Source: a bacterium (GTDB taxonomy: Bacteria > Zhuqueibacterota > Zhuqueibacteria > Residuimicrobiales > Krinioviventaceae). Taken from it: a stretch of 64,000 nucleotides of DNA. The notes under the pieces are model-generated. The model was given only the letters and a program-made list of their open reading frames with translations. It searched no databases and was not told the origin of the DNA. Shown here piece by piece: positions 1 through 64,000 of this stretch. A program made the translations under genes and the position numbers. The stretch is taken from contig CAXXFV010000023.1 in NCBI GenBank assembly GCA_963674595.2, positions 704,001 to 768,000 on the forward strand. Direction: 5' to 3'. Each line of letters opens with the position of its first letter. Position 1 is the stretch's first letter.

Positions 1-2
1 GT

Positions 3-683
3 CTGGGTGGTAAAATGTTCCTGGAGCGGGACCATGTTGTAGAGTTGGAACTTCCGGATGATTCCTCTGATTTTTCTAATATTCAATGGGCAGATACACA
101 TAATACAGCAAAAATCAGCAATGGTAAATTGCACGGTTTGATTGAAATGCATGATAATGTTTTGGGTGACCAGCTTGAAAAATTGGACAACCTGGCCCTT
201 GGACTTGTCAGCTCTATTAATACTTTGCATAATTCGGGATATGGCATTGACGGAAGTACAAATCTTAACTTTTTTGATGGTGCTACAACCGGTGCAAAAG
301 ACATAAAACTGGATGTAAATATGGAAAATGACGTCCGAAAAATAGCGACGTCAGCCGATGGTACGGGCGGTAATGGTGATATTGCTTTGCAAATATCCCA
401 GTTACAGGATGAAAGAGTTCTGGCAAATTATCAAAATACTTTTAGTGAATATTATTCGGGCATCGTGTCTGAAAATGCAACGAGATTACTCGAAGTGCAA
501 ACGAATGTAGAAGGTCAGGAGATTTTTGTTTCTCAATTGGAAGAGCAACAGGCTGCTGTCGCCAGTGTTTCTCAGGATGAAGAAATGACTAATTTGATCA
601 AGTTCCAGCAGTCATATCAGGCCGCTGCAAAACTGGTGACCCTGGCAGAGGAAATGATGCAAACAGTTTTAGGTCTGGTTTAA
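3..683 (+). CDS. flgK: Flagellar hook-associated protein FlgK (5'-partial)
   Basis: Frame is open from the window edge. C-terminal SVSQDEEMTNLIKFQQSYQAAAKLVT is the FlgK/flagellar basal-body C-terminal motif. Directly upstream of flgL. Confidence 0.93.
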   Translation: MGGKMFLERDHVVELELPDDSSDFSNIQWADTHNTAKISNGKLHGLIEMHDNVLGDQLEKLDNLALGLVSSINTLHNSGYGIDGSTNLNFFDGATTGAKDIKLDVNMENDVRKIATSADGTGGNGDIALQISQLQDERVLANYQNTFSEYYSGIVSENATRLLEVQTNVEGQEIFVSQLEEQQAAVASVSQDEEMTNLIKFQQSYQAAAKLVTLAEEMMQTVLGLV

Positions 684-709
684 TTACCTGGATTTTAAAG
701 GAAGATATA

Positions 710-1828
710 ATGAGAGTAACTAAAAATTATATTTATAATAGTCTGCTGCAAAATCTGCAACGTATTGAAAAAGAACAGATGAAATATTACGAGCAGTTGT
801 CCAGCGGAAAACGAATTAACAGAGCTTCTGACGATCCGGTTGGAACGGGTAAAGTGCTTGATTTTAACAAAGAATTGAAACAACTGGAAACCTATAAAAA
901 AAACGTAGACGATGGTGATAATTGGTTACAGTTTACCGAAGCCTCTCTGGATATTATTAATGAAGAACTTTTGGGAATGTCATCCGAAGCTACACGTTTG
1001 TCCAGTGATAGTTATGGTGAATCTGAAAGAAAGCAGGTGGCCAGTTTAGTGCAGGATGCATTAGAAAACATTATCAAAGAAGCCAATAAACAGATGGGTA
1101 CAAAATATCTTTTTGGTGGCACTGTTATTGATTCTCCTCCTTTTGAATTTACCAGTCTTGTAGAAGATGAAACTTTTACTTCAGCATTTGATACTGCTGT
1201 TGAGCTGGACTATACGGGCTTGTCATCAACCGCTGTTGTGGTTACATCGGCAGATGGCAGTGTAACGTATACCGAGGGTACCGATTTTACAATCGATAAA
1301 GATAAAGGTACGATAACGGTCCTTTCTACCGGTACAATGACAGATGCTACGGATTTTTTAATAACCTATGAAACTGAAGAGCCCAGTGTTGTTACTGTAA
1401 ATCCACAAGGAACCGACGGCCGTATTGTTCGTGAAATTGAAAAAGGTGAAGAAGTTCAAATTAATTTTTCCGGTGAAAAAGTATTTAATGATGATGTTAA
1501 TATTTTTCAAGTTTTGACTGATTTTAAAAACGCTCTTATGCGAAATGACGGAGATGCAATCCGAAGTGTAAGAACGGATATGGAATCAGCTATGAACCAA
1601 ATAATACGCAACTTGGGAACAGTCGGTTTGAAAATAGACCATTTTTCAACGACTTCCCTGGCTTTAGATGACTATGAAATTCAAATTAAGGCACTTAAAT
1701 CTTCTGTAGAAGACACAGATGTGGCAGAGGCTGCGGTGTATTATGAATCAAAAACAAATGCATATGAGAGTGCGCTACAGGCAAGTGCAAAAATTATTCA
1801 ATTAAATCTTTTAGACTATTTGGCCTAA
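710..1828 (+). CDS. flgL: Flagellar hook-associated protein 3 FlgL
   Basis: MRVT start, QLSSGKRINRASDDPVG, YLFGGT, C-terminal EDTDVAEA...LNLLDYL. Confidence 0.93.
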   Translation: MRVTKNYIYNSLLQNLQRIEKEQMKYYEQLSSGKRINRASDDPVGTGKVLDFNKELKQLETYKKNVDDGDNWLQFTEASLDIINEELLGMSSEATRLSSDSYGESERKQVASLVQDALENIIKEANKQMGTKYLFGGTVIDSPPFEFTSLVEDETFTSAFDTAVELDYTGLSSTAVVVTSADGSVTYTEGTDFTIDKDKGTITVLSTGTMTDATDFLITYETEEPSVVTVNPQGTDGRIVREIEKGEEVQINFSGEKVFNDDVNIFQVLTDFKNALMRNDGDAIRSVRTDMESAMNQIIRNLGTVGLKIDHFSTTSLALDDYEIQIKALKSSVEDTDVAEAAVYYESKTNAYESALQASAKIIQLNLLDYLA

Positions 1829-1847
1829 CTTTGGAGAGATGTGAAAA

Positions 1848-2321
1848 ATGATGATTGAAGAGGCAACAACCTTGGTAGAGTCCAAAATTGTGAATTCACC
1901 TGTTTTAGGTGAGGTGAGGTATGTAAAGGAGGACACCTGTTTTTTCCCTGACGGAATAATAGGTTTTGAGGAATTCCAACATTTTGTAATTGTGTCAAAA
2001 CAGGGTTTTGCACCGTTTCGGTGGTTATTAAGTCTTGATGATCCACAATTTTTGTTACCTGTTGTTAGCCCTTATTTTATAATGTCGGATTACTCGCCTC
2101 GTGTAGGCCATGCGGAATTGCAAACTGTGGGCTTACGCCATGCAAAAGAAGCCGACTTTTTAGCAGTTGTTACAGTTAACCAGGAAGAAAACAGAGTTTC
2201 TGTAAATTTACGAGGCCCAATTATAATTAATCCAAAAGAGAGGCTCGCAAAACAGATTATTTTGGTAGACAGCCAATATTTGGTCCGCCACCCAATTCAT
2301 GCAGGAAGCAAAGCAGTCTAA
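1848..2321 (+). CDS. fliW: Flagellar assembly factor FliW
   Basis: FPDGIIGFEE, WLLSLDDP, VNLRGPIIIN motifs; lies between flgL and csrA. Confidence 0.92.
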   Translation: MMIEEATTLVESKIVNSPVLGEVRYVKEDTCFFPDGIIGFEEFQHFVIVSKQGFAPFRWLLSLDDPQFLLPVVSPYFIMSDYSPRVGHAELQTVGLRHAKEADFLAVVTVNQEENRVSVNLRGPIIINPKERLAKQIILVDSQYLVRHPIHAGSKAV

Positions 2322-2345
2322 CTATTTTTGCCAAGGAAGGCTTTT

Positions 2346-2624
2346 ATGTTAATATTGACGAGGAAACCAGGCGAAAGCATCGCTATTGGTAATGAAATTA
2401 GAATAAATATTTTTGAAGTTGATGGCAGCAATGTCAGGGTTGGAATTCAAGCTCCCAAATCTGTAACAATTTATCGGGGTGAAATATATGAAAAAGTCCA
2501 GGAAGAAAACAAGGATGCTGCTCGTCTTGGAGTTAATGTAGACTTTACTATTCTGGCTAATTCACTACACCAAAATATTAAAATAATTTCTCAGGATTTA
2601 GAAGAGGTTCAAAGTGATGAGTAA
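2346..2624 (+). CDS. csrA: Carbon storage regulator CsrA
   Basis: MLILTRKPGESIAIG...VRVGIQAPKSVTIYRGEIY with the C-terminal extension typical of FliW-regulated CsrA. Start moved to ATG 2346. Confidence 0.95.
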   Translation: MLILTRKPGESIAIGNEIRINIFEVDGSNVRVGIQAPKSVTIYRGEIYEKVQEENKDAARLGVNVDFTILANSLHQNIKIISQDLEEVQSDE

Positions 2625-3714
2625 CAATAATAAAATGAACACAAAAGAAACGGCATCCGTTCCTGAAAAAACATATATCGTATCTGATAAAATTGAACTG
2701 GTTGGTTCTCTTATTTTAGAAAACCGTCTTGATGAGGCACACAAGATTTTATCTGAATTGATTGATGATGATTCGAGTTATGCTGATCAGATTTATTGTC
2801 AGCTAGGTATTATTAATATACGGCAGGGAAATTATAGTGAAGCTGAACAGAATTTGCTTAAAGCTGTTCATTTGAATCCGGAATTGACTGATGCTTTTTA
2901 TAACCTTGGCTGGCTCTATGAAACACAGGGAAAATATCAAAACGCATTATCATTTTATAAAGAAACAATATTGCAGAGTGGTGATGATGGTGAAATTTTT
3001 GAACGTATGGGACTGTGTTGTTTGGCTATAAATAATAAAAAAGATGCCGAAGTATTTTTTGATGAGGCGCTTCGCTTTTCGCCTGACTCTGTTTTATCTG
3101 CCGCACACCTGGCTGATATTTATTTTCGCCGGGGTGAAACAGACAAAGCCCAGGAAGTGTTAAAGTATTCTTTGGTATCAAATCCGAATATTCCGGAATT
3201 ACATATTACTCTGGGTACAATACAAAAAGAACTGGGTGATTATGAACATGCCATGGCCCATTTTCATAAAGCTGTAACTTTTGATGAAAACAACTCTGTT
3301 GCTTTTAATTCTTTGGGCGAATGTTGTATCGCTTTGGGTTTGGATAAACAGGCAGAGCCGTTTTTCGCCAAAGCTGCCAAACTTGATGATATGAATTTTA
3401 GCGCTGTTTATAACCTTGGTAAACTTTATTATGAAAAGAAAAAGTATGAAAATGCCGTTGTTATATTAAACCACTGGTTGGAACGTCATAAACAAGTCCA
3501 AAAATTACGCAGCGACAACGATTCTTTGAATGTGGACGCTGTACCGATTTTAAATTTACTGGGTTCGTGCTTTAAAAAACAGAACAAGACCAATGAAGCA
3601 GAAGAGGTCTGGAAACAATCTCTGGAACTTGCTCCGCAACAGGATGATATTAAAAATGAGTTAGAAAGTTCAAAACCGCTTCATAAAAAGATAACGCTGA
3701 AAATAGACGACTAG
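2617..3714 (+). CDS. TPR repeat protein
   Basis: Repeated 34-aa units such as AFYNLGWLYETQGKYQNALSFYKE and AVYNLGKLYY. Confidence 0.85.
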   Translation: MSNNNKMNTKETASVPEKTYIVSDKIELVGSLILENRLDEAHKILSELIDDDSSYADQIYCQLGIINIRQGNYSEAEQNLLKAVHLNPELTDAFYNLGWLYETQGKYQNALSFYKETILQSGDDGEIFERMGLCCLAINNKKDAEVFFDEALRFSPDSVLSAAHLADIYFRRGETDKAQEVLKYSLVSNPNIPELHITLGTIQKELGDYEHAMAHFHKAVTFDENNSVAFNSLGECCIALGLDKQAEPFFAKAAKLDDMNFSAVYNLGKLYYEKKKYENAVVILNHWLERHKQVQKLRSDNDSLNVDAVPILNLLGSCFKKQNKTNEAEEVWKQSLELAPQQDDIKNELESSKPLHKKITLKIDD

Positions 3715-3733
3715 TCTGTATCGTGAGGATGTG

Positions 3734-6034
3734 ATGGAGGTGTATAAAGAATTACTTGAGGCGGCGGACAAGTTAGTAAACGAATGTAAATATGAAAATG
3801 CCTGCCAGGTTTGTTTGCAGGCTATAGAGCAGGAACCTGAACGGGTTGACGCTTATTATAATCTGGCGCTTATTTATCATCAACAGGGGGATGTTGATAA
3901 CGCGATCAAGTTTTTTAGGCAAGTTGTTTCCTTAAAGCCACAGGATGCTTCTGCTTCTAATAACCTTGGTGTGTTGTACTATTCACAGCAAAATTGGGAA
4001 AAGGCTAAAGAGAGTTTTAAAAACGCTGTGAATGCAGATCCTGCCTTTATTGATGCCCGTCTGAATCTCATTAAACTGTATAGGAAACTGGAAAATTTTG
4101 ATCAGGCAAAAGCTGAATTAAGAGAGTGTCATGCCCTGCAGCCTGATAATGAAAATTTGAAACAGCTTCGTAACCGGCTGCTCGCGGATATTATTCGTGC
4201 AAAAAATAACCTGCAAATTCAGATCGTTTCATTGTCGGATTTGGAAAAAAATGCCGAACGTAAATTACGCTGGGGAGATTACTGGTTTAAAAAAGAGATG
4301 CAGGACGAGTTTCGTTCCATGGGGCATGTGATTGCAAACCACAAAGCAGATGTTTTGGTCCATCTTTTCGGTGCGCCTTTAAAACAGGTTCCTGTTGATA
4401 CCTATAATATTTTATGGATACACAGTCATCCGGACTGGGTCACACCTGAAATTTTAAAACAATATGATAAAATTTACTGCCTTTCACCGCTTTTTATCGA
4501 AAAAATTGAGAAAATGGGATTTAAGGCTGATTTAATGGTTGGTGCGACCGGTAAAATTTTTAAATCCCAAAAAATTGAACATCAGGTAGTTTTTGTCGGT
4601 AATGCCAAGGGTGACGCAGGACGTAAAATAGTCCGTGATTTGGGCGATTTGAATAATTTTAATTATGACCTTGCCGTATGGGGCGAAGGATGGGACAAAG
4701 CTGTTCCGGCTGAAAGTTGGAAAGGATTATATTTTTCAAATGAAGACCTGGACAAGCTGTATGCCGCTTCTGAAATTACACTGAATGATCATCATGATGA
4801 TATGCAAAGAAACGGATTTATTAATCCCCGAGTTTTGGATGTTATGGCAAGTGGCGGATTTGTTGTTTCCGAATTTAATCCGGCTCATTCGGTGTTGTTT
4901 GGCGATATTGTTTCCGAATATAAAACACCTCAAGAACTTTTAAATTTGGTGGATTTTTATATTAATAATCCCCAGGAGCGACAAAAGAAAATTAATCAGG
5001 GTGTAGAAACAGCACAAAAATATACTTTTCGAAAATGTGTGCAGCAAATTTTAGCCGATTTGGATACACCTTATTGGAGAAAAAACATGACAGAGTATGA
5101 ACAATATATAGAAAAAGCGGACCTGGCCAAAAAGCAGGGCGATTTTGAAAAAGCGGTTGATCTGTTGAATAATGCCCGTGCTTTGGATGATAACAGGGCA
5201 GAAGCTTTTTATAATTTGGGCTGGATTTATGCTCAACTGGAAAACACAAATTATGCAATAGAAAATTATGAAAAGGCCCTGCACATTCAACAGGACGATA
5301 CCATTTTGACTGAGCTGGGTGCTTTATATTCCGCAAAAGCTGATGAAAGTTATAAAAAAGCGCTGGCCCTGAATCCGCAATCTGACCAGGCCCAAAAAGG
5401 GCTCGTTAAAGGGAACGGCCGGATGGCAAGCCATTCAAAGACCAATGTCACCATCATTGCCGGCGCTATTTACAGCGGAACGTCCATGGTTGCCAAAATA
5501 TGTAAAGACAACGGAATATGGCTGGGCGATACGCTGGACAGTCATGGTATTAAAAAAGATTATAAAATTTATGAAAACGCCCGCTTTTTACAGCTATGTA
5601 AAAACGCTTTGGGAATGGAAAAAGACTTGCAGGGACAGGATATTAACCAATTATTTATAGAGTTTTTTCAGCAGTTGCCCAAAGACAAGCCAGTAGTTCT
5701 GAAATTCCCCGAGTCCTTTTATTTGCTCGATCACATGAAATCCAAATTAGGCCTTAATTTTAAGGTGATTTATGTTATGAGAAATCCGTACCAGCGTGCG
5801 CTTTCCTATCAAAAACGGACGAATGCGCTTAATTATGTTACGGCTCTGCATGACTGGAATGAGGCTTATATTCGTCTTTCTCAGCATACTAAAGGTATTG
5901 ATGTATATACTATCCTTTACGAACGCTTTTTTACGGAACCGGAAATTGAAACAAAAAAGATGCTGGATTTTATTGGTGTGGATTATGAAACCGTCAATGT
6001 TTCCAGTATCGATAAAGGCCTAAAAAGATTTTAA
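3734..6034 (+). CDS. TPR / CgeB-type glycosyltransferase / TPR / sulfotransferase-like fusion
   Basis: N-terminal TPRs; RWGDYWF, VVFVGN and YAASEITLNDHHDDMQRNGFINPRVLDVMASG (Glyco_trans_1_2/CgeB-like); second TPR block; C-terminal AGAIYSGTS and YVMRNPYQRALSY, resembling the 5'-PSB and 3'-PB sulfotransferase motifs. Confidence 0.75.
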   Translation: MEVYKELLEAADKLVNECKYENACQVCLQAIEQEPERVDAYYNLALIYHQQGDVDNAIKFFRQVVSLKPQDASASNNLGVLYYSQQNWEKAKESFKNAVNADPAFIDARLNLIKLYRKLENFDQAKAELRECHALQPDNENLKQLRNRLLADIIRAKNNLQIQIVSLSDLEKNAERKLRWGDYWFKKEMQDEFRSMGHVIANHKADVLVHLFGAPLKQVPVDTYNILWIHSHPDWVTPEILKQYDKIYCLSPLFIEKIEKMGFKADLMVGATGKIFKSQKIEHQVVFVGNAKGDAGRKIVRDLGDLNNFNYDLAVWGEGWDKAVPAESWKGLYFSNEDLDKLYAASEITLNDHHDDMQRNGFINPRVLDVMASGGFVVSEFNPAHSVLFGDIVSEYKTPQELLNLVDFYINNPQERQKKINQGVETAQKYTFRKCVQQILADLDTPYWRKNMTEYEQYIEKADLAKKQGDFEKAVDLLNNARALDDNRAEAFYNLGWIYAQLENTNYAIENYEKALHIQQDDTILTELGALYSAKADESYKKALALNPQSDQAQKGLVKGNGRMASHSKTNVTIIAGAIYSGTSMVAKICKDNGIWLGDTLDSHGIKKDYKIYENARFLQLCKNALGMEKDLQGQDINQLFIEFFQQLPKDKPVVLKFPESFYLLDHMKSKLGLNFKVIYVMRNPYQRALSYQKRTNALNYVTALHDWNEAYIRLSQHTKGIDVYTILYERFFTEPEIETKKMLDFIGVDYETVNVSSIDKGLKRF

Positions 6035-6047
6035 GATTGAAAGAAAA

Positions 6048-7058
6048 ATGAATCAGGATATGGAAAAATATCAATTACTTATTCAGCAAGCCCGGAGCTT
6101 TGTGGAAAACGATCAGGAACAGGAAGCAATATTGCTTTATAACAAAGCCATTCAACTTGTTCCCATGCGTGCAGATGCCCATTATGAATTGGCAGTGCTG
6201 CATCATAATATGGGTAATGTGGAAAATGCCATCAAGAGTTTTCAACAAGTTGTAACTATTGAACCTAAAGATGTTTCTGCTCTTAACAATCTTGCTGTTT
6301 TGTCCTATGTTAATGGAAATTTGAATGACGCAGAAAAATATTTTTTCCGGACACTGGAAATTGATGTGGGGGCAAGTGAAGCTTCTTTAGGACTGGCTAA
6401 AATTTATAACAAACAAGACCGTTTTGAAGAAGCTATAGTTGCATTGAAAAAATGCCTGACTCATGATCTGAAAAATGAAAATGCAAACGAATTGCTGCAA
6501 AAGATTTTGTTGAAAACATACTCTCCCAAATCCATTAATATCTCCAATGATTCCTTCAAAATGTGCGCTGTTGTCAATAATTCGGACGCCCAGACAGCCC
6601 TGGACCAATTATGGGCTTGTTTTTTGGCATTCGACGCTGTCAGCATACATTATCCAAATGTGGTGCTGGATCTGTATTCCTGTGTGGAAGTGAATGACTG
6701 TCCCTGGGAATTACTGGACGTATTAAATAACAACAATCGGATTTTAATGAATAAAATTGATGATTTTTCAGACCAACATTTATCTGCTGATTTGTTTGTT
6801 TCTCTTGAAACGAACGCTGACTTTTTAGTGCCCCTAAAACAGGCAATTGAAAAAAGTATCCCTGTTTTATGTGCAGGCTCTACTGTAACTGATACTTTTG
6901 TGCAACATGGGGTCAACGGTTTGTTATTACAGGATTCATCCAATGGATCGATTTCGATAAATGAATTGGCCGCTAAAATTGCATTTTGTGCCGGCGACCC
7001 GGAATTCGTTAAAAAGCTTGGACAGAAGATCGGTTTGAAAGAGGGGGCAAAACAATGA
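6048..7058 (+). CDS. TPR protein with degenerate GT-B C-terminal domain
   Basis: N-terminal TPRs; ADLFVSLE...KQAIEKSIPVLC...FVQHGVNGLL resembles the GT4 C-terminal domain. Confidence 0.6.
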   Translation: MNQDMEKYQLLIQQARSFVENDQEQEAILLYNKAIQLVPMRADAHYELAVLHHNMGNVENAIKSFQQVVTIEPKDVSALNNLAVLSYVNGNLNDAEKYFFRTLEIDVGASEASLGLAKIYNKQDRFEEAIVALKKCLTHDLKNENANELLQKILLKTYSPKSINISNDSFKMCAVVNNSDAQTALDQLWACFLAFDAVSIHYPNVVLDLYSCVEVNDCPWELLDVLNNNNRILMNKIDDFSDQHLSADLFVSLETNADFLVPLKQAIEKSIPVLCAGSTVTDTFVQHGVNGLLLQDSSNGSISINELAAKIAFCAGDPEFVKKLGQKIGLKEGAKQ

Positions 7059-8449
7059 ATAATACCATGAAAAATCACATTCCCGGAGTTTTTCGTAAAA
7101 TTTGCTGGATTGGCGCTTACAAGGGCGAGCATGTATTGGGAAAATATATCTGCAATGCGCTGAAAAATTTGGGATTTACAGTTGAAGTTTTAGATTATCG
7201 TGAAAATATAGAAATTTTAGACCAGCTTTTTCCGAAAATAAATGCCGATTTGGTCATCATCAGCCGGGGCGGAGGTATTCCGCCACAATTAATTGAAAAA
7301 CTGTCCTGTCCCACTGTTTTGTGGTTTGGAGAAGTTATTCATGGAGATGATGAAAATTCCAGGGCCCGGCTAAAGGAACTGGAAATTAATTCGAGGGTTT
7401 TTGATTATGTGGTTTGGGGCGCTGAAAAAAATCCGGAAAGTATGCAGTTATTGCGAAATTTGGGATGCAGCCGGGTTAATTATGCTTATCCCTGCCGTTT
7501 TGATCCGAACCTTTATCAAAAACTGAATGTAGAAAAAAAATACGATGTTGGCTTTGTCGGTTCCATCACACAAAGACGTAAATATTTTTTGGATAAAATT
7601 GCACAGAAATTTAATCTGGAAGTAAAAAATATCTGGTCCATTGCAGAGCAGGTCCGGTTTTTTAACGAATGTAAAATTGTATTACATATCAACTCGTTCG
7701 ATTTTATCAATATCGCCGGGGTTAATTTACGTGCCTTTGATGTTATGGGATGCGGGTCCATGGTCCTTCATGAAGATGTTGTCTACCCGTCTGTTTTTGG
7801 TCACGAGTTTGAGGACGGTAAACATCTGGCCTATTGGCAATATAACGATGCCGATGATCTGTTGGAAAAGATCGGATATTATTTAAAAAATGAAAAGGAA
7901 CGTGAACAGATTGCCGGCGACGGATTTGATTTTGTTCACAGTTATTATACAGTGGAACGTACCATGGAAGAGCTGCTGAATAAAGTACAATATGATATTA
8001 AAGCAGGAACAATTGGTGCGAAAAGTAACGAATATTTTGATAAATGGGGCCGAGTTACAGATTCGAAAAATATATTTTATAAAGCTGTTGAACAGGTGGT
8101 GTCACCCAGCTATGCTTCATCCTATTATGAACGCGGAAAAATTTATTTTGAATTAAAGCTATGGAACAAAGCACGGACGATGCTGGAACAGAGTGTCAAC
8201 AGAGACCGTGGATATGTGGATGCGTTATTTTTATTGGCCCTTACCTATTTAAATTTGGATATGGATTCATTAGCTATACAACAATTGCACCGTGTGTTAA
8301 AAGAAAAACCTTTGCATAAACAAGCTCATCAGCTTTTGGGCGATATTTATATGCAGCACGGTGACGATGAACGAGGGTGTTATTATCAGTTAAAAGGAGA
8401 AAAATTATTTTCTCAAAAACCCTCACCTTATTACAAGGAGAGTTTGTAA
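7055..8449 (+). CDS. CgeB-type glycosyltransferase with C-terminal TPRs
   Basis: [39 protein letters not shown]; TPRs at the C-terminus. Confidence 0.78.
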
Positions 8450-9405
8450 TGATTGAAGGAAAAACAATTTTTATAACAGGTGGAGCAGGATTTATCGGTT
8501 CGGCTATTGCCGGGCGGCTTGTTGAAAAGAATAAAATAATTGCTTTTGATAATTTGGCAAGAAATTCTCTAAAGGACAAGGCCTTTTCCGAACATAAAAA
8601 TTTGACGATGATACAAGGTGATGTTTTGGATTTTGATTTGCTGGCTAAATCAATGAAGGGCGCTGACGTTGTAGTGCACTGTGCTGCAATTGCCGGAATT
8701 GATACCGTTATAAAAAGTCCCACATCTACCATGCGGGTCAACATGGTTGGTTCAGCCAATGTATTGGAAGCCGCTTCAAGATTACCCCGATGCGACAGAG
8801 TTGTCTGTTTTTCCACTAGTGAAGTTTTCGGGCAGCATGCCTTTCGTTCTACGGAAACAGATCAGACCGTTATGGGACAAATCGGTGAAGCACGGTGGAC
8901 CTATGCTGTCAGTAAGCTGGCTGAAGAACATTTGGCAATTGCTTATTATCATGAAAAATGGCTGCCGACAACAGTTGTCAGGCCTTTTAATGTATATGGA
9001 CCGGGACAGGTAGGAGAAGGCGCTTTAAGGATTTTTATACAAAAAGCGATTAAAAATGAAAAAATAGAGATTCATGGCGACGGCACCCAAATTCGTGCAT
9101 GGTGTTATGTTGACGATATGGTAGACGGCGTTTTACTGGCAATGGCGCATCCAAAAGCTGTTGGTGAGTCTTTTAATATCGGTAACCAAAAAGCTATTAC
9201 CACAATCTATGGTTTGGCAAATACCGTTGTTCGGGTCCTTGACTCTAAATCGAAAATAGAATTTACCCGTAAAAATTATGCTGATGTTGAATTGCGTATT
9301 CCTTCTGTTACCAAAGCAAGAGATCTGTTGGGTTTTGAAGCAAAAATGGACCTTGATGAAGGTATCCAGTTAACAGCAGATTATTATAGAGGGCACACAG
9401 AGTGA
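8449..9405 (+). CDS. NAD-dependent epimerase/dehydratase (extended SDR)
   Basis: [28 protein letters not shown]. Start at ATG 8449 (TAATG overlap). Confidence 0.9.
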
Positions 9406-10526
9406 TCCGATTGTGCCGACCTGTTATAGAACCGCACGAGTTGCAGGCTGTTGAAAATGTGTTGAAATCCGGTATGCTGGTCCAGGGAAAAAATGTGGCC
9501 GAGTTTGAAAAGACTGTAGCAGACTATATCGGTATAGAGCATGCTGTTGCCGTCAGCAGTGGTACCGCAGCCTTGCATTTGTCATTGCTGGCATTGGGCG
9601 TTAAATCCGGCGATTTGGTGCTCGTATCTTCCTATTCATGGCCGGCAACCGCCAATGTTATCGAATTATGCGGTGCAAAACCTGTTTTTGTTGATATTCT
9701 ACCGGACACTTTTAACATGGATACATCCAATTTGGATAAAACCCTTGAACAGCTTTCTGAAAGTGAACTGGAAAATATTAAGGCAATCGTTCCTGTTGAT
9801 GCTTTTGGACAAATGGCGGAAATGAACAAGATAAAAGAATTAAGTGAAAAGTATGATATTCCTATAGTCGAAGATGCGGCGTGTGCATTGGGTGCTGTTC
9901 ATAATGATAAAAAGGCCGGAGCATGGAGTGATTTTACATGCTTTAGTTTTCATCCGCGAAAAGCCGTGACCACTGGTGAAGGCGGCATCATTGCTACCGG
10001 TAACGAATCCTGGGCAAATACTTTAAAAACGCTACGTAATCATGGGCTGGATGCTACCGCTTCCAAACCGGATTTTATCGTACCAGGATTTAATTATCGT
10101 ATGACCGATTTTCAGGGTGCACTCGGTATCCATCAAATGGCAAAAATGGATGCCCTGATTGAAAAACGTATAGCGGCCGCGAAAAACTATAACGAACTTT
10201 TAAAAGATACTGTTGTTACTGCCCCGGTCGTGTCAGCGAACAATATACATGTATACCAGTCTTATATTGTTTTGCTGCCGAATGGAGTTGCAGATCAACG
10301 TGATACTATCATTCAAAAGATGCGTGACGATGATGTTGAAACCTCTATTGGTACATGGCATATGCCGTTGACTACTTTTTATAAAAATCAATATGGCTTT
10401 ATGCCGGGAGATTTTCCGGTAACCGATGACGTTTTTAAACGATCTCTGGCTTTACCGCTGGACGCACAAATTACAAAAGACGAACAAAAGCAGGTTGTTA
10501 ATACTTTATTAAAATATATAAAATAA
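9402..10526 (+). CDS. DegT/DnrJ/EryC1/StrS PLP-dependent sugar aminotransferase
   Basis: [39 protein letters not shown]. Confidence 0.92.
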
Positions 10527-10528
10527 AC

Positions 10529-11425
10529 ATGAACGAGACAAAAAATATATTATTGACCGGAGCCAACGGTTATTTAGGAAATGTTATTCTGGACAAGCTG
10601 GAAAAAAGCGGACATCGTCTGGTTTGTGTCCAGTCGCCGTTTGACTCGGAAATCAAAGACAATTTTGTCCAGGCAGATTTGATACAACAAAATGATCTGA
10701 AAAAACTGGATGAACATGGTCCGTTTGACGCTGTTGTGCATTGTGCAGCCATGCTTCCGGGAACCATGTCTGAGGAAGAACTTTACTATGCCAATCAAAA
10801 AATGACTTTGAATCTGGCAAACTGGGCCGGTGAACAACAGGTCGATCATTTTGTTTTTGCCTCCAGTTGCAGTGTTTATGGTTATGGAAATAAAGAAAAA
10901 AATGAAAAAGCTGTGCCGGAACCTTCAAATCTGTATGCTGTGAGTAAACTGGCCTGTGAGAATATACTTCAATCTCAGCTCGTTGCGCAGCATATAAAAA
11001 CCGCGATTTTACGAATTTCAGCACCTTATGGCCCCGGAATGCGTATGAACACGGTTATTAAAATTTTTCTGGAAAAAGCGGCCGCTGGTGAACCGTTGAT
11101 ATTAATGGGAGACGGACAAAGACGCCAGGATTTTATTTTTGAGCGGGATATTGCTTCCGCTTTTGATTTAGCTGTTCGCTATAAAGCGCACGGTGTTTTT
11201 AATTTATCAAGCGGTAAAGCGGCAAGCATGAAAAATCTTGCCAGAACAGTGGCAAAATTGTTCAAGCATGATTTTTCATGTATTCAGTTTCACGGCACCG
11301 ATTTGCAGGAAAATTACCGCGGTCTGTTTCCGAACAAGGCCGCCCGAAAGAGTTTTGCCTTTACGCCGCAATATGATTTGCAGGACGGATTAAGGTTGAC
11401 GGCCAAAAGTTGGGGATTGTTATGA
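10529..11425 (+). CDS. NAD-dependent epimerase/dehydratase/reductase
   Basis: TGANGYLG, SSCSVYG, YAVSK, YGPG. Confidence 0.88.
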   Translation: MNETKNILLTGANGYLGNVILDKLEKSGHRLVCVQSPFDSEIKDNFVQADLIQQNDLKKLDEHGPFDAVVHCAAMLPGTMSEEELYYANQKMTLNLANWAGEQQVDHFVFASSCSVYGYGNKEKNEKAVPEPSNLYAVSKLACENILQSQLVAQHIKTAILRISAPYGPGMRMNTVIKIFLEKAAAGEPLILMGDGQRRQDFIFERDIASAFDLAVRYKAHGVFNLSSGKAASMKNLARTVAKLFKHDFSCIQFHGTDLQENYRGLFPNKAARKSFAFTPQYDLQDGLRLTAKSWGLL

Positions 11426-12096
11426 AAATTGCCCTGATTGCAGATATTCATGGTAATTTACCGGCTTTCAAGGCTGTCCTAAATGATATGCCGTCGGTTG
11501 ACAGTATTGTCTGCTGCGGAGATTTTAGCGAATACTATCCGGATGTGAACGATGTTTGTAAGCTGGTGCAGGATAATGATATTATTACTGTTCGAGGAAA
11601 CCACGACGCCTATGTTTTGGAAGAGATTGTGCCTGATCCGGATAAAGTCGGACTTTATAGAACAGAGTGGACCAGGGATATTATTCATAAAGATAATAAA
11701 AAATGGCTTTTGTCCCTGCCTGTAGAGTTGGGCTTTCAATGGAATGAAATTCGTATGAATGTGAGGCACGCCAATCCATGGGATGAAATGTTGTATTTGT
11801 ATGCCGATTCCACAGAGTTCGAGCGGTTTCCTGAAAATGAAGCTGATATTTGGGTGTTTGGGCATACCCATCATCCTTTTAAAAAGAAATTGAATAAAAC
11901 CATGATTGTCAATCCCGGTTCTGTCGGACAGCCCAGGGATTGGAATCCGCAGTCAAGTTATGCCATAATGGACGTTTTAAACGAGACCGTAGAGTTTAAA
12001 CGAGTGCCCTATAATGTTGAGCAATATCAAAAGAAATTAAAAGAAATGGACTGGCCGGAACAGTTGATTTCTATTCTAAGTCGCAGCAGGAATTAA
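11422..12096 (+). CDS. Metallophosphoesterase (calcineurin-like)
   Basis: ADIHGN, GD, RGNHD, GHTH, NPGSVGQPRD. ATGA overlap with the upstream gene. Confidence 0.88.
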   Translation: MKIALIADIHGNLPAFKAVLNDMPSVDSIVCCGDFSEYYPDVNDVCKLVQDNDIITVRGNHDAYVLEEIVPDPDKVGLYRTEWTRDIIHKDNKKWLLSLPVELGFQWNEIRMNVRHANPWDEMLYLYADSTEFERFPENEADIWVFGHTHHPFKKKLNKTMIVNPGSVGQPRDWNPQSSYAIMDVLNETVEFKRVPYNVEQYQKKLKEMDWPEQLISILSRSRN

Positions 12097-12098
12097 AA

Positions 12099-12938
12099 AT
12101 GACAGACCAAAAAATTAAAAAACAAGTTTTACAAGCCAATATCGATTTTCATACAGCGTTGTCTGAAACCTATCATGAACAACCGCATTATTTACCTGAA
12201 AACCGGGAACGGTTTGGCACTAAATTAAAAGAGTTGTCCGCAAAAGCAGGTAATGATCTTTTAATTGATTTTGGCTGCGGTACCGGTTTTGTTATTGATC
12301 TGGCTGTGCCTCATTTTAACCAGGTTTATGGTGTTGATATTACGCCGGCCATGATGTCCAAAGTTAACATGTCTTCGGGCAAGGTTAAATTATTACAGGC
12401 CAGTACCGAGCAGGTGACGTTAAAATCCGGTGTTGCAGATGTGGTTGCCTGCAACAGTTTTTTACATCACCTCTGGGATGTTGAGCCGACCATACGGGAA
12501 GCGGCCCGTTTGCTGAAACCGGGTGGTGTTTTTTATAGTGAAGAAGACCCGAATGTATTTTTCTGGAAAGCGATAAATGAAGCTGCTGAAATAAAGAATG
12601 ACCAAAATATGTCTGATTTGATTCAACGGGAAATTAAAGCTGTTGTGGAAATTGATGACGATCTGGGCCAGGAAAAGCACATTGATCCGGAAATGGTACG
12701 CTTGGCCGAATACCAAAAAATGATCAAAGGCGGTATGGATGCGGAAAAACTTGAAAACATTTTTAACAACGCCGGCTTTTCGCAAGTTTCTATTTCCTAT
12801 TATTGGTTTTTAGGACAGGGAGCCATGCAAAAGCAATACGGCATAGAAACCGCCTTAAAAATAGAAAGCTTTCTACAGCAAACATTGCCGTTGACCCGGC
12901 ATTTGTTCAAATATTTGCGAGTGGAGGCATGGAAGTAA
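12099..12938 (+). CDS. Class I SAM-dependent methyltransferase
   Basis: LIDFGCGTG, GVDIT, LHHL, RLLKPGG. Confidence 0.88.
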   Translation: MTDQKIKKQVLQANIDFHTALSETYHEQPHYLPENRERFGTKLKELSAKAGNDLLIDFGCGTGFVIDLAVPHFNQVYGVDITPAMMSKVNMSSGKVKLLQASTEQVTLKSGVADVVACNSFLHHLWDVEPTIREAARLLKPGGVFYSEEDPNVFFWKAINEAAEIKNDQNMSDLIQREIKAVVEIDDDLGQEKHIDPEMVRLAEYQKMIKGGMDAEKLENIFNNAGFSQVSISYYWFLGQGAMQKQYGIETALKIESFLQQTLPLTRHLFKYLRVEAWK

Positions 12939-13987
12939 TGAATAAACAAACCGTATTAATCACCGGAGTCGGTGGCGGAAGCATCGGCGAGCAGGTGTTT
13001 AAAACGCTTACCATGGTGAAAGATACATATAAAATCATTGTTACCAACTCTTCTTCCGTGGCTTTGTCTGTGGCGGACACACCATATAAAGAAATTTTAC
13101 CCAATGCCTCATCCGATGAGTATCTGGCTGAATTGATGCAAGCTGTAGAAAATTATAAAGTGGATTTTTTGATCCCCGGCAGTGAACCTGAATTACTGAA
13201 AATTTCACAAAACCGGCAGGAATTGCTGAAAAAAACAACCTTGCTGATCAATTCCGATAATGTGATTTCAATATGTCTCGACAAGAGCAAAACTTTTACC
13301 GAGTTGAAAAATCATAATATTCGGGTACCGCAAACATGGACAATTGATGATTTACAGAATGAGTCTGTTAAAGAAATAGAGTTTCCAGTCATTGTCAAAC
13401 CGGCTGTCGGCGGCAGTGGTTCTGCCGGAACATTTCTGGCTCAGGACAAAGATGAAATGCAGTTTTTTGTCCGTTATTTGATCAAGTACGGATATCGTGT
13501 TCTCATTCAGGAATATATCGGTCGTTATGACCAAGAGTATACAATCGGTGTGCTGAGTTCACCGGAGAAGGAAATATTGGGCACGGTTGTTTTGAAAAGA
13601 GATATTTTATCCGGTTTATCCAACAAGCTCAAGATGAAAAACAAAACCTCTCGCAAAGACCTGGGAGAAATATTAGCTGTTTCATCCGGCGTTTCCCAGG
13701 GGCGCATTGTGGATAAACCGCACATACAAGAGCAGACAGAATATATCGCCAAAATGATTGGCTCCGAAGGTCCGTTAAATATTCAGGGCCGCTGGGACGG
13801 CAAAAATTTTGTTCCATTTGAAATCAATCCGCGTTTTTCAGGAACGACTCCCATGCGGGCCATGGCCGGTTTTAATGAACCGAAATTATTGATGGACTGG
13901 CATAACGGAATCCGGCTGGAGCAAAGACCGGATATACAAAAGACAACGTTTACACGCGGATTAGTTGAATATAAATCAGATTTTTAG
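12938..13987 (+). CDS. ATP-grasp domain protein (carbamoyl-phosphate-synthase-like ligase)
   Basis: LITGVGGG, IPGSEPEL, CLDK, PVIVKP, QEYIG, FEINPRFSG. TAATG overlap start. Confidence 0.85.
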   Translation: MNKQTVLITGVGGGSIGEQVFKTLTMVKDTYKIIVTNSSSVALSVADTPYKEILPNASSDEYLAELMQAVENYKVDFLIPGSEPELLKISQNRQELLKKTTLLINSDNVISICLDKSKTFTELKNHNIRVPQTWTIDDLQNESVKEIEFPVIVKPAVGGSGSAGTFLAQDKDEMQFFVRYLIKYGYRVLIQEYIGRYDQEYTIGVLSSPEKEILGTVVLKRDILSGLSNKLKMKNKTSRKDLGEILAVSSGVSQGRIVDKPHIQEQTEYIAKMIGSEGPLNIQGRWDGKNFVPFEINPRFSGTTPMRAMAGFNEPKLLMDWHNGIRLEQRPDIQKTTFTRGLVEYKSDF

Positions 13988-13997
13988 GAAAAGCACC

Positions 13998-15713
13998 ATG
14001 AACAAGCATACCTTAGCATTATGCATGATTGTAAAAAATGAAGAAGCATTCCTGGACCAATGCCTGGAAAGTGTAAAAGGCATTGTCGATGAAATTGTTA
14101 TTGTTGATACCGGTTCAACAGACCGGACCGTTGAAATTGCAGAAAAACATCATGCAAAAATATATCACCATGCCTGGCAAAACAGTTTTAGCGAAGCACG
14201 AAACTATGCGCTGCAATTTGTTACCAGCGAATGGGTACTGCAACTGGATGCTGATGAAGTTTTGGAAAGAGAAGATGCCGCGTTGTTAAAAAAGACACTG
14301 GCCGTTTCCGATAATTTTACCAGTATTTGTGTGCCGATTTTAAATTACCTGCCGGATGGTGTTGTTTCCAAATTTTATTACCGACGATTTTATAAAAAAG
14401 AATTTGCTCATTACGAGGGCCGGGTACATAATCAAATAGTTGTCAGTGGAGAAGCTGTTATAAAGGAAATTCGGCTTTATCATTTTGGTTATGATCTTTC
14501 TCCTGAAAAAATGGCAGCCAAACATAAACGGACACTGGGATTGATTTTAAAACAGCTGGAGGATGAGCCAAACAGTATTTTTTATCGGTTTAACCTGGTT
14601 CGAACTCTTCGCAACATGGGTGATTATGATCAGGCTATAAAAGAAGGTTTGGCGGCTTTGGCTTTACCCAACGTTCAGGATCGGGTGGGTTATTATTTAA
14701 TGTTGATTAATGACACCTCTCAGTCCATGCTGCTTAGTAATCGCCCTTCAGAAGCTCTTGAATTATGCAAGCTGGCTCTGGAAAAGGACCCGCTAAATAT
14801 AGATATATTGTTTGGTATGGGCGGGTCGTATGTGGCGTTGGAAAATTATGAACAGGCCATTGATTACTATAAAAAGTGGGTCCAGGCTAAAAAGCAAACC
14901 AATGGAATGCCTGTGGATGTAGCGATCAGTATTGATACCTGGTCAATGGATGGTCTTGTTTATGAAAACATGGGCCGTTGTTATCGTTTTCTCAAAGATT
15001 ATGATAATGCCATAAAAAATCTTTATACATCTATTGAACTCGAGCCTGCACGAAAAGAGGCTTTTAAAGCGTTGGCTTTGTGTTTTATTGAAACGCAAAA
15101 ATGGACGGAAGCTATTGATGTGCTGGAAAAAGCGATTTCCAATAATCATGGCGACTCTTTTTTATATTACAAATTGGGCATGCTGTACCAAAAAGTTGGT
15201 AATATTCAAAAGACTCTGGAAAATTTGGAACATTCGGTTTCATTGGATGACAAAAATTCCGACGTACTCAGTACGCTCGGTCAAATATATCTTTTAGTCA
15301 AAAATGTTGAAAAAGCACGGTTTTATCTGCAAAAGAGTCTTGGTATTAATGGTGAACATATCGGCGCCCGTATCACCTTGTTACAGCTTTCTCTCGCTGC
15401 AAAAGAAATGGAAAGTGTAAAAAAACAAGTTGATGAAATTTTAGCTTTATCACCGCAAGATGTGAATATTTTTTCCGAACTGGGAGAGATATGCAGCACA
15501 AACGGCCTGTATAAATCCGGGATCAAGGCTTTTGAAAAATATTTGCAGTATAAATCAGATAATGAAAAGGTGTGGCACAATTTGGCTTCGTGTTATGCCC
15601 AAACCGGTAATTTTGACTCGGCGAGGATTGGTTATCAAACAGCTTTAAAGATTAATCCCATGTATGCACCGTCAAAAGCCAGTTTACAATATTTAGAACA
15701 AATAACTGCATAA
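13998..15713 (+). CDS. GT2 glycosyltransferase with TPR repeats (flagellin glycosyltransferase candidate)
   Basis: LCMIVKNEE, VDTGSTD, SFSEARN, LDADE, VHNQ, HFGY followed by TPRs. Confidence 0.88.
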   Translation: MNKHTLALCMIVKNEEAFLDQCLESVKGIVDEIVIVDTGSTDRTVEIAEKHHAKIYHHAWQNSFSEARNYALQFVTSEWVLQLDADEVLEREDAALLKKTLAVSDNFTSICVPILNYLPDGVVSKFYYRRFYKKEFAHYEGRVHNQIVVSGEAVIKEIRLYHFGYDLSPEKMAAKHKRTLGLILKQLEDEPNSIFYRFNLVRTLRNMGDYDQAIKEGLAALALPNVQDRVGYYLMLINDTSQSMLLSNRPSEALELCKLALEKDPLNIDILFGMGGSYVALENYEQAIDYYKKWVQAKKQTNGMPVDVAISIDTWSMDGLVYENMGRCYRFLKDYDNAIKNLYTSIELEPARKEAFKALALCFIETQKWTEAIDVLEKAISNNHGDSFLYYKLGMLYQKVGNIQKTLENLEHSVSLDDKNSDVLSTLGQIYLLVKNVEKARFYLQKSLGINGEHIGARITLLQLSLAAKEMESVKKQVDEILALSPQDVNIFSELGEICSTNGLYKSGIKAFEKYLQYKSDNEKVWHNLASCYAQTGNFDSARIGYQTALKINPMYAPSKASLQYLEQITA

Positions 15714-15725
15714 GAGGAATATATA

Positions 15726-17285
15726 ATGCACAGCGACAGACCTACAATTTCATTATGTATGATCGTTAAAAATGAGGAACGGTTTCTGGAACAATGTCTG
15801 GAAAGCGTTAAAGACCTTGTTGATGAAATGGTCATCGTCGATACTGGATCCACAGACAAGACCGTTGAAATTGCAAAAAAATACACAGATAAAGTTTTGT
15901 TTCATGAGTGGCGCAACAGTTTTAGTGAAGCTCGGAATTTCAGCTTAAAATTTGTAACCTGTGATTGGGTCCTTCAACTCGATGCAGATGAAAAATTGGA
16001 AAAAAATGATATACCATTGTTACAAAAAACAATATTAAATAAAGATATTAATGCTGTATTTCTGCCGATTTTAAGTGAATTACCGGATGGCGGCATTTCA
16101 AAAAGTTATTTTCCCCGTCTTTTTAAAAACGGAAAAGCACATTTTGATGGTATTGTGCATAATCAATTAATTTTTCAAGGAAACGCCATTCATGCAGAAA
16201 TTCGTCTGCATCATTATGGATATAATTTAACGCCCGAACAAATGGCCAGGAAAAATGAACGCAGCGGGAAATTGCTTGAGAAACAGATTCAGGAAGATCC
16301 TAATAATCTGTTTGTATGGCACAATTATATTCGAATTCATAGAAATGAAAAAAAGTATCAACAGGTGGTTCAGGAAGCCCAGGATGTTATAGACAGGCTT
16401 CCCTATGAGCAGGAACCGGCGTCCTATGTGATGATCGTTTATGATGCGGCCTGTGCTGCTTATGAGTTGGGGCGTTTTAGTGAGGCCATACGATTTTGTC
16501 AAATAGCATTGAGTAATATGCCGGATTATGTGGATATTATGGTGGTCTATGGTTCCATATTGTTAAAAATGAAAAAATATGAATCTGCTATTCATCATTT
16601 TGAAACATCTCTTGAATATCTTGAGAAAATTAAAAAGTCACCCAAACTGGTACAGCTTAAATTGGACCTGTTCAATAGTGATTATCTTGTATATCGTCAT
16701 TTGGGATTTTGTTATTATCAGCTTGGCAATAAAGAGAAATCGGTTGTTAATTTTGAAAAATGCATTTCATTAAGGCCTGATAATACGGAAGCGCATAATT
16801 TACTTGGTTCGATTTATTGGGAATTGAAAGAAATGGAAAAAGCTGAAAGAGAGTTTGAAAAACTTGTTGAGCTTTTACCAGACCATGTGGGTGGATGGAG
16901 TAATCTTGCTCTCCTGGCTGTCCAAAAACAAGAATTAAATAAAGCGCGAGAAATATTGGCAATGTTGGCAAACCGGGATAATATTGATCCTGCTGTTCTT
17001 GCATTGCTTGGAAAAATATGTGTTCAGGTTGGTGCTTTTGATACGGCAGTTATAATTTTTGAAAAGCAATTAAAGGCTGAACCTCATAAAATTGAAATTC
17101 TGAATAATATTGCCTCATGTTATGCTCAGACCGGTAATTTTCAGGCAGCATTAATGGGCTATCAATCTGTTTTACAATTTTTGCCGGATAATGCTGACGC
17201 AAAAAGAGGACTGATGGATATTCAGAATAAAATCAACAGCTTTAACACGATAAATGCTGGTTTTGCTACAGTAAATAAAAATTAA
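15726..17285 (+). CDS. GT2 glycosyltransferase with TPR repeats (paralog of the upstream gene)
   Basis: Same GT2 motifs (CMIVKNEE, DTGSTD, LDADE, HHYGY) plus TPRs; directly upstream of fliC. Confidence 0.88.
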   Translation: MHSDRPTISLCMIVKNEERFLEQCLESVKDLVDEMVIVDTGSTDKTVEIAKKYTDKVLFHEWRNSFSEARNFSLKFVTCDWVLQLDADEKLEKNDIPLLQKTILNKDINAVFLPILSELPDGGISKSYFPRLFKNGKAHFDGIVHNQLIFQGNAIHAEIRLHHYGYNLTPEQMARKNERSGKLLEKQIQEDPNNLFVWHNYIRIHRNEKKYQQVVQEAQDVIDRLPYEQEPASYVMIVYDAACAAYELGRFSEAIRFCQIALSNMPDYVDIMVVYGSILLKMKKYESAIHHFETSLEYLEKIKKSPKLVQLKLDLFNSDYLVYRHLGFCYYQLGNKEKSVVNFEKCISLRPDNTEAHNLLGSIYWELKEMEKAEREFEKLVELLPDHVGGWSNLALLAVQKQELNKAREILAMLANRDNIDPAVLALLGKICVQVGAFDTAVIIFEKQLKAEPHKIEILNNIASCYAQTGNFQAALMGYQSVLQFLPDNADAKRGLMDIQNKINSFNTINAGFATVNKN

Positions 17286-17313
17286 ATAAAGTGTATTTTT
17301 TTAATAAAAAAAC

Positions 17314-17340
17314 TAAAGTTTTAATAAAGTGTGTCGATAC
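17314..17340 (+). promoter_or_regulatory. Sigma28 (FliA) promoter of fliC
   Basis: TAAAGTTT-N11-GTCGATAC versus consensus TAAAGTTT-N11-GCCGATAA. Confidence 0.85.
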
Positions 17341-17444
17341 TATATAGTGGAAGCAAAAAAAAGTTGGATACTGAATCTCGAACGGATAAATAATCAAGTT
17401 TAGTGTCACGTTTCCAAATTGGGAAAATATTAACAAACAAGTAT

Positions 17445-17476
17445 GGGCAGGGAAGCCCTAACTCGAACAAGGAGGT
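17445..17476 (+). promoter_or_regulatory. CsrA-binding sites in the fliC leader
   Basis: Hairpin GGGC-AGGGAA-GCCC (ANGGAN hexaloop) followed by AAGGAGG overlapping the Shine-Dalgarno, as in the Bacillus hag leader. Confidence 0.7.
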
Positions 17477-17481
17477 TTATC

Positions 17482-18720
17482 ATGGCAAGTGCAGATCTTT
17501 CCCGTATTAACACTAATATTAGTGCCTTACAGTCTTTAAACTCATTAAAGTCAATCAATAATAAATTAAATGTTCATTCATTGAGATTGGCTACTGGTAA
17601 AAGAATTAACGAGGCTGCTGATGACGTTGCTGGTTTTACCATTGCGACAAAGATGAGCGTTCGCTCTGACGGTTTGGGTGTAGCGCTGAGTAACATTGGT
17701 GATGCCAAGAACATGATGGCTATTGCTGAAGGTAACTTGACAAAGATCAGTGACATTCTTCAGCAGATGAAGTCAAAAGTTACGCAAGCTGCGAACGATG
17801 CGTTGGGTGCAGAAGAACGTAACGCTATTAAAGAAGAGTTGACAAGCTTGACATCACAGATCAATGATATTGTAGGTCAGACGGAATGGAATGGTCAGCA
17901 ATTATTACAAGGTTTTGGTCTTAACACCGGTTTTACCTTCCAGACAGGTGCCGGCGTTACAACCAGTGATGAGATGGATTTCAAACTTGATGCAACATCT
18001 CTGGGATTAGGAAATATTACCGGTTACACCGCAGGTAGTATGAATGTAAACGTTCGTGATGCTGCTTCTGCTTCTAAATCCTATGATCCGGTACTTTTTG
18101 GAGCCACTGTAGCAACATCCGGTACAATTGGCGCTGGTTTGAACCAGGTCGCTTCCGGTAATTATTCTGTTGAAGTTACAGATGTCGCCAATGGTGGTGC
18201 AACTGTTACATTCAAGATCAGAAATGCTGCAGGTACAGTAATGACTATTGATGCAGATGGTGACGGAGCCGGTGGTACAGGCGCAACAGCAACAAGTGTT
18301 TCTGTCGCTGTCGCTGGTACGAATATGGCAACATTTGATACCGGTATTGGTTTCTCCATCCGTATGACTGGTTTGGCAAGTCTTGATACAGGTCAGTTTG
18401 GTGTATCTTATACCTCTGCTAACCGTGTCGATTCTCATGATGATGCCAAAGCATACATGACCTCTATTGATAATGCTATTTCTGATGTAAGTAAATCATT
18501 GTCATTTATCGGTGCTAATGTATCTCGTTTGACGTTCCAGGAAGAATCATTAACAGTAGCTAAAGTTAATACCGAATCTGCAAGATCACGAATTATGGAT
18601 GCGGATATGGCAACGGAGCAATTGAATCAATCAAAACTCCAGATATTACAACAAACAGCTACTTCAATGTTGGCGCAAGCAAACACAGCACCACAAGCTA
18701 TTCTCAGTCTGTTCAGATAA
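17482..18720 (+). CDS. fliC: Flagellin
   Basis: RINTNISAL, RLATGKRINEAADDVAG, C-terminal SRIMDADMA...QQTATSMLAQANTAPQAILSLFR. Start ATG 17482 after AAGGAGG. Confidence 0.96.
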   Translation: MASADLSRINTNISALQSLNSLKSINNKLNVHSLRLATGKRINEAADDVAGFTIATKMSVRSDGLGVALSNIGDAKNMMAIAEGNLTKISDILQQMKSKVTQAANDALGAEERNAIKEELTSLTSQINDIVGQTEWNGQQLLQGFGLNTGFTFQTGAGVTTSDEMDFKLDATSLGLGNITGYTAGSMNVNVRDAASASKSYDPVLFGATVATSGTIGAGLNQVASGNYSVEVTDVANGGATVTFKIRNAAGTVMTIDADGDGAGGTGATATSVSVAVAGTNMATFDTGIGFSIRMTGLASLDTGQFGVSYTSANRVDSHDDAKAYMTSIDNAISDVSKSLSFIGANVSRLTFQEESLTVAKVNTESARSRIMDADMATEQLNQSKLQILQQTATSMLAQANTAPQAILSLFR

Positions 18721-18736
18721 TATTTTTGCTTATTTT

Positions 18737-18779
18737 TTGGAGCACTCCCAATTTTGGGATGTGCTCCATTTGTTGTTTT
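18737..18779 (+). terminator. Intrinsic terminator after fliC
   Basis: GGAGCACTCCCA...TGGGATGTGCTCC hairpin followed by a T-rich tail. Confidence 0.75.
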
Positions 18780-18811
18780 GATACGAATTAAGAGTGATGT
18801 GAGGAGAAAAA

Positions 18812-19153
18812 ATGTCTTATCAAGTGCCGGTTGCAAACCCATATTTAAAACAAATTTCAAACTATCAGGAAAATGAGGTCCTTTCAGCCTCTCCGGAAAA
18901 ACTGATTTTAATGCTTTATGATCAAGCTATTTTAGGATGTAAACGTCAAGATGCTGAAAAGGCTTCAAGAGCTGTTGCGGAATTAATTAATTCTTTAAAT
19001 TTTAAATATGAAGAAATTTCTACGGGTCTATTCCGTCTTTATGATTATATATTACGCGAAATAAAAATGCAAAAGTATAAAGATGCTCTATATTTATTAA
19101 CTGACCTGCGACAGACATGGGATGTCGCAATTCAGCAATTACAGGCTGCTTAG
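18812..19153 (+). CDS. fliS: Flagellar export chaperone FliS
   Basis: YQENEVLSASPEKLILMLYD, ELINSLNF, LFRLYDY, LRQTW. Confidence 0.88.
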   Translation: MSYQVPVANPYLKQISNYQENEVLSASPEKLILMLYDQAILGCKRQDAEKASRAVAELINSLNFKYEEISTGLFRLYDYILREIKMQKYKDALYLLTDLRQTWDVAIQQLQAA

Positions 19154-19173
19154 TAATTTAAGGAACTATTATA

Positions 19174-20985
19174 ATGAGTATAAGTTCTACATCAAGTACC
19201 TCATATTCCAGTCTGGAAACTCTGGTACAACAATATATGGCTATTGAACGTCAGGCGGTCACGAAATATGAAAGTGAAAGAACGTCTTTAAAAGCACGTT
19301 CATCAACCTATGATACCCTTGATACATATTTGACCAAGCTGCAGGATATTGCCGAAAATTTTAACGATGAAGATAATTCCATATTCGACAGTGTCTCGGT
19401 AACATCGAGTGATACAAGCGCTGTAGACGCTACGGGAAGTGATGATGCAACCATAGGCAGCTATGCTCTTCGGGTCCGTCAGCTTGCAACAGCAACCTCG
19501 ATGAACAGTGCCGGTAAATTAAATACCGCTAATTCTGTTGTCAGCAGTTTACAGGTTGTCTCCGGGTCGGAAGGGATTGATGTTGATAAAAGCTGGGCTG
19601 ATGCAGGATTTGATGAAGAACCAACAGGATCAGTGACTTTTAACACAGGCCATGGTGCTGTTGAGTTCACACTTTCAGATTATGAGACAGTTGAAGATTT
19701 TATGGATGCTGTTAACAGTGATGCAAATGCGCGTGTAAACATTTACTATGATGAAGACAAGGACAAGTTTGTTATAGAAGCTGATGACCCAACTGATATG
19801 CTGTCAATGTACCAGTCAGTCGATAACGGCTTTTTATACCAGGCTAAAATTGCTGATGAGAGTTCAGGGCAGGTAATAAACGATACTATTGGTCATGATT
19901 ATTATGCAAATAATAGTGGCATACAGACAGATGTGTTTTTGTATCAGGCAAATTTTGACAATGATTTGGCGGAATCAGATTCCGGAAGTTTTAAAATTAA
20001 CGGTGTTACCTTTAATTGGGATGCTGATGATGATACGTTTGAAGGGATTATAAACGACATAAACTCATCAAAAGCCGGCGTCACCGCTTTTTATGATGAA
20101 TCTCTGAATAAAATTAGTATTACGTCCAACAGCACCGGAAGTGAGGCCATTCAGTATGAAGATGTTGAAGGTACGTTTTTATCAAATACCTTAAAACTTG
20201 GCGGCGTTACGCAAAATCTTGGTTTGGATGCTCTGTTTACCATAAACAGTACAGATTCTGTTGATGAGATTGCAAAATCATCAAACGAATTTACTTTAAA
20301 CGGCATTACTTTTAATTTAAAAGAAGTTACTGTTGAAAATGATGATTATACAGACACTGATACCAAAGCGGTTAATATTAAAGCAGAAAAAGATGACACG
20401 AAAATTACAAAAAATATAAATAACTTTATTACTGAATTTAATTCCGTTATCGATTATTTGAAAAAACAAACTTCGGTGGACCTCACCACATATACACGTG
20501 GTTCGTTTGCCAGTGAGTCGAGTATAAGGTATTTACGGTCTGATTTTATTAATATCATGCTGTCTGAAGTTACCGGAGGTAGTAGTGGTGATCCGGCAAC
20601 ATTAGCTGAATTAGGAATTACTTTTGACAGTGATATGCACCTGGAAGTATCGGATACTGATAAATTGTCCGACGCTATTTCTGCGGATTTACAGGCAGTT
20701 AAATATTTATTTACTTCAGAGAATGGTTTTACTACCAGAATTTTTGATATACTTGACAATTATACGGATGATGATGACGGGATTATAGAGCAGAAAAAAG
20801 ACATTATTCAGGACCAGGTAGAAACTGTTAATAAAAGAATAGATCGGTTAGAAGCACAATTGGAACTTAAAGAAATACAATACCGGAATGACTTGTCAAC
20901 AATGCAATCTCTTTTGAATCAATCTGTTCAGCAGTATGACCTGGTAACAAGTATAATGGGGTATACGTCCAATATTTTAGGTTAG
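19174..20985 (+). CDS. fliD: Flagellar filament cap FliD
   Basis: GSYALRVRQLATA, SSNEFTLNGITFNLK, FITEFNSVID, LAELGI, C-terminal coiled coil. Confidence 0.9.
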   Translation: MSISSTSSTSYSSLETLVQQYMAIERQAVTKYESERTSLKARSSTYDTLDTYLTKLQDIAENFNDEDNSIFDSVSVTSSDTSAVDATGSDDATIGSYALRVRQLATATSMNSAGKLNTANSVVSSLQVVSGSEGIDVDKSWADAGFDEEPTGSVTFNTGHGAVEFTLSDYETVEDFMDAVNSDANARVNIYYDEDKDKFVIEADDPTDMLSMYQSVDNGFLYQAKIADESSGQVINDTIGHDYYANNSGIQTDVFLYQANFDNDLAESDSGSFKINGVTFNWDADDDTFEGIINDINSSKAGVTAFYDESLNKISITSNSTGSEAIQYEDVEGTFLSNTLKLGGVTQNLGLDALFTINSTDSVDEIAKSSNEFTLNGITFNLKEVTVENDDYTDTDTKAVNIKAEKDDTKITKNINNFITEFNSVIDYLKKQTSVDLTTYTRGSFASESSIRYLRSDFINIMLSEVTGGSSGDPATLAELGITFDSDMHLEVSDTDKLSDAISADLQAVKYLFTSENGFTTRIFDILDNYTDDDDGIIEQKKDIIQDQVETVNKRIDRLEAQLELKEIQYRNDLSTMQSLLNQSVQQYDLVTSIMGYTSNILG

Positions 20986-21017
20986 TAGGATGTAAGTTAT
21001 GATAGTGAGGAATTAAA

Positions 21018-21383
21018 ATGAATGTTGAAAGAATCGATTTTGATGTGCAGGCTGATCCTACACTCACAGTCGCTGTTAGCAGGACTCAAAACAGCGCTGC
21101 AGTGAAGGATGCGGCTGCCAAGCCAGAAGAAAAATCCCAAAATGATTCTGTTTCAGCAACACCGGAAGATGTTGATAAAGCATTAAAATCCATTGAAACA
21201 GTGGCAAATGCGCTAAATACACATCTCAGGTTTTTAAAGGACGATTCAACCGGTGATACTGTTATTCGTATTGTGGATGATGACACCGGTGAAACTGTTC
21301 GTCAAATTCCTGCTGAGGATATTTTGAGGATAAAGTCGAGGATGCGTGAAACAGTCGGATTATTGTTTGATCAAGAGGTTTAG
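21018..21383 (+). CDS. flaG: Flagellar protein FlaG
   Basis: LRFLKD...VIRIVDDDTGETVRQIPAEDIL...GLLFD. Confidence 0.88.
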   Translation: MNVERIDFDVQADPTLTVAVSRTQNSAAVKDAAAKPEEKSQNDSVSATPEDVDKALKSIETVANALNTHLRFLKDDSTGDTVIRIVDDDTGETVRQIPAEDILRIKSRMRETVGLLFDQEV

Positions 21384-21384
21384 A

Positions 21385-21822
21385 ATGGAAAAAACTGGCA
21401 TTTTAACTAAAAATGATGTACATTTAGCCTTAACACAGCAATGTGTTTATCTTGATGAATTGGAACAGATAAATAAAACTATTAAAAGTTTAATTGAAAA
21501 ACGGTCTATTGCCAGGACCAAAAGTTTAATTGAAAAAAGTATTGCTGTGCAACAGGAATTGGCTGACCTTGACAGAAAACTCAGAATGTCGCAAGAAGCA
21601 TCACTGCTTGATGGAATTTGGAACAGTTCATCATTGCGAGAGTTGGTAAAAAATGTGAATGTTAGAGCAGCACAGGTGTTGACCCAGTTAAAACTGCTGA
21701 TTGATAGTATAAATGATGTAAAATCAGAGTTTGAAAGAGATTTAAATCAAATTAAAAGCCAGAACAAAGTGGCTTTGGTGTACCAAAAAAATAATACAGT
21801 AAAACGAACTACAGGTCTTTAA
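21385..21822 (+). CDS. Helical flagellar export chaperone-like protein (FlgN/FliT-like)
   Basis: All-helical, coiled-coil-like 145 aa ending in VALVYQK; lies between flaG and flgM. Family assignment is inferred from context. Confidence 0.5.
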   Translation: MEKTGILTKNDVHLALTQQCVYLDELEQINKTIKSLIEKRSIARTKSLIEKSIAVQQELADLDRKLRMSQEASLLDGIWNSSSLRELVKNVNVRAAQVLTQLKLLIDSINDVKSEFERDLNQIKSQNKVALVYQKNNTVKRTTGL

Positions 21823-21823
21823 A

Positions 21824-22192
21824 ATGAAGATAAACGGCCAGTTTTTAACAAATTCGACACCGGAATCCGGGCGAAAAAAATCATCCTCTGCACCAAAAGA
21901 AAAAAATGGTGTAGCTGGAAATTCGAATGATCAATACAAAGATAAAGTTGAAATATCTAAAAATACAAATGAATCTTTGAAGCAAGTTGACAGACAGGAT
22001 CAAATTTATTCAAAGTTTCAGAAAAATTCATCGGATGAATCCGGTCAGGTAAGTGAAAACCTTGCCTCAACAGGTTCTGTAGAAGATGAAAAAATAGCAA
22101 AAATTCGGGCCCAAATTGCCGAAGGAAATTATGATTCTATTGTAGTGAATCGATCCGTAGCAGACCTTATTTTAATGGAATTGAAAAAATAA
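21824..22192 (+). CDS. flgM: Anti-sigma28 factor FlgM
   Basis: MKI start, DKVEIS, and C-terminal EKIAKIRAQIAEGNY...VADLI. Confidence 0.8.
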   Translation: MKINGQFLTNSTPESGRKKSSSAPKEKNGVAGNSNDQYKDKVEISKNTNESLKQVDRQDQIYSKFQKNSSDESGQVSENLASTGSVEDEKIAKIRAQIAEGNYDSIVVNRSVADLILMELKK

Positions 22193-22267
22193 TTACAAAA
22201 TATACTTTCCGTATTTGCCCCCATTTTAAAATTTAGGCTTATTATAAAAGCCGTTTTGAGATAATTC

Positions 22268-22296
22268 TTGACTATTAAGCAAAATTTCACTATAAT
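22268..22296 (+). promoter_or_regulatory. Sigma70 promoter of the fba-gap-tpiA cluster
   Basis: TTGACT-N17-TATAAT. Confidence 0.8.
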
Positions 22297-22369
22297 TACT
22301 AACTTTTGCCGTTTATAGGTAGAATTTTGAAATATAGTCTTTTTAAAATGTTTGAAAGGTGGATCAAGA

Positions 22370-23296
22370 ATGCCTAAGGTTAGTACTAAAGAATTATTTG
22401 AAAAAGCATATTCCGGCGGCTACGCTGTAGGTGCTTTTAATGTAAATAATATGGAAATAATTCAGGGAATTGTAGAAGCTGCAGACGAAGAAAAAGCTCC
22501 TCTTATTCTTCAAATTTCAAAGGGAGCCCGCGAGTTTGCTCGTCATGAATATTTGATGAAATTAATTGAAGCCGCACTTGAAACAACTGATTTACCAATT
22601 GCAGTACATTTGGATCATGGTGATAGTTTTGAACTGTGTAAATCTTGTATTGATGGCGGTTTTACATCAGTTATGATTGATGGTTCTCATTTACCGTTGG
22701 AAGAAAATATTGCCCTCGTGAAAAAAGTTGTTGATTATGCCCATCCACGAGGAATTCCGGTAGAAGCTGAGTTGGGTCGACTGGCTGGAATTGAAGAGCA
22801 TGTAAGCGTTGATGAAAAAGATGCTATTTTTACAAGACCTGATGAAGCAAAAGAATTTGTTGAAAAATCAGGCTGTGACTCTCTGGCTGTTGCTATCGGT
22901 ACAAGCCATGGAGCTTACAAGTTTAAAACAGAACCAAAATTAGATTTCGATAGATTGCATGAAATTGAAGAAGTGCTTCCCGGTTTTCCATTGGTGTTAC
23001 ACGGTGCATCATCCGTACCGGAAGAGTTTGTAAATTACTGTAATCAATATGGCGGCAAGTTGCCTGGCGCTAAAGGCGTTCCTGAACGGATGATTACTGA
23101 AGCTTCTAAAACAGGCGTATGTAAAATTAATATCGATACAGATTTAAGATTGGCGATGACTGCTTCTATACGTAAAGAGTTTGTGGAAAATCCATCAAAT
23201 TTTGACCCAAGAAAATATCTTGGCCCGGCTCGAAGTGCATTAAAAGAAATGGTTCGCCACAAATTACATATATTAGGATGTGCCGGAAAGGCATAA
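22370..23296 (+). CDS. fba: Fructose-bisphosphate aldolase class II
   Basis: YAVGAFNVNNME, HLDHG, EAELG, GTSHGAYK, VLHGASS, KINIDTD. Confidence 0.95.
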   Translation: MPKVSTKELFEKAYSGGYAVGAFNVNNMEIIQGIVEAADEEKAPLILQISKGAREFARHEYLMKLIEAALETTDLPIAVHLDHGDSFELCKSCIDGGFTSVMIDGSHLPLEENIALVKKVVDYAHPRGIPVEAELGRLAGIEEHVSVDEKDAIFTRPDEAKEFVEKSGCDSLAVAIGTSHGAYKFKTEPKLDFDRLHEIEEVLPGFPLVLHGASSVPEEFVNYCNQYGGKLPGAKGVPERMITEASKTGVCKINIDTDLRLAMTASIRKEFVENPSNFDPRKYLGPARSALKEMVRHKLHILGCAGKA

Positions 23297-23318
23297 TTTT
23301 ACAATCATAAAAAAATAA

Positions 23319-24347
<1,029 letters not shown>

Positions 24348-24380
24348 AACTTTTTCAAGATTTGTTAGTTATATAATAAT

Positions 24381-24406
24381 GATGGTTGAGTTTCGGCTCA
24401 ACCATC
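24381..24406 (+). terminator. Stem-loop between gap and tpiA
   Basis: GATGGTTGAGT-TTCG-GCTCAACCATC hairpin with a weak U tail (terminator or mRNA-stabilising stem). Confidence 0.55.
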
Positions 24407-24428
24407 TTAACTATGAGAAAATATATTT

Positions 24429-24689
24429 ATGCGTAAACGAATTATTGCTGGAAATTGGAAGATGAACAAAACTCTTAACGAAGCTGTTGAATTGGCATCT
24501 TCTGTAAGAGATTTGGTCGCGAATAATACAGATGTAGATGTTGTTTTGTGTCCTCCTTTTACAAATTTATACGCTGTTTACCAGGTTATTAAAGATACGC
24601 CTGTTAAACTTGGCGCACAAAATTTGTTCTGGGAAGATAATGGTGCCTATACGGCTGAAGTTGCCGCAGATATGTTAAAATCTGTTGGA
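24429..24689 (+). CDS. tpiA: Triosephosphate isomerase, 3'-truncated at the junction
   Basis: IIAGNWKMNK, GAQN, GAYTAEV...LKSVG; homology stops just before the expected GHSERR motif. Confidence 0.9.
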
Positions 24690-25308
24690 AGGGAGCGTAA
24701 ACCAGCTCTTTATCCCGGTTCGGCTGCAGGGTCACCTGGTTAACTCCGGCTACACCCACGGCAAGTCCTTGATCGTTGATACCGTCAAAGGCATAAAACG
24801 GAGCCGCAAGCAGTTTCTGTCCGAAAACACCTGAAGTGAACGGTTCAAGATCCGTGTGCCCGAAACCCAGGCTGATGGACCTGGTAAACGAAACCGAAGA
24901 ATATCCCTTCGGAGGATTGTACAGGCTGACTATTATGGAGCCGACGTTCTGGTTGTCCCAGTTCCGCCCCATAACCACAGAGCCTTCACCTGAGGCTGAA
25001 AACAGGCTGCAGAAACGCCAGGTTTGGTTCAGCAGAGGATTATCAATCATAGACTGATTTTCTTTCTGAAAAATCTCCTCGCGGTCCCCAAAATGGGTCA
25101 TCAGGTAAAGGCCGTCTTCACGAAACTGCCCGGTTCCCTGGATTTTCAACAGGCTCTGCAAGGATCTTTCCGCCTCCGATCCATCTGAAGAGGGGAACTC
25201 AAACTGCAGATTGGTAGTTTCACCATCGGCCATTAAAAATCCCGGCACCAGGAAAAAAAGAATTAAGGACACAAAAACAGAATACGTCTTGTAATGTTTG
25301 ACCGGCAT
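24690..25308 (-). CDS. Secreted Ntn-hydrolase (C45/C59 choloylglycine-hydrolase-like), 3'-truncated at the junction
   Basis: Signal peptide; RFCSLFSA...VMGRNWD (nucleophile Cys); PFYAFDGINDQGLAVG. The reading frame runs into the antisense of tpiA. Confidence 0.7.
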
Positions 25309-25354
25309 AATCAAAACCCTCCTGGTTTTGTTTTGTTTGTTACATATAGATTAA

Positions 25355-25381
25355 GACGGATGCCGGGTTGTGAAAGTTTAC
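25355..25381 (-). promoter_or_regulatory. Possible ECF-sigma promoter
   Basis: Minus strand GTAAAC-N17-CGTC upstream of the Ntn hydrolase. Confidence 0.3.
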
Positions 25382-25529
25382 TCAGTTTGGTAAAACTCGT
25401 GCTCTCTATTTAATAAACAACTTAGATTATGAGGTTGTAGGGCTCCGCCCTGATGCCAATCGGGAGATTGGTCTTCCAATTAACGCAAAGGCGAAAAGAT
25501 TATCCTGGAATAACTTCGAAGCCAGGAGC

Positions 25530-25634
25530 ATCGGAGTCGGTATAGGAATCGGAATCGGGATCGACTGGCTTCAGCCGGATTGCGCTGAAAACAATCGATT
25601 CCGATACCGACAGCGATACCTATACTGACCCGGA
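25530..25634. repeat. Pair of inverted degenerate hexamer arrays
   Basis: ATCGGA GTCGGT ATAGGA ATCGGA ATCGGG ATCGAC (25530-25565) and the reverse-complement type ATCGAT TCCGAT ACCGAC AGCGAT ACCTAT ACTGAC (from 25594). Confidence 0.75.
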
Positions 25635-25769
25635 ATCAGACTGGAATAAAGGCTGATTTTTAGATACTTCTTTACCTTTATAACCGCTTAGAAGAAAACA
25701 CAATAAGACAGGATCAAAATAAGGATTCTGCCTTTCGTCGTAATGAATTAATTAATTAATCCATGACTT

Positions 25770-26174
25770 TTAAAATTTTCTTTTCAATCCCGTAAGGGCA
25801 AGCAGCCCAAAACCCAGAAGCAGCATGGTCGCGGGTTCCGGAACCTGGGTGAGGTCATGTACCTCAAAAGAATAATTCTGATTATTATTCAGTGGATCAT
25901 CATTATCCCCTCCATAAGTCCCGCCATCGTATGTAATAGTCATCCAATCAATAAGAGTATCGTCAAGGTAGCTATAAAACTCAAAACTGAATGGAGTGGA
26001 TTTATATTCAGTATTAAAAGAATAAAACCAGAGCAGGATATCGGTATCGTCTCCCGCGGCTGTAACTTGATAATCAGATACATAGGTTACACTCCATGTG
26101 TTAAAAACATTAACATCATAGGTGTAACCAAATTGGTCTGCATAATACTCAGTATAATTTGTATAGGAATTCAA
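25770..26174 (-). pseudogene. PEP-CTERM sorting-domain protein, N-terminally incomplete
   Basis: C-terminus VPEPATMLLLGFGLLALTGLKRKF. No signal peptide; an in-frame TAA lies shortly upstream of the TTG start. Confidence 0.7.
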
Positions 26175-26755
26175 GATATACAGGAGCCGTTTATCTTGTT
26201 TTTACCCTGGTATGATAAAAAGGGTTAAAGATATATAACCATTACACCCGACTCGATGGATAGTCGAAACTGTGGAGTTTTTCATTAGAAAATATCCATT
26301 TGAAATATTTGCATTCTGAAAATCAAGGTCGTGTTCTGTAATAGATATATAAAGACTTCCTGACAGTCTTACCTAAATAATAAAATATCCAGTAACTACA
26401 AGTAGTTAAAAGAACATTTGAAAATTGTAAAAAAATCATACACTTTCATTCTTATTTTACGCATTCAATGATTACCAGAATGAATCGCCAGGCGCACATA
26501 AGGGCAAGCATCCGTTTTACCTGGGCCGGCGGGACAAACAGGATTTTCTCTTGATGAGTATGGCTAAGCGCCTAAATATCCGCACTCCGTTTTTGCCGGG
26601 ATTCGGCTCGGCTGGTATCCGTATTGAACTCATTTGTCACTCAAAATTAACAACTTTTTTTAAAAGATTCTTTTGAAGTCTCGCTTGTGTTATTTTTGAA
26701 ACAGCAGGATGGAGATTCCACATAATGAATTTCAATTCCATAATTAATTAATTAA

Positions 26756-27568
26756 ATGCCTTCAAGTAAAAAAATATTCATTCTATTTATTTATTCTTTT
26801 TTGCTTTCAGGTTTACATTCCTTGGGCAGTTCCCTGCAAACCGAGACAAAAGAATCCTTTTCAAGGTATGCGAAAAATGCTGAAAAAGAACTGGTGCTGA
26901 GAGGAAATGGGACACTCAGTTTTTTCAGGACAGCCGACTTACCCGCCAATCAGCCCGGAATATCCCGGGGAGAAAAAGTTATCATCAATCTCAATAGCGA
27001 AGACGAAACTCCAGGCGGAATCATCCATGATTGGATAGGTGCAGTTTTTATACCCGGGGTAAGGCTGAAAAATGTAGTCGATACCCTGCTTGACTACGAT
27101 TCTCATGATCAGATCTTCAGTGAAGTAATCGATTCCAGGCTGAAAAACAGATCGGGTGATTTACTTACTGTTTATATGAGGTTCAAAAAAAAGGAAATCA
27201 TCACGGTGGTAACGGACACCTGGCACGAGGCCGCGCTTCATTCCATATCGGGAACGAGGGCGCAGCTGTTTTCGCGAAGCACAAAAATCAATGAAGTGGA
27301 GAATTTCGGTGAAAAAAATGAAACAGTGCTTCCTGAAGGAGAAGACCATGGATTTCTCTGGAGAATGAATTCCTACTGGAGCCTTGAAGAAAGAGAAAAC
27401 GGAGTGCTGGTTGAATGCAGGTCAATTACCCTATCGCGTGATATCCCCACAGGGCTTGGCTTCATAATCGGGCCGATAATTAATAAAATGCCCCGCGAAT
27501 CATTGGAATCGGTACTGGAAACATTGAAAGCGCACCTGGCCGGCAGTCCCATCATAGCAGGCAGCTAG
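26756..27568 (+). CDS. Secreted hypothetical protein, START/SRPBCC-like fold suspected
   Basis: Signal peptide; GGIIHDWIGAVFIPG, GFLWRMNSYW, VECRSITLSRDIP. The fold call is inference. Confidence 0.65.
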   Translation: MPSSKKIFILFIYSFLLSGLHSLGSSLQTETKESFSRYAKNAEKELVLRGNGTLSFFRTADLPANQPGISRGEKVIINLNSEDETPGGIIHDWIGAVFIPGVRLKNVVDTLLDYDSHDQIFSEVIDSRLKNRSGDLLTVYMRFKKKEIITVVTDTWHEAALHSISGTRAQLFSRSTKINEVENFGEKNETVLPEGEDHGFLWRMNSYWSLEERENGVLVECRSITLSRDIPTGLGFIIGPIINKMPRESLESVLETLKAHLAGSPIIAGS

Positions 27569-27608
27569 ATAGTAGCGATTCCTAGCTGGAGCGGGATGCT
27601 CCAGCCAA

Positions 27609-27646
27609 AATCCCCAATCCCCAATCGTCAATCTGAAATCGTCAAT
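27609..27646. repeat. Heptamer tandem array
   Basis: AATCCCC AATCCCC AATCGTC AATCTGA AATCGTC AAT. Confidence 0.75.
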
Positions 27647-27681
27647 AAAAAAAGGGCTCCCTATGAGGGGAGCCCTTTTTT
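27647..27681 (-). terminator. Intrinsic (bidirectional) terminator after 5S rRNA
   Basis: A7-GGGCTCCC...GGGAGCCC-T6 hairpin. Confidence 0.85.
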
Positions 27682-27696
27682 GTTTATATATATAAT

Positions 27697-27813
27697 ACCG
27701 GCGATGACCTACTTTCCCACACCGCCTCCGGTGCAGTATCATCGGCGCTGAAGGTCTTTACTTCTGTGTTCGGGATGGGAACAGGTGTTACCCCTTCGCT
27801 AAAACCGCCGGTA
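27697..27813 (-). rRNA. rrf: 5S rRNA
   Basis: Reverse complement carries CCTGTTCCCATCCCGAACACAGAAGTAAAG and GGGAAAGTAGGTCATCGCCGG; ~117 nt. Confidence 0.95.
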
Positions 27814-27894
27814 AACTTGTAAACTTTTTAAAACTGGAGAATAGGGAAACAACATTATCCACGTTGAGATATTTTTGCAAATGGGTAAATTTCA

Positions 27895-30840
<2,946 letters not shown>

Positions 30841-30846
<6 letters not shown>

Positions 30847-30930
30847 TGAAATTTACGCATTCGCAAAAATTTCATGTCTCTTACTGTGGTTTGTATTATT
30901 TGCCCTATATTCTCCAGTTTGTAAAAGATC
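30841..30930 (-). promoter_or_regulatory. 23S leader: boxA-like element and 5' arm of the processing stem
   Basis: GATCTTTTACAAAC (30930-30917). 30841-30925 is an imperfect inverted repeat of 27826-27900 (e.g. TTGACCTGAAATTTAC / GTAAATTTCAGGTCAA and TCTCCAGTTT / AAACTGGAGA). Confidence 0.75.
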
Positions 30931-30986
30931 TATGCCGCTCTCTATCAGCCGCGGCCCACTGTCCGGTCTTTCCACCGATTTGCGGA

Positions 30987-31015
30987 ATGATACAGACTTT
31001 CTCCCTTTTATTCAA
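30987..31015 (-). promoter_or_regulatory. Sigma70 promoter directly upstream of 23S rRNA
   Basis: Minus strand TTGAAT-N17-TATCAT followed by a GC-rich discriminator (TCCGC). Confidence 0.75.
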
Positions 31016-31395
31016 GTTTTCCAGACAGATTTTTCAGGGTTCTTTTTTTGTACTGCCCGACCCTGTTTGCCAGGGTCTCCCAAACCCGGCTCCTAATTCA
31101 ATTTATATATTTATTATTTAATCCCTTCCATCAATTACGGGAATATGATGCAAAGCATCTTTTCCGAAATCCCTATTCCAGATTCAATCCGAATCTAAAG
31201 ATCATCACAATATTAAATACACCTTCAAACCCTGATATTTTCCAGAAGAAAAAAATAAAAGCTAATTAGTTTCACCCTGTTCCAATAGGTAAACTTTTAA
31301 AATCGGCAAAACAGTCTTTTCACCAGATCAGCCCGCCCTGCTATCCAATCCAAAAGCAAGTTGAAAAAATGGACAATATCCTTCACTATTCGTGA

Positions 31396-32145
31396 ATGCC
31401 CCAAAATAACCAGAAGGTAAATAATAAAAGACACAAGATTCTTGCGGCCTCCGTTCACCTGTTAACAGCATTCGGATCAGTTCTGGGTCTGCTGGGATTT
31501 GCGGCCTGCAGCCGCGGAGAATGGCGGACGGTCTACATCCTAATGATTTTGACTGTATTGATAGATGCCTTTGATGGCTCTCTGGCAAGAAAATTCAGGG
31601 TCCGGGAGGTGCTGCCTCAGATCGACGGAGCCCTGATGGATAACCTGGTGGATTTCGTAAATTACGCCCTTCTGCCTGCATTTGTATTGCTTTTATCAGG
31701 TCTTCTCCCGGTACAATTCAGGCTTCTGGGAGCGTCCATGGTCCTGTTGTCTTCCTGCTTCCAGTTTTCGCAAACCAATGCTAAAACAACCGATCACTTT
31801 TTCCGTGGATTCCCTTCCTACTGGAACCTGCTTGTGATTTATCTCGGATTATTAGGCACTTCCTCATGGACAAATCTTATGGCTGTCACAACCTGTGCTA
31901 TCCTTGCCTTTGTTCCAATCTACTATGTCTACCCATCACGCACGCCAGTACTCAAGAAACTCACGCTCTGGCTTTCTCTTCCCTGGCTCATCCTGCTTAC
32001 CGGGGCTGTTTTAATGTCAGGATCTTCAACAATGGGTGCTTTCTCATATCCTGTCACTCTCATTTCTCTTTTCTATATACTTTACTACCTGTCGTTAAGC
32101 TTTTTTCTATCGTTCCGCAGAACAAAAGCCAGGCACAAATTCTAA
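31396..32145 (+). CDS. pcs: Phosphatidylcholine synthase
   Basis: DGSLARKFRVREVLPQIDGALMDNLVD matches the Pcs signature DG-x2-AR-x8-P-x3-G-x3-D-x3-D; also VHLLTA and DHFFRGFPSYWN. Confidence 0.88.
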   Translation: MPQNNQKVNNKRHKILAASVHLLTAFGSVLGLLGFAACSRGEWRTVYILMILTVLIDAFDGSLARKFRVREVLPQIDGALMDNLVDFVNYALLPAFVLLLSGLLPVQFRLLGASMVLLSSCFQFSQTNAKTTDHFFRGFPSYWNLLVIYLGLLGTSSWTNLMAVTTCAILAFVPIYYVYPSRTPVLKKLTLWLSLPWLILLTGAVLMSGSSTMGAFSYPVTLISLFYILYYLSLSFFLSFRRTKARHKF

Positions 32146-32176
32146 TTTCATCCGAGCAAGGATATCCCCCCAAATT

Positions 32177-33811
32177 ATGTCCATTACTAAAAAGGCTAAG
32201 AGCAAAAAATCCGGCAACCGCCACATTCCTTTATCAGTTTGGGGGCTTGTAGCATTAATACTGCTGATCGGGGTCTGGCTTTATGCAACTGGACACAGAG
32301 TTCACTGGCCCGGCTTTATTTCCATCATGGTTTTCTATCTGCTTATCTTCTACCTGGGTTGTTTTGCTTCCAGAAAATATTCGAGTGGAAATATCGATGA
32401 TTTGATGCTTGCGGGACGGAAACTCCCCCTGGGCTTAGCCGTCTTTACAATGAGCGCCACCTGGGTCGGGGGCGGATACATTAATGGAAGCGCGGAATAT
32501 GCCTATTCCAATGGCCTGGCATGGGTCCAGGCACCCTGGGGTTACTCCTTAAGCCTCATAATAGGAGGTCTTCTCTTTGCGGCTCCAATGCGGCGCAGAG
32601 GTTACAGAACAATGCTTGATCCGCTGCAGCAGCGCTTCGGGAAAAAAGTATCTTCTATCCTCTTCTTACCTGCAGTTACCGGTGAACTCTTCTGGTCAGG
32701 GGCAATCCTAGTAGCTTTAAGCACAACTTTTGCCACGGTGTTAAATCTGGATAACCGTACATCCATCATAATTTCTGCAGTCATAGTAATCGCTTACACC
32801 GTGATCGGCGGACTGTGGGCAGTTGCCCTGACGGACACAGTCCAGCTGGTGCTTATTTTTGCCGGACTCTGGCTGGTTATTCCATCGGCACTGCCACATG
32901 TCGGGGGAATGAAAAAACTCCTGGCTGACTATGGAGCATCAACCGGATCCCTGGGAGGATTGCTGCCTCCATGGGACTGGAGGAGCGATCCAAACTGGGG
33001 CAACTATTTCTGGAACTGGCTGGATTACATGCTCCTTTTAGCACTGGGAGGGATACCCTGGCAGATCTATTTCCAAAGGGTACTGGCAGCAAAATCAGCC
33101 TCAGTAGCGAGAATCCTTTCTATTCTAGCTGCTTTTGTGTGTTTCGCGGCTGCAATCCCAGCTATCTTAATCGGCATGATAGGACACCAGATACCATGGG
33201 GAACCGGAATCTATCCTGCAGCACCGGAAAACGCCGCCAGTATTCTGCCCTATGTCATTCAGTACTGCACAAATCCGGCAGTAGCCGCAATCGGGTTGGG
33301 CGCAGTCGCTGCTGCCGTAATGTCATCAATGGATTCATCTATCCTGTCAGCAGCCTCCATGAGCACCTGGAATGTGTACAGGCCGGCCAGGCACAACACT
33401 CCTTCACCCAAGGAAATGAAGACGGTTCTGCATACCTGCATAGTTGTTATAGGAATAGCAGCCGCACTTATGGCTTTAAAAATTCAGAGTGTTTACGAAT
33501 TATGGATCCTGTGCAGTGACTTTGTTTACTGCATCCTCTTTGCCCAGCTGCTTTGCGCGGTGTATGACAAAAAAGCTAACAAAATTGGCTCTATTGCCGG
33601 CATTGCAGTGTCTTTTATCCTCAGGTTCGGCGGCGGTGAAACTGCCCTGGGTATCCCCAGGTTGATTCCTTACCCCATGATAGCTGAAGACGGAGCGGTC
33701 CTATTCCCCTTTCGTACTCTTTCCATGGTTGCAGGACTGATTACGATTATCGCGGTTTCCCGGCTGACACAAAAACGGTGCCCGCCTTCCAGCCTCTCTT
33801 CCGTTGAATAA
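32177..33811 (+). CDS. Sodium:solute symporter, CHT1/SLC5A7 (high-affinity choline transporter)-like
   Basis: FTMSATWVGGGYINGSAE, GLAWVQAPWGYSLSLIIGG, TMLDP, GELFW, LLLALGGIPWQIYFQRVL, AAVMSSMDSSILS and FPFRTLSM are colinear with human SLC5A7 as I recall it. Confidence 0.85.
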   Translation: MSITKKAKSKKSGNRHIPLSVWGLVALILLIGVWLYATGHRVHWPGFISIMVFYLLIFYLGCFASRKYSSGNIDDLMLAGRKLPLGLAVFTMSATWVGGGYINGSAEYAYSNGLAWVQAPWGYSLSLIIGGLLFAAPMRRRGYRTMLDPLQQRFGKKVSSILFLPAVTGELFWSGAILVALSTTFATVLNLDNRTSIIISAVIVIAYTVIGGLWAVALTDTVQLVLIFAGLWLVIPSALPHVGGMKKLLADYGASTGSLGGLLPPWDWRSDPNWGNYFWNWLDYMLLLALGGIPWQIYFQRVLAAKSASVARILSILAAFVCFAAAIPAILIGMIGHQIPWGTGIYPAAPENAASILPYVIQYCTNPAVAAIGLGAVAAAVMSSMDSSILSAASMSTWNVYRPARHNTPSPKEMKTVLHTCIVVIGIAAALMALKIQSVYELWILCSDFVYCILFAQLLCAVYDKKANKIGSIAGIAVSFILRFGGGETALGIPRLIPYPMIAEDGAVLFPFRTLSMVAGLITIIAVSRLTQKRCPPSSLSSVE

Positions 33812-33843
33812 ATCCGGGAATGGCCGTCACATGACAAGACCAA

Positions 33844-33963
33844 AATCGTCAATCATCAATTAAATTGTGTCGCCCTTCCAGGGCTGGGAAACGTCCCCCG
33901 TAGATGCCGGGGGACCAGAAACTGGCAGTTTCCGACCACGGGTGTCAATCGTCAATCGTCAAT
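33844..33963. repeat. Heptamer arrays flanking a REP-like palindromic segment
   Basis: AATCGTC AATCATC at 33844 and (GTCAATC)x3 at 33944-33963, with GTCGCCCTTCCAGGGCT and CCCCCG...CGGGGG stems between them. Confidence 0.6.
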
Positions 33964-35364
33964 GGATTTGGCTTTTTCCAGGGCCTGGGTTGTCGTGAAA
34001 TATTTAACCTTCATGTTGGATTCTTCCCATTCAGGCAGAGCGCCCTGCTCCAGATAACCGAGGTACCTTTTCATTACCTGAGCAAAATGGGCTTCGTGGC
34101 CTATGCGAAATTCATCCGGAATGGTGATATGCCATCCGTTCGCGGTTTCGCTGCATTCTACGCCGGGATAATTTTTCTGGATACCTTCCACCGCCCCGAC
34201 CAGGGCTGATTCCACTGCTGCTTTTTCAATACCTTCAGCGGGTTCAACAAAAAGTTCAGCCTTGTAAGCCTGGTCAGCACCCTGGCGAATAATAATATTC
34301 GCCTTGGATCCTCTCATGATGGAGTAATGGGTATCAGCGGCGCCTTCGGGAGCCTGGAAATTCCATTTAACAATTGCCTGGCTGTGTATGCCCTTCAGCT
34401 TATAGTCAATCTGCCCGTTGGCATAACAAAGCAATTCACCTCTTTCGTTAAGACTGCCTCGGAGATACTCCGGAAACTCTGCAACACCGGTAACTTTTTC
34501 GAATTGTTCCCGGCTGATCACGGTAGGCCAGCGTTTGGCGCTGACAATCTCAATATCATTATCAGTAATGGCCTGTTCCGGAAAAGCCTCCCACATAATC
34601 AGGTCCAGCAAATGGTTGGTAACATCAACGATTCCTTCACCCTGCTGGGTTGTATCAAAAGCCCAGGCTGGTCTTTGCAGAGGTTTTCCGCTGACATACT
34701 TAAAAAAGTGATGGACACTTTCTTTTACAATGGCGGGCTCTTCGAGGCTGCCCTGAACCAGGGTTCCGGACACCTCAGGAGTATGAGCCAGCTCTTTCTG
34801 CAGGATGGTCGTTATTTCAGACCGCTCCGTCATGATATCGTAGATAAGTACATTGTTCTTTTTGGCTGAATCGAAGGCTGCCAACAGAGTTTCATATCCC
34901 TCGGTGTTAATGCACATGGGTTTGTCAGCCAGTACATTCAGCCCCGCGTCTACACATGCCTTAATGTACTCGGCTTTCTTTTTATTATTGCCCGCCAACA
35001 CCACAAGATTACCTTTTTTATCGGCCAGCATTTTTTCGAAAAAGTCATCCCCGGTATATACTTCCTCTTGCCAGGAAGTAGGATTTTCCTTTTGAGAATT
35101 GAATCCTTCAATTAGCTTAAGGTGAGCATCAAGTTCAAATCCGGCTGGTGCGTATACGTGAACAACAGGACTGATCTGCGGATACATCAATTTCTGAACC
35201 AGGGCCGCATGAAAATGGCCAGGGTCCAGGGTGACTAACCTGATTGAAGCTTCTCCCCCTTCTTTCATTGAACCATCCGGCGACGCCTTCTCAGCAATGT
35301 CACATCCGGTACTTCCAATTAACAGGCAGGCAGCCATCCCCCACATTACCAACATCTTTTTCAT
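33952..35364 (-). CDS. Lipoprotein Gfo/Idh/MocA-like putative oxidoreductase
   Basis: Lipobox-like IGSTGC; LDPGHFHAALVQK, LADKPM, DIMTER, GHEAHF. Start moved to ATG 35364. Confidence 0.75.
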   Translation of the reverse strand: MKKMLVMWGMAACLLIGSTGCDIAEKASPDGSMKEGGEASIRLVTLDPGHFHAALVQKLMYPQISPVVHVYAPAGFELDAHLKLIEGFNSQKENPTSWQEEVYTGDDFFEKMLADKKGNLVVLAGNNKKKAEYIKACVDAGLNVLADKPMCINTEGYETLLAAFDSAKKNNVLIYDIMTERSEITTILQKELAHTPEVSGTLVQGSLEEPAIVKESVHHFFKYVSGKPLQRPAWAFDTTQQGEGIVDVTNHLLDLIMWEAFPEQAITDNDIEIVSAKRWPTVISREQFEKVTGVAEFPEYLRGSLNERGELLCYANGQIDYKLKGIHSQAIVKWNFQAPEGAADTHYSIMRGSKANIIIRQGADQAYKAELFVEPAEGIEKAAVESALVGAVEGIQKNYPGVECSETANGWHITIPDEFRIGHEAHFAQVMKRYLGYLEQGALPEWEESNMKVKYFTTTQALEKAKSIDD

Positions 35365-35614
35365 CACTATTGTCCTTCTGAAAATTTCTATTTCCGGTAT
35401 TAAATTCCACAACCCAGCTTTTTCAATCATGAAATTACATTTAATTTTAAAAAATAAATCCGGATTTAAACGATTAATTCAAAACCAGGGAATTTCCCGC
35501 TTCCCCTATCCCAGGATTGTATTTTACCCGAGGTAAAACTATCAAAAAATATCATGGTATCAACAATAACATTATTCTTTGATACCAGTGTTGTACCAAT
35601 AGCGCTACCTGTTT

Positions 35615-36907
35615 CTACCTATCCGCCAGCAAAGCGGCGATCTGGGCCTGGCGGGCAAGATTCATTGAATCTCCCAGGATGCGGGCAGCCTCCTGCGGAC
35701 TGTGGAAACCAGTGCTGTTTTCTGAGGAGACAAAATCCCAGCGCATTGAAGCCTTTCGCTGCAGCTTCAGGGCTTCAGCCAGATCCTCATCTGAAGCTCC
35801 ATCTGCCCTGGCTCCCACGATAGCGTCAATCGCATCAACGATTGCTTCTTCAGATGACCTCAGCAGACTGGCGGTCTTGTGCTGGATTTCCAGTATCCTT
35901 CCCTTAAGTTCCTCTTCATCCCACTGGTGACATGTCTGGCATGAATGATTAACATTGGTAAGCGGGCTGCGGACCCAGTGGTCAGACACCTTCACGCTTC
36001 CCTCCCTGATATAGGGCATGTGGCAGTCAGCACAGGACACTCCGGAACGGGCATGAATTGAACTGCTCCACATTTCAAACTCCGAATGCTGCATCTTCAG
36101 CATCGGTGCCCCGGTTTCTTTATGGGTCCAGTCAGAAAAATTAATTTCATCGTAATACTCATCAATATTGTCTATGCTTAAACCCTTGGTCCAGGGAAAC
36201 GTTAATAATTTGTCCTCGCCCTTGAAATAGTATTCAACGTGGCACTGCGCGCAGACATACGTCCTCATTTCCTGGCGGGTAGCCTTATTCAGATCAATGC
36301 CTCTCGCCTCCATGGCGTTCTTGAATGCGGGCCTGGTAACACGAAGGTCCATGGTTACGGGATCATGGCAATCCGCGCAGGATGATCCGGTTTTCAGGCT
36401 GGATTTCAGTTCATTATAGGGAGTGTGGTTAAAAGCAGGCCATCCCATTTCTTCAATTAATGCCGGTACTTCGGCAGCGTGACAGTTGGCGCATGCTCCA
36501 GGCTGATCAACTATCTTGGTCCTCTGGGTATTTAACTGATCAATCAAAGCGTAATAATGGCCGCGTTCTTCGTTATGATCCACCGCGAAGGAATAGCCGG
36601 CCCAGATACGCTTCATAGCCGGGACTTTTTCCAGTTTACTGTAAGGGGTAGAGCCGCCGTATTCAGTACTGCCGTAATCAATCTCGGTCTTTACAAAGGA
36701 GTCATACTCCATCGGGAAATTGCGCCCCCACACCTCGGGATTAATTTCACCCTCAGCGATCTCCACCACGTTCAGCGGATACTGGAAGGCCTCCTCCTTG
36801 CGCGCCTGAATGTTAAAAAGAAGAGCCAGAATGGCAATAGTTACAGCTCCGGCACCTGCAAAGGCGGCTACATAAACAAGTCGCATCCATACTGATTTGC
36901 TCTTCAT
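35615..36907 (-). CDS. nrfA: Ammonia-forming cytochrome c nitrite reductase NrfA (heme-1 CxxCH variant)
   Basis: Five heme motifs CANCH, CADCH, CAQCH(VEYYF), CADCH(MPY), CQTCH; KMQH; ERGH; SENSTGFH. Start at ATG 36907. Confidence 0.92.
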   Translation of the reverse strand: MKSKSVWMRLVYVAAFAGAGAVTIAILALLFNIQARKEEAFQYPLNVVEIAEGEINPEVWGRNFPMEYDSFVKTEIDYGSTEYGGSTPYSKLEKVPAMKRIWAGYSFAVDHNEERGHYYALIDQLNTQRTKIVDQPGACANCHAAEVPALIEEMGWPAFNHTPYNELKSSLKTGSSCADCHDPVTMDLRVTRPAFKNAMEARGIDLNKATRQEMRTYVCAQCHVEYYFKGEDKLLTFPWTKGLSIDNIDEYYDEINFSDWTHKETGAPMLKMQHSEFEMWSSSIHARSGVSCADCHMPYIREGSVKVSDHWVRSPLTNVNHSCQTCHQWDEEELKGRILEIQHKTASLLRSSEEAIVDAIDAIVGARADGASDEDLAEALKLQRKASMRWDFVSSENSTGFHSPQEAARILGDSMNLARQAQIAALLADR

Positions 36908-36920
36908 TAACAAATCCTTC

Positions 36921-37397
36921 CTATTTTTTCCTGTTGTGCCCGACATGGCTGTGACAAAACAGGCAGTCGGCATTCTCCCCGCCAGTCCCGGCACCCATGC
37001 GCCCAACCATGTCCTGATGACAGCTGATACATTTGTTTTGAACTATATCTTTATTAAATCCCTTGATCCGCAAAGGTTCCGGGAAATTACCGGTAGTAAA
37101 GGCAGCGCTGTGATTCCATCCGTTAATGGCTTTTACCGTATATTTACCAAAAAAATCGTGAGGAGTATGGCAGTCATTACAGGTAGCTGCAGCATGATGG
37201 CTCGTGCGGGCCCAGGCATCAAAATGCTCTCTCATGATGTGGCAGTTTTTGCAGGCAACAGGGTCATCCTGCAGATAGGAAGTACCCTGCGCGTAGTAAA
37301 AGGTATATCCGGACAAGCCGAATACGGCACCCAAACATAGCGACAGAATCAGGAGTGCCCAATGAATTGATCCTGATCCGTGTTTACTTATGCCCAC
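36921..37397 (-). CDS. nrfH: Tetraheme quinol dehydrogenase NrfH
   Basis: N-terminal TM helix; CKNCHIM, CNDCH, CISCH, CLFCH..VGH; upstream of nrfA. Confidence 0.92.
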   Translation of the reverse strand: MGISKHGSGSIHWALLILSLCLGAVFGLSGYTFYYAQGTSYLQDDPVACKNCHIMREHFDAWARTSHHAAATCNDCHTPHDFFGKYTVKAINGWNHSAAFTTGNFPEPLRIKGFNKDIVQNKCISCHQDMVGRMGAGTGGENADCLFCHSHVGHNRKK

Positions 37398-37845
37398 GCC
37401 ATATCCCCTCTGGCTATATAACCTACAAAACTATTGAGCGCCTGCTTCTAAATTTATATTAAAAAAACGGATATTGCGAGAAAAAAGTAGTAACTCAGAG
37501 GAATATTACTTTCCCCAGTCCGTTGAACGTTTTCTTCCCCCCCTGTTTGTACGAGTACTGATTCCAGGAGGAAGAATAGAGAATGGAGAGCCAAAGGAAG
37601 AAGCTGTCAACCAGGCCGCCATTTACCAAGTCAAGATAAAATCCTGGGTAGGATGTCCCGGCTGCAAAATGAAGTTAATCCACCGGAATAGCCATACCAT
37701 TGAAGACGAAAACTTCCCGGTGCCGTCTTTTTATGGATTCCTGATTCGAATTCATGTCCTGGCAAATCCCGGCTGTTTCCCGCCCAGACCACTGTCAAAG
37801 AATCCTTGTTTTTAAGGTCCAGGTAAAAACCTTTGCTGAAAAAAT

Positions 37846-38403
37846 TCATACTTTCTTCAGCAGCACGCTATGAGCTCCGCCGATTTCAAGCTGTTTAATC
37901 TGCTGAAAATAATTATTTTCAGCAGTTCTGACAGATGAAGCAAAAACAGATCTTGATACATGGCCGGAAGGCTCCGAAAACAACAGGTTCCCTCCGGGTC
38001 TTAAAACTGTGTATATGTCCCTGAAAAGAGCGTCCTGATCCGGAACTTCGTGGGCGACTGAAAATAATAGAACAAAATCAATTTTGTTAAGGTATTTTTC
38101 CGGACTGATTTTGGGACCGGTAATCAGAAACGGTTCAATTACATCTTCTACTTTTGCCTTTCTGGCTCTTTTTATGAGTGCCCGCAGCATTCCCTCCTGG
38201 ATGTCCGCGCAGATCACCTTTCCTTCAGGACCTACTAAACCGGCCATTGGAATACTGAAGTAACCCATGGCCGAACCATAATCAAGAGCTGTCATTCCCG
38301 GGCTCAGAAATGATCCCAGAATTCTATCGGGATTCTGGCGCAGTTTCCTGAAAGGGCTCAGCAAAAAATAACCTATCCATACTGGACATACTCTCCCAGC
38401 CAT
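37846..38403 (-). CDS. Class I SAM-dependent methyltransferase
   Basis: RVCP...LLSPFRKLRQNP, LDYGSAMGYF, HEVPDQ, LRPGG. Confidence 0.82.
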   Translation of the reverse strand: MAGRVCPVWIGYFLLSPFRKLRQNPDRILGSFLSPGMTALDYGSAMGYFSIPMAGLVGPEGKVICADIQEGMLRALIKRARKAKVEDVIEPFLITGPKISPEKYLNKIDFVLLFSVAHEVPDQDALFRDIYTVLRPGGNLLFSEPSGHVSRSVFASSVRTAENNYFQQIKQLEIGGAHSVLLKKV

Positions 38404-38450
38404 AATTTTATTTCCTCTGTTTTATGATAGAAAACATCCAGTCCAATCAG

Positions 38451-39053
38451 CTATGCTGCTAATTTTCTACCAAGTTTCCTGGCTTTTTTCTTTGCTTTTT
38501 CCGGCAGCTCCATCTGCTGTTTATTGACCAGCCCCACCCAAAGCACACCTACAGGTTTAGCCCCTAAAAGTTGTGACAGTTTCTTCAAAGCCCCCAAAGC
38601 TCCCGTTAGATACCTGCCAATAATGACAGGGGCGGCTGAAGAAGAAACCAGGACAGCTTTCTTCGTTGTCCCCTTTACTCTTGTTTTAGGAGCCGAAGTA
38701 TTCCAGGGCCAGTAACCATACCCCACGCATCGTTCCATAAATCGCCGGGTCAGGGCATTAACGTTTCCTATGTTCACAGGAGCTCCTATAACAAGAGAAT
38801 CGGCACTTTCAATCTCATCCAGCAGGGAATTCAAGTCATCTTCAATTACGCACCTCCCCCGTTGGGTTCCGGGGATCTGCATGCAGGAGCGGCAGTTAGT
38901 ACAAAACTCGATTTTCTGGTCTTGGAGATATATCTTTTTCGTTTGCACACCCTGCCTTTCAGCTTCCGCCAGTATTTCGGTCACAGCTGAATCCACTATG
39001 TTCCCCTTCCTGTAACTGCCCACGATTCCAATAGCTTTAATCTTGGTGCTCAT
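38451..39053 (-). CDS. Flavodoxin-family / iron-sulfur flavoprotein (NADPH-dependent FMN reductase-like)
   Basis: GSYRKG, FCTNCRSC...CVIEDD, GAPV. Confidence 0.82.
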   Translation of the reverse strand: MSTKIKAIGIVGSYRKGNIVDSAVTEILAEAERQGVQTKKIYLQDQKIEFCTNCRSCMQIPGTQRGRCVIEDDLNSLLDEIESADSLVIGAPVNIGNVNALTRRFMERCVGYGYWPWNTSAPKTRVKGTTKKAVLVSSSAAPVIIGRYLTGALGALKKLSQLLGAKPVGVLWVGLVNKQQMELPEKAKKKARKLGRKLAA

Positions 39054-39349
39054 ACTAACCACTCCAGTTTAATAACAGTTTCATATTTTTCTTACACATA
39101 CAGGCTTAGCTCTCCTGGATATCCGGAGAGCTCTTTACTATTTTATATTCTCTAATTAAACTTTCAAATACTCATATTCGTACTATCTTTGGAAGTTAAA
39201 AATAAGTAATCAAACCTACAGTAGAAAAATTCAATTAGTTTATTGCTGAATTCGTTTGTTGTTGTAAACCAGGTTTTCATTTATATCATTTACAGTGTTT
39301 ATTATTTAAAAAGCAATAAAATGCCGAAGCTACAGAAGGAGAGATTCCT

Positions 39350-39745
39350 ATGTTCCTAACCCTGCTCGTCGTTACCTTTTTAATTGCGTTTGTGGTGTCG
39401 TTTATTGTAACGGTAATTTTCAAAAAGCCCTTTAACGCTATCCTGCATCGAATAGTGGATGAAGAAATCGGCCAGGCCTGGTCTAGGTACCTGACATTCG
39501 CCATCTATGTAGTCGGCATCTCCACCGGGGTACGGGTATGGGACCTTGAAAAGTATATTACTCCAGCAAAAGAAAATTCTGAGATCATCCTTCTTAACCT
39601 GGACCGCTGGGTATTGGAAGTCTACCGTACCATCATCGGAACGCTTCAGGGCATCGCCTGGATGCTGCTTGTATTCTTTTTATTCTCACTGATTGCTTAC
39701 GTGATAGTGCGGATCTTTGAAGGCAGGGATTCTCAAGTCAAATAG
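39350..39745 (+). CDS. Small membrane protein, hypothetical
   Basis: Three hydrophobic segments; AAGGAG RBS upstream. Confidence 0.75.
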   Translation: MFLTLLVVTFLIAFVVSFIVTVIFKKPFNAILHRIVDEEIGQAWSRYLTFAIYVVGISTGVRVWDLEKYITPAKENSEIILLNLDRWVLEVYRTIIGTLQGIAWMLLVFFLFSLIAYVIVRIFEGRDSQVK

Positions 39746-39906
39746 AGAAATGCCTGTCTGCAACGGATGTTGCCATCCGTTCTAACACGCATTTCTATCC
39801 TAGTCAGGCAGCGAGCCGGCAACTGTCAGAAACTTGCAGGCTGAATATTGGTATTCTGTCGAACAAATAATTCACTACAAAAAAACCAGCGCTTAGAATT
39901 CAAGCC

Positions 39907-40563
39907 TTAAGGCAAATACCCCTTTATCAAGATATGCCTTTCGCTCACCTTTTCCACCTGGAGACTTAGTCCGGCATTTTTCAGCTGCTCCTCAATTTCC
40001 TCCACCGTGAAAGAGGCACACAGGGAATTGTAAAAGTCCAGCTTAAGAATGGGGTCCTCGTCAGGGGAAACATCTTCAACAATCTGCCTGGCTGTCTCCG
40101 CTGATTCCGGCCTGTAAAGATCCATGACGCAGACCAGCGCTCCCGGTTTGGCGAGGCGTTTTGTTTCGTTCCAAAGAACATAAGGATCGGGCAGATGATG
40201 AATCATGTCTTTGCAAAGGACTGCGTCAAAGCTTTTCTCCTCAAAGGCCAGGCCCGGAATATATCCCTGCATCGGACTGACACGGTCCTCCAGGCCCGCG
40301 GCCTGAACTGCCTGTTGAGCCAGCATTATCATTGGCCCGGAACCATCAATGGCGGTAATTTGGATATCGGGGAAGGTTTTTGCCAGCCTGATCGGGACAT
40401 CAGCGGGACCGCACCCGAGATCCAAAACTTTCTGCATACTGCCTGGAAAGCTGACCTGCAGCATGTCGACGTACCACTGATTTGACTGGGAAAAATCCGC
40501 TCTGGCATAGGCTATCGCCTGCTGTTTATCATCCATAATTTCCGGTTCCAGTACTCTCTTCAT
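39907..40563 (-). CDS. Class I SAM-dependent methyltransferase
   Basis: MKRVLEPEIMD...YARADF, LDLGCGPAD, HHLPDP, DFYNSL. Confidence 0.85.
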   Translation of the reverse strand: MKRVLEPEIMDDKQQAIAYARADFSQSNQWYVDMLQVSFPGSMQKVLDLGCGPADVPIRLAKTFPDIQITAIDGSGPMIMLAQQAVQAAGLEDRVSPMQGYIPGLAFEEKSFDAVLCKDMIHHLPDPYVLWNETKRLAKPGALVCVMDLYRPESAETARQIVEDVSPDEDPILKLDFYNSLCASFTVEEIEEQLKNAGLSLQVEKVSERHILIKGYLP

Positions 40564-40713
40564 CCATATCTCCTTGCCGTATTTATCATAGGCATAAACC
40601 GCCCTATCAGAAGTACCCTGTCCGGTTTGAGAACTTCAAAAAACATCAATCCATTTAATGGTACAGCAAAATCCAGCAGCCAGAGCCAGGTGAGGCATAA
40701 TCCCAAGAATGCG

Positions 40714-42012
40714 CTACTGCCATCTCCGTCCGGGTAACCGGCCCGGAGTAACTGCATCGCTCCCCTCCTCCCAGAGAGTCCTCAACAAAACATCAGGGAC
40801 TCTATTCACCCGGGCAACCGTCTTCTGAGTAGCAGTGATATAGAGCCCGTTTTCCCATATAAAATCCGGATAGCTGATACGAACTTCAGGGTCTTCATCG
40901 TAGAGAACCGCAACCGGTTCACCCCAGTGAATGACTTTGCCTTCCGGGGAATCGTATTCGACTCCGCCCAGCAGGTAAGCCGGGTTTCGACCCTGGTAAT
41001 CACGGCCGCCGTGGTTGTGAAACCAGTAAATATAATGGCCCGCATAAGGCCCTTCTTCAATTTTCCTGACAAAATTGGCGGCACGCGGATGATTCACAAG
41101 TTTTCCACCCGGCTGATAGGTCATAAAAGCGGATTCGGTCCAGCTCCTGCCGTCATCGCGGGAATAGGCGTGACAGGGATGCCCTGCCACAGTGCGGTAT
41201 GTACAAAAAAGGCTCCCGTCTGACAGGCTGGCCAGGTTCATTTCCTCAGCGATTGGGCCTTCAGGGGATTTTAAACCGAAATCACCCTCGGGCAAGGTAT
41301 CCCATTTCAGTTTTTCAAGATTTTGCTCTGTTTCAATATTTCCGCATCGCAGCAGCCAGGATTCACTCTGTTCCAGGAATCCGCGGCCAAACTTTCCGAC
41401 CTTGGAAAATCCGAGATACATGCCTCCTTTATGCCGGATTGGTTTGCCCACACCCCAGAAAAAACGCACTTTCCCCTGGTATGGATTATTCCGGTCAATT
41501 GCCGTCTCCCTGACCGGAATATACCAGCGCTTTTTCGACCAGCTCAACCCGCCATTATCGGAATACTTGAAGGCATATTCTCCCAACGTGTCCACCCGGT
41601 TCCCGCCGCCGATAACCGATCGCATATTTGCGGCATTGCAGGTGTAGAAAACATAGAGTCGCCCATAGCTGGTGAGGTATGGCATAACCCAGGATGCCTC
41701 CGGCCCGTCAGAAGGCTCAATATCAACCAACGGGCTCCAGCTCCTGCCCTGATCATGGCTGCGCGTGGAAACGATGTGCTGCCCATTCTGTCCCTCATTC
41801 CCAGGGGCCGTAGTCATAGTGCAGAGCCAGTTCCCGTCCCCAAGCTGCACAATATAAGGCTGATCGCAGTAGCCCTCTGAGGGAATCTCCCAGCCAGTCT
41901 GGAAATCTACTGGAGGAGGGACCTGGTTAGTCCAGGCAGGCTCTCCTGCCCTGACAAGCAGGCAATTAGTAATAAAAAACAATATGGCAATCAGATTGAG
42001 TTTCAGTTTCAT
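40714..42012 (-). CDS. Secreted sialidase-like BNR/Asp-box beta-propeller protein
   Basis: Signal peptide; Asp boxes SHDQGRSW, SDNGGLSW, SRDDGRSW; SYPD. Confidence 0.78.
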   Translation of the reverse strand: MKLKLNLIAILFFITNCLLVRAGEPAWTNQVPPPVDFQTGWEIPSEGYCDQPYIVQLGDGNWLCTMTTAPGNEGQNGQHIVSTRSHDQGRSWSPLVDIEPSDGPEASWVMPYLTSYGRLYVFYTCNAANMRSVIGGGNRVDTLGEYAFKYSDNGGLSWSKKRWYIPVRETAIDRNNPYQGKVRFFWGVGKPIRHKGGMYLGFSKVGKFGRGFLEQSESWLLRCGNIETEQNLEKLKWDTLPEGDFGLKSPEGPIAEEMNLASLSDGSLFCTYRTVAGHPCHAYSRDDGRSWTESAFMTYQPGGKLVNHPRAANFVRKIEEGPYAGHYIYWFHNHGGRDYQGRNPAYLLGGVEYDSPEGKVIHWGEPVAVLYDEDPEVRISYPDFIWENGLYITATQKTVARVNRVPDVLLRTLWEEGSDAVTPGRLPGRRWQ

Positions 42013-42145
42013 GCTGTCTCCGCCGTTAATCATAGCCGCAGGTCTCAGGTGACAGGCTGCGATACCCTGTTAGTGATTACCATTCTATCCTCTGTACTCT
42101 GCATTTTCTTGCCTGAAATAAGAGAAAAGTTGTAAGTTTAAGCTT

Positions 42146-42724
42146 ATGACTTCTTCGAAACCTGAAAAAGGCTTTGCCTGTTTCCGCCTTACAGTCCTGG
42201 GACCAGTAGCAGTAAAATGGGGCTCTTTTGACAATTTTCCGATGGTTACAAGGATACTGCTTACTGATCCTGACAAGGAGAGAAGCATGTCCCAGGAAAA
42301 CCCTTTTCCCAGTCTTCCCCGGTCCTCCTGCAGGGAGATGGAAGAGTTACTAAACCAGATCGAAGCATTCACAAGTGGAGATAAAATTAATTTTCCAACC
42401 GATATCCTGCGGCTGAGCGACTGCTCCGGATTCCAGCAAAAAGTTCTGCAGGCCGAATCAGCCATTCCCAGGGGCATGGTCAGCTCTTACGGACACATCT
42501 CAGCTCACCTGGGAATACCAGGCGGGGCCAGGGCCGTTGGCACAGCCCTGGCAACTAATCCCTTTCCACTTGTGATCCCCTGTCACCGGGCAATTCGCTC
42601 CGACGGCTCCCTGGGAGGATTCCAGGGAGGACTCCCTATGAAACAGTTTCTGCTGGAAAAAGAAGGGATAGCCTTCAACCAAAAAAATCAGGTGGTAAAT
42701 CCTGACTTCTATGACTGGGAATGA
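42146..42724 (+). CDS. ogt: Methylated-DNA-protein-cysteine methyltransferase
   Basis: ARAVG...NPFPLVIPCHRAIRSDGSLGGF. Confidence 0.88.
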   Translation: MTSSKPEKGFACFRLTVLGPVAVKWGSFDNFPMVTRILLTDPDKERSMSQENPFPSLPRSSCREMEELLNQIEAFTSGDKINFPTDILRLSDCSGFQQKVLQAESAIPRGMVSSYGHISAHLGIPGGARAVGTALATNPFPLVIPCHRAIRSDGSLGGFQGGLPMKQFLLEKEGIAFNQKNQVVNPDFYDWE

Positions 42725-42812
42725 AAAGCATTAAGCAGACTGAATAATGAGATATCCGCACCCAGGCCGGCGCCTCCGCCACCTCGCTGCTTAACCGAGA
42801 GAAAAATATGGA

Positions 42813-43169
42813 TTAGTCCTTTGGCGGCTTGTTGTAGCCCCTGTCACCGAAGGGAGATAATTTCTCCAGCCACAACTCTTCCAGGACACGCAAATCTTCA
42901 GCGGGGTTATAGGCTGGATTATCTTCCGGTTTAAGAACCTCAAGTTCCTTGAATTCAAACATCTCGGGACCATACTCCCGCCATTCCTTCAGGAGGACCG
43001 AATTACGATGACTGCCCAGCTTCAGCTCGGCCTTATGCCGATTCAGAATTGCCGGCATATTGACACTGGAGCCTATAAAAACTTTTCCATTTGCCTTGTT
43101 TTTAATCTGGAAAACACCCATGGTACGGGGAGTATTTTTATATTCTCTTATTTTTTCTTTTCTATCCAT
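42813..43169 (-). CDS. Small GIY-YIG family protein
   Basis: MGVFQIKNKANGKVFIGSS...RH...LGSHRN...FEFKELE...LEELWLEKL...GYN. Confidence 0.8.
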   Translation of the reverse strand: MDRKEKIREYKNTPRTMGVFQIKNKANGKVFIGSSVNMPAILNRHKAELKLGSHRNSVLLKEWREYGPEMFEFKELEVLKPEDNPAYNPAEDLRVLEELWLEKLSPFGDRGYNKPPKD

Positions 43170-43393
43170 TTTTATTTCCAGTCCCTGCCCTTGCAAAAGT
43201 ACGACAGGCCGGTTCTTTGCCATTTACAATCACAGTAATCCTTTGAACTCCGGCACAATAGTTCCTGGCTGAAGTGCTTTGAAAAGAGTGCCGCTTTTTG
43301 ACTGCTTTTATCTGGCCGGGATGTTCCATTTTGGAAATTTCAAACAGCTTCCTGGCCTGTTTCCTGCTATTTTTTATTAGATCCACGACATAT

Positions 43394-44131
43394 TCAATCC
43401 GCGATTTCCCCAGCCTTTTCTCCCGGCTTGGAAAAGACAACCCAAACCCCGTAGTTAACCTGTTCCTGATCTATCCGGGGCCTGATTATTTCATAATCGC
43501 TAATTCCCAGATTCTTCATGATCCCTGTCAGTTCAACTGAAGTATCAGCAGGGCTGTACCTGGGACCCCCTCCCTGTTTTTCCCTTACCTGCTTTGCGAT
43601 CTCAAGCGGCATATTTCCGGAAAACCCTCGGCCGACAAAGGCATGCCCGCCAGGTTTTAACACCCGGAAGATCTCGGCAAAAACCTGTTCTCTGTTTTTC
43701 CAGAACTGCAAAGACCCGCGGGAAACTATCACATCGGCATAATTATCCCTGAATGGCAGGTAGTGAGCATCCGCGAACAGAAATCCGATCCGGTCGGCGC
43801 ACTGCTTTTCACGGGCTCCCTGAAACAAAAACCCGGAAAAGCAGGTATTGATATCAGTGTTGATCCAGAAGAAGGAGGAAGTCCGTTTACATAATTCCAG
43901 GGCCAGATCTCCAGGCCCGCCGCCAATATCGATTCCTATTCCCTGCTTGTCCTGGATTCCGAATCGATCAACTATGTCCTGGGCCAGGTATGGATAGGCC
44001 GGGGCGAGAACCGTTTTTGCGGTCAGGTTAAACTGCGAAGTCTCTTCTTCTGTGAACTGCCGGTATGATGGAGATTCCTGAATATCCTGTGCCCAGATCA
44101 GCGCGCCGGGCAAGACCAGAAAAAAAAACAA
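43394..44131 (-). CDS. Class I SAM-dependent methyltransferase with signal peptide (5' end probably frameshifted)
   Basis: IDIGGGPG, IVSRGS, RVLKPGG. A T9 run separates it from an upstream TTG start at 44159. Confidence 0.8.
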   Translation of the reverse strand: MFFFLVLPGALIWAQDIQESPSYRQFTEEETSQFNLTAKTVLAPAYPYLAQDIVDRFGIQDKQGIGIDIGGGPGDLALELCKRTSSFFWINTDINTCFSGFLFQGAREKQCADRIGFLFADAHYLPFRDNYADVIVSRGSLQFWKNREQVFAEIFRVLKPGGHAFVGRGFSGNMPLEIAKQVREKQGGGPRYSPADTSVELTGIMKNLGISDYEIIRPRIDQEQVNYGVWVVFSKPGEKAGEIAD

Positions 44132-44300
44132 TACAAACTATCAGGCTGGCGGTCTTCAAAATGCGTCTATCCTTTTCTTTTTAAAACTACCTCCTGAAAC
44201 CTTCCGAACCTGGAAGCCCAGAGATACTTATTGCCGATCAGAGGATCTATTATGCGCTGTATAGGCAGCAATTGCATCTTTAAAAACATGGACAGCTGAA

Positions 44301-44316
44301 CGCAGGAAAAGTGCCA
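44301..44316 (-). promoter_or_regulatory. Sigma54 (-24/-12) promoter candidate
   Basis: Minus strand TGGCACTTTTCCTGCG (GG-N10-GC) upstream of the methyltransferase. Confidence 0.5.
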
Positions 44317-44474
44317 TTCCGGTTATTGGTAACAGAATCTAGGGATTACGCTACAGCCAGAATAACAACTTTAATCGTCAGGTAAGGTCCTGAAATAAAG
44401 TTGTCTCTGTTAGTGTATTTGGTGTTCATTTTCTCTAAACAGGATGATTCTCTCTTTTGGGGGAGGGGGGAGAA

Positions 44475-44529
44475 AATCACACGGGCACCTGCCGCCCGTG
44501 ATTGTTCATAAGCTGGAAGCTTATGCCAC
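44475..44529. repeat. REP-like double hairpin
   Basis: AATCAC-ACGGGC...GCCCGT-GATT plus CATAAGCTGGAAGCTTATGCCAC (minus strand GTGGCATAAGCTTCCAGCTTATG). Confidence 0.55.
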
Positions 44530-44714
44530 GAGACAAGGTCAATCTTCAATCAATAATTCTTTTCCTCTTCTTTCCCGGGAACTAATAGGGTAAATTTATT
44601 AATGTATTTATTTTGCAAACAACCCGGCCCAAGCAGGCTGGACATGGGCGACTCATCGGGTCACCCTTTATCCAGGCTGAAGTGCCGTTTTACGACAAAT
44701 AAGGAGAGTTACTT

Positions 44715-45548
44715 ATGTCAGAGAATCTGAATCGTCGAGACTTCCTGGTCAAATCCGCGGCCGCGGCTGGAGTAACGGGGCTGGTCGCCGCGGGCAGTGT
44801 CGGCGAGTCCATGTCTGCTCCCTCGGCTGCTTTGACCCAGGGATCGGCATCCTCTACCCAAAAAAAGACACTCCTGGCCATCGGCGCTCACTATGATGAC
44901 TGCCCTTTCGGTATTCCCGGAATCCTGCTGGATGCCGTAGAAAAAAACTACCGGGTGGTCATTCTCAATATCATCGGCGATTACTCCAACTGGCCTCCGG
45001 TCAGTGACCGAGTGGAAGAGCTGCGCGCCAACAGCATCCGCCTGGCCGCGGAGCGGGGAATGGAGATGCGGTTCCTCAACTACGCTTCAATGGGGTACGA
45101 GGTGAATGATAAAACCAAAAGGGAAATGGCCGAAGTTGTGGCCGAAGTCCAGCCTGAGCTGGCCTTCATGCTCTGGCGGCGCGACCGGCATCCCGATCAC
45201 GAGGTTGCCTCCCTGTTGAGCGAGGCCGCCTTACGCCAACCCGGCGCGATTCTCGGACGTTCCGGCATAAAAATTCCCCGGCGAATTTATTATTATGACA
45301 ACGGCCCGGGGCACACGGTTGATTTTGAACCGGATACCTATGTGGATGTTTCCGCTCACTGGCCCGCGGCTATGGAATGGCTGGGCCGGAACATGGCTTT
45401 TGTAAGAAAGCTGGCCTATGACCCCAAGGCGCCGGACGGATCCCAGACGGTCAAGGAGAAGCTGGCCCAATACCGGGGTATGGCCTGCGGGGTCGAATAC
45501 GCTGAAGCCCTGATGGCCTATAAAGACTATCCGGTTGAGATACTATGA
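44715..45548 (+). CDS. Tat-exported PIG-L family deacetylase
   Basis: NRRDFL twin-arginine signal; GAHYDD and HPDH metal motifs. Confidence 0.82.
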   Translation: MSENLNRRDFLVKSAAAAGVTGLVAAGSVGESMSAPSAALTQGSASSTQKKTLLAIGAHYDDCPFGIPGILLDAVEKNYRVVILNIIGDYSNWPPVSDRVEELRANSIRLAAERGMEMRFLNYASMGYEVNDKTKREMAEVVAEVQPELAFMLWRRDRHPDHEVASLLSEAALRQPGAILGRSGIKIPRRIYYYDNGPGHTVDFEPDTYVDVSAHWPAAMEWLGRNMAFVRKLAYDPKAPDGSQTVKEKLAQYRGMACGVEYAEALMAYKDYPVEIL

Positions 45549-45658
45549 AGTCTCAGCTTGCCGCTGATGGCTGATTATGGGCAATTATCTGACAGGGGGA
45601 TACCTGTCCGCGATTTTAAGGATTAGAACGAATCAATATAATTCTAAAGGAACAGTCA

Positions 45659-46771
45659 ATGAAAAAATTAGCTGCCGTATGCATGGCTTTGACATTTTTA
45701 ATAAGCATCAGCCTTTACGCCCAGCCGGATTCCCAGCCAGTGAAAATCGGAATCGTCGGCCTGTCTCATTCGCATGTGCACCAGATCCTGCGGAGACCCG
45801 CGCAGGGTGACATTGAAATAGTCGGCATCGCCGAATCGAACCGGGACCTGGCCCGGCGCTATGCCCAGCAGTATGGATACTCAATGGATATCGTCTATGA
45901 CACCATTGAAGAAATGCTGAACGCATCCCATCCGACTGCCGTGACAGCATTTAACCCGATTGACGAGCACATCCTGGCGGTGCAGGCCTGCGCTCCCCGG
46001 GGAATCCACGTCATGGTGGAAAAACCACTGGCTGCCAATCTCAGGCAGGCACGGGAAATGGAAAAACTTGCCAGAAAATTCGGCATCCACCTGGTTACAA
46101 ATTACGAAACCACCTGGTATGCCTCCAATCACCGGTGTTACGAGATGGTAAATGAGGAGTCAGCGATTGGAGAGATTCAAAAAATTGTAGTCCATGACGG
46201 ACACCAGGGGCCAAAAGAGATCGGCGTCAACGACGAATTTTTCGAATGGCTGACCGACCCGGTTAAAAACGGAGGAGGCGCTGTGATTGATTTCGGGTGC
46301 TATGGCGCCAACCTCATCACCTGGCTGATGAAGGGGGAAAAGCCTCTTGCCGTTTCCGCCATACTTCAGACTAATAAACCTGATGTCTATCCCAGGGTAG
46401 ATGACGAAGCGACGATCCTACTTAAATATCCAAAAGCGCAGGGGATCATACAGGGCTCCTGGAACTGGCCTTTTTCCCGCAAGGACATGCAGGTCTACGG
46501 CCGAACCGGTTATGTCTTCGCGGATGACGGCAGCAAAATGAGAATCCGGCTCGAAGGTGAAAAAGAGGAACATACAGCAGTCCTGGAAAAGAGGCCGGAG
46601 CCGCTGGGTGATCCGTTTGCATATTTTGCGGCAGTCATCAATGGCGAAGTAAAGCTTCAGCCATTCGATCTTTCCAGCCTTGAAAATAACATGATAGTCA
46701 TGCAGATACTGGATGCGGCAATCCGCAGCAATGCCGAGGGAAAGACGGTCAAACTGGCGATTGAGGATTAG
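45659..46771 (+). CDS. Secreted Gfo/Idh/MocA oxidoreductase
   Basis: Signal peptide; GLSHSH, HVMVEKPLA, NGGGAVIDFGCYG. Confidence 0.85.
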   Translation: MKKLAAVCMALTFLISISLYAQPDSQPVKIGIVGLSHSHVHQILRRPAQGDIEIVGIAESNRDLARRYAQQYGYSMDIVYDTIEEMLNASHPTAVTAFNPIDEHILAVQACAPRGIHVMVEKPLAANLRQAREMEKLARKFGIHLVTNYETTWYASNHRCYEMVNEESAIGEIQKIVVHDGHQGPKEIGVNDEFFEWLTDPVKNGGGAVIDFGCYGANLITWLMKGEKPLAVSAILQTNKPDVYPRVDDEATILLKYPKAQGIIQGSWNWPFSRKDMQVYGRTGYVFADDGSKMRIRLEGEKEEHTAVLEKRPEPLGDPFAYFAAVINGEVKLQPFDLSSLENNMIVMQILDAAIRSNAEGKTVKLAIED

Positions 46772-46779
46772 CCCGCAGT

Positions 46780-48081
46780 TTACTCCTCAAAGCGCAGGAA
46801 AAAAGGCTCTCCAATAACGTGATCAGATAATTTCAAGCGTTCCAGTGACGCCTCGACGGTGCCAAACAATTCCGGTTCAACAGTTACAATATCGGGAATG
46901 ACGGGAACTCCGTCAATATCTGCTTTAAACCTCCATCTCTGCACGGAATCCTTGATATTCATCCCGGCATCAGCCAGAATTTTGGAGGCATCGGCAAAAC
47001 TGCCCGGGACATGGGTCAGCCCCATGCGAATATAACCCTGTCTCTTCAGGGTTCTGACATCAGCAATGTCAATTTCATTATCCAGGGTTGGAAGAGGATC
47101 ACTCACGCCCCTGCGGAGATTGTCTGCGATATGGAAGATATCTGAAACAACGGCACTGGCAGTCGGTTTCATCCCGGCGCCTTTCCCCAGGAGGAGCTGC
47201 GGACCGCAGTAGTCACCCTCCATGTATACGGCATTGAGTTCATCCCTGACGGAAGCCAGGGGATGGTCCTTCCTGATCAGGGCCGGGTAAACAAAGAGTT
47301 CCAGGGCCTGCCCGTTGTGCCTGACGGAAGCCAGGGATTTAACGGTATATCCCGGTTCCCCTTCCTCAACCCTGTACTTGACCGCGAAATCAAGGTCAGT
47401 GTCGGTTACGCTGGTTATGCCCTCGCAATAAATCTTCTCAGGATTGATATGGGTGTTGTATACCAGTGAGGAGATTATTGACAGCTTATCCCGCGAATCA
47501 AATCCGCCGGTATCCAGGATATGGTTGGATTCGGCGAATCCTTTTTCCTGGGCCAGGGTCAGGGCATCCTCAAAACTCATCCCCCCCTCCATGCAGGTGA
47601 GCATGAAATTACAGGTTCCGTTCAGAATTCCGGTGATCTTGTTAAAGGGCTGATTTTTATATCCGCGTAATACCCGCAGGATAGGGATGGATCCGGCAAC
47701 CGCTGCTTCGAATTTCAGGTCTGACCCGCTGGCACGGGCGGCGTCAAAAAAACGGGGCATGTGGTGAGACACTGCCAGCTTATTGGCGGTAACTACTGAT
47801 TTCCCTTTTTCCAGGGCAGCAACGATAAAATCACTGGCCGGCCTGTCTCCGCCGATAAGTTCAACAACTATATCTATTTCGGGATCATTGATGACTTCTC
47901 CAGCATCCGCGACCAGGTTATCGAACTTAACAGCCCTGGGCCTGGAATGATCCTGGTCAGCGACCTTTTTGAGGCATACACCGCATTTATCCGGCCCGGC
48001 ATAATTCTCCTGGAAATAACTGACTACGCCACTCCCGACGGTGCCGAAGCCTATGATCCCTACATTAACTATTTCTTTCAT
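46780..48081 (-). CDS. hom: Homoserine dehydrogenase
   Basis: GFGTVGSG, VVELIGG, VTANK, FEAAVAGSIP, GILNGTCN, GKGAG. Start at ATG 48081. Confidence 0.9.
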   Translation of the reverse strand: MKEIVNVGIIGFGTVGSGVVSYFQENYAGPDKCGVCLKKVADQDHSRPRAVKFDNLVADAGEVINDPEIDIVVELIGGDRPASDFIVAALEKGKSVVTANKLAVSHHMPRFFDAARASGSDLKFEAAVAGSIPILRVLRGYKNQPFNKITGILNGTCNFMLTCMEGGMSFEDALTLAQEKGFAESNHILDTGGFDSRDKLSIISSLVYNTHINPEKIYCEGITSVTDTDLDFAVKYRVEEGEPGYTVKSLASVRHNGQALELFVYPALIRKDHPLASVRDELNAVYMEGDYCGPQLLLGKGAGMKPTASAVVSDIFHIADNLRRGVSDPLPTLDNEIDIADVRTLKRQGYIRMGLTHVPGSFADASKILADAGMNIKDSVQRWRFKADIDGVPVIPDIVTVEPELFGTVEASLERLKLSDHVIGEPFFLRFEE

Positions 48082-48240
48082 AATCCCGATCCTTTCACCC
48101 AGCAGCCGGTACCGGCAATCCGGGCGGCCCAATCGGTCAATGCTACAAAAAAATCAAGAGAAAGAGCAAGACCCAGAAGCAGTTACTTCTTGGATTTACA
48201 CCTTTCCCCGGTTAATGGAAGCCGTCCCGTGTTGAAAGAG

Positions 48241-48912
48241 CTAAAAAGAAAACTTCAGCTTACTCCCCAGGACATGGGCATCCTGCCATTCCAGTGACCC
48301 ATTTTTTTTCTGCCAGATATAATATGTATCCAGGGTAATATACTTGCCAAGATAAAAGGAGTTCCCGCCCGAAACACGGTTCCAGACCAGGTGATCGTTG
48401 GAGTTGATAGTTGAGAGGTACTCCTCTGATAGATACGGCTTGATCCTGAGTGAGCCCAGGTGCATATAGGTCGAAACCTTCAGCCTCTGTTTCAGCCGGA
48501 TCTCGGCCGGATTTTCCCCTGAAATATTCCAGAACTCAAAAAGATTCCTGAAATCAACTTCATACCGTGAAGGATGCCACTTGAGGGACATGCCCACTCC
48601 CGGTACATAATAGCGGTGCCATCCGCTGGGGCCCAGGAGGTCCAATCCCTTCAGGCTTCCCCTGAGACTGATCCGTTCCGATACTTCATATTCTCCCCCT
48701 GCTTCAATCTTCCTGAAATAATCGGACTCTAAAAATCCTCTCTGTTTTAGCAGCCCGCTTATGAAAATTTCTCTTCCGGAACCCAAGTCTTTTTCAGCAT
48801 CAAGTCCCAGGTTAGTTTCAATTTCAGAGTCTCCAGCCTGCATGACTCCCTGCAGGAGAAAACAGATCAGAAGAAAAAATGGCAATAATCTATACATATT
48901 CCTTATAACCAT
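48241..48912 (-). CDS. Outer-membrane beta-barrel protein (DUF2490-like)
   Basis: Signal peptide, alternating beta strands, terminal Phe (KLKFSF). Confidence 0.6.
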   Translation of the reverse strand: MVIRNMYRLLPFFLLICFLLQGVMQAGDSEIETNLGLDAEKDLGSGREIFISGLLKQRGFLESDYFRKIEAGGEYEVSERISLRGSLKGLDLLGPSGWHRYYVPGVGMSLKWHPSRYEVDFRNLFEFWNISGENPAEIRLKQRLKVSTYMHLGSLRIKPYLSEEYLSTINSNDHLVWNRVSGGNSFYLGKYITLDTYYIWQKKNGSLEWQDAHVLGSKLKFSF

Positions 48913-49082
48913 TCAGCACCTGAAACAATTAAATTCTTTACGAAAAAAACAATCCATCCAAAGAAGCCGTTTCCCGGACCCAGCTATCCGGATAAAAAAG
49001 TTATCTGTGGAAATCTTTCTGCTGTAACGATTGAATCAAGATAAGTAAAACCAGCCTGTAATAGAATTAAAGGCAAGTTAAC

Positions 49083-51326
49083 TTATCTTTTAAAACCGCA
49101 TTCTTTATTAGGACAAAATTGTACAGTCCCATCTTTCCTCGTCGTTTTCTCTACCAGGTATGGAGAACCGCATTCAGGACAGGCTTCGGGTACCGGCTTT
49201 TGCCAGGACACAAAATCACAGGCCGGGTACTGGTCGCAGCCGTAAAACATCCGCCCTTTCCTGGTTCGTTTCTCGACAACCTCACCTTTGCCGCACTTGG
49301 GGCAGCTTACACCCACCGGTACAGAAATCGGCTTGGTATTCTTGCAGGTAGGATAAGATGAACAGGCCAGGAAAGCTCCATAGCGCCCCTCTTTAACTAC
49401 CATTTTCGAATTACATTTATCGCAGATCTCGTCGGTTTCCTTTGCAGTTACCGGCGCACCCGGCTGATCCTCTCCATTGATAGGCCTGGTATTGCGGCAT
49501 TTAGGAAAATCAGAGCAGGATAAAAACTTTCCGAATCTTCCCCACTTTATTATCATGGGCTTCCCGCACTCTTCACAGATTTCGTCGGTTTCTTCTCCGT
49601 TTTTACGGAGATCCTTCATTTCAACCGCGGCTTTTTGCAGGCTTTCACGGAATCCGCTATAGAAAGACTCTAATGTCTTGATCCAGTCCGCTGATCCTTC
49701 TTCAATTGAATCCAGGTCTCTTTCGAGCCTGGCCGTGTAGTCATAATCAAAAAGTTCACCAAAGTGTCCTATAAGCAGATCATTTATGAGCTCTCCCAGT
49801 TCAGTAGGGAGGAACCTGGCGCTATCCTTGCGCACATAATCCCGGCTCATAATTACCTGCAGGATCTGCTGGTAGGTAGAGGGTCTTCCTATACCCTTCT
49901 CTTCCAGTGCCTTGACCAGGGAAGCTTCATTGTACCTGGAGGGAGGCTGTGTGAATTTCTGCTCCTTGGTCAGCTCTTCAGTCTTGAGCACTTCTCCTTT
50001 TGAAACATCAGGAAGAACCACCCCGGTATCATCAGAATTATCATCACTGCCTTCAACGGATTCTGAATAAACCTTAAGGAAACCGTCAAATCTCATGATC
50101 GAACCGGTAGCTGTAAACTCCGCCCTGCCGGCTTCTACAATAATCTGGGTCTGATCAAACAGTGCCTCCACCATCTGGGAAGCAATAAATCTCTTCCATA
50201 TAAGGCCGTAGAGCTTAAATTCATCCCGGCTCAGGTAAACCTTCATGCTGTCAGGATCACGCCAGGCTGAAGTGGGCCTGATAGCTTCGTGGGCATCCTG
50301 GGCATTTTTCTTTGATTTATAAATATTTGGCTTGCCGGGAAGGTAATTTTCCCCGAATCTTTCAGAAATGTATCCCCTGGCTTCCTGGAGCGCGGAATCA
50401 GAAACCCTGGTCGAGTCGGTCCTCATGTAGGTGATCAATCCAACTGAACCCTCTTCGCCTATTTCGACACCTTCATAGAGACGCTGGGCCAGGCTCATGG
50501 TTTTTTTGACAGTGAATCCCAGCTTCCGGGCGGCATCCTGCTGCAACTTGCTGGTAATGAATGATGGGACCGGTTTGCGCTTTCGCGCTTTTTTGCTTAC
50601 TTTCGCAACAGTAAACTGTGATTCCCTGAGTTCATCATAGAGTTTCCCGGCATCTTCCTGGTTAGTAATGGAAAATTTCTTTCCATCCAGCTTAGAAGCT
50701 TTAGCCAGAAAAGATGGAGGTGTGCCGGCCTTAAGCAAAGCCTTGAATTCCCAGTACTCTTCAGAATTAAAAGCCCTAATTTCCCGTTCCCGGTCCACAA
50801 TCAGCCTTACCGCGACAGTCTGCACCCTTCCGGCAGAAAGTCCGACCCGCACCTTTTTCCAAAGGAGAGGGCTGATCTTATAGCCTACGAGGCGGTCCAG
50901 TATCCTGCGGGCCTGCTGGGCGTCAACCTTGTTCCGGTCGATTTCTGTCGGATGCTCGAACGCTTTCAATACTGCTTCTTTAGTAATTTCATTAAAAAGC
51001 ACCCTGTGTATAGTTTGCTCGTCATTACCTCCAAGAAGATGGGCAAGGTGAAAACAAATAGCCTCTCCCTCTCGGTCAGGGTCAGCTGCAAGGTAGATTA
51101 CTTCGGCTTTCGCGGCTTCTTTCTGTAGTTCTTTGACAACCTTTTCCTTACCGTGAATCACCCTGTATGAGGGTTTGAAGCCATTCTTTATATCAACTCC
51201 GAGCGCTTTGGGGGGGAGATCCCTTATATGCCCGGCCGAAGCACGCACGGCATATCCTTTGCCCAGATATTTGCCGATAGTCCTGGCTTTGGCTGGAGAT
51301 TCCACAACTACAATAGATTTTGCCAT
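49083..51326 (-). CDS. topA: DNA topoisomerase I
   Basis: VVVESPAKA, DPDREGE, SAGRVQ, ITYMRTDS, AHEAIRPT, C-terminal zinc ribbons. Confidence 0.97.
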   Translation of the reverse strand: MAKSIVVVESPAKARTIGKYLGKGYAVRASAGHIRDLPPKALGVDIKNGFKPSYRVIHGKEKVVKELQKEAAKAEVIYLAADPDREGEAICFHLAHLLGGNDEQTIHRVLFNEITKEAVLKAFEHPTEIDRNKVDAQQARRILDRLVGYKISPLLWKKVRVGLSAGRVQTVAVRLIVDREREIRAFNSEEYWEFKALLKAGTPPSFLAKASKLDGKKFSITNQEDAGKLYDELRESQFTVAKVSKKARKRKPVPSFITSKLQQDAARKLGFTVKKTMSLAQRLYEGVEIGEEGSVGLITYMRTDSTRVSDSALQEARGYISERFGENYLPGKPNIYKSKKNAQDAHEAIRPTSAWRDPDSMKVYLSRDEFKLYGLIWKRFIASQMVEALFDQTQIIVEAGRAEFTATGSIMRFDGFLKVYSESVEGSDDNSDDTGVVLPDVSKGEVLKTEELTKEQKFTQPPSRYNEASLVKALEEKGIGRPSTYQQILQVIMSRDYVRKDSARFLPTELGELINDLLIGHFGELFDYDYTARLERDLDSIEEGSADWIKTLESFYSGFRESLQKAAVEMKDLRKNGEETDEICEECGKPMIIKWGRFGKFLSCSDFPKCRNTRPINGEDQPGAPVTAKETDEICDKCNSKMVVKEGRYGAFLACSSYPTCKNTKPISVPVGVSCPKCGKGEVVEKRTRKGRMFYGCDQYPACDFVSWQKPVPEACPECGSPYLVEKTTRKDGTVQFCPNKECGFKR

Positions 51327-51538
51327 CAGTTAAATACCCTTGTTTCAGTTCTGGCCTGAATTCCATCTCCCGGTTAATCAGAATCTGAAACCCTTTTTAT
51401 TTTCATCTGCTAAGGAAAACGACATTCTACACATTTATCCTGAATAGTAAAATTACTATCAGGTTACTACTAGTTTTTCACAAAGGTTTCACAACAAGCA
51501 AACCCGAACGCTTCCGGGCCTTCGGCCCGGGAAAATAA

Positions 51539-51669
51539 ATTCAAGATTCAATTCAATTCAATCAAGTACAGACCAGGACGAAAGAGGCAATCACCTTAAC
51601 CACCGAGCAGCCTGGGAATGGAAGGTCCATGCAGTCCATGTAGTCCATGCAGTCCACCTCGTCCACAAA
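51539..51669. repeat. Short tandem arrays in the topA-dprA spacer
   Basis: ATTCAAG/ATTCA run at 51539-51566 and five 9-mers GTCCATGCA GTCCATGTA GTCCATGCA GTCCACCTC GTCCACAAA at 51625-51669. Confidence 0.75.
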
Positions 51670-51736
51670 GCGGGAATTGTTCATACATTCCCTGCTGCCT
51701 TCTACCCGCGGCTATTCCCTGTGGAAGCAACACGCC

Positions 51737-52849
51737 CTACAGGCACTTGCAGTAATGGGATCCTGACATTCTTTTTATAACGTCCCTGCTTTCGAGTTTA
51801 AGCAGGATTTCACTCAAATAAGGCCAGGAAAACCCGGTCCCTGAAACCAGGTGGTCCAAGCTGGTGAGCCTGTCCGGGAAAAGCATATTCACCACAGTGG
51901 ATTCATCCCGCGAAAGAGAAACACAGTCCTCAGTATCCGCCTCGACGATCTCAGCTTCCAGCTTTAGTTTTCTCAAGACGTGTACAGGCAGGTAATCCAC
52001 GATTTCCGCCGGGCTGAGAAGCGGGTGCGCTCCCTGTTTTATCAGGTAATTTGGCCCATAACTGGTTTTACTGGTGATGTTACCCGGCACAGCCCAAACC
52101 TCCCGGTTCTGTTCCAGGGCCAGCCTGGCTGTGATCAGTGAGCCGGAAAATTCAGCTGCTTCGGTTATCAGGGTGCCCCAGGAAAGCCCGCTTATGATCC
52201 GGTTGCGGACCGGAAAATTCTGGGGAGCTGGATATGCGCCCATGGGGAATTCAGACAGGATGCATCCTGAGTCCTTTATTTTCTGGTACAGCCCCCGGTT
52301 TTCCCTGGGGTAAGGCACATCAACACCAGTACCAAGGACAGCTATCGTGGGCTCTTTTGCAGACAAAGCGCCGAGGTGAGCCCTGGTATCAATGCCCCTG
52401 GCCATACCGCTGACTATGCATAGTTTCATTTCTGAAAACTCCCGGGCCATGTATGTTGTGACTTGTTCTCCATAGACCGTGCATCTTCTGGCCCCGACAA
52501 TCGAAACTGGGGGGATCCGCAAGAAACCCGGGTCACCAGCGGCATAAAGTATCAGGGGAGGATCATAAATCTCCTTAAGCAGCTCAGGATATTCATCATC
52601 TTTCAGGCTGATAATCTTCACGCTTTTTTTTTCGGCCATCCCGACCGCCTCTTCCGCTTTCCGCTCCGACTCCCCCGAAACAATGGAAAGACAAGCTTCA
52701 TTTCCAAATTTAAACTCCCTCAAATGCCGTGTCTTCATCTTCATTATTTCGCAGGCACTTCCCGCTACCTTGATCCCATTAAGGATCTTAACTACACCTA
52801 TACCGCTGGTTAACGCCAATGCCAGCATCGAGAACTTTTCATCATCCAT
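51737..52849 (-). CDS. dprA: DNA-processing protein DprA
   Basis: YPELLKEIYDPP, IVGAR, VSGMARGID, FPVRNRIISG, SGSLITA; upstream of topA. Confidence 0.93.
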   Translation of the reverse strand: MDDEKFSMLALALTSGIGVVKILNGIKVAGSACEIMKMKTRHLREFKFGNEACLSIVSGESERKAEEAVGMAEKKSVKIISLKDDEYPELLKEIYDPPLILYAAGDPGFLRIPPVSIVGARRCTVYGEQVTTYMAREFSEMKLCIVSGMARGIDTRAHLGALSAKEPTIAVLGTGVDVPYPRENRGLYQKIKDSGCILSEFPMGAYPAPQNFPVRNRIISGLSWGTLITEAAEFSGSLITARLALEQNREVWAVPGNITSKTSYGPNYLIKQGAHPLLSPAEIVDYLPVHVLRKLKLEAEIVEADTEDCVSLSRDESTVVNMLFPDRLTSLDHLVSGTGFSWPYLSEILLKLESRDVIKRMSGSHYCKCL

Positions 52850-53009
52850 TACTGGAAATAACGTCTCAAAAACTGGAATTGCGAAATCAGCAGGGTTTTA
52901 TTTTCTGGTAGCAGATCTTGGTTTTCGAATTTCAGATTTTGTGGTTGGGATTTTACGCCTTTGGCAGGAGGGTGCTTCACATGTCGTAATTCTGTTCTAA
53001 TATATACCT

Positions 53010-54182
53010 ATGAAAATCAAAGTTGGCCTCGAGGTACTCCTTGAGAAAAAAATGGAATTGCTGAAGGGCGCACGCATCGGCCTGGTGGGCCACCAGCCGT
53101 CAGTCAACTCTACCCTGGATCATGCTGTGAACCTTCTCAACAATCATCCATCGGTGCGGCTGACCACTGTATTCGGGCCGCAGCACGGCATTTGGGGAGA
53201 AACCCAGGACAACATGATTGAGTGGAGGAGCTACCGGGATCCAAGGACCGGGCTGCCCTTCTTCAGCCTGTACGGAGAAACCCGCAAACCGACCCCGGAA
53301 ATGCTGGAAGAAGTTGATACCATCGTTATTGACCTGCAGGATGTTGGGGCGCGATATTACACCTATATCTATACCATGGCCTTGACCATGGAGGCATGTG
53401 CCGAACTGGGGAAAAAAGTTATTGTCCTGGACAGGCCTAATCCAATAGACGGGATTCATATAGAAGGACCGATGCTGGACCCTGCCTTTAAATCCTTTGT
53501 CGGATTGTATCCGCTGCCGGCCAGGCCCGGCATGACCATCGGAGAGCTGGCCCTCTATTTCAACCAGGAATGCGGGATCAGCTGCGACCTGGCGGTGATA
53601 CCAATGGAAAACTGGGACCGGGAGATGTATTTTGAGGACACCGGATTCCCCTGGGTCATCCCTTCCCCTAACATGCCGGCAATCACTACGGCGGCTGTTT
53701 ATCCGGGCATGTGCCTTTTTGAAGCCACCAATGTCTCAGAAGCGCGGGGCACAACCCTTCCCTTCGAACTGACCGGCGCGCCCTGGGTGAAAGATCCCCA
53801 CCAATTTGCTGAAAGGATGGGAGAATTTTCACTCCCCGGGGTGACGTTCAGGCCCCTATATTTCACACCGACTTTTCACAAATGGAAAGATCAGCTGATA
53901 GGGGGAGTACAAACCCATGTGACTGACAGGAAACTTTTCAAACCTTTCCTGACCTCCCTGGCCCTGGTTGTCGCCTACCGGGAATCGGGAGGCCTGGATT
54001 TTAAATGGAAGGATCCCCCCTACGAATATGAATATGACCTGCTGCCTTTTGACATCCTGGCGGGATCAGACCGGACCAGGCTGCAGGTTGAAAGCGGGGC
54101 CAGCCTGGCAGAAATAGAAAATTCCTGGAAACCCGGCCTGAAAGAATTCAGAAAAATCCGGCAGGGTTACCTGCTCTACTGA
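53010..54182 (+). CDS. namZ: Exo-beta-N-acetylmuramidase NamZ (DUF1343)
   Basis: FGPQHG, SLYG, DLQDVGARYYTY, LDRPNP, GMTIGELA, PSPNMP, FEATNVSEARGT. Confidence 0.85.
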   Translation: MKIKVGLEVLLEKKMELLKGARIGLVGHQPSVNSTLDHAVNLLNNHPSVRLTTVFGPQHGIWGETQDNMIEWRSYRDPRTGLPFFSLYGETRKPTPEMLEEVDTIVIDLQDVGARYYTYIYTMALTMEACAELGKKVIVLDRPNPIDGIHIEGPMLDPAFKSFVGLYPLPARPGMTIGELALYFNQECGISCDLAVIPMENWDREMYFEDTGFPWVIPSPNMPAITTAAVYPGMCLFEATNVSEARGTTLPFELTGAPWVKDPHQFAERMGEFSLPGVTFRPLYFTPTFHKWKDQLIGGVQTHVTDRKLFKPFLTSLALVVAYRESGGLDFKWKDPPYEYEYDLLPFDILAGSDRTRLQVESGASLAEIENSWKPGLKEFRKIRQGYLLY

Positions 54183-54220
54183 CATAAATCGGTTCACTTT
54201 TTCCAGCCCGGCAGGCTCAG

Positions 54221-54784
54221 ATGGCCAAGAATAAAATTTTTGAAGAAATAGAAATAAAAATCAGGATACCTGAAGAATCCCTGGATTCATTCAGGACAAA
54301 ACTACTTGGTTACGGATTCAGTAAGACTTTCCCCAGGAGCCTGGAACTGAACACCCTGTTTGACTACCCTGACCGGAGGATTTATTCATCCGGCTGCACC
54401 GTACGCCTCAGGACCTATGGGACCCTCCATATCCTGACCTGGAAAGGGCCTGTCAAGCCTGATTCGCAGCTTAAAATCAGGGAGGAAATTGAGACTGAAG
54501 TATCCAGCCGGGAAGCTGGTATGTTAATCCTCAAAAAAATCGGCCTGCAGCCAGTAATAGAATATTCAAAATTCCGGGAAAAATACCGGTCAAAGGTCAA
54601 GGGTGAAGTCGAAATCTGCATTGATGAGACCAAGGCGGGAAATTTCATGGAAATAGAAGGGTCTGAAAAGGATATAAATCATATTGCTGCGATGATGGGG
54701 CTGACCGGATCAGATTATGTTAAAGATTCATATGTTGAGCTGCTCATGCGGGACGAAACAGGTAAAGAGGATCAAAACAATTGA
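54221..54784 (+). CDS. CYTH-domain protein (class IV adenylate cyclase-like triphosphate tunnel enzyme)
   Basis: EIEIK (ExExK), VRLR, LTWKGP, REEIE, K.RE.Y, MEIEG. Confidence 0.85.
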   Translation: MAKNKIFEEIEIKIRIPEESLDSFRTKLLGYGFSKTFPRSLELNTLFDYPDRRIYSSGCTVRLRTYGTLHILTWKGPVKPDSQLKIREEIETEVSSREAGMLILKKIGLQPVIEYSKFREKYRSKVKGEVEICIDETKAGNFMEIEGSEKDINHIAAMMGLTGSDYVKDSYVELLMRDETGKEDQNN

Positions 54785-55818
54785 AAAATCTGCGCGGGAT
54801 GGTTTTATCCGCAGGACTCGGAACAAGGTTAAGGCCGCTCACATACATGATGGCCAAGCCGGCAGTCCCGTTCCTGGGCAGGCCCTTGATCCACTATTCC
54901 CTGGACATGCTCACTGAACTGGGAATCAAGGATATAGCCGTCAATCTGCACTACCTCCCCGAAACTGTGGAAGCTGTCCTGAAGGACAGGAAAGAAAATA
55001 TCCTTTTATCCCTGGAGAAAACCATCCTGGGCACTGGCGGATGCCTGGGGAAACTCAGGGACTATTTCTCAGGAAGTACCATAGTCCTCTCCAACGGCAA
55101 AATCTATTTTACCGAAACCATGCTGGAGTACGCCCTGAAAGATCACTTCGACAGTAAATCGCTGGTAACCATGGTGCTGGTACCCTGGGAGGAAGGAATG
55201 CCTTACAAAAAAGTATTCCTGAACAGGGATCACCAAATCCTGGGATTTTCCAGGAATATTTCATCCGAAGATGAGATGCGCCGAATCAGGGAACAAAGCG
55301 GCAGGGAGCCGTTTGTATATACCGGAATCCAGATCATTGATTCAGCTGTACTGTCCAGCATCCCTGATGGGTATTCAGACACTGTCGCTGATATTTATCC
55401 GAGGCTTATCCGGAGCGGCTCATCCTTGAGAGGTTATGTCAGTTCCGGTTTCTGGCGAGAGTGCAGCACGCCTGCCAGGTACTTGAAGTCTTCGCTGGAT
55501 GTAATGCGGAAAAACCGGGCCTTACGGCATGAACCTGATCAGGCCTCAGCCGATGAAATCTTTACAGGACATTCTGTTAAGATTCCTTCAGAAACCAGGC
55601 TGCGTGACTGTGTGATCTGGGACAACTCCCGGATCGGAAGCAACTCATGTTTTGAAAACGTAATTATTGCCGGAACATCAGGCGTTTTACCGGGCGGGAT
55701 GGAAGTTAAGGATGCCGTAATTACACCCCCCCTGGCTGATATTCCCGCTGTTATGCCATCTAGTGCTGAAACCGGGCCCGGATACATAATCTGGCCTTTA
55801 AATGAATCAAGGGATTAA
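54781..55818 (+). CDS. Sugar-1-phosphate nucleotidyltransferase (MurU-like)
   Basis: LSAGLGTRLRPLT...KP, VNLHY, LGTGG; adjacent to an AmgK-like kinase. Confidence 0.8.
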   Translation: MKNLRGMVLSAGLGTRLRPLTYMMAKPAVPFLGRPLIHYSLDMLTELGIKDIAVNLHYLPETVEAVLKDRKENILLSLEKTILGTGGCLGKLRDYFSGSTIVLSNGKIYFTETMLEYALKDHFDSKSLVTMVLVPWEEGMPYKKVFLNRDHQILGFSRNISSEDEMRRIREQSGREPFVYTGIQIIDSAVLSSIPDGYSDTVADIYPRLIRSGSSLRGYVSSGFWRECSTPARYLKSSLDVMRKNRALRHEPDQASADEIFTGHSVKIPSETRLRDCVIWDNSRIGSNSCFENVIIAGTSGVLPGGMEVKDAVITPPLADIPAVMPSSAETGPGYIIWPLNESRD

Positions 55819-55848
55819 TTTCCCCTGTTTACCAAGGAACGACAAAAC

Positions 55849-56895
55849 GTGGACCAGCTCAATCCCAATCCTATTCAACAAAGGCTGATGGAGTTCATCC
55901 GAAAGGAATTGGCTCCCGAAAACGGAAGCTACAGTGTCAGGAAACTTCTGGGGGATGCCTCTTCCCGCCAGTATTACCGTTATGTGGCAGGTTCAGGGGA
56001 ATCCTTCATAATGGCGGCCTATCCTGAACCTTTTGCGGAAGATCATTTCTCCTATAAAGAGATCTATGACATCCTCCGCCTGATTGATGTGCCTGTTCCC
56101 GAGATTTTGAAGATTGACGGGCCCCTGGGCATTGTCTTCCAGGAAGACCTTGGAGATGAGTCTTTGCAGAAAACCCTGGCAGAAACTCCTTCCAACATGA
56201 AAAAAATCCTCCTGGAAACTGCTATGGACATGATCATAAAGATCCAGGAAAAAGGAACTCACGCTTTCAAACCTGAGTATGAGGGGTACAAACTGGCGTT
56301 TGACCGGGAAAAGCTGATCTGGGAATTCAATTTTTTCAGGAAGCACTACCTGGGTAATTACCGGGGAGTCAGTTACGATTCAGCCGAAAGCATAACTTCA
56401 GAGTTTGCAATCATTGCCGAGGAATTGGCTGGCCTGCCGCGGGTCCTCTGCCACAGGGATTTTCATGTACGCAATATAATGGTAAAAAACGGAATCCAGT
56501 ACCTGATTGATTTCCAGGATGCCAGGTGGGGCCCACTGGTTTATGATGTATCATCTCTTTTAAAGGATTCGATGAGCCTGGACCGTGAAACGATAGACAG
56601 TGTCCTGCTTTACTACCGTAAGGAGATTGTCAAATGTGACCTCCCCGGACAAAACAAGGCGCAGCTGGAGCCGAAATTTTTCCTCCGGCAGTTTCACCTG
56701 ATGTCCATACAAAGGCTGTTAAAGGCCCTGGGTACCTATGGATACCAGGTGATAGTCCGGGACAACTTCATCTATGAACAGTATATGAAAGGTTCTCTGC
56801 AGAGAGTCCTTCTTTCTCTCAAGGAGATTGGGGAATTCCCGAATATCGAAAATATGGTAGAAAAGGAACTCCAGTATAAACTTGAGGGAAAATAG
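55849..56895 (+). CDS. amgK: Anomeric MurNAc/GlcNAc kinase AmgK-like phosphotransferase
   Basis: GDASSRQYYR, EDLG, HRDFHVRNIM, IDFQDA..GP..YD, QRLLKALGTYG. Confidence 0.75.
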   Translation: MDQLNPNPIQQRLMEFIRKELAPENGSYSVRKLLGDASSRQYYRYVAGSGESFIMAAYPEPFAEDHFSYKEIYDILRLIDVPVPEILKIDGPLGIVFQEDLGDESLQKTLAETPSNMKKILLETAMDMIIKIQEKGTHAFKPEYEGYKLAFDREKLIWEFNFFRKHYLGNYRGVSYDSAESITSEFAIIAEELAGLPRVLCHRDFHVRNIMVKNGIQYLIDFQDARWGPLVYDVSSLLKDSMSLDRETIDSVLLYYRKEIVKCDLPGQNKAQLEPKFFLRQFHLMSIQRLLKALGTYGYQVIVRDNFIYEQYMKGSLQRVLLSLKEIGEFPNIENMVEKELQYKLEGK

Positions 56896-56953
56896 TTACT
56901 CTTCCAGGCCAGGCACCGGAACTGAGAACGGCGAAGTGAGATTGTCGAACGCC

Positions 56954-56986
56954 CTTGAATCTTGAATCTTGAATCTTGAATCTTGA
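56954..56986. repeat. Perfect heptamer tandem repeat (CTTGAAT)4.7
   Basis: CTTGAAT x4 + CTTGA between amgK and asnS. Confidence 0.9.
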
Positions 56987-57073
56987 CCTGGCCTGGAAAC
57001 CAGATAAATAAAATAAATGTAATTCACCCGGGGTAATAATCCTGGGATCAGCAGCTGTACGGCGGAGGAATTT

Positions 57074-58363
57074 ATGCATACCTATATTTCAGACATCAGC
57101 AAGCACGAAGGTGCCGACATAACCATTAAGGGATGGGTGTACAACAAAACTGACAAGGGAAAACTTCGTTTTCTCATGCTGCGTGACGGTACCGGCACAG
57201 TCCAGGCAGTTGTTTTCAAAAAAAATGTCAGCGAAGAGTCCTTTGCGGCGGCAGATTCAGCCACCCAGGAATCCTCGATAATCGTTTCCGGAACAGTGCG
57301 TAAAGATGACCGGGCCCCCGGGGGATACGAACTGGATGTCAAGGAATGCAGTATTTTCCAGCTCGCCGTGGATTATCCGATTACTCCCAAGGAGCATGGA
57401 ACGTCCTTCCTGATGGAGAACCGGCATCTCTGGCTCAGGTCTTCCCGGCAGCATGCCATTCTCAAGGTTCGGCATGAAATTATCCGGGCAGTCAGGGATT
57501 TCTATGACAACAACGGCTATACCCTGGTGGACACGCCGATTCTCACTCCTGCTTCCTGTGAGGGAACAACAACACTTTTTGAACTGGATTATTTCGGGGA
57601 AAAAGCCTACCTCAGCCAGAGCGGACAACTTTACAATGAAGCGGCCTGCATGACTGTTGGTAAAACCTACTGCTTCGGCCCGACTTTCCGGGCTGAAAAG
57701 TCAAAAACCCGCCGCCACCTGATGGAATTCTGGATGGTTGAACCTGAAGTCGCCTGGGCTGACCTGAACGACATTATGAAACTCTCGGAGGATTTTGTTT
57801 CCTACGTGGTCGGCAGGGTTCTGGAAAACCGCCAGGAAGAGCTGAAGATCCTGGAGAGAGATACATCTCTCCTTGAGGCCATTGTTCCGCCCTTCCCTAA
57901 AATCAGCTACGATGAGGCCTTCGGCCTCCTGGAAAAAGAAGGAACTGAAACACCCCGGGGCTCTGACTTCGGGGGAGGTGACGAGACCGTAATTTCCAGC
58001 AAGTTTGACAAGCCGGTTATTATCCATCGTTATCCCTCAAACATAAAGGCGTTTTATATGCAGCCCGATGCTGAAAACCCGGAACTGGCCCTCTGCATGG
58101 ATATGCTTGCTCCTGAAGGATATGGGGAAATAATCGGCGGCAGCCAGAGAATCCATGACCTTGACCTGATTATGAAAAGGATCAGTGAACATAACCTTCC
58201 ACCGGAAGCTTTTAACTGGTTCCTGGATCTCAGGAAATACGGAACTGTTCCCCACAGCGGTTTCGGAATGGGAATTGAAAGGGTAGTTGCCTGGATATGC
58301 AAACTGGACCACGTAAGGGAAACCATTCCCTTCCCCAGAATGCTGCACCGGATGTATCCCTGA
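57074..58363 (+). CDS. asnS: Asparagine--tRNA ligase
   Basis: [55 protein letters not shown]. Confidence 0.95.
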
Positions 58364-58452
58364 CCTTCACCCTGCAATAAAAAGAAGAGGATACAACCGA
58401 AACAGAACCAGACAGAGCTAAGGCTCAAAAACTTTAGGCTATAATTAAGAAC

Positions 58453-59383
58453 ATGGAAACACGAAAACTATCAGGCAAAATCACCGCGGACGCGATCAAA
58501 TCTGAAATTGTTGAAGAGGTAAACCAGCTGAAAGAGCGGGGGATAGTACCCGGGCTGGCAACAGTGCTGGTAGGTGAGGATCCGGCTTCTGAAATGTATG
58601 TCGGAAGCAAAGTAAAAACCTGCAGCGAGCTGGGCATGTTTTCGGAACTTGTCAGGATGCCGGCAGATACAACTGAGAAGCAGCTTCTGGAAGCAATTGA
58701 AAAGCTTAACAATAATGACAAAATCGACGGGATCCTGGTCCAGCTGCCCCCTGCCCGGCCAGATAAACGAAACCCCGATCCTGGAAGCCATCAGGCCTGA
58801 CAAGGATGTTGACGGTTTTCATCCAGTCAACACCGGAAAACTCATGAAGGGTGAGACATCCCTGGCTCCCTGTACACCCATGGGCGTAATGGAGATGCTG
58901 GCCCGGGAGAAAGTGGAAATAAAAGGGGGCCAATGCCGTTATCGTCGGCAGAAGCAATATCGTGGGCAAACCCATGGCCATGCTGATGCTGCACCAGCAC
59001 GCTACCGTTACCATCTGCCATTCCAGGTCCCGTAACCTGGCGGAAATATGCCGGCGGGCTGATATCCTGATTGTTGCAGTGGGACGCCCCGGCAATGATT
59101 ACCCGTGAATATATCAAGGAAGGCGCGGTTGTTATTGATGTTGGAACGAACCGGATAACTTCCCTTGATCAGGTGGTGGAGCTCTTCGGCCCGGATTCCC
59201 CCAGGATTGAATCATTTAAGAAGAGGGGTTCAACCATAGTCGGAGATGTTCAATCCCAGGGACCCCTATGGTATCGCAGCTGCTGTTACTCCGGTTCCCG
59301 GAGGTGTGGGCCCTCTTACGATTGCCCACCTGATGAAGAACACACTGATAGCCTGTAAGGTAAGAAGAGCCTCTGTATGCTAA
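58453..59383 (+). pseudogene. folD: Bifunctional methylene-THF dehydrogenase/cyclohydrolase FolD with four +1 frameshifts (probably sequencing errors)
   Basis: The pieces GILVQLP|LPGQ...KDVDGFHP...PCTP...KG|[15 protein letters not shown]...VAVGR|PAMIT...IDVG...GDV|PRDPYG...[15 protein letters not shown] fall in successive frames; stop at 59383. Confidence 0.88.
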
Positions 59384-59489
59384 GCTGAAGAAGCTGATGG
59401 GGACTGCCATTGCAAAAGGGGAATCCCGGGTGCGGCGCGTTTCATAGTGAACCAAAACAGGCTAAAATGGAATCTTAAGCAGAGTGATT

Positions 59490-60464
59490 ATGATAAAAAA
59501 TTCAATTAAAAAAAGTGTTCCTGGTATTTTGCTGACCCTGTTTTGGCTGATGCTGACCATCACCCCGGCCCCGGCCCAGGGAAAACCTTTCGCCCAGGTA
59601 AAATCAGCCAAAGGCCCCTATTTTGCGGCGTTTAATGCTGAACATACCAAGCTCCTGGCCACCTGCTTCGCCGAGAGTGAAGTTCAGATAATAGATCTCA
59701 AGATGAACCGGCCCGGAGCCAGGTTTTACGCCGGATATGAGCCTGTCGGAATTGCAGTTTCTCCTTCGGGAGACAAAATTCTGGTTACCAATCTGAGTCC
59801 CGGGTTGGTAAAAGTCATAGGTTCAGAAAATTACGAAATTCTGGATGACATCAAGGTTGGCGGAAGGCCTTCCAATATAGTAATTTCCTCCAACGGAATC
59901 CATGCTTATGTATCCAACTTCGGGTCGGGCCGGATTGGGAAAATTGATTTCATTAATGTCAGCACTCACCGCGTAGAAGGTGAAGTTGAAGTGGGGGTAA
60001 GGCCATCCGCCCTCGTTATTTCCCCATTTGAAGATCAGCTTTTTGTTGTCTGCTCAGGGTCAAACGATGTCTACCAGATTGATATTTCCCGCAAGTCTGT
60101 CATCAACAAGGTTTCCGTGGGGCTGGGTCCAGATGGAATCGCCCTTTCCAACGACGGACTCACGCTGTACGTGGCAAACAGCAGTACCAACGATATTTCC
60201 ATTATTGATATCCTGGAAATGGAAGAAACCAGGAGGGTTTCTGTAGGTAACAAACCTTTTAACATCAGGGTTACGGAAAACAACGAGATCTGGGTAGTAG
60301 AAACGGGAGACAAGCAGATAAGCGTATATAGCCCTGATTTCGAAAGGCTCAGAACCTATAAAGCCCACAAAAAACCGGTCGATCTGCAGATATCCTCGGA
60401 ATTCGGGACCTTTTTTGTAACTGACGAAAAAGACAACAAAATCCTGATTTACCGGCTCCCCTGA
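59490..60464 (+). CDS. Secreted YVTN/YncE-type beta-propeller protein
   Basis: Signal peptide; repeats such as VGLGPDGIALSNDGLTLYVANSSTNDISIID. Confidence 0.82.
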   Translation: MIKNSIKKSVPGILLTLFWLMLTITPAPAQGKPFAQVKSAKGPYFAAFNAEHTKLLATCFAESEVQIIDLKMNRPGARFYAGYEPVGIAVSPSGDKILVTNLSPGLVKVIGSENYEILDDIKVGGRPSNIVISSNGIHAYVSNFGSGRIGKIDFINVSTHRVEGEVEVGVRPSALVISPFEDQLFVVCSGSNDVYQIDISRKSVINKVSVGLGPDGIALSNDGLTLYVANSSTNDISIIDILEMEETRRVSVGNKPFNIRVTENNEIWVVETGDKQISVYSPDFERLRTYKAHKKPVDLQISSEFGTFFVTDEKDNKILIYRLP

Positions 60465-60543
60465 GTTCATCGGGCCGATCCATCAGGGATAGACGGTTGA
60501 TTTTCGCACGGTTTCTGGGTCATAACTTGCCTTCAGCTCTTCT

Positions 60544-61575
60544 TTGTTTCAATTTGGATTAATAAAATCAGACGCATTCACCGGTCCAACATTTGATATC
60601 ATTCCAGAACAAGTGAAAAGCCACACTAAAACAATTCTAAAAGCTGCATTGAGTTTCGGCCTCCTGGGACTCCTTTTCTACCGGACCGATACTGAAGAGC
60701 TGCTTAGTGTACTGCTATCAATCAACTGGTTTCTGATCATTCCGGCCGTATTCATTCTCTTCAGCACGACTCTCCTCCAGACTCTCCGCTGGAACCTTAT
60801 CCTTCGGAATTTTGATCTGTCCGTGAAATATGGATGGCTCTACAGGATTGTACTGATAGGTTGTTTTTTCAACCTGTTTCTCCCTTCATCAGTGGGCGGA
60901 GACTTTTTCAGGGCCTACTACCTTGGCAAACATGAAGGAATAGGTGTCCCCGTGGCCGCGACTACAACCCTTATCGACCGGATTTCCGGGATGTTCGCCC
61001 TGATGCTGCTTGGCCTGTTCTGCTCCTTCTTCTCCCCCCAGTCGCTGGCAGGAGTCCCCCTCAGGATGATATTTATCGGAATATTCCTGTTTTTCACAAC
61101 CGGCATAATCATGTTTTTTCATCCGGGCCTGCACAGGCTCCTGGAAAAAATTCTTATCCGCGTCAAGGCAGCCGGCCTGGCCGAAAAAACGGCCCCGATT
61201 TATGAAGGAGTCACCCGTTTCAGGCAGAACATTCCAGACGTGCTTCTGACAACCGGCCTGTCCCTGGTGATACAGGTAATTTCCATCTCTTCAGTATGGG
61301 TGGCAGCCATGGCCATGCATATTAAAGCCCCTTTCCTGCTGTTCCTTGTTTTTGTTCCACTCATCAACATCGCGGTCGCGATTCCGTTAACCATCAATGG
61401 AGTAGGCTTGCGAGAAGGCATGTACTTCCTGCTCTTTTCACAGATCGGGGTTCCCATGGAATCTTCCATAACCCTGTCCCTGGTCACCATGTTCATGTAT
61501 TTTGGAATGGCTTTACCAGGAGGATTTGTATACTCTGTTTTCAAAAAAGATCAGGCTTTTCCATTAGAGACCTGA
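60544..61575 (+). CDS. Lysylphosphatidylglycerol synthase TM-region / flippase-like membrane protein (UPF0104)
   Basis: LRW, FFNLFLPSSVGGDFFR, IDRISG, IPLTINGVGLREG. The true start may be GTG 60613. Confidence 0.85.
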   Translation: MFQFGLIKSDAFTGPTFDIIPEQVKSHTKTILKAALSFGLLGLLFYRTDTEELLSVLLSINWFLIIPAVFILFSTTLLQTLRWNLILRNFDLSVKYGWLYRIVLIGCFFNLFLPSSVGGDFFRAYYLGKHEGIGVPVAATTTLIDRISGMFALMLLGLFCSFFSPQSLAGVPLRMIFIGIFLFFTTGIIMFFHPGLHRLLEKILIRVKAAGLAEKTAPIYEGVTRFRQNIPDVLLTTGLSLVIQVISISSVWVAAMAMHIKAPFLLFLVFVPLINIAVAIPLTINGVGLREGMYFLLFSQIGVPMESSITLSLVTMFMYFGMALPGGFVYSVFKKDQAFPLET

Positions 61576-61591
61576 TATTAAAAATTCACTT

Positions 61592-62728
61592 ATGAAAATA
61601 GCAGCCGTAGTGCAAAGGTACGGGGAGGATGTCATAGGCGGGGCGGAAAGCCTGGCCCGGGAAGTCTGCCAAAGGCTGTCCGGAGAACACGAGATAACAG
61701 TCCTCACCAGCTGCGCCCTGGATTACCGCACCTGGAAAAATTATTATCCGCCGGGAGAGCAGATTGAAAATGGAGTAAGAATCATTCGCTGCCCGGTCTC
61801 CAGAACCAGGCACTGGAAAGGATTCGGCTATTACAGCAGGCTCCTTTTTTTCCTGCGGGATTTTGTCACCCTGCCCCGTTTCCTGGAGCAGCACTGGATC
61901 AGGGCCCAGGGCCCATTCTGCCCGGAACTGCCGGGCAAACTGCTTTTAGAGTTCGGCAGAGCCGACCTGGTCCTCTTTTTCTCCTGCCTCTATTATCCGA
62001 CAGTGGCCGGCCTGCCTCTGGCAGCGGAGAAAGCCGTTTTAGTGCCTACAGCCCACGATGAGCCGGCTCTCAGGTTTTCCCTGTACCAGCATCTTTTCAC
62101 CCTTCCCCGGACACTGGTATTCCTTTCACCTGAGGAAAAAATATTTGTCAACAGGCAGTTCAATGTATCAGAAATTCGGCAGGAGATCGCCGGATACGGA
62201 GTGGAATTCCCAGAGGTTTCAGACACCGGGCCCGGGGATTACTTCCTCTATCTCGGACGAATTGAGCCTGGCAAAAACTGCGGGGAGATGTTCTCTTATA
62301 TCCTGGATGCCGGGCTGAAACTTAAGGCGGCTGGTCCCGCAAACATGGCCATTCCTCCAGGAATAGACTATCGAGGTATTGTCACAGAAAAGGAAAAAAA
62401 GGAACTTCTCGGTGGTGCCAGGGGTGTAATTATTCCTTCCCGCAATGAAAGCCTTTCCATAGTTGCCCTGGAAGCATGGGCCGCGGGAAAACCTGTGATT
62501 GTTTCCGCTGCCAGCCCGGTTTTGGCCGGGCAGGTCGAACGTTCCCGGGGAGGCCTCACATACGGTAATTTTGAAGAATTCGTCCAGGCTGCTGACAAAG
62601 CTGACAGCGCCATGGGGATGAAAGGCAGAGAATTTGTTTTGCATAACTATTCCTGGGATGCCGTTATGAAACAATGGAACCACATTCTGAAAAACGCCGC
62701 CGTTAGGCGGCAGCCAGGTGAAGGCTGA
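61592..62728 (+). CDS. GT4 glycosyltransferase
   Basis: VVQRYG..GGAE, PTAHDE, YLGRIE.GK, PSRNESLSIVALEAW. Confidence 0.87.
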   Translation: MKIAAVVQRYGEDVIGGAESLAREVCQRLSGEHEITVLTSCALDYRTWKNYYPPGEQIENGVRIIRCPVSRTRHWKGFGYYSRLLFFLRDFVTLPRFLEQHWIRAQGPFCPELPGKLLLEFGRADLVLFFSCLYYPTVAGLPLAAEKAVLVPTAHDEPALRFSLYQHLFTLPRTLVFLSPEEKIFVNRQFNVSEIRQEIAGYGVEFPEVSDTGPGDYFLYLGRIEPGKNCGEMFSYILDAGLKLKAAGPANMAIPPGIDYRGIVTEKEKKELLGGARGVIIPSRNESLSIVALEAWAAGKPVIVSAASPVLAGQVERSRGGLTYGNFEEFVQAADKADSAMGMKGREFVLHNYSWDAVMKQWNHILKNAAVRRQPGEG

Positions 62729-62932
62729 AAGCCTGCCATTTAATAGCCGGGGGTGACCGGAGGCTCCGCCGAAGGGAGCCCCAGGAATGAGGCAATGCCT
62801 CCGGCGGAACCCTGGAAAAAAGGATGCGATAAGTAAAAGGGAGTGCCACGGGTACGACCGAACGTAATAAAGGATTCAGTTCCATAGACACTGCCCGTCA
62901 TATTTTGTTTATTGGACGTTTTTCCTTATGGC

Positions 62933-62968
62933 TCGATTCCGATTCCGACTCCGACCCAGATTTGACTC
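62933..62968. repeat. Degenerate hexamer array
   Basis: TCGATT CCGATT CCGACT CCGACC CAGATT, the same family as 25594-25634. Confidence 0.7.
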
Positions 62969-63053
62969 TGCTTTAAGGAACTATTTCAGGATTATCAGTT
63001 ATAATGCTTTTCAGTTTTTATCTTTTGGCCAGCCACACATGGATATAAAAAAT

Positions 63054-64000
63054 ATGAATAACAAAACGCCGCATTCCGAGCCTTCAACACCTCTTTCCAA
63101 GCAGAACATCATCAAAAAGATAAAGGATAGAAAAGCCCTCGTTGGTGTCATAGGACTTGGGTACGTAGGATTGCCTTTATGCCGCGAATTTTCCCGCCAG
63201 GCGTGCCATACTCTCGGCTTTGATACTGATCCCCGGAAGATTGAGAAGCTGAAAAACGGGAAAACCTATATTGATCATATTCCTGATTCTGAAATCAGCC
63301 TGATGAATGCCGGGGGTTATTTCGATGCCACCAGCAATTTATCCAGGCTTGTCGAGCCGGATGTAATCCTGATCGCGGTACCTACTCCCCTGGATAAAAT
63401 GCGGCAGCCGGATTTGAAATTCGTAATCAACAGCTGCAGAGAGATCGCCGCAAACATGCGGCACGGACAGCTGATTGTACTGGAATCCACAACGTATCCC
63501 GGCACCACCAGGGAAGTAATGCTTCCAATCCTGGAAGAAGGTTCCGGCCTCAAGGCAGGAACAGATTTTTACCTGGCCTACAGCCCTGAAAGGGAGGATC
63601 CAGGAAGGAGTGATTACAACACCAGGACCATTCCCAAAGTCGTCGGAGGTTACGACCAGGATTCGCTTGATGTTGCGCTTGCAGCCTACAAGCTGGCCAT
63701 AGATAATCCTGTACCCGTTTCCAGTTGCGAAGCAGCTGAAGCCAGCAAAATCCTGGAAAATACTTACAGGAGCATTAATATTGCCCTGGTGAATGAACTA
63801 AAAATGCTTTTCGACCGGATGGGGATCGATATCTGGGAAGTAATAGGTGCGGCATCCACGAAGCCATTTGGATTCAAGGCGTTTTATCCCGGGCCCGGCC
63901 TGGGAGGGCACTGTATTCCCATAGACCCGTTTTACCTGAGCTGGAAGGCCAAGGAATACGGGATACCCACAAGGTTCATCGAACTGGCAGGAGAGATAAA
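63054..64000 (+). CDS. UDP-N-acetylhexosamine 6-dehydrogenase (WbpA/WecC/TviB family), 3'-partial
   Basis: Not in the ORF track because it is open at the window end. VIGLGYVGLP, AVPTP, LESTTYPGTT, SPEREDPG, KILENTYR, GPGLGGHCIPIDP. Confidence 0.9.
   Translation, partial: MNNKTPHSEPSTPLSKQNIIKKIKDRKALVGVIGLGYVGLPLCREFSRQACHTLGFDTDPRKIEKLKNGKTYIDHIPDSEISLMNAGGYFDATSNLSRLVEPDVILIAVPTPLDKMRQPDLKFVINSCREIAANMRHGQLIVLESTTYPGTTREVMLPILEEGSGLKAGTDFYLAYSPEREDPGRSDYNTRTIPKVVGGYDQDSLDVALAAYKLAIDNPVPVSSCEAAEASKILENTYRSINIALVNELKMLFDRMGIDIWEVIGAASTKPFGFKAFYPGPGLGGHCIPIDPFYLSWKAKEYGIPTRFIELAGEI

Follow-up and report, generated by a model that had tools for sequence, protein, structure and literature searches.

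In the window, by which we mean the whole 64,000-nt stretch of DNA from an uncultured bacterium analysed here, a gene that appears to encode phosphatidylcholine synthase (Pcs) directly precedes a gene for a relative of the human choline transporter CHT1 (SLC5A7). This arrangement raises the question of whether the two proteins work together and, if so, on which substrate. The ORF list contains 31396..32145 (+, 249 aa, ATG) and 32177..33811 (+, 544 aa, ATG), which is exactly the layout of the initial annotation: pcs, and 31 bp later a co-oriented gene for a 544-aa transporter of the SSS family. We consider it very probable that the pair is a self-contained unit in which a CHT-type Na+/choline symporter feeds Pcs for the synthesis of phosphatidylcholine. 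The symporter would concentrate external choline in the cytoplasm, driven by the sodium gradient. Pcs, a membrane CDP-alcohol phosphatidyltransferase, would then convert choline and CDP-diacylglycerol to phosphatidylcholine and CMP. CdsA, which makes the donor substrate of Pcs, is encoded elsewhere in the same genome. The features of the locus are as follows.

30847..31395, + strand: non-coding region from the 5' end of the 23S rRNA gene to the start of pcs; presumed promoter and leader of the gene pair
31396..32145, + strand: pcs, putative phosphatidylcholine synthase (CDP-diacylglycerol:choline O-phosphatidyltransferase), 249 aa; assigned from the ORF, PF01066, NCBIfam, motif and fold
32146..32176, + strand: intergenic spacer of 31 nt, with AAGGA 14 nt before the transporter ATG
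32177..33811, + strand: putative CHT-type (SLC5A7-like) Na+/choline symporter of the SSS family, 544 aa; assigned from the ORF, PF00474, PDB matches and residues
33893..33915, no strand assigned: G+C-rich hairpin with an 8-bp stem, seen in the sequence where the transporter and oxidoreductase genes converge

Identity of the two gene products

The pcs product matches PF01066 (CDP-alcohol phosphatidyltransferase) with 25.7 bits at a cut-off of 22. Its five best NCBIfam matches are all Pcs models and PssA reaches only 37 bits, a ranking that still points to Pcs even though every Pcs score lies below the curated cut-off (200.4/440, 184.9/400, 158.8/350, 144.5/400 and 123/300 bits). These models, NF045884-NF045888, are clade-specific equivalogs, so that by the NCBI rule the protein is no equivalog of any characterised clade and would belong to a distant Pcs branch. 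The alignments span almost the whole protein; in one of them residues 4-240 match model positions 3-241 of 250. The protein resembles the Pcs of Sinorhizobium, Agrobacterium, Legionella, Borrelia and Pseudomonas in its length of about 250 aa, in its 12-residue motif spacer and in having all five models on top, but differs from characterised Pcs in scoring 123-200 bits, under cut-offs of 300-440. We know of no report of a CHT-type gene beside pcs in the organisms with a characterised Pcs.

The motif DG-x2-AR-x12-G-x3-D-x3-D is found at residues 60-86, and the canonical CDP-alcohol pattern with an 8-residue spacer is absent from the window Pcs. We take the version with the 12-residue spacer to be the Pcs signature, and on this definition the exact signature claimed at the outset is indeed there. 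The D, G, A, R, G, D and D positions of the motif are invariant in the alignment of the window Pcs with homologues linked to a transporter gene (A1). The 12-spacer motif occurs in 58 of the 60 linked Pcs homologues, the two misses being cut by contig ends. A search against solved structures returned no sequence match for Pcs at E 0.01, and the protein was therefore folded and then searched by fold. The AlphaFold model, of moderate confidence (pLDDT 76) and with eight predicted helices, matches the phosphatidyltransferases PSS (7pow/7b1k, TM 0.52/0.63) best and also PgsA1/PIPS and AF2299; the PDB offers no solved Pcs for comparison.

The transporter matches PF00474 (SSS) with 125.6 bits over residues 78-476 (positions 3-403 of 406) and TIGR00813 with 154.5 bits, under the cut-off of 184. 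In HMMER searches of the PDB the bacterial choline transporter sfCHT (9rws_A) scores 618.8 bits (E = 9.9e-185, residues 13-541) and human CHT1 (8j74) 419 bits (E = 2.7e-124, residues 43-532), whereas the other solved SSS carriers (vSGLT, SGLT1/2, NIS, SMVT, SiaT, SMCT1) reach at most 69 bits. The models for PutP (TIGR02121, 88.2 bits against a cut-off of 515.5) and PanF (TIGR02119, 79.7 against 328) likewise remain below threshold. Judged by its sequence, the protein is clearly of the CHT1/SLC5A7 type and not PutP or PanF. The initial annotation had allowed that it might cluster with PutP, PanF or other SSS clades; all of these score far below CHT. The four sequence blocks that it listed as shared with human SLC5A7 are reproduced unchanged in the HMMER alignment with 8j74. 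The transporter is the sole CHT-type gene in its own genome, the next paralogue scoring 72 bits, and its frame is intact and full length against homologues (13-541 aligned to sfCHT). 'High affinity choline transporter' is already the name that annotation pipelines give to bacterial proteins of this kind.

The alignment places the cage residues W62/Y67/Y91/W141/W254/W406 of CHT1 at W96/Y101/Y123/W173/W295/W443 of the window protein. The motifs ATW, GYS, ELFW, GIPW and ELW that had been read as the choline cage correspond to W96, Y123, W173, W295 and W443, and thus align as proposed with CHT1 W62, Y91, W141, W254 and W406. The Cl loop VGGGY occupies residues 97-101. The Na2 site of CHT1 (A60/V63/A343/S346/S347) is found as A94/V97/A380/S383/S384 and the Na3 site (D188/D349/S350) as D220/D386/S387. 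With human CHT1 (8J74, 9BFI; PMC11589582) the protein also shares the HC-3-contacting E73; it differs in about 40 extra N-terminal residues and in an Ile in place of CHT1 Y407. From sfCHT it keeps the cage W99/Y126/W176/W298/W445, the Na+ ligands A97/T98/V100/Q226 and the pathway residues R84/Q303/R304, with sfCHT R84/Q303/R304/Q226 appearing as R81/Q300/R301/Q223. The cage, Cl-loop, Na2, Na3 and sfCHT-matched positions are invariant or near-invariant in 161 homologues. Five of the six cage positions are invariant; position 101 is Y in 136 sequences and F in 25. A difference from sfCHT is that S307 is replaced by Ala304, as Ala also stands there in 62/161 homologues. The S307A variant of sfCHT shows reduced uptake, and its authors describe the role of this residue as supportive and its conservation as poor (PMC13220886).

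These residues bear on the possibility that the true substrate resembles choline without being choline, for instance a different small alcohol of the quaternary ammonium or sulfonium type, and that the pair makes a lipid with a different head group. Such a specificity could be suspected because the Pcs homologue falls under every curated Pcs cut-off and shares just 27-39% identity with the linked homologues of A1, and because the literature yielded no report of phosphatidylcholine in Saprospiraceae, the main carrier family of the pair. Yet the window protein matches human CHT1 exactly at the six cage positions, in the Cl loop and at both Na sites, a member of the family from Bacillaceae (sfCHT) transports choline, the best Pcs models rank as described above, and betA/betB neighbours in other loci, discussed below, again point to choline. 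We regard another substrate as improbable and retain choline as the compound that both proteins probably handle.

Gene neighbourhoods and co-occurrence

A gene-neighbourhood survey for pcs linkage had been suggested together with the pairing, and it found the linkage to be real and recurrent. The survey covered 160 transporter-homologue loci, 80 from genomes and 80 from metagenomes, and pcs lies near the transporter in 60 of them (25/80 genome, 35/80 metagenome). When the count is restricted to loci whose flanks reach 1500 nt or more on each side, pcs is linked in 17/49 genome and 22/38 metagenome loci. Of the 60 linked loci, 54 have pcs within 800 nt of the transporter. Four arrangements occur: pcs is divergent upstream in 48 loci, co-oriented upstream in 5, co-oriented downstream in 2 and convergent downstream in 5. 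On a FastTree phylogeny of bacterial sequences only (161 transporters and three outgroup paralogues) the pcs label has to change 18 times, and starred branches force no fewer than 13 of these changes. The carriers of the pair are genomes labelled Bacteroidota, many of them Saprospiraceae or Chitinophagales, together with members of the window's phylum. Seen with the CHT grouping and the intact residues, this linkage supports the two-gene, Na+-coupled choline-scavenging module for phosphatidylcholine that the initial annotation put forward, a function that would here follow from sequence and gene context.

The association of the transporter family with Pcs is not exclusive. In 29/160 loci betA and/or betB stand beside the transporter, 27 of these having betA/betB only, and representatives score above the NCBIfam cut-offs (betA 874.5 bits, cut-off 605; betB 768.4 bits, cut-off 593). 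Two loci (L046 and L107) combine pcs with a bet gene, the order in L046 being pcs, transporter and GMC (betA-like) oxidoreductase. A further 30/160 loci with adequate flanks have neither pcs nor betA/betB, and no pcs was found in the two Bacillaceae loci examined (L059, L066). In the betA/betB clusters, which occur in Algoriphagus, Marinilabilia, Balneolaceae and others, the same transporter family adjoins choline-using enzymes, as it does in the window, but the choline would be oxidised to glycine betaine, whereas the window pair would direct it to lipid synthesis. Independently of Pcs, the betA/betB flanks suggest choline as the substrate of the transporter family.

Co-occurrence was counted in a sample of 201 genomes from the order of one pair-carrying genome (G167). 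Pcs is present in 14/15 genomes with the transporter and in 5/186 without it; because these counts come from related genomes, the Fisher values are not true probabilities. The two genes are adjacent in 3 of the 14 genomes that have both, and in the other 11 they are placed on separate contigs or at a large distance from each other. In a set of 167 genomes from the window's own phylum the transporter occurs in 2 and Pcs in 3, both transporter holders also having Pcs. Two genomes with a bet context or from Bacillaceae (G169, G171) have no Pcs.

These neighbourhoods could also be read differently, with choline imported mainly for osmoprotection or as a carbon/nitrogen source and the adjacency to pcs being without functional meaning. 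The bet neighbours fit such a role, as do the two genomes that lack Pcs, and osmoadaptation and nutrient supply are what the sfCHT paper proposes (PMC13220886). For the window this is countered by the contents of its own genome. In this genome, which is 97.6% complete, the search found no BCCT, BetA, OpuAC/ChoX-type binding protein or choline kinase, and for CutC no match above the cut-off (best 165 bits, cut-off 1050). Among the functions searched there is thus no other choline importer or choline-using enzyme. The recurrence of pcs linkage in four arrangements and the presence of Pcs in nearly all sampled genomes with the transporter also argue against a meaningless adjacency. An osmoprotective or nutritional purpose here seems to us hardly probable, and supply of choline to Pcs is the reading that we carry forward.

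Relation to known choline transporters and routes

The closest characterised relative of the window transporter is sfCHT of Salimicrobium flavidum (Bacillaceae), for which Na+-dependent, HC-3-sensitive choline transport in proteoliposomes and cryo-EM structures (9RWS/9RWT) have been reported (PMC13220886, Sci Adv 2026; preprint 10.1101/2025.09.30.678764). That work overtakes two statements of the initial annotation, namely that the characterised bacterial choline carriers include none of the SLC5A7 type and that bacterial CHT1-like proteins have no assigned substrate. The score against sfCHT leads us to expect its 14-helix layout, with two extra N-terminal helices, in the window protein as well. 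Transport was measured on this homologue; by analogy the window protein would import choline and its neighbour would form phosphatidylcholine. The window protein differs from sfCHT in the Ala substitution noted above, in belonging to another phylum and in its pcs context, and its own function is predicted from sequence.

The sfCHT paper states that it is still unclear what bacterial CHT1 homologues do physiologically; the authors suggest osmoadaptation and nutrient supply, for halophiles, and the words pcs, operon, neighbour and phylogeny do not occur in its main text (PMC13220886). Gene context gives a likely role for a large part of the bacterial CHT family. One set of transporters, beside Pcs or co-occurring with it, most likely feeds the synthesis of membrane phosphatidylcholine, and another set, beside betA/betB, most likely feeds the synthesis of glycine betaine. 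Bacterial proteins related to the choline transporter of human nerve cells thereby gain a likely job. The part of human CHT1 in acetylcholine recycling has no counterpart for the bacterial protein.

A dedicated choline supply for Pcs has precedent. In Brucella and Sinorhizobium a high-affinity choline importer, ChoXWV, supplies Pcs for phosphatidylcholine, and this ABC system is the supplier that the Brucella paper cites (PMC8371380). ChoXWV is ATP-driven and works with a binding protein, whereas the importer of the window, encoded beside pcs, would be an SSS-family Na+ symporter made of one polypeptide. The window pair would name a single-gene, sodium-driven choline supplier for the Pcs pathway. 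Our literature search found no description of a pairing of pcs with a CHT-type transporter, in agreement with the initial annotation. The parts are each known, and an importer beside its consumer is ordinary logic; this is not a new kind of system. It does predict that many uncultured bacteria make phosphatidylcholine from scavenged choline. In size the pair lends itself to direct study in E. coli, and such work would also supply an easy functional assay for CHT-type transporters.

Borders, expression and origin of the gene pair

The pair is flanked by a divergent 23S-5S rRNA operon upstream, with the Rfam match to the 23S rRNA gene stopping at 30846 on the minus strand, and by a convergent oxidoreductase gene downstream. 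The two genes are presumably co-transcribed, and a terminator scan of 32146-32176 found no terminator-like site between them. A consensus promoter scan of the leader gave 4 sites against a shuffle mean of 4.6, which is not above chance. Promoter- and terminator-like sites are in general no commoner than in shuffles, so these scans do not in themselves prove a single transcript. Among the sequencing runs listed as containing this DNA, two are of DNA type, both from one study, and none is of RNA. At the gathering threshold the Rfam matches in the window are confined to the 23S and 5S rRNA genes, with none in 30847..31395, which indicates that there is no riboswitch. The hairpin at 33893..33915 is a possible two-way terminator; as it is not followed by a T-run, the terminator scan did not report it.

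In the closest relatives of the locus, L090 (88% identity), L091 and L092 (74%), the order of pcs followed by the transporter is kept, and the rRNA and oxidoreductase flanks are common to all three as far as the contigs reach. The window Pcs is intact and aligns from residue 1 in L090. In a blastn comparison of L090 with the window, 31044-31382 is unaligned and both flanks align. Neither gene was found in 40 closer relatives of the same family or order, an absence that suggests recent acquisition, and the pair probably reached the lineage of the window by horizontal transfer.

This history leaves room for the view that the adjacency results from joint arrival or chance and that one or both genes are silent or decaying. 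The lack of both genes in the 40 relatives would fit, as would the lack of a promoter signal above chance. The state of the genes speaks against it: neither frame is broken or shortened relative to its homologues, the catalytic and binding residues are all kept, and arrangement and flanks have been retained in three relatives that have diverged to 74-88% protein identity. We consider silence or decay very improbable, and the preferred reading is that of a functional pair for choline uptake and phosphatidylcholine synthesis.

A bolder version of this reading, which we think unlikely, is that the pair is a mobile 'phosphatidylcholine cassette' that crosses phyla, that this was the original job of the transporter family, and that animal CHT1 descended from a bacterial lipid-scavenging symporter and not the reverse. 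The observations that invite it are that the pair has a scattered distribution within the phylum of the window, that the two genes share their nearest relatives and that the family is very conserved across phyla. Among the matches listed, the transporter homologues are bacterial or unnamed proteins only.

The downstream gene, a Gfo/Idh/MocA-type oxidoreductase, was considered as a member of the unit and dropped, being convergent and not recurrent among the neighbour clusters. It is nonetheless syntenic in L091 and L092.

The gene pair and its spacer

The initial annotation had placed a phosphatidylcholine synthase gene (pcs) next to a choline transporter gene. Both reading frames were recovered exactly where it had put them, in the same orientation and with the same gap, and the paired observation holds at the locus. 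The two genes lie on one strand, 31 nt apart in the ORF listing, and stand isolated between minus-strand neighbours.

Features of the locus and its flanks
27696-27812, minus strand: 5S rRNA gene, upstream of pcs
27893-30846, minus strand: 23S rRNA gene, upstream of pcs
31396-32145, plus strand: pcs, 249 aa
32177-33811, plus strand: CHT-type SSS transporter gene, 544 aa
33893-33915: G+C-rich hairpin between the convergent transporter and oxidoreductase genes
33952-35430, minus strand: Gfo/Idh/MocA-type oxidoreductase gene, convergent to the transporter gene; PF16490 C-terminal domain, 394 bits
35615-37397, minus strand: region of nrfA and nrfH

The spacer between pcs and the transporter gene carries AAGGA 14 nt ahead of the ATG, and the terminator scan found no terminator-like site in these 31 nt. 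Because the promoter and terminator scans gave site numbers no higher than those in shuffled sequence, they are uninformative in either direction.

Identity of the transporter and the synthase

PF00474 (125.6 bits) places the transporter in the SSS family. Searched against all PDB chains, it scores highest with 9rws_A, whose positions 17-542 of 551 align with its residues 13-541 (618.8 bits, E 9.9e-185). Human CHT1 comes second (8j74, 9bfi; 419 bits), and the other solved SSS carriers (vSGLT, SGLT1/2, NIS, SMVT, SiaT, SMCT1) reach at most 69 bits. The protein does not cluster with PutP or PanF, the outcome that the initial annotation had named as refuting, since the NCBIfam models score only 88 bits for PutP (cut-off 515) and 80 bits for PanF (cut-off 328) and the CHT structures are far ahead; the CHT-type assignment of the initial annotation stands.

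Structures 9RWS and 9RWT are those of sfCHT from Salimicrobium flavidum (PMC13220886; Sci Adv 2026, preprint September 2025). According to that paper, sfCHT in proteoliposomes shows Na+-dependent choline uptake with overshoot, uptake is inhibited by hemicholinium-3 (HC-3), and the W99A variant loses it. The premise that bacterial SLC5A7-type proteins have no assigned substrate therefore has to be dropped, as the choline uptake demonstrated for sfCHT already assigns one. The name 'high affinity choline transporter' is also in use for such bacterial proteins in JGI annotation and in automatic Atlas names.

Residue lists were drawn from the sfCHT paper and a human CHT1 paper (PMC11589582) and mapped via the PDB-search alignments, after which the letters were checked in the window protein. 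All six aromatic residues surrounding choline are kept (W96, Y101, Y123, W173, W295, W443), as is the HC-3 contact E107. The chloride loop VGGGY occupies residues 97-101, the Na2 site consists of A94, V97, A380, S383 and S384, and the Na3 site of D220, D386 and S387. The sfCHT pathway residues correspond to R81, Q300 and R301, and a further Na+-site residue to Q223. The sole difference among the mapped residues is Ala304, which replaces S307 of sfCHT and S263 of CHT1. In the sfCHT paper the S307A substitution lowers uptake, and the authors term the residue poorly conserved and supportive. Across the 161-homologue alignment this position is Ser in 99 and Ala in 62 sequences, and the remaining mapped positions are invariant or nearly so.

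The Pcs ORF has a CDP-alcohol phosphatidyltransferase domain that is marginally over the Pfam cut-off. Its top five NCBIfam models are all phosphatidylcholine synthases (between 123 and 200 bits over nearly the whole length; PssA 37 bits), with all five scores under cut-offs of 300-440 that belong to clade-specific equivalog models. The motif DG-x2-AR-x12-G-x3-D-x3-D is found at residues 60-86, and the form with an 8-residue spacer is absent from the ORF; the 12-residue spacer we take to be the mark of Pcs. No PDB chain matches Pcs by sequence. The best fold match of an AlphaFold model (22-sequence alignment, pLDDT 76, pTM 0.71) is phosphatidylserine synthase 7pow/7b1k (TM 0.52 by query, 0.63 by target), followed by PIP synthases, AF2299 and PgsA. 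The modelled fold is the one expected.

Linkage to choline genes in relatives

Transporter relatives were fetched as the best 80 of 343 confirmed in species-representative genomes and the best 80 of 145 in metagenome contigs, and the window Pcs was sought in the flanks of these 160 loci by tblastn. Within these best-scoring sets a pcs homologue flanks the transporter at 25 of the 80 loci from genomes and at 35 of the 80 from metagenomes; where at least 1500 nt is present on both sides the fractions are 17/49 and 22/38. Linkage to pcs in other genomes, which the initial annotation had proposed to survey, is thus seen in 60 of the 160 homologue loci examined. The aligned parts are at most 800 nt apart in 54 of the linked loci and 1.4-4.2 kb apart in six. 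The commonest arrangement is divergent upstream (48/60), with the co-oriented upstream arrangement of the window in 5/60, co-oriented downstream in 2/60 and convergent downstream in 5/60. The same Pcs motif occurs in 58 of the 60 linked homologues, and the two lacking it end at contig edges. Carriers of the linked pair include Flavilitoribacter nigricans (L036), a strain in culture, and a member of the named genus Phaeodactylibacter (L052).

In a second context, revealed by neighbour clustering, the transporter is accompanied by a GMC oxidoreductase together with an aldehyde dehydrogenase. Representatives exceed NCBIfam cut-offs: the first scores 874.5 bits with the model of choline dehydrogenase, BetA (cut-off 605), and the second 768.4 bits with that of betaine-aldehyde dehydrogenase, BetB (cut-off 593). 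Over the 160 loci, 58 have pcs only, 2 have pcs and bet genes, and 27 have bet genes only; neither was found in 30 loci with adequate flanks and 43 with short flanks. Either context indicates choline as the substrate of the transporter family.

Two loci of transporter relatives, L046 (3-3916) and L107, combine a pcs homologue with a match to a bet gene. The order in L046 is pcs, transporter and GMC (betA-like) oxidoreductase on one strand, which brings both choline fates within one cluster. Convergently downstream of the transporter, seven pcs-linked loci in Saprospiraceae-, Phaeodactylibacter- and Lewinella-type records encode a conserved protein of some 400 aa; the L024 representative has no Pfam or NCBIfam match.

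Loci encoding the protein of about 400 aa
L024:7521-8747
L029:7548-8774
L042:7528-8763
L063:3368-4666
L068:8709-9917
L070:6508-7716
L073:2507-3703

A FastTree phylogeny was built from the window transporter and its 160 homologues, with three SSS paralogues from the window's genome as outgroup and every row kept. The window transporter groups with L090, L091 and L092, its closest relatives, in a starred clade, and pcs lies upstream on the same strand in all. A starred 21-row group encloses this clade, the Bacillaceae sequences and further loci linked to pcs. To explain the pcs label the tree requires 18 changes, of which starred branches force at least 13, against a shuffled mean of 47; pcs linkage is therefore clustered, yet occurs in many separate clades. 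The best Pcs matches outside the window's own clade (L169, L077, L142, L105) also come from that 21-row group, to which the transporter's neighbours belong, and this shared grouping fits the two genes having travelled together. The window flanks are shared as far as the contigs reach, on the 23S rRNA side in L090, on the oxidoreductase side in L092 and on both in L091. The junction of 23S and pcs recurs in L090 and L091, and the Gfo/Idh/MocA-type oxidoreductase is syntenic in L091 and L092.

Predicted choline supply, co-occurrence and surroundings of the pair

The window's own genome (6.6 Mb, 37 contigs, 97.6% complete) has one copy of the CHT-type transporter; of its 25 SSS matches, the runner-up scores 72 bits. 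CdsA was found in this genome. Searches of it found no BCCT carrier, BetA, OpuAC/ChoX-type binding protein or choline kinase, and no CutC either, the score being 165 bits where the cut-off is 1050. Within these searches no candidate for choline import emerged other than the transporter, and no predicted choline consumer other than Pcs. Nine places in the genome (L175-L182 and C23:368754-369437) match glycerophosphodiester phosphodiesterase (PF03009), a large set that gives only a hint that choline may be freed from glycerophosphocholine.

Neither protein turned up in 40 relatives, 18 from the window's family and 22 from its order. In a set of 167 genomes for the window's phylum the transporter occurs in two, the window's genome and G142, and Pcs in these and in G092; in G142 the genes are on separate contigs. 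The genome G167 carries the linked pair; among 201 sampled genomes of its order, 15 have the transporter and 19 have Pcs. Pcs is present in 14 of the 15 transporter holders versus 5 of the 186 genomes without it, an association that Fisher values overstate because the sampled genomes are related. The genes are adjacent in only 3 of the 14 genomes holding both. Among five genomes reached via loci, Pcs was found in two pcs-linked genomes and an unlinked Calditrichia-labelled one, and not in the bet-context Algoriphagus or in the Halobacillus. The two genes lie on different contigs or far apart in G142, in the genome G170 and in 11 order-sample genomes. Since many genomes hold both genes apart, co-occurrence is stronger than adjacency.

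In view of the homology to a characterised protein, the residues, the recurrent linkage and the co-occurrence, the proposal that the transporter supplies choline to Pcs is well supported and very probably correct. That the pairing was undescribed agrees with our search of open-access papers and bioRxiv, which gave no description of it. The terms pcs, operon, neighbour, gene cluster and phylogeny do not occur in the main text of the sfCHT paper. Choline is named only for the BCCT family in a 2021 review of prokaryotic SSS carriers, and a Brucella paper (PMC8371380) gives ChoXWV as the supplier of Pcs. Novelty is lower than first estimated because the transporter class is now characterised; what is new, as far as found, is that these transporters associate with Pcs and, in other lineages, BetA/BetB. 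This link would supply the physiological role that the 2026 sfCHT paper leaves open.

Neither a 16S rRNA gene nor any tRNA gene accompanies the 23S-5S rRNA unit (27696-30846, minus strand) within the whole 64-kb window, so the rRNA genes of the organism are unlinked. Beyond the oxidoreductase lie nrfA, encoding a cytochrome c552 nitrite reductase (PF02335, 484 bits), and then nrfH (TIGR03153, 160.6 bits, over the cut-off of 134.2); these genes indicate nitrite ammonification. The G+C content is 0.36-0.42 over the first 27 kb (1-27000) versus 0.43-0.53 beyond (28000-64000). The low-G+C part is a possible flagellin glycosylation island: its products include FliD, the flagellar cap protein, and several fusions of TPR and glycosyltransferase domains, one of which also has a sulfotransferase domain.
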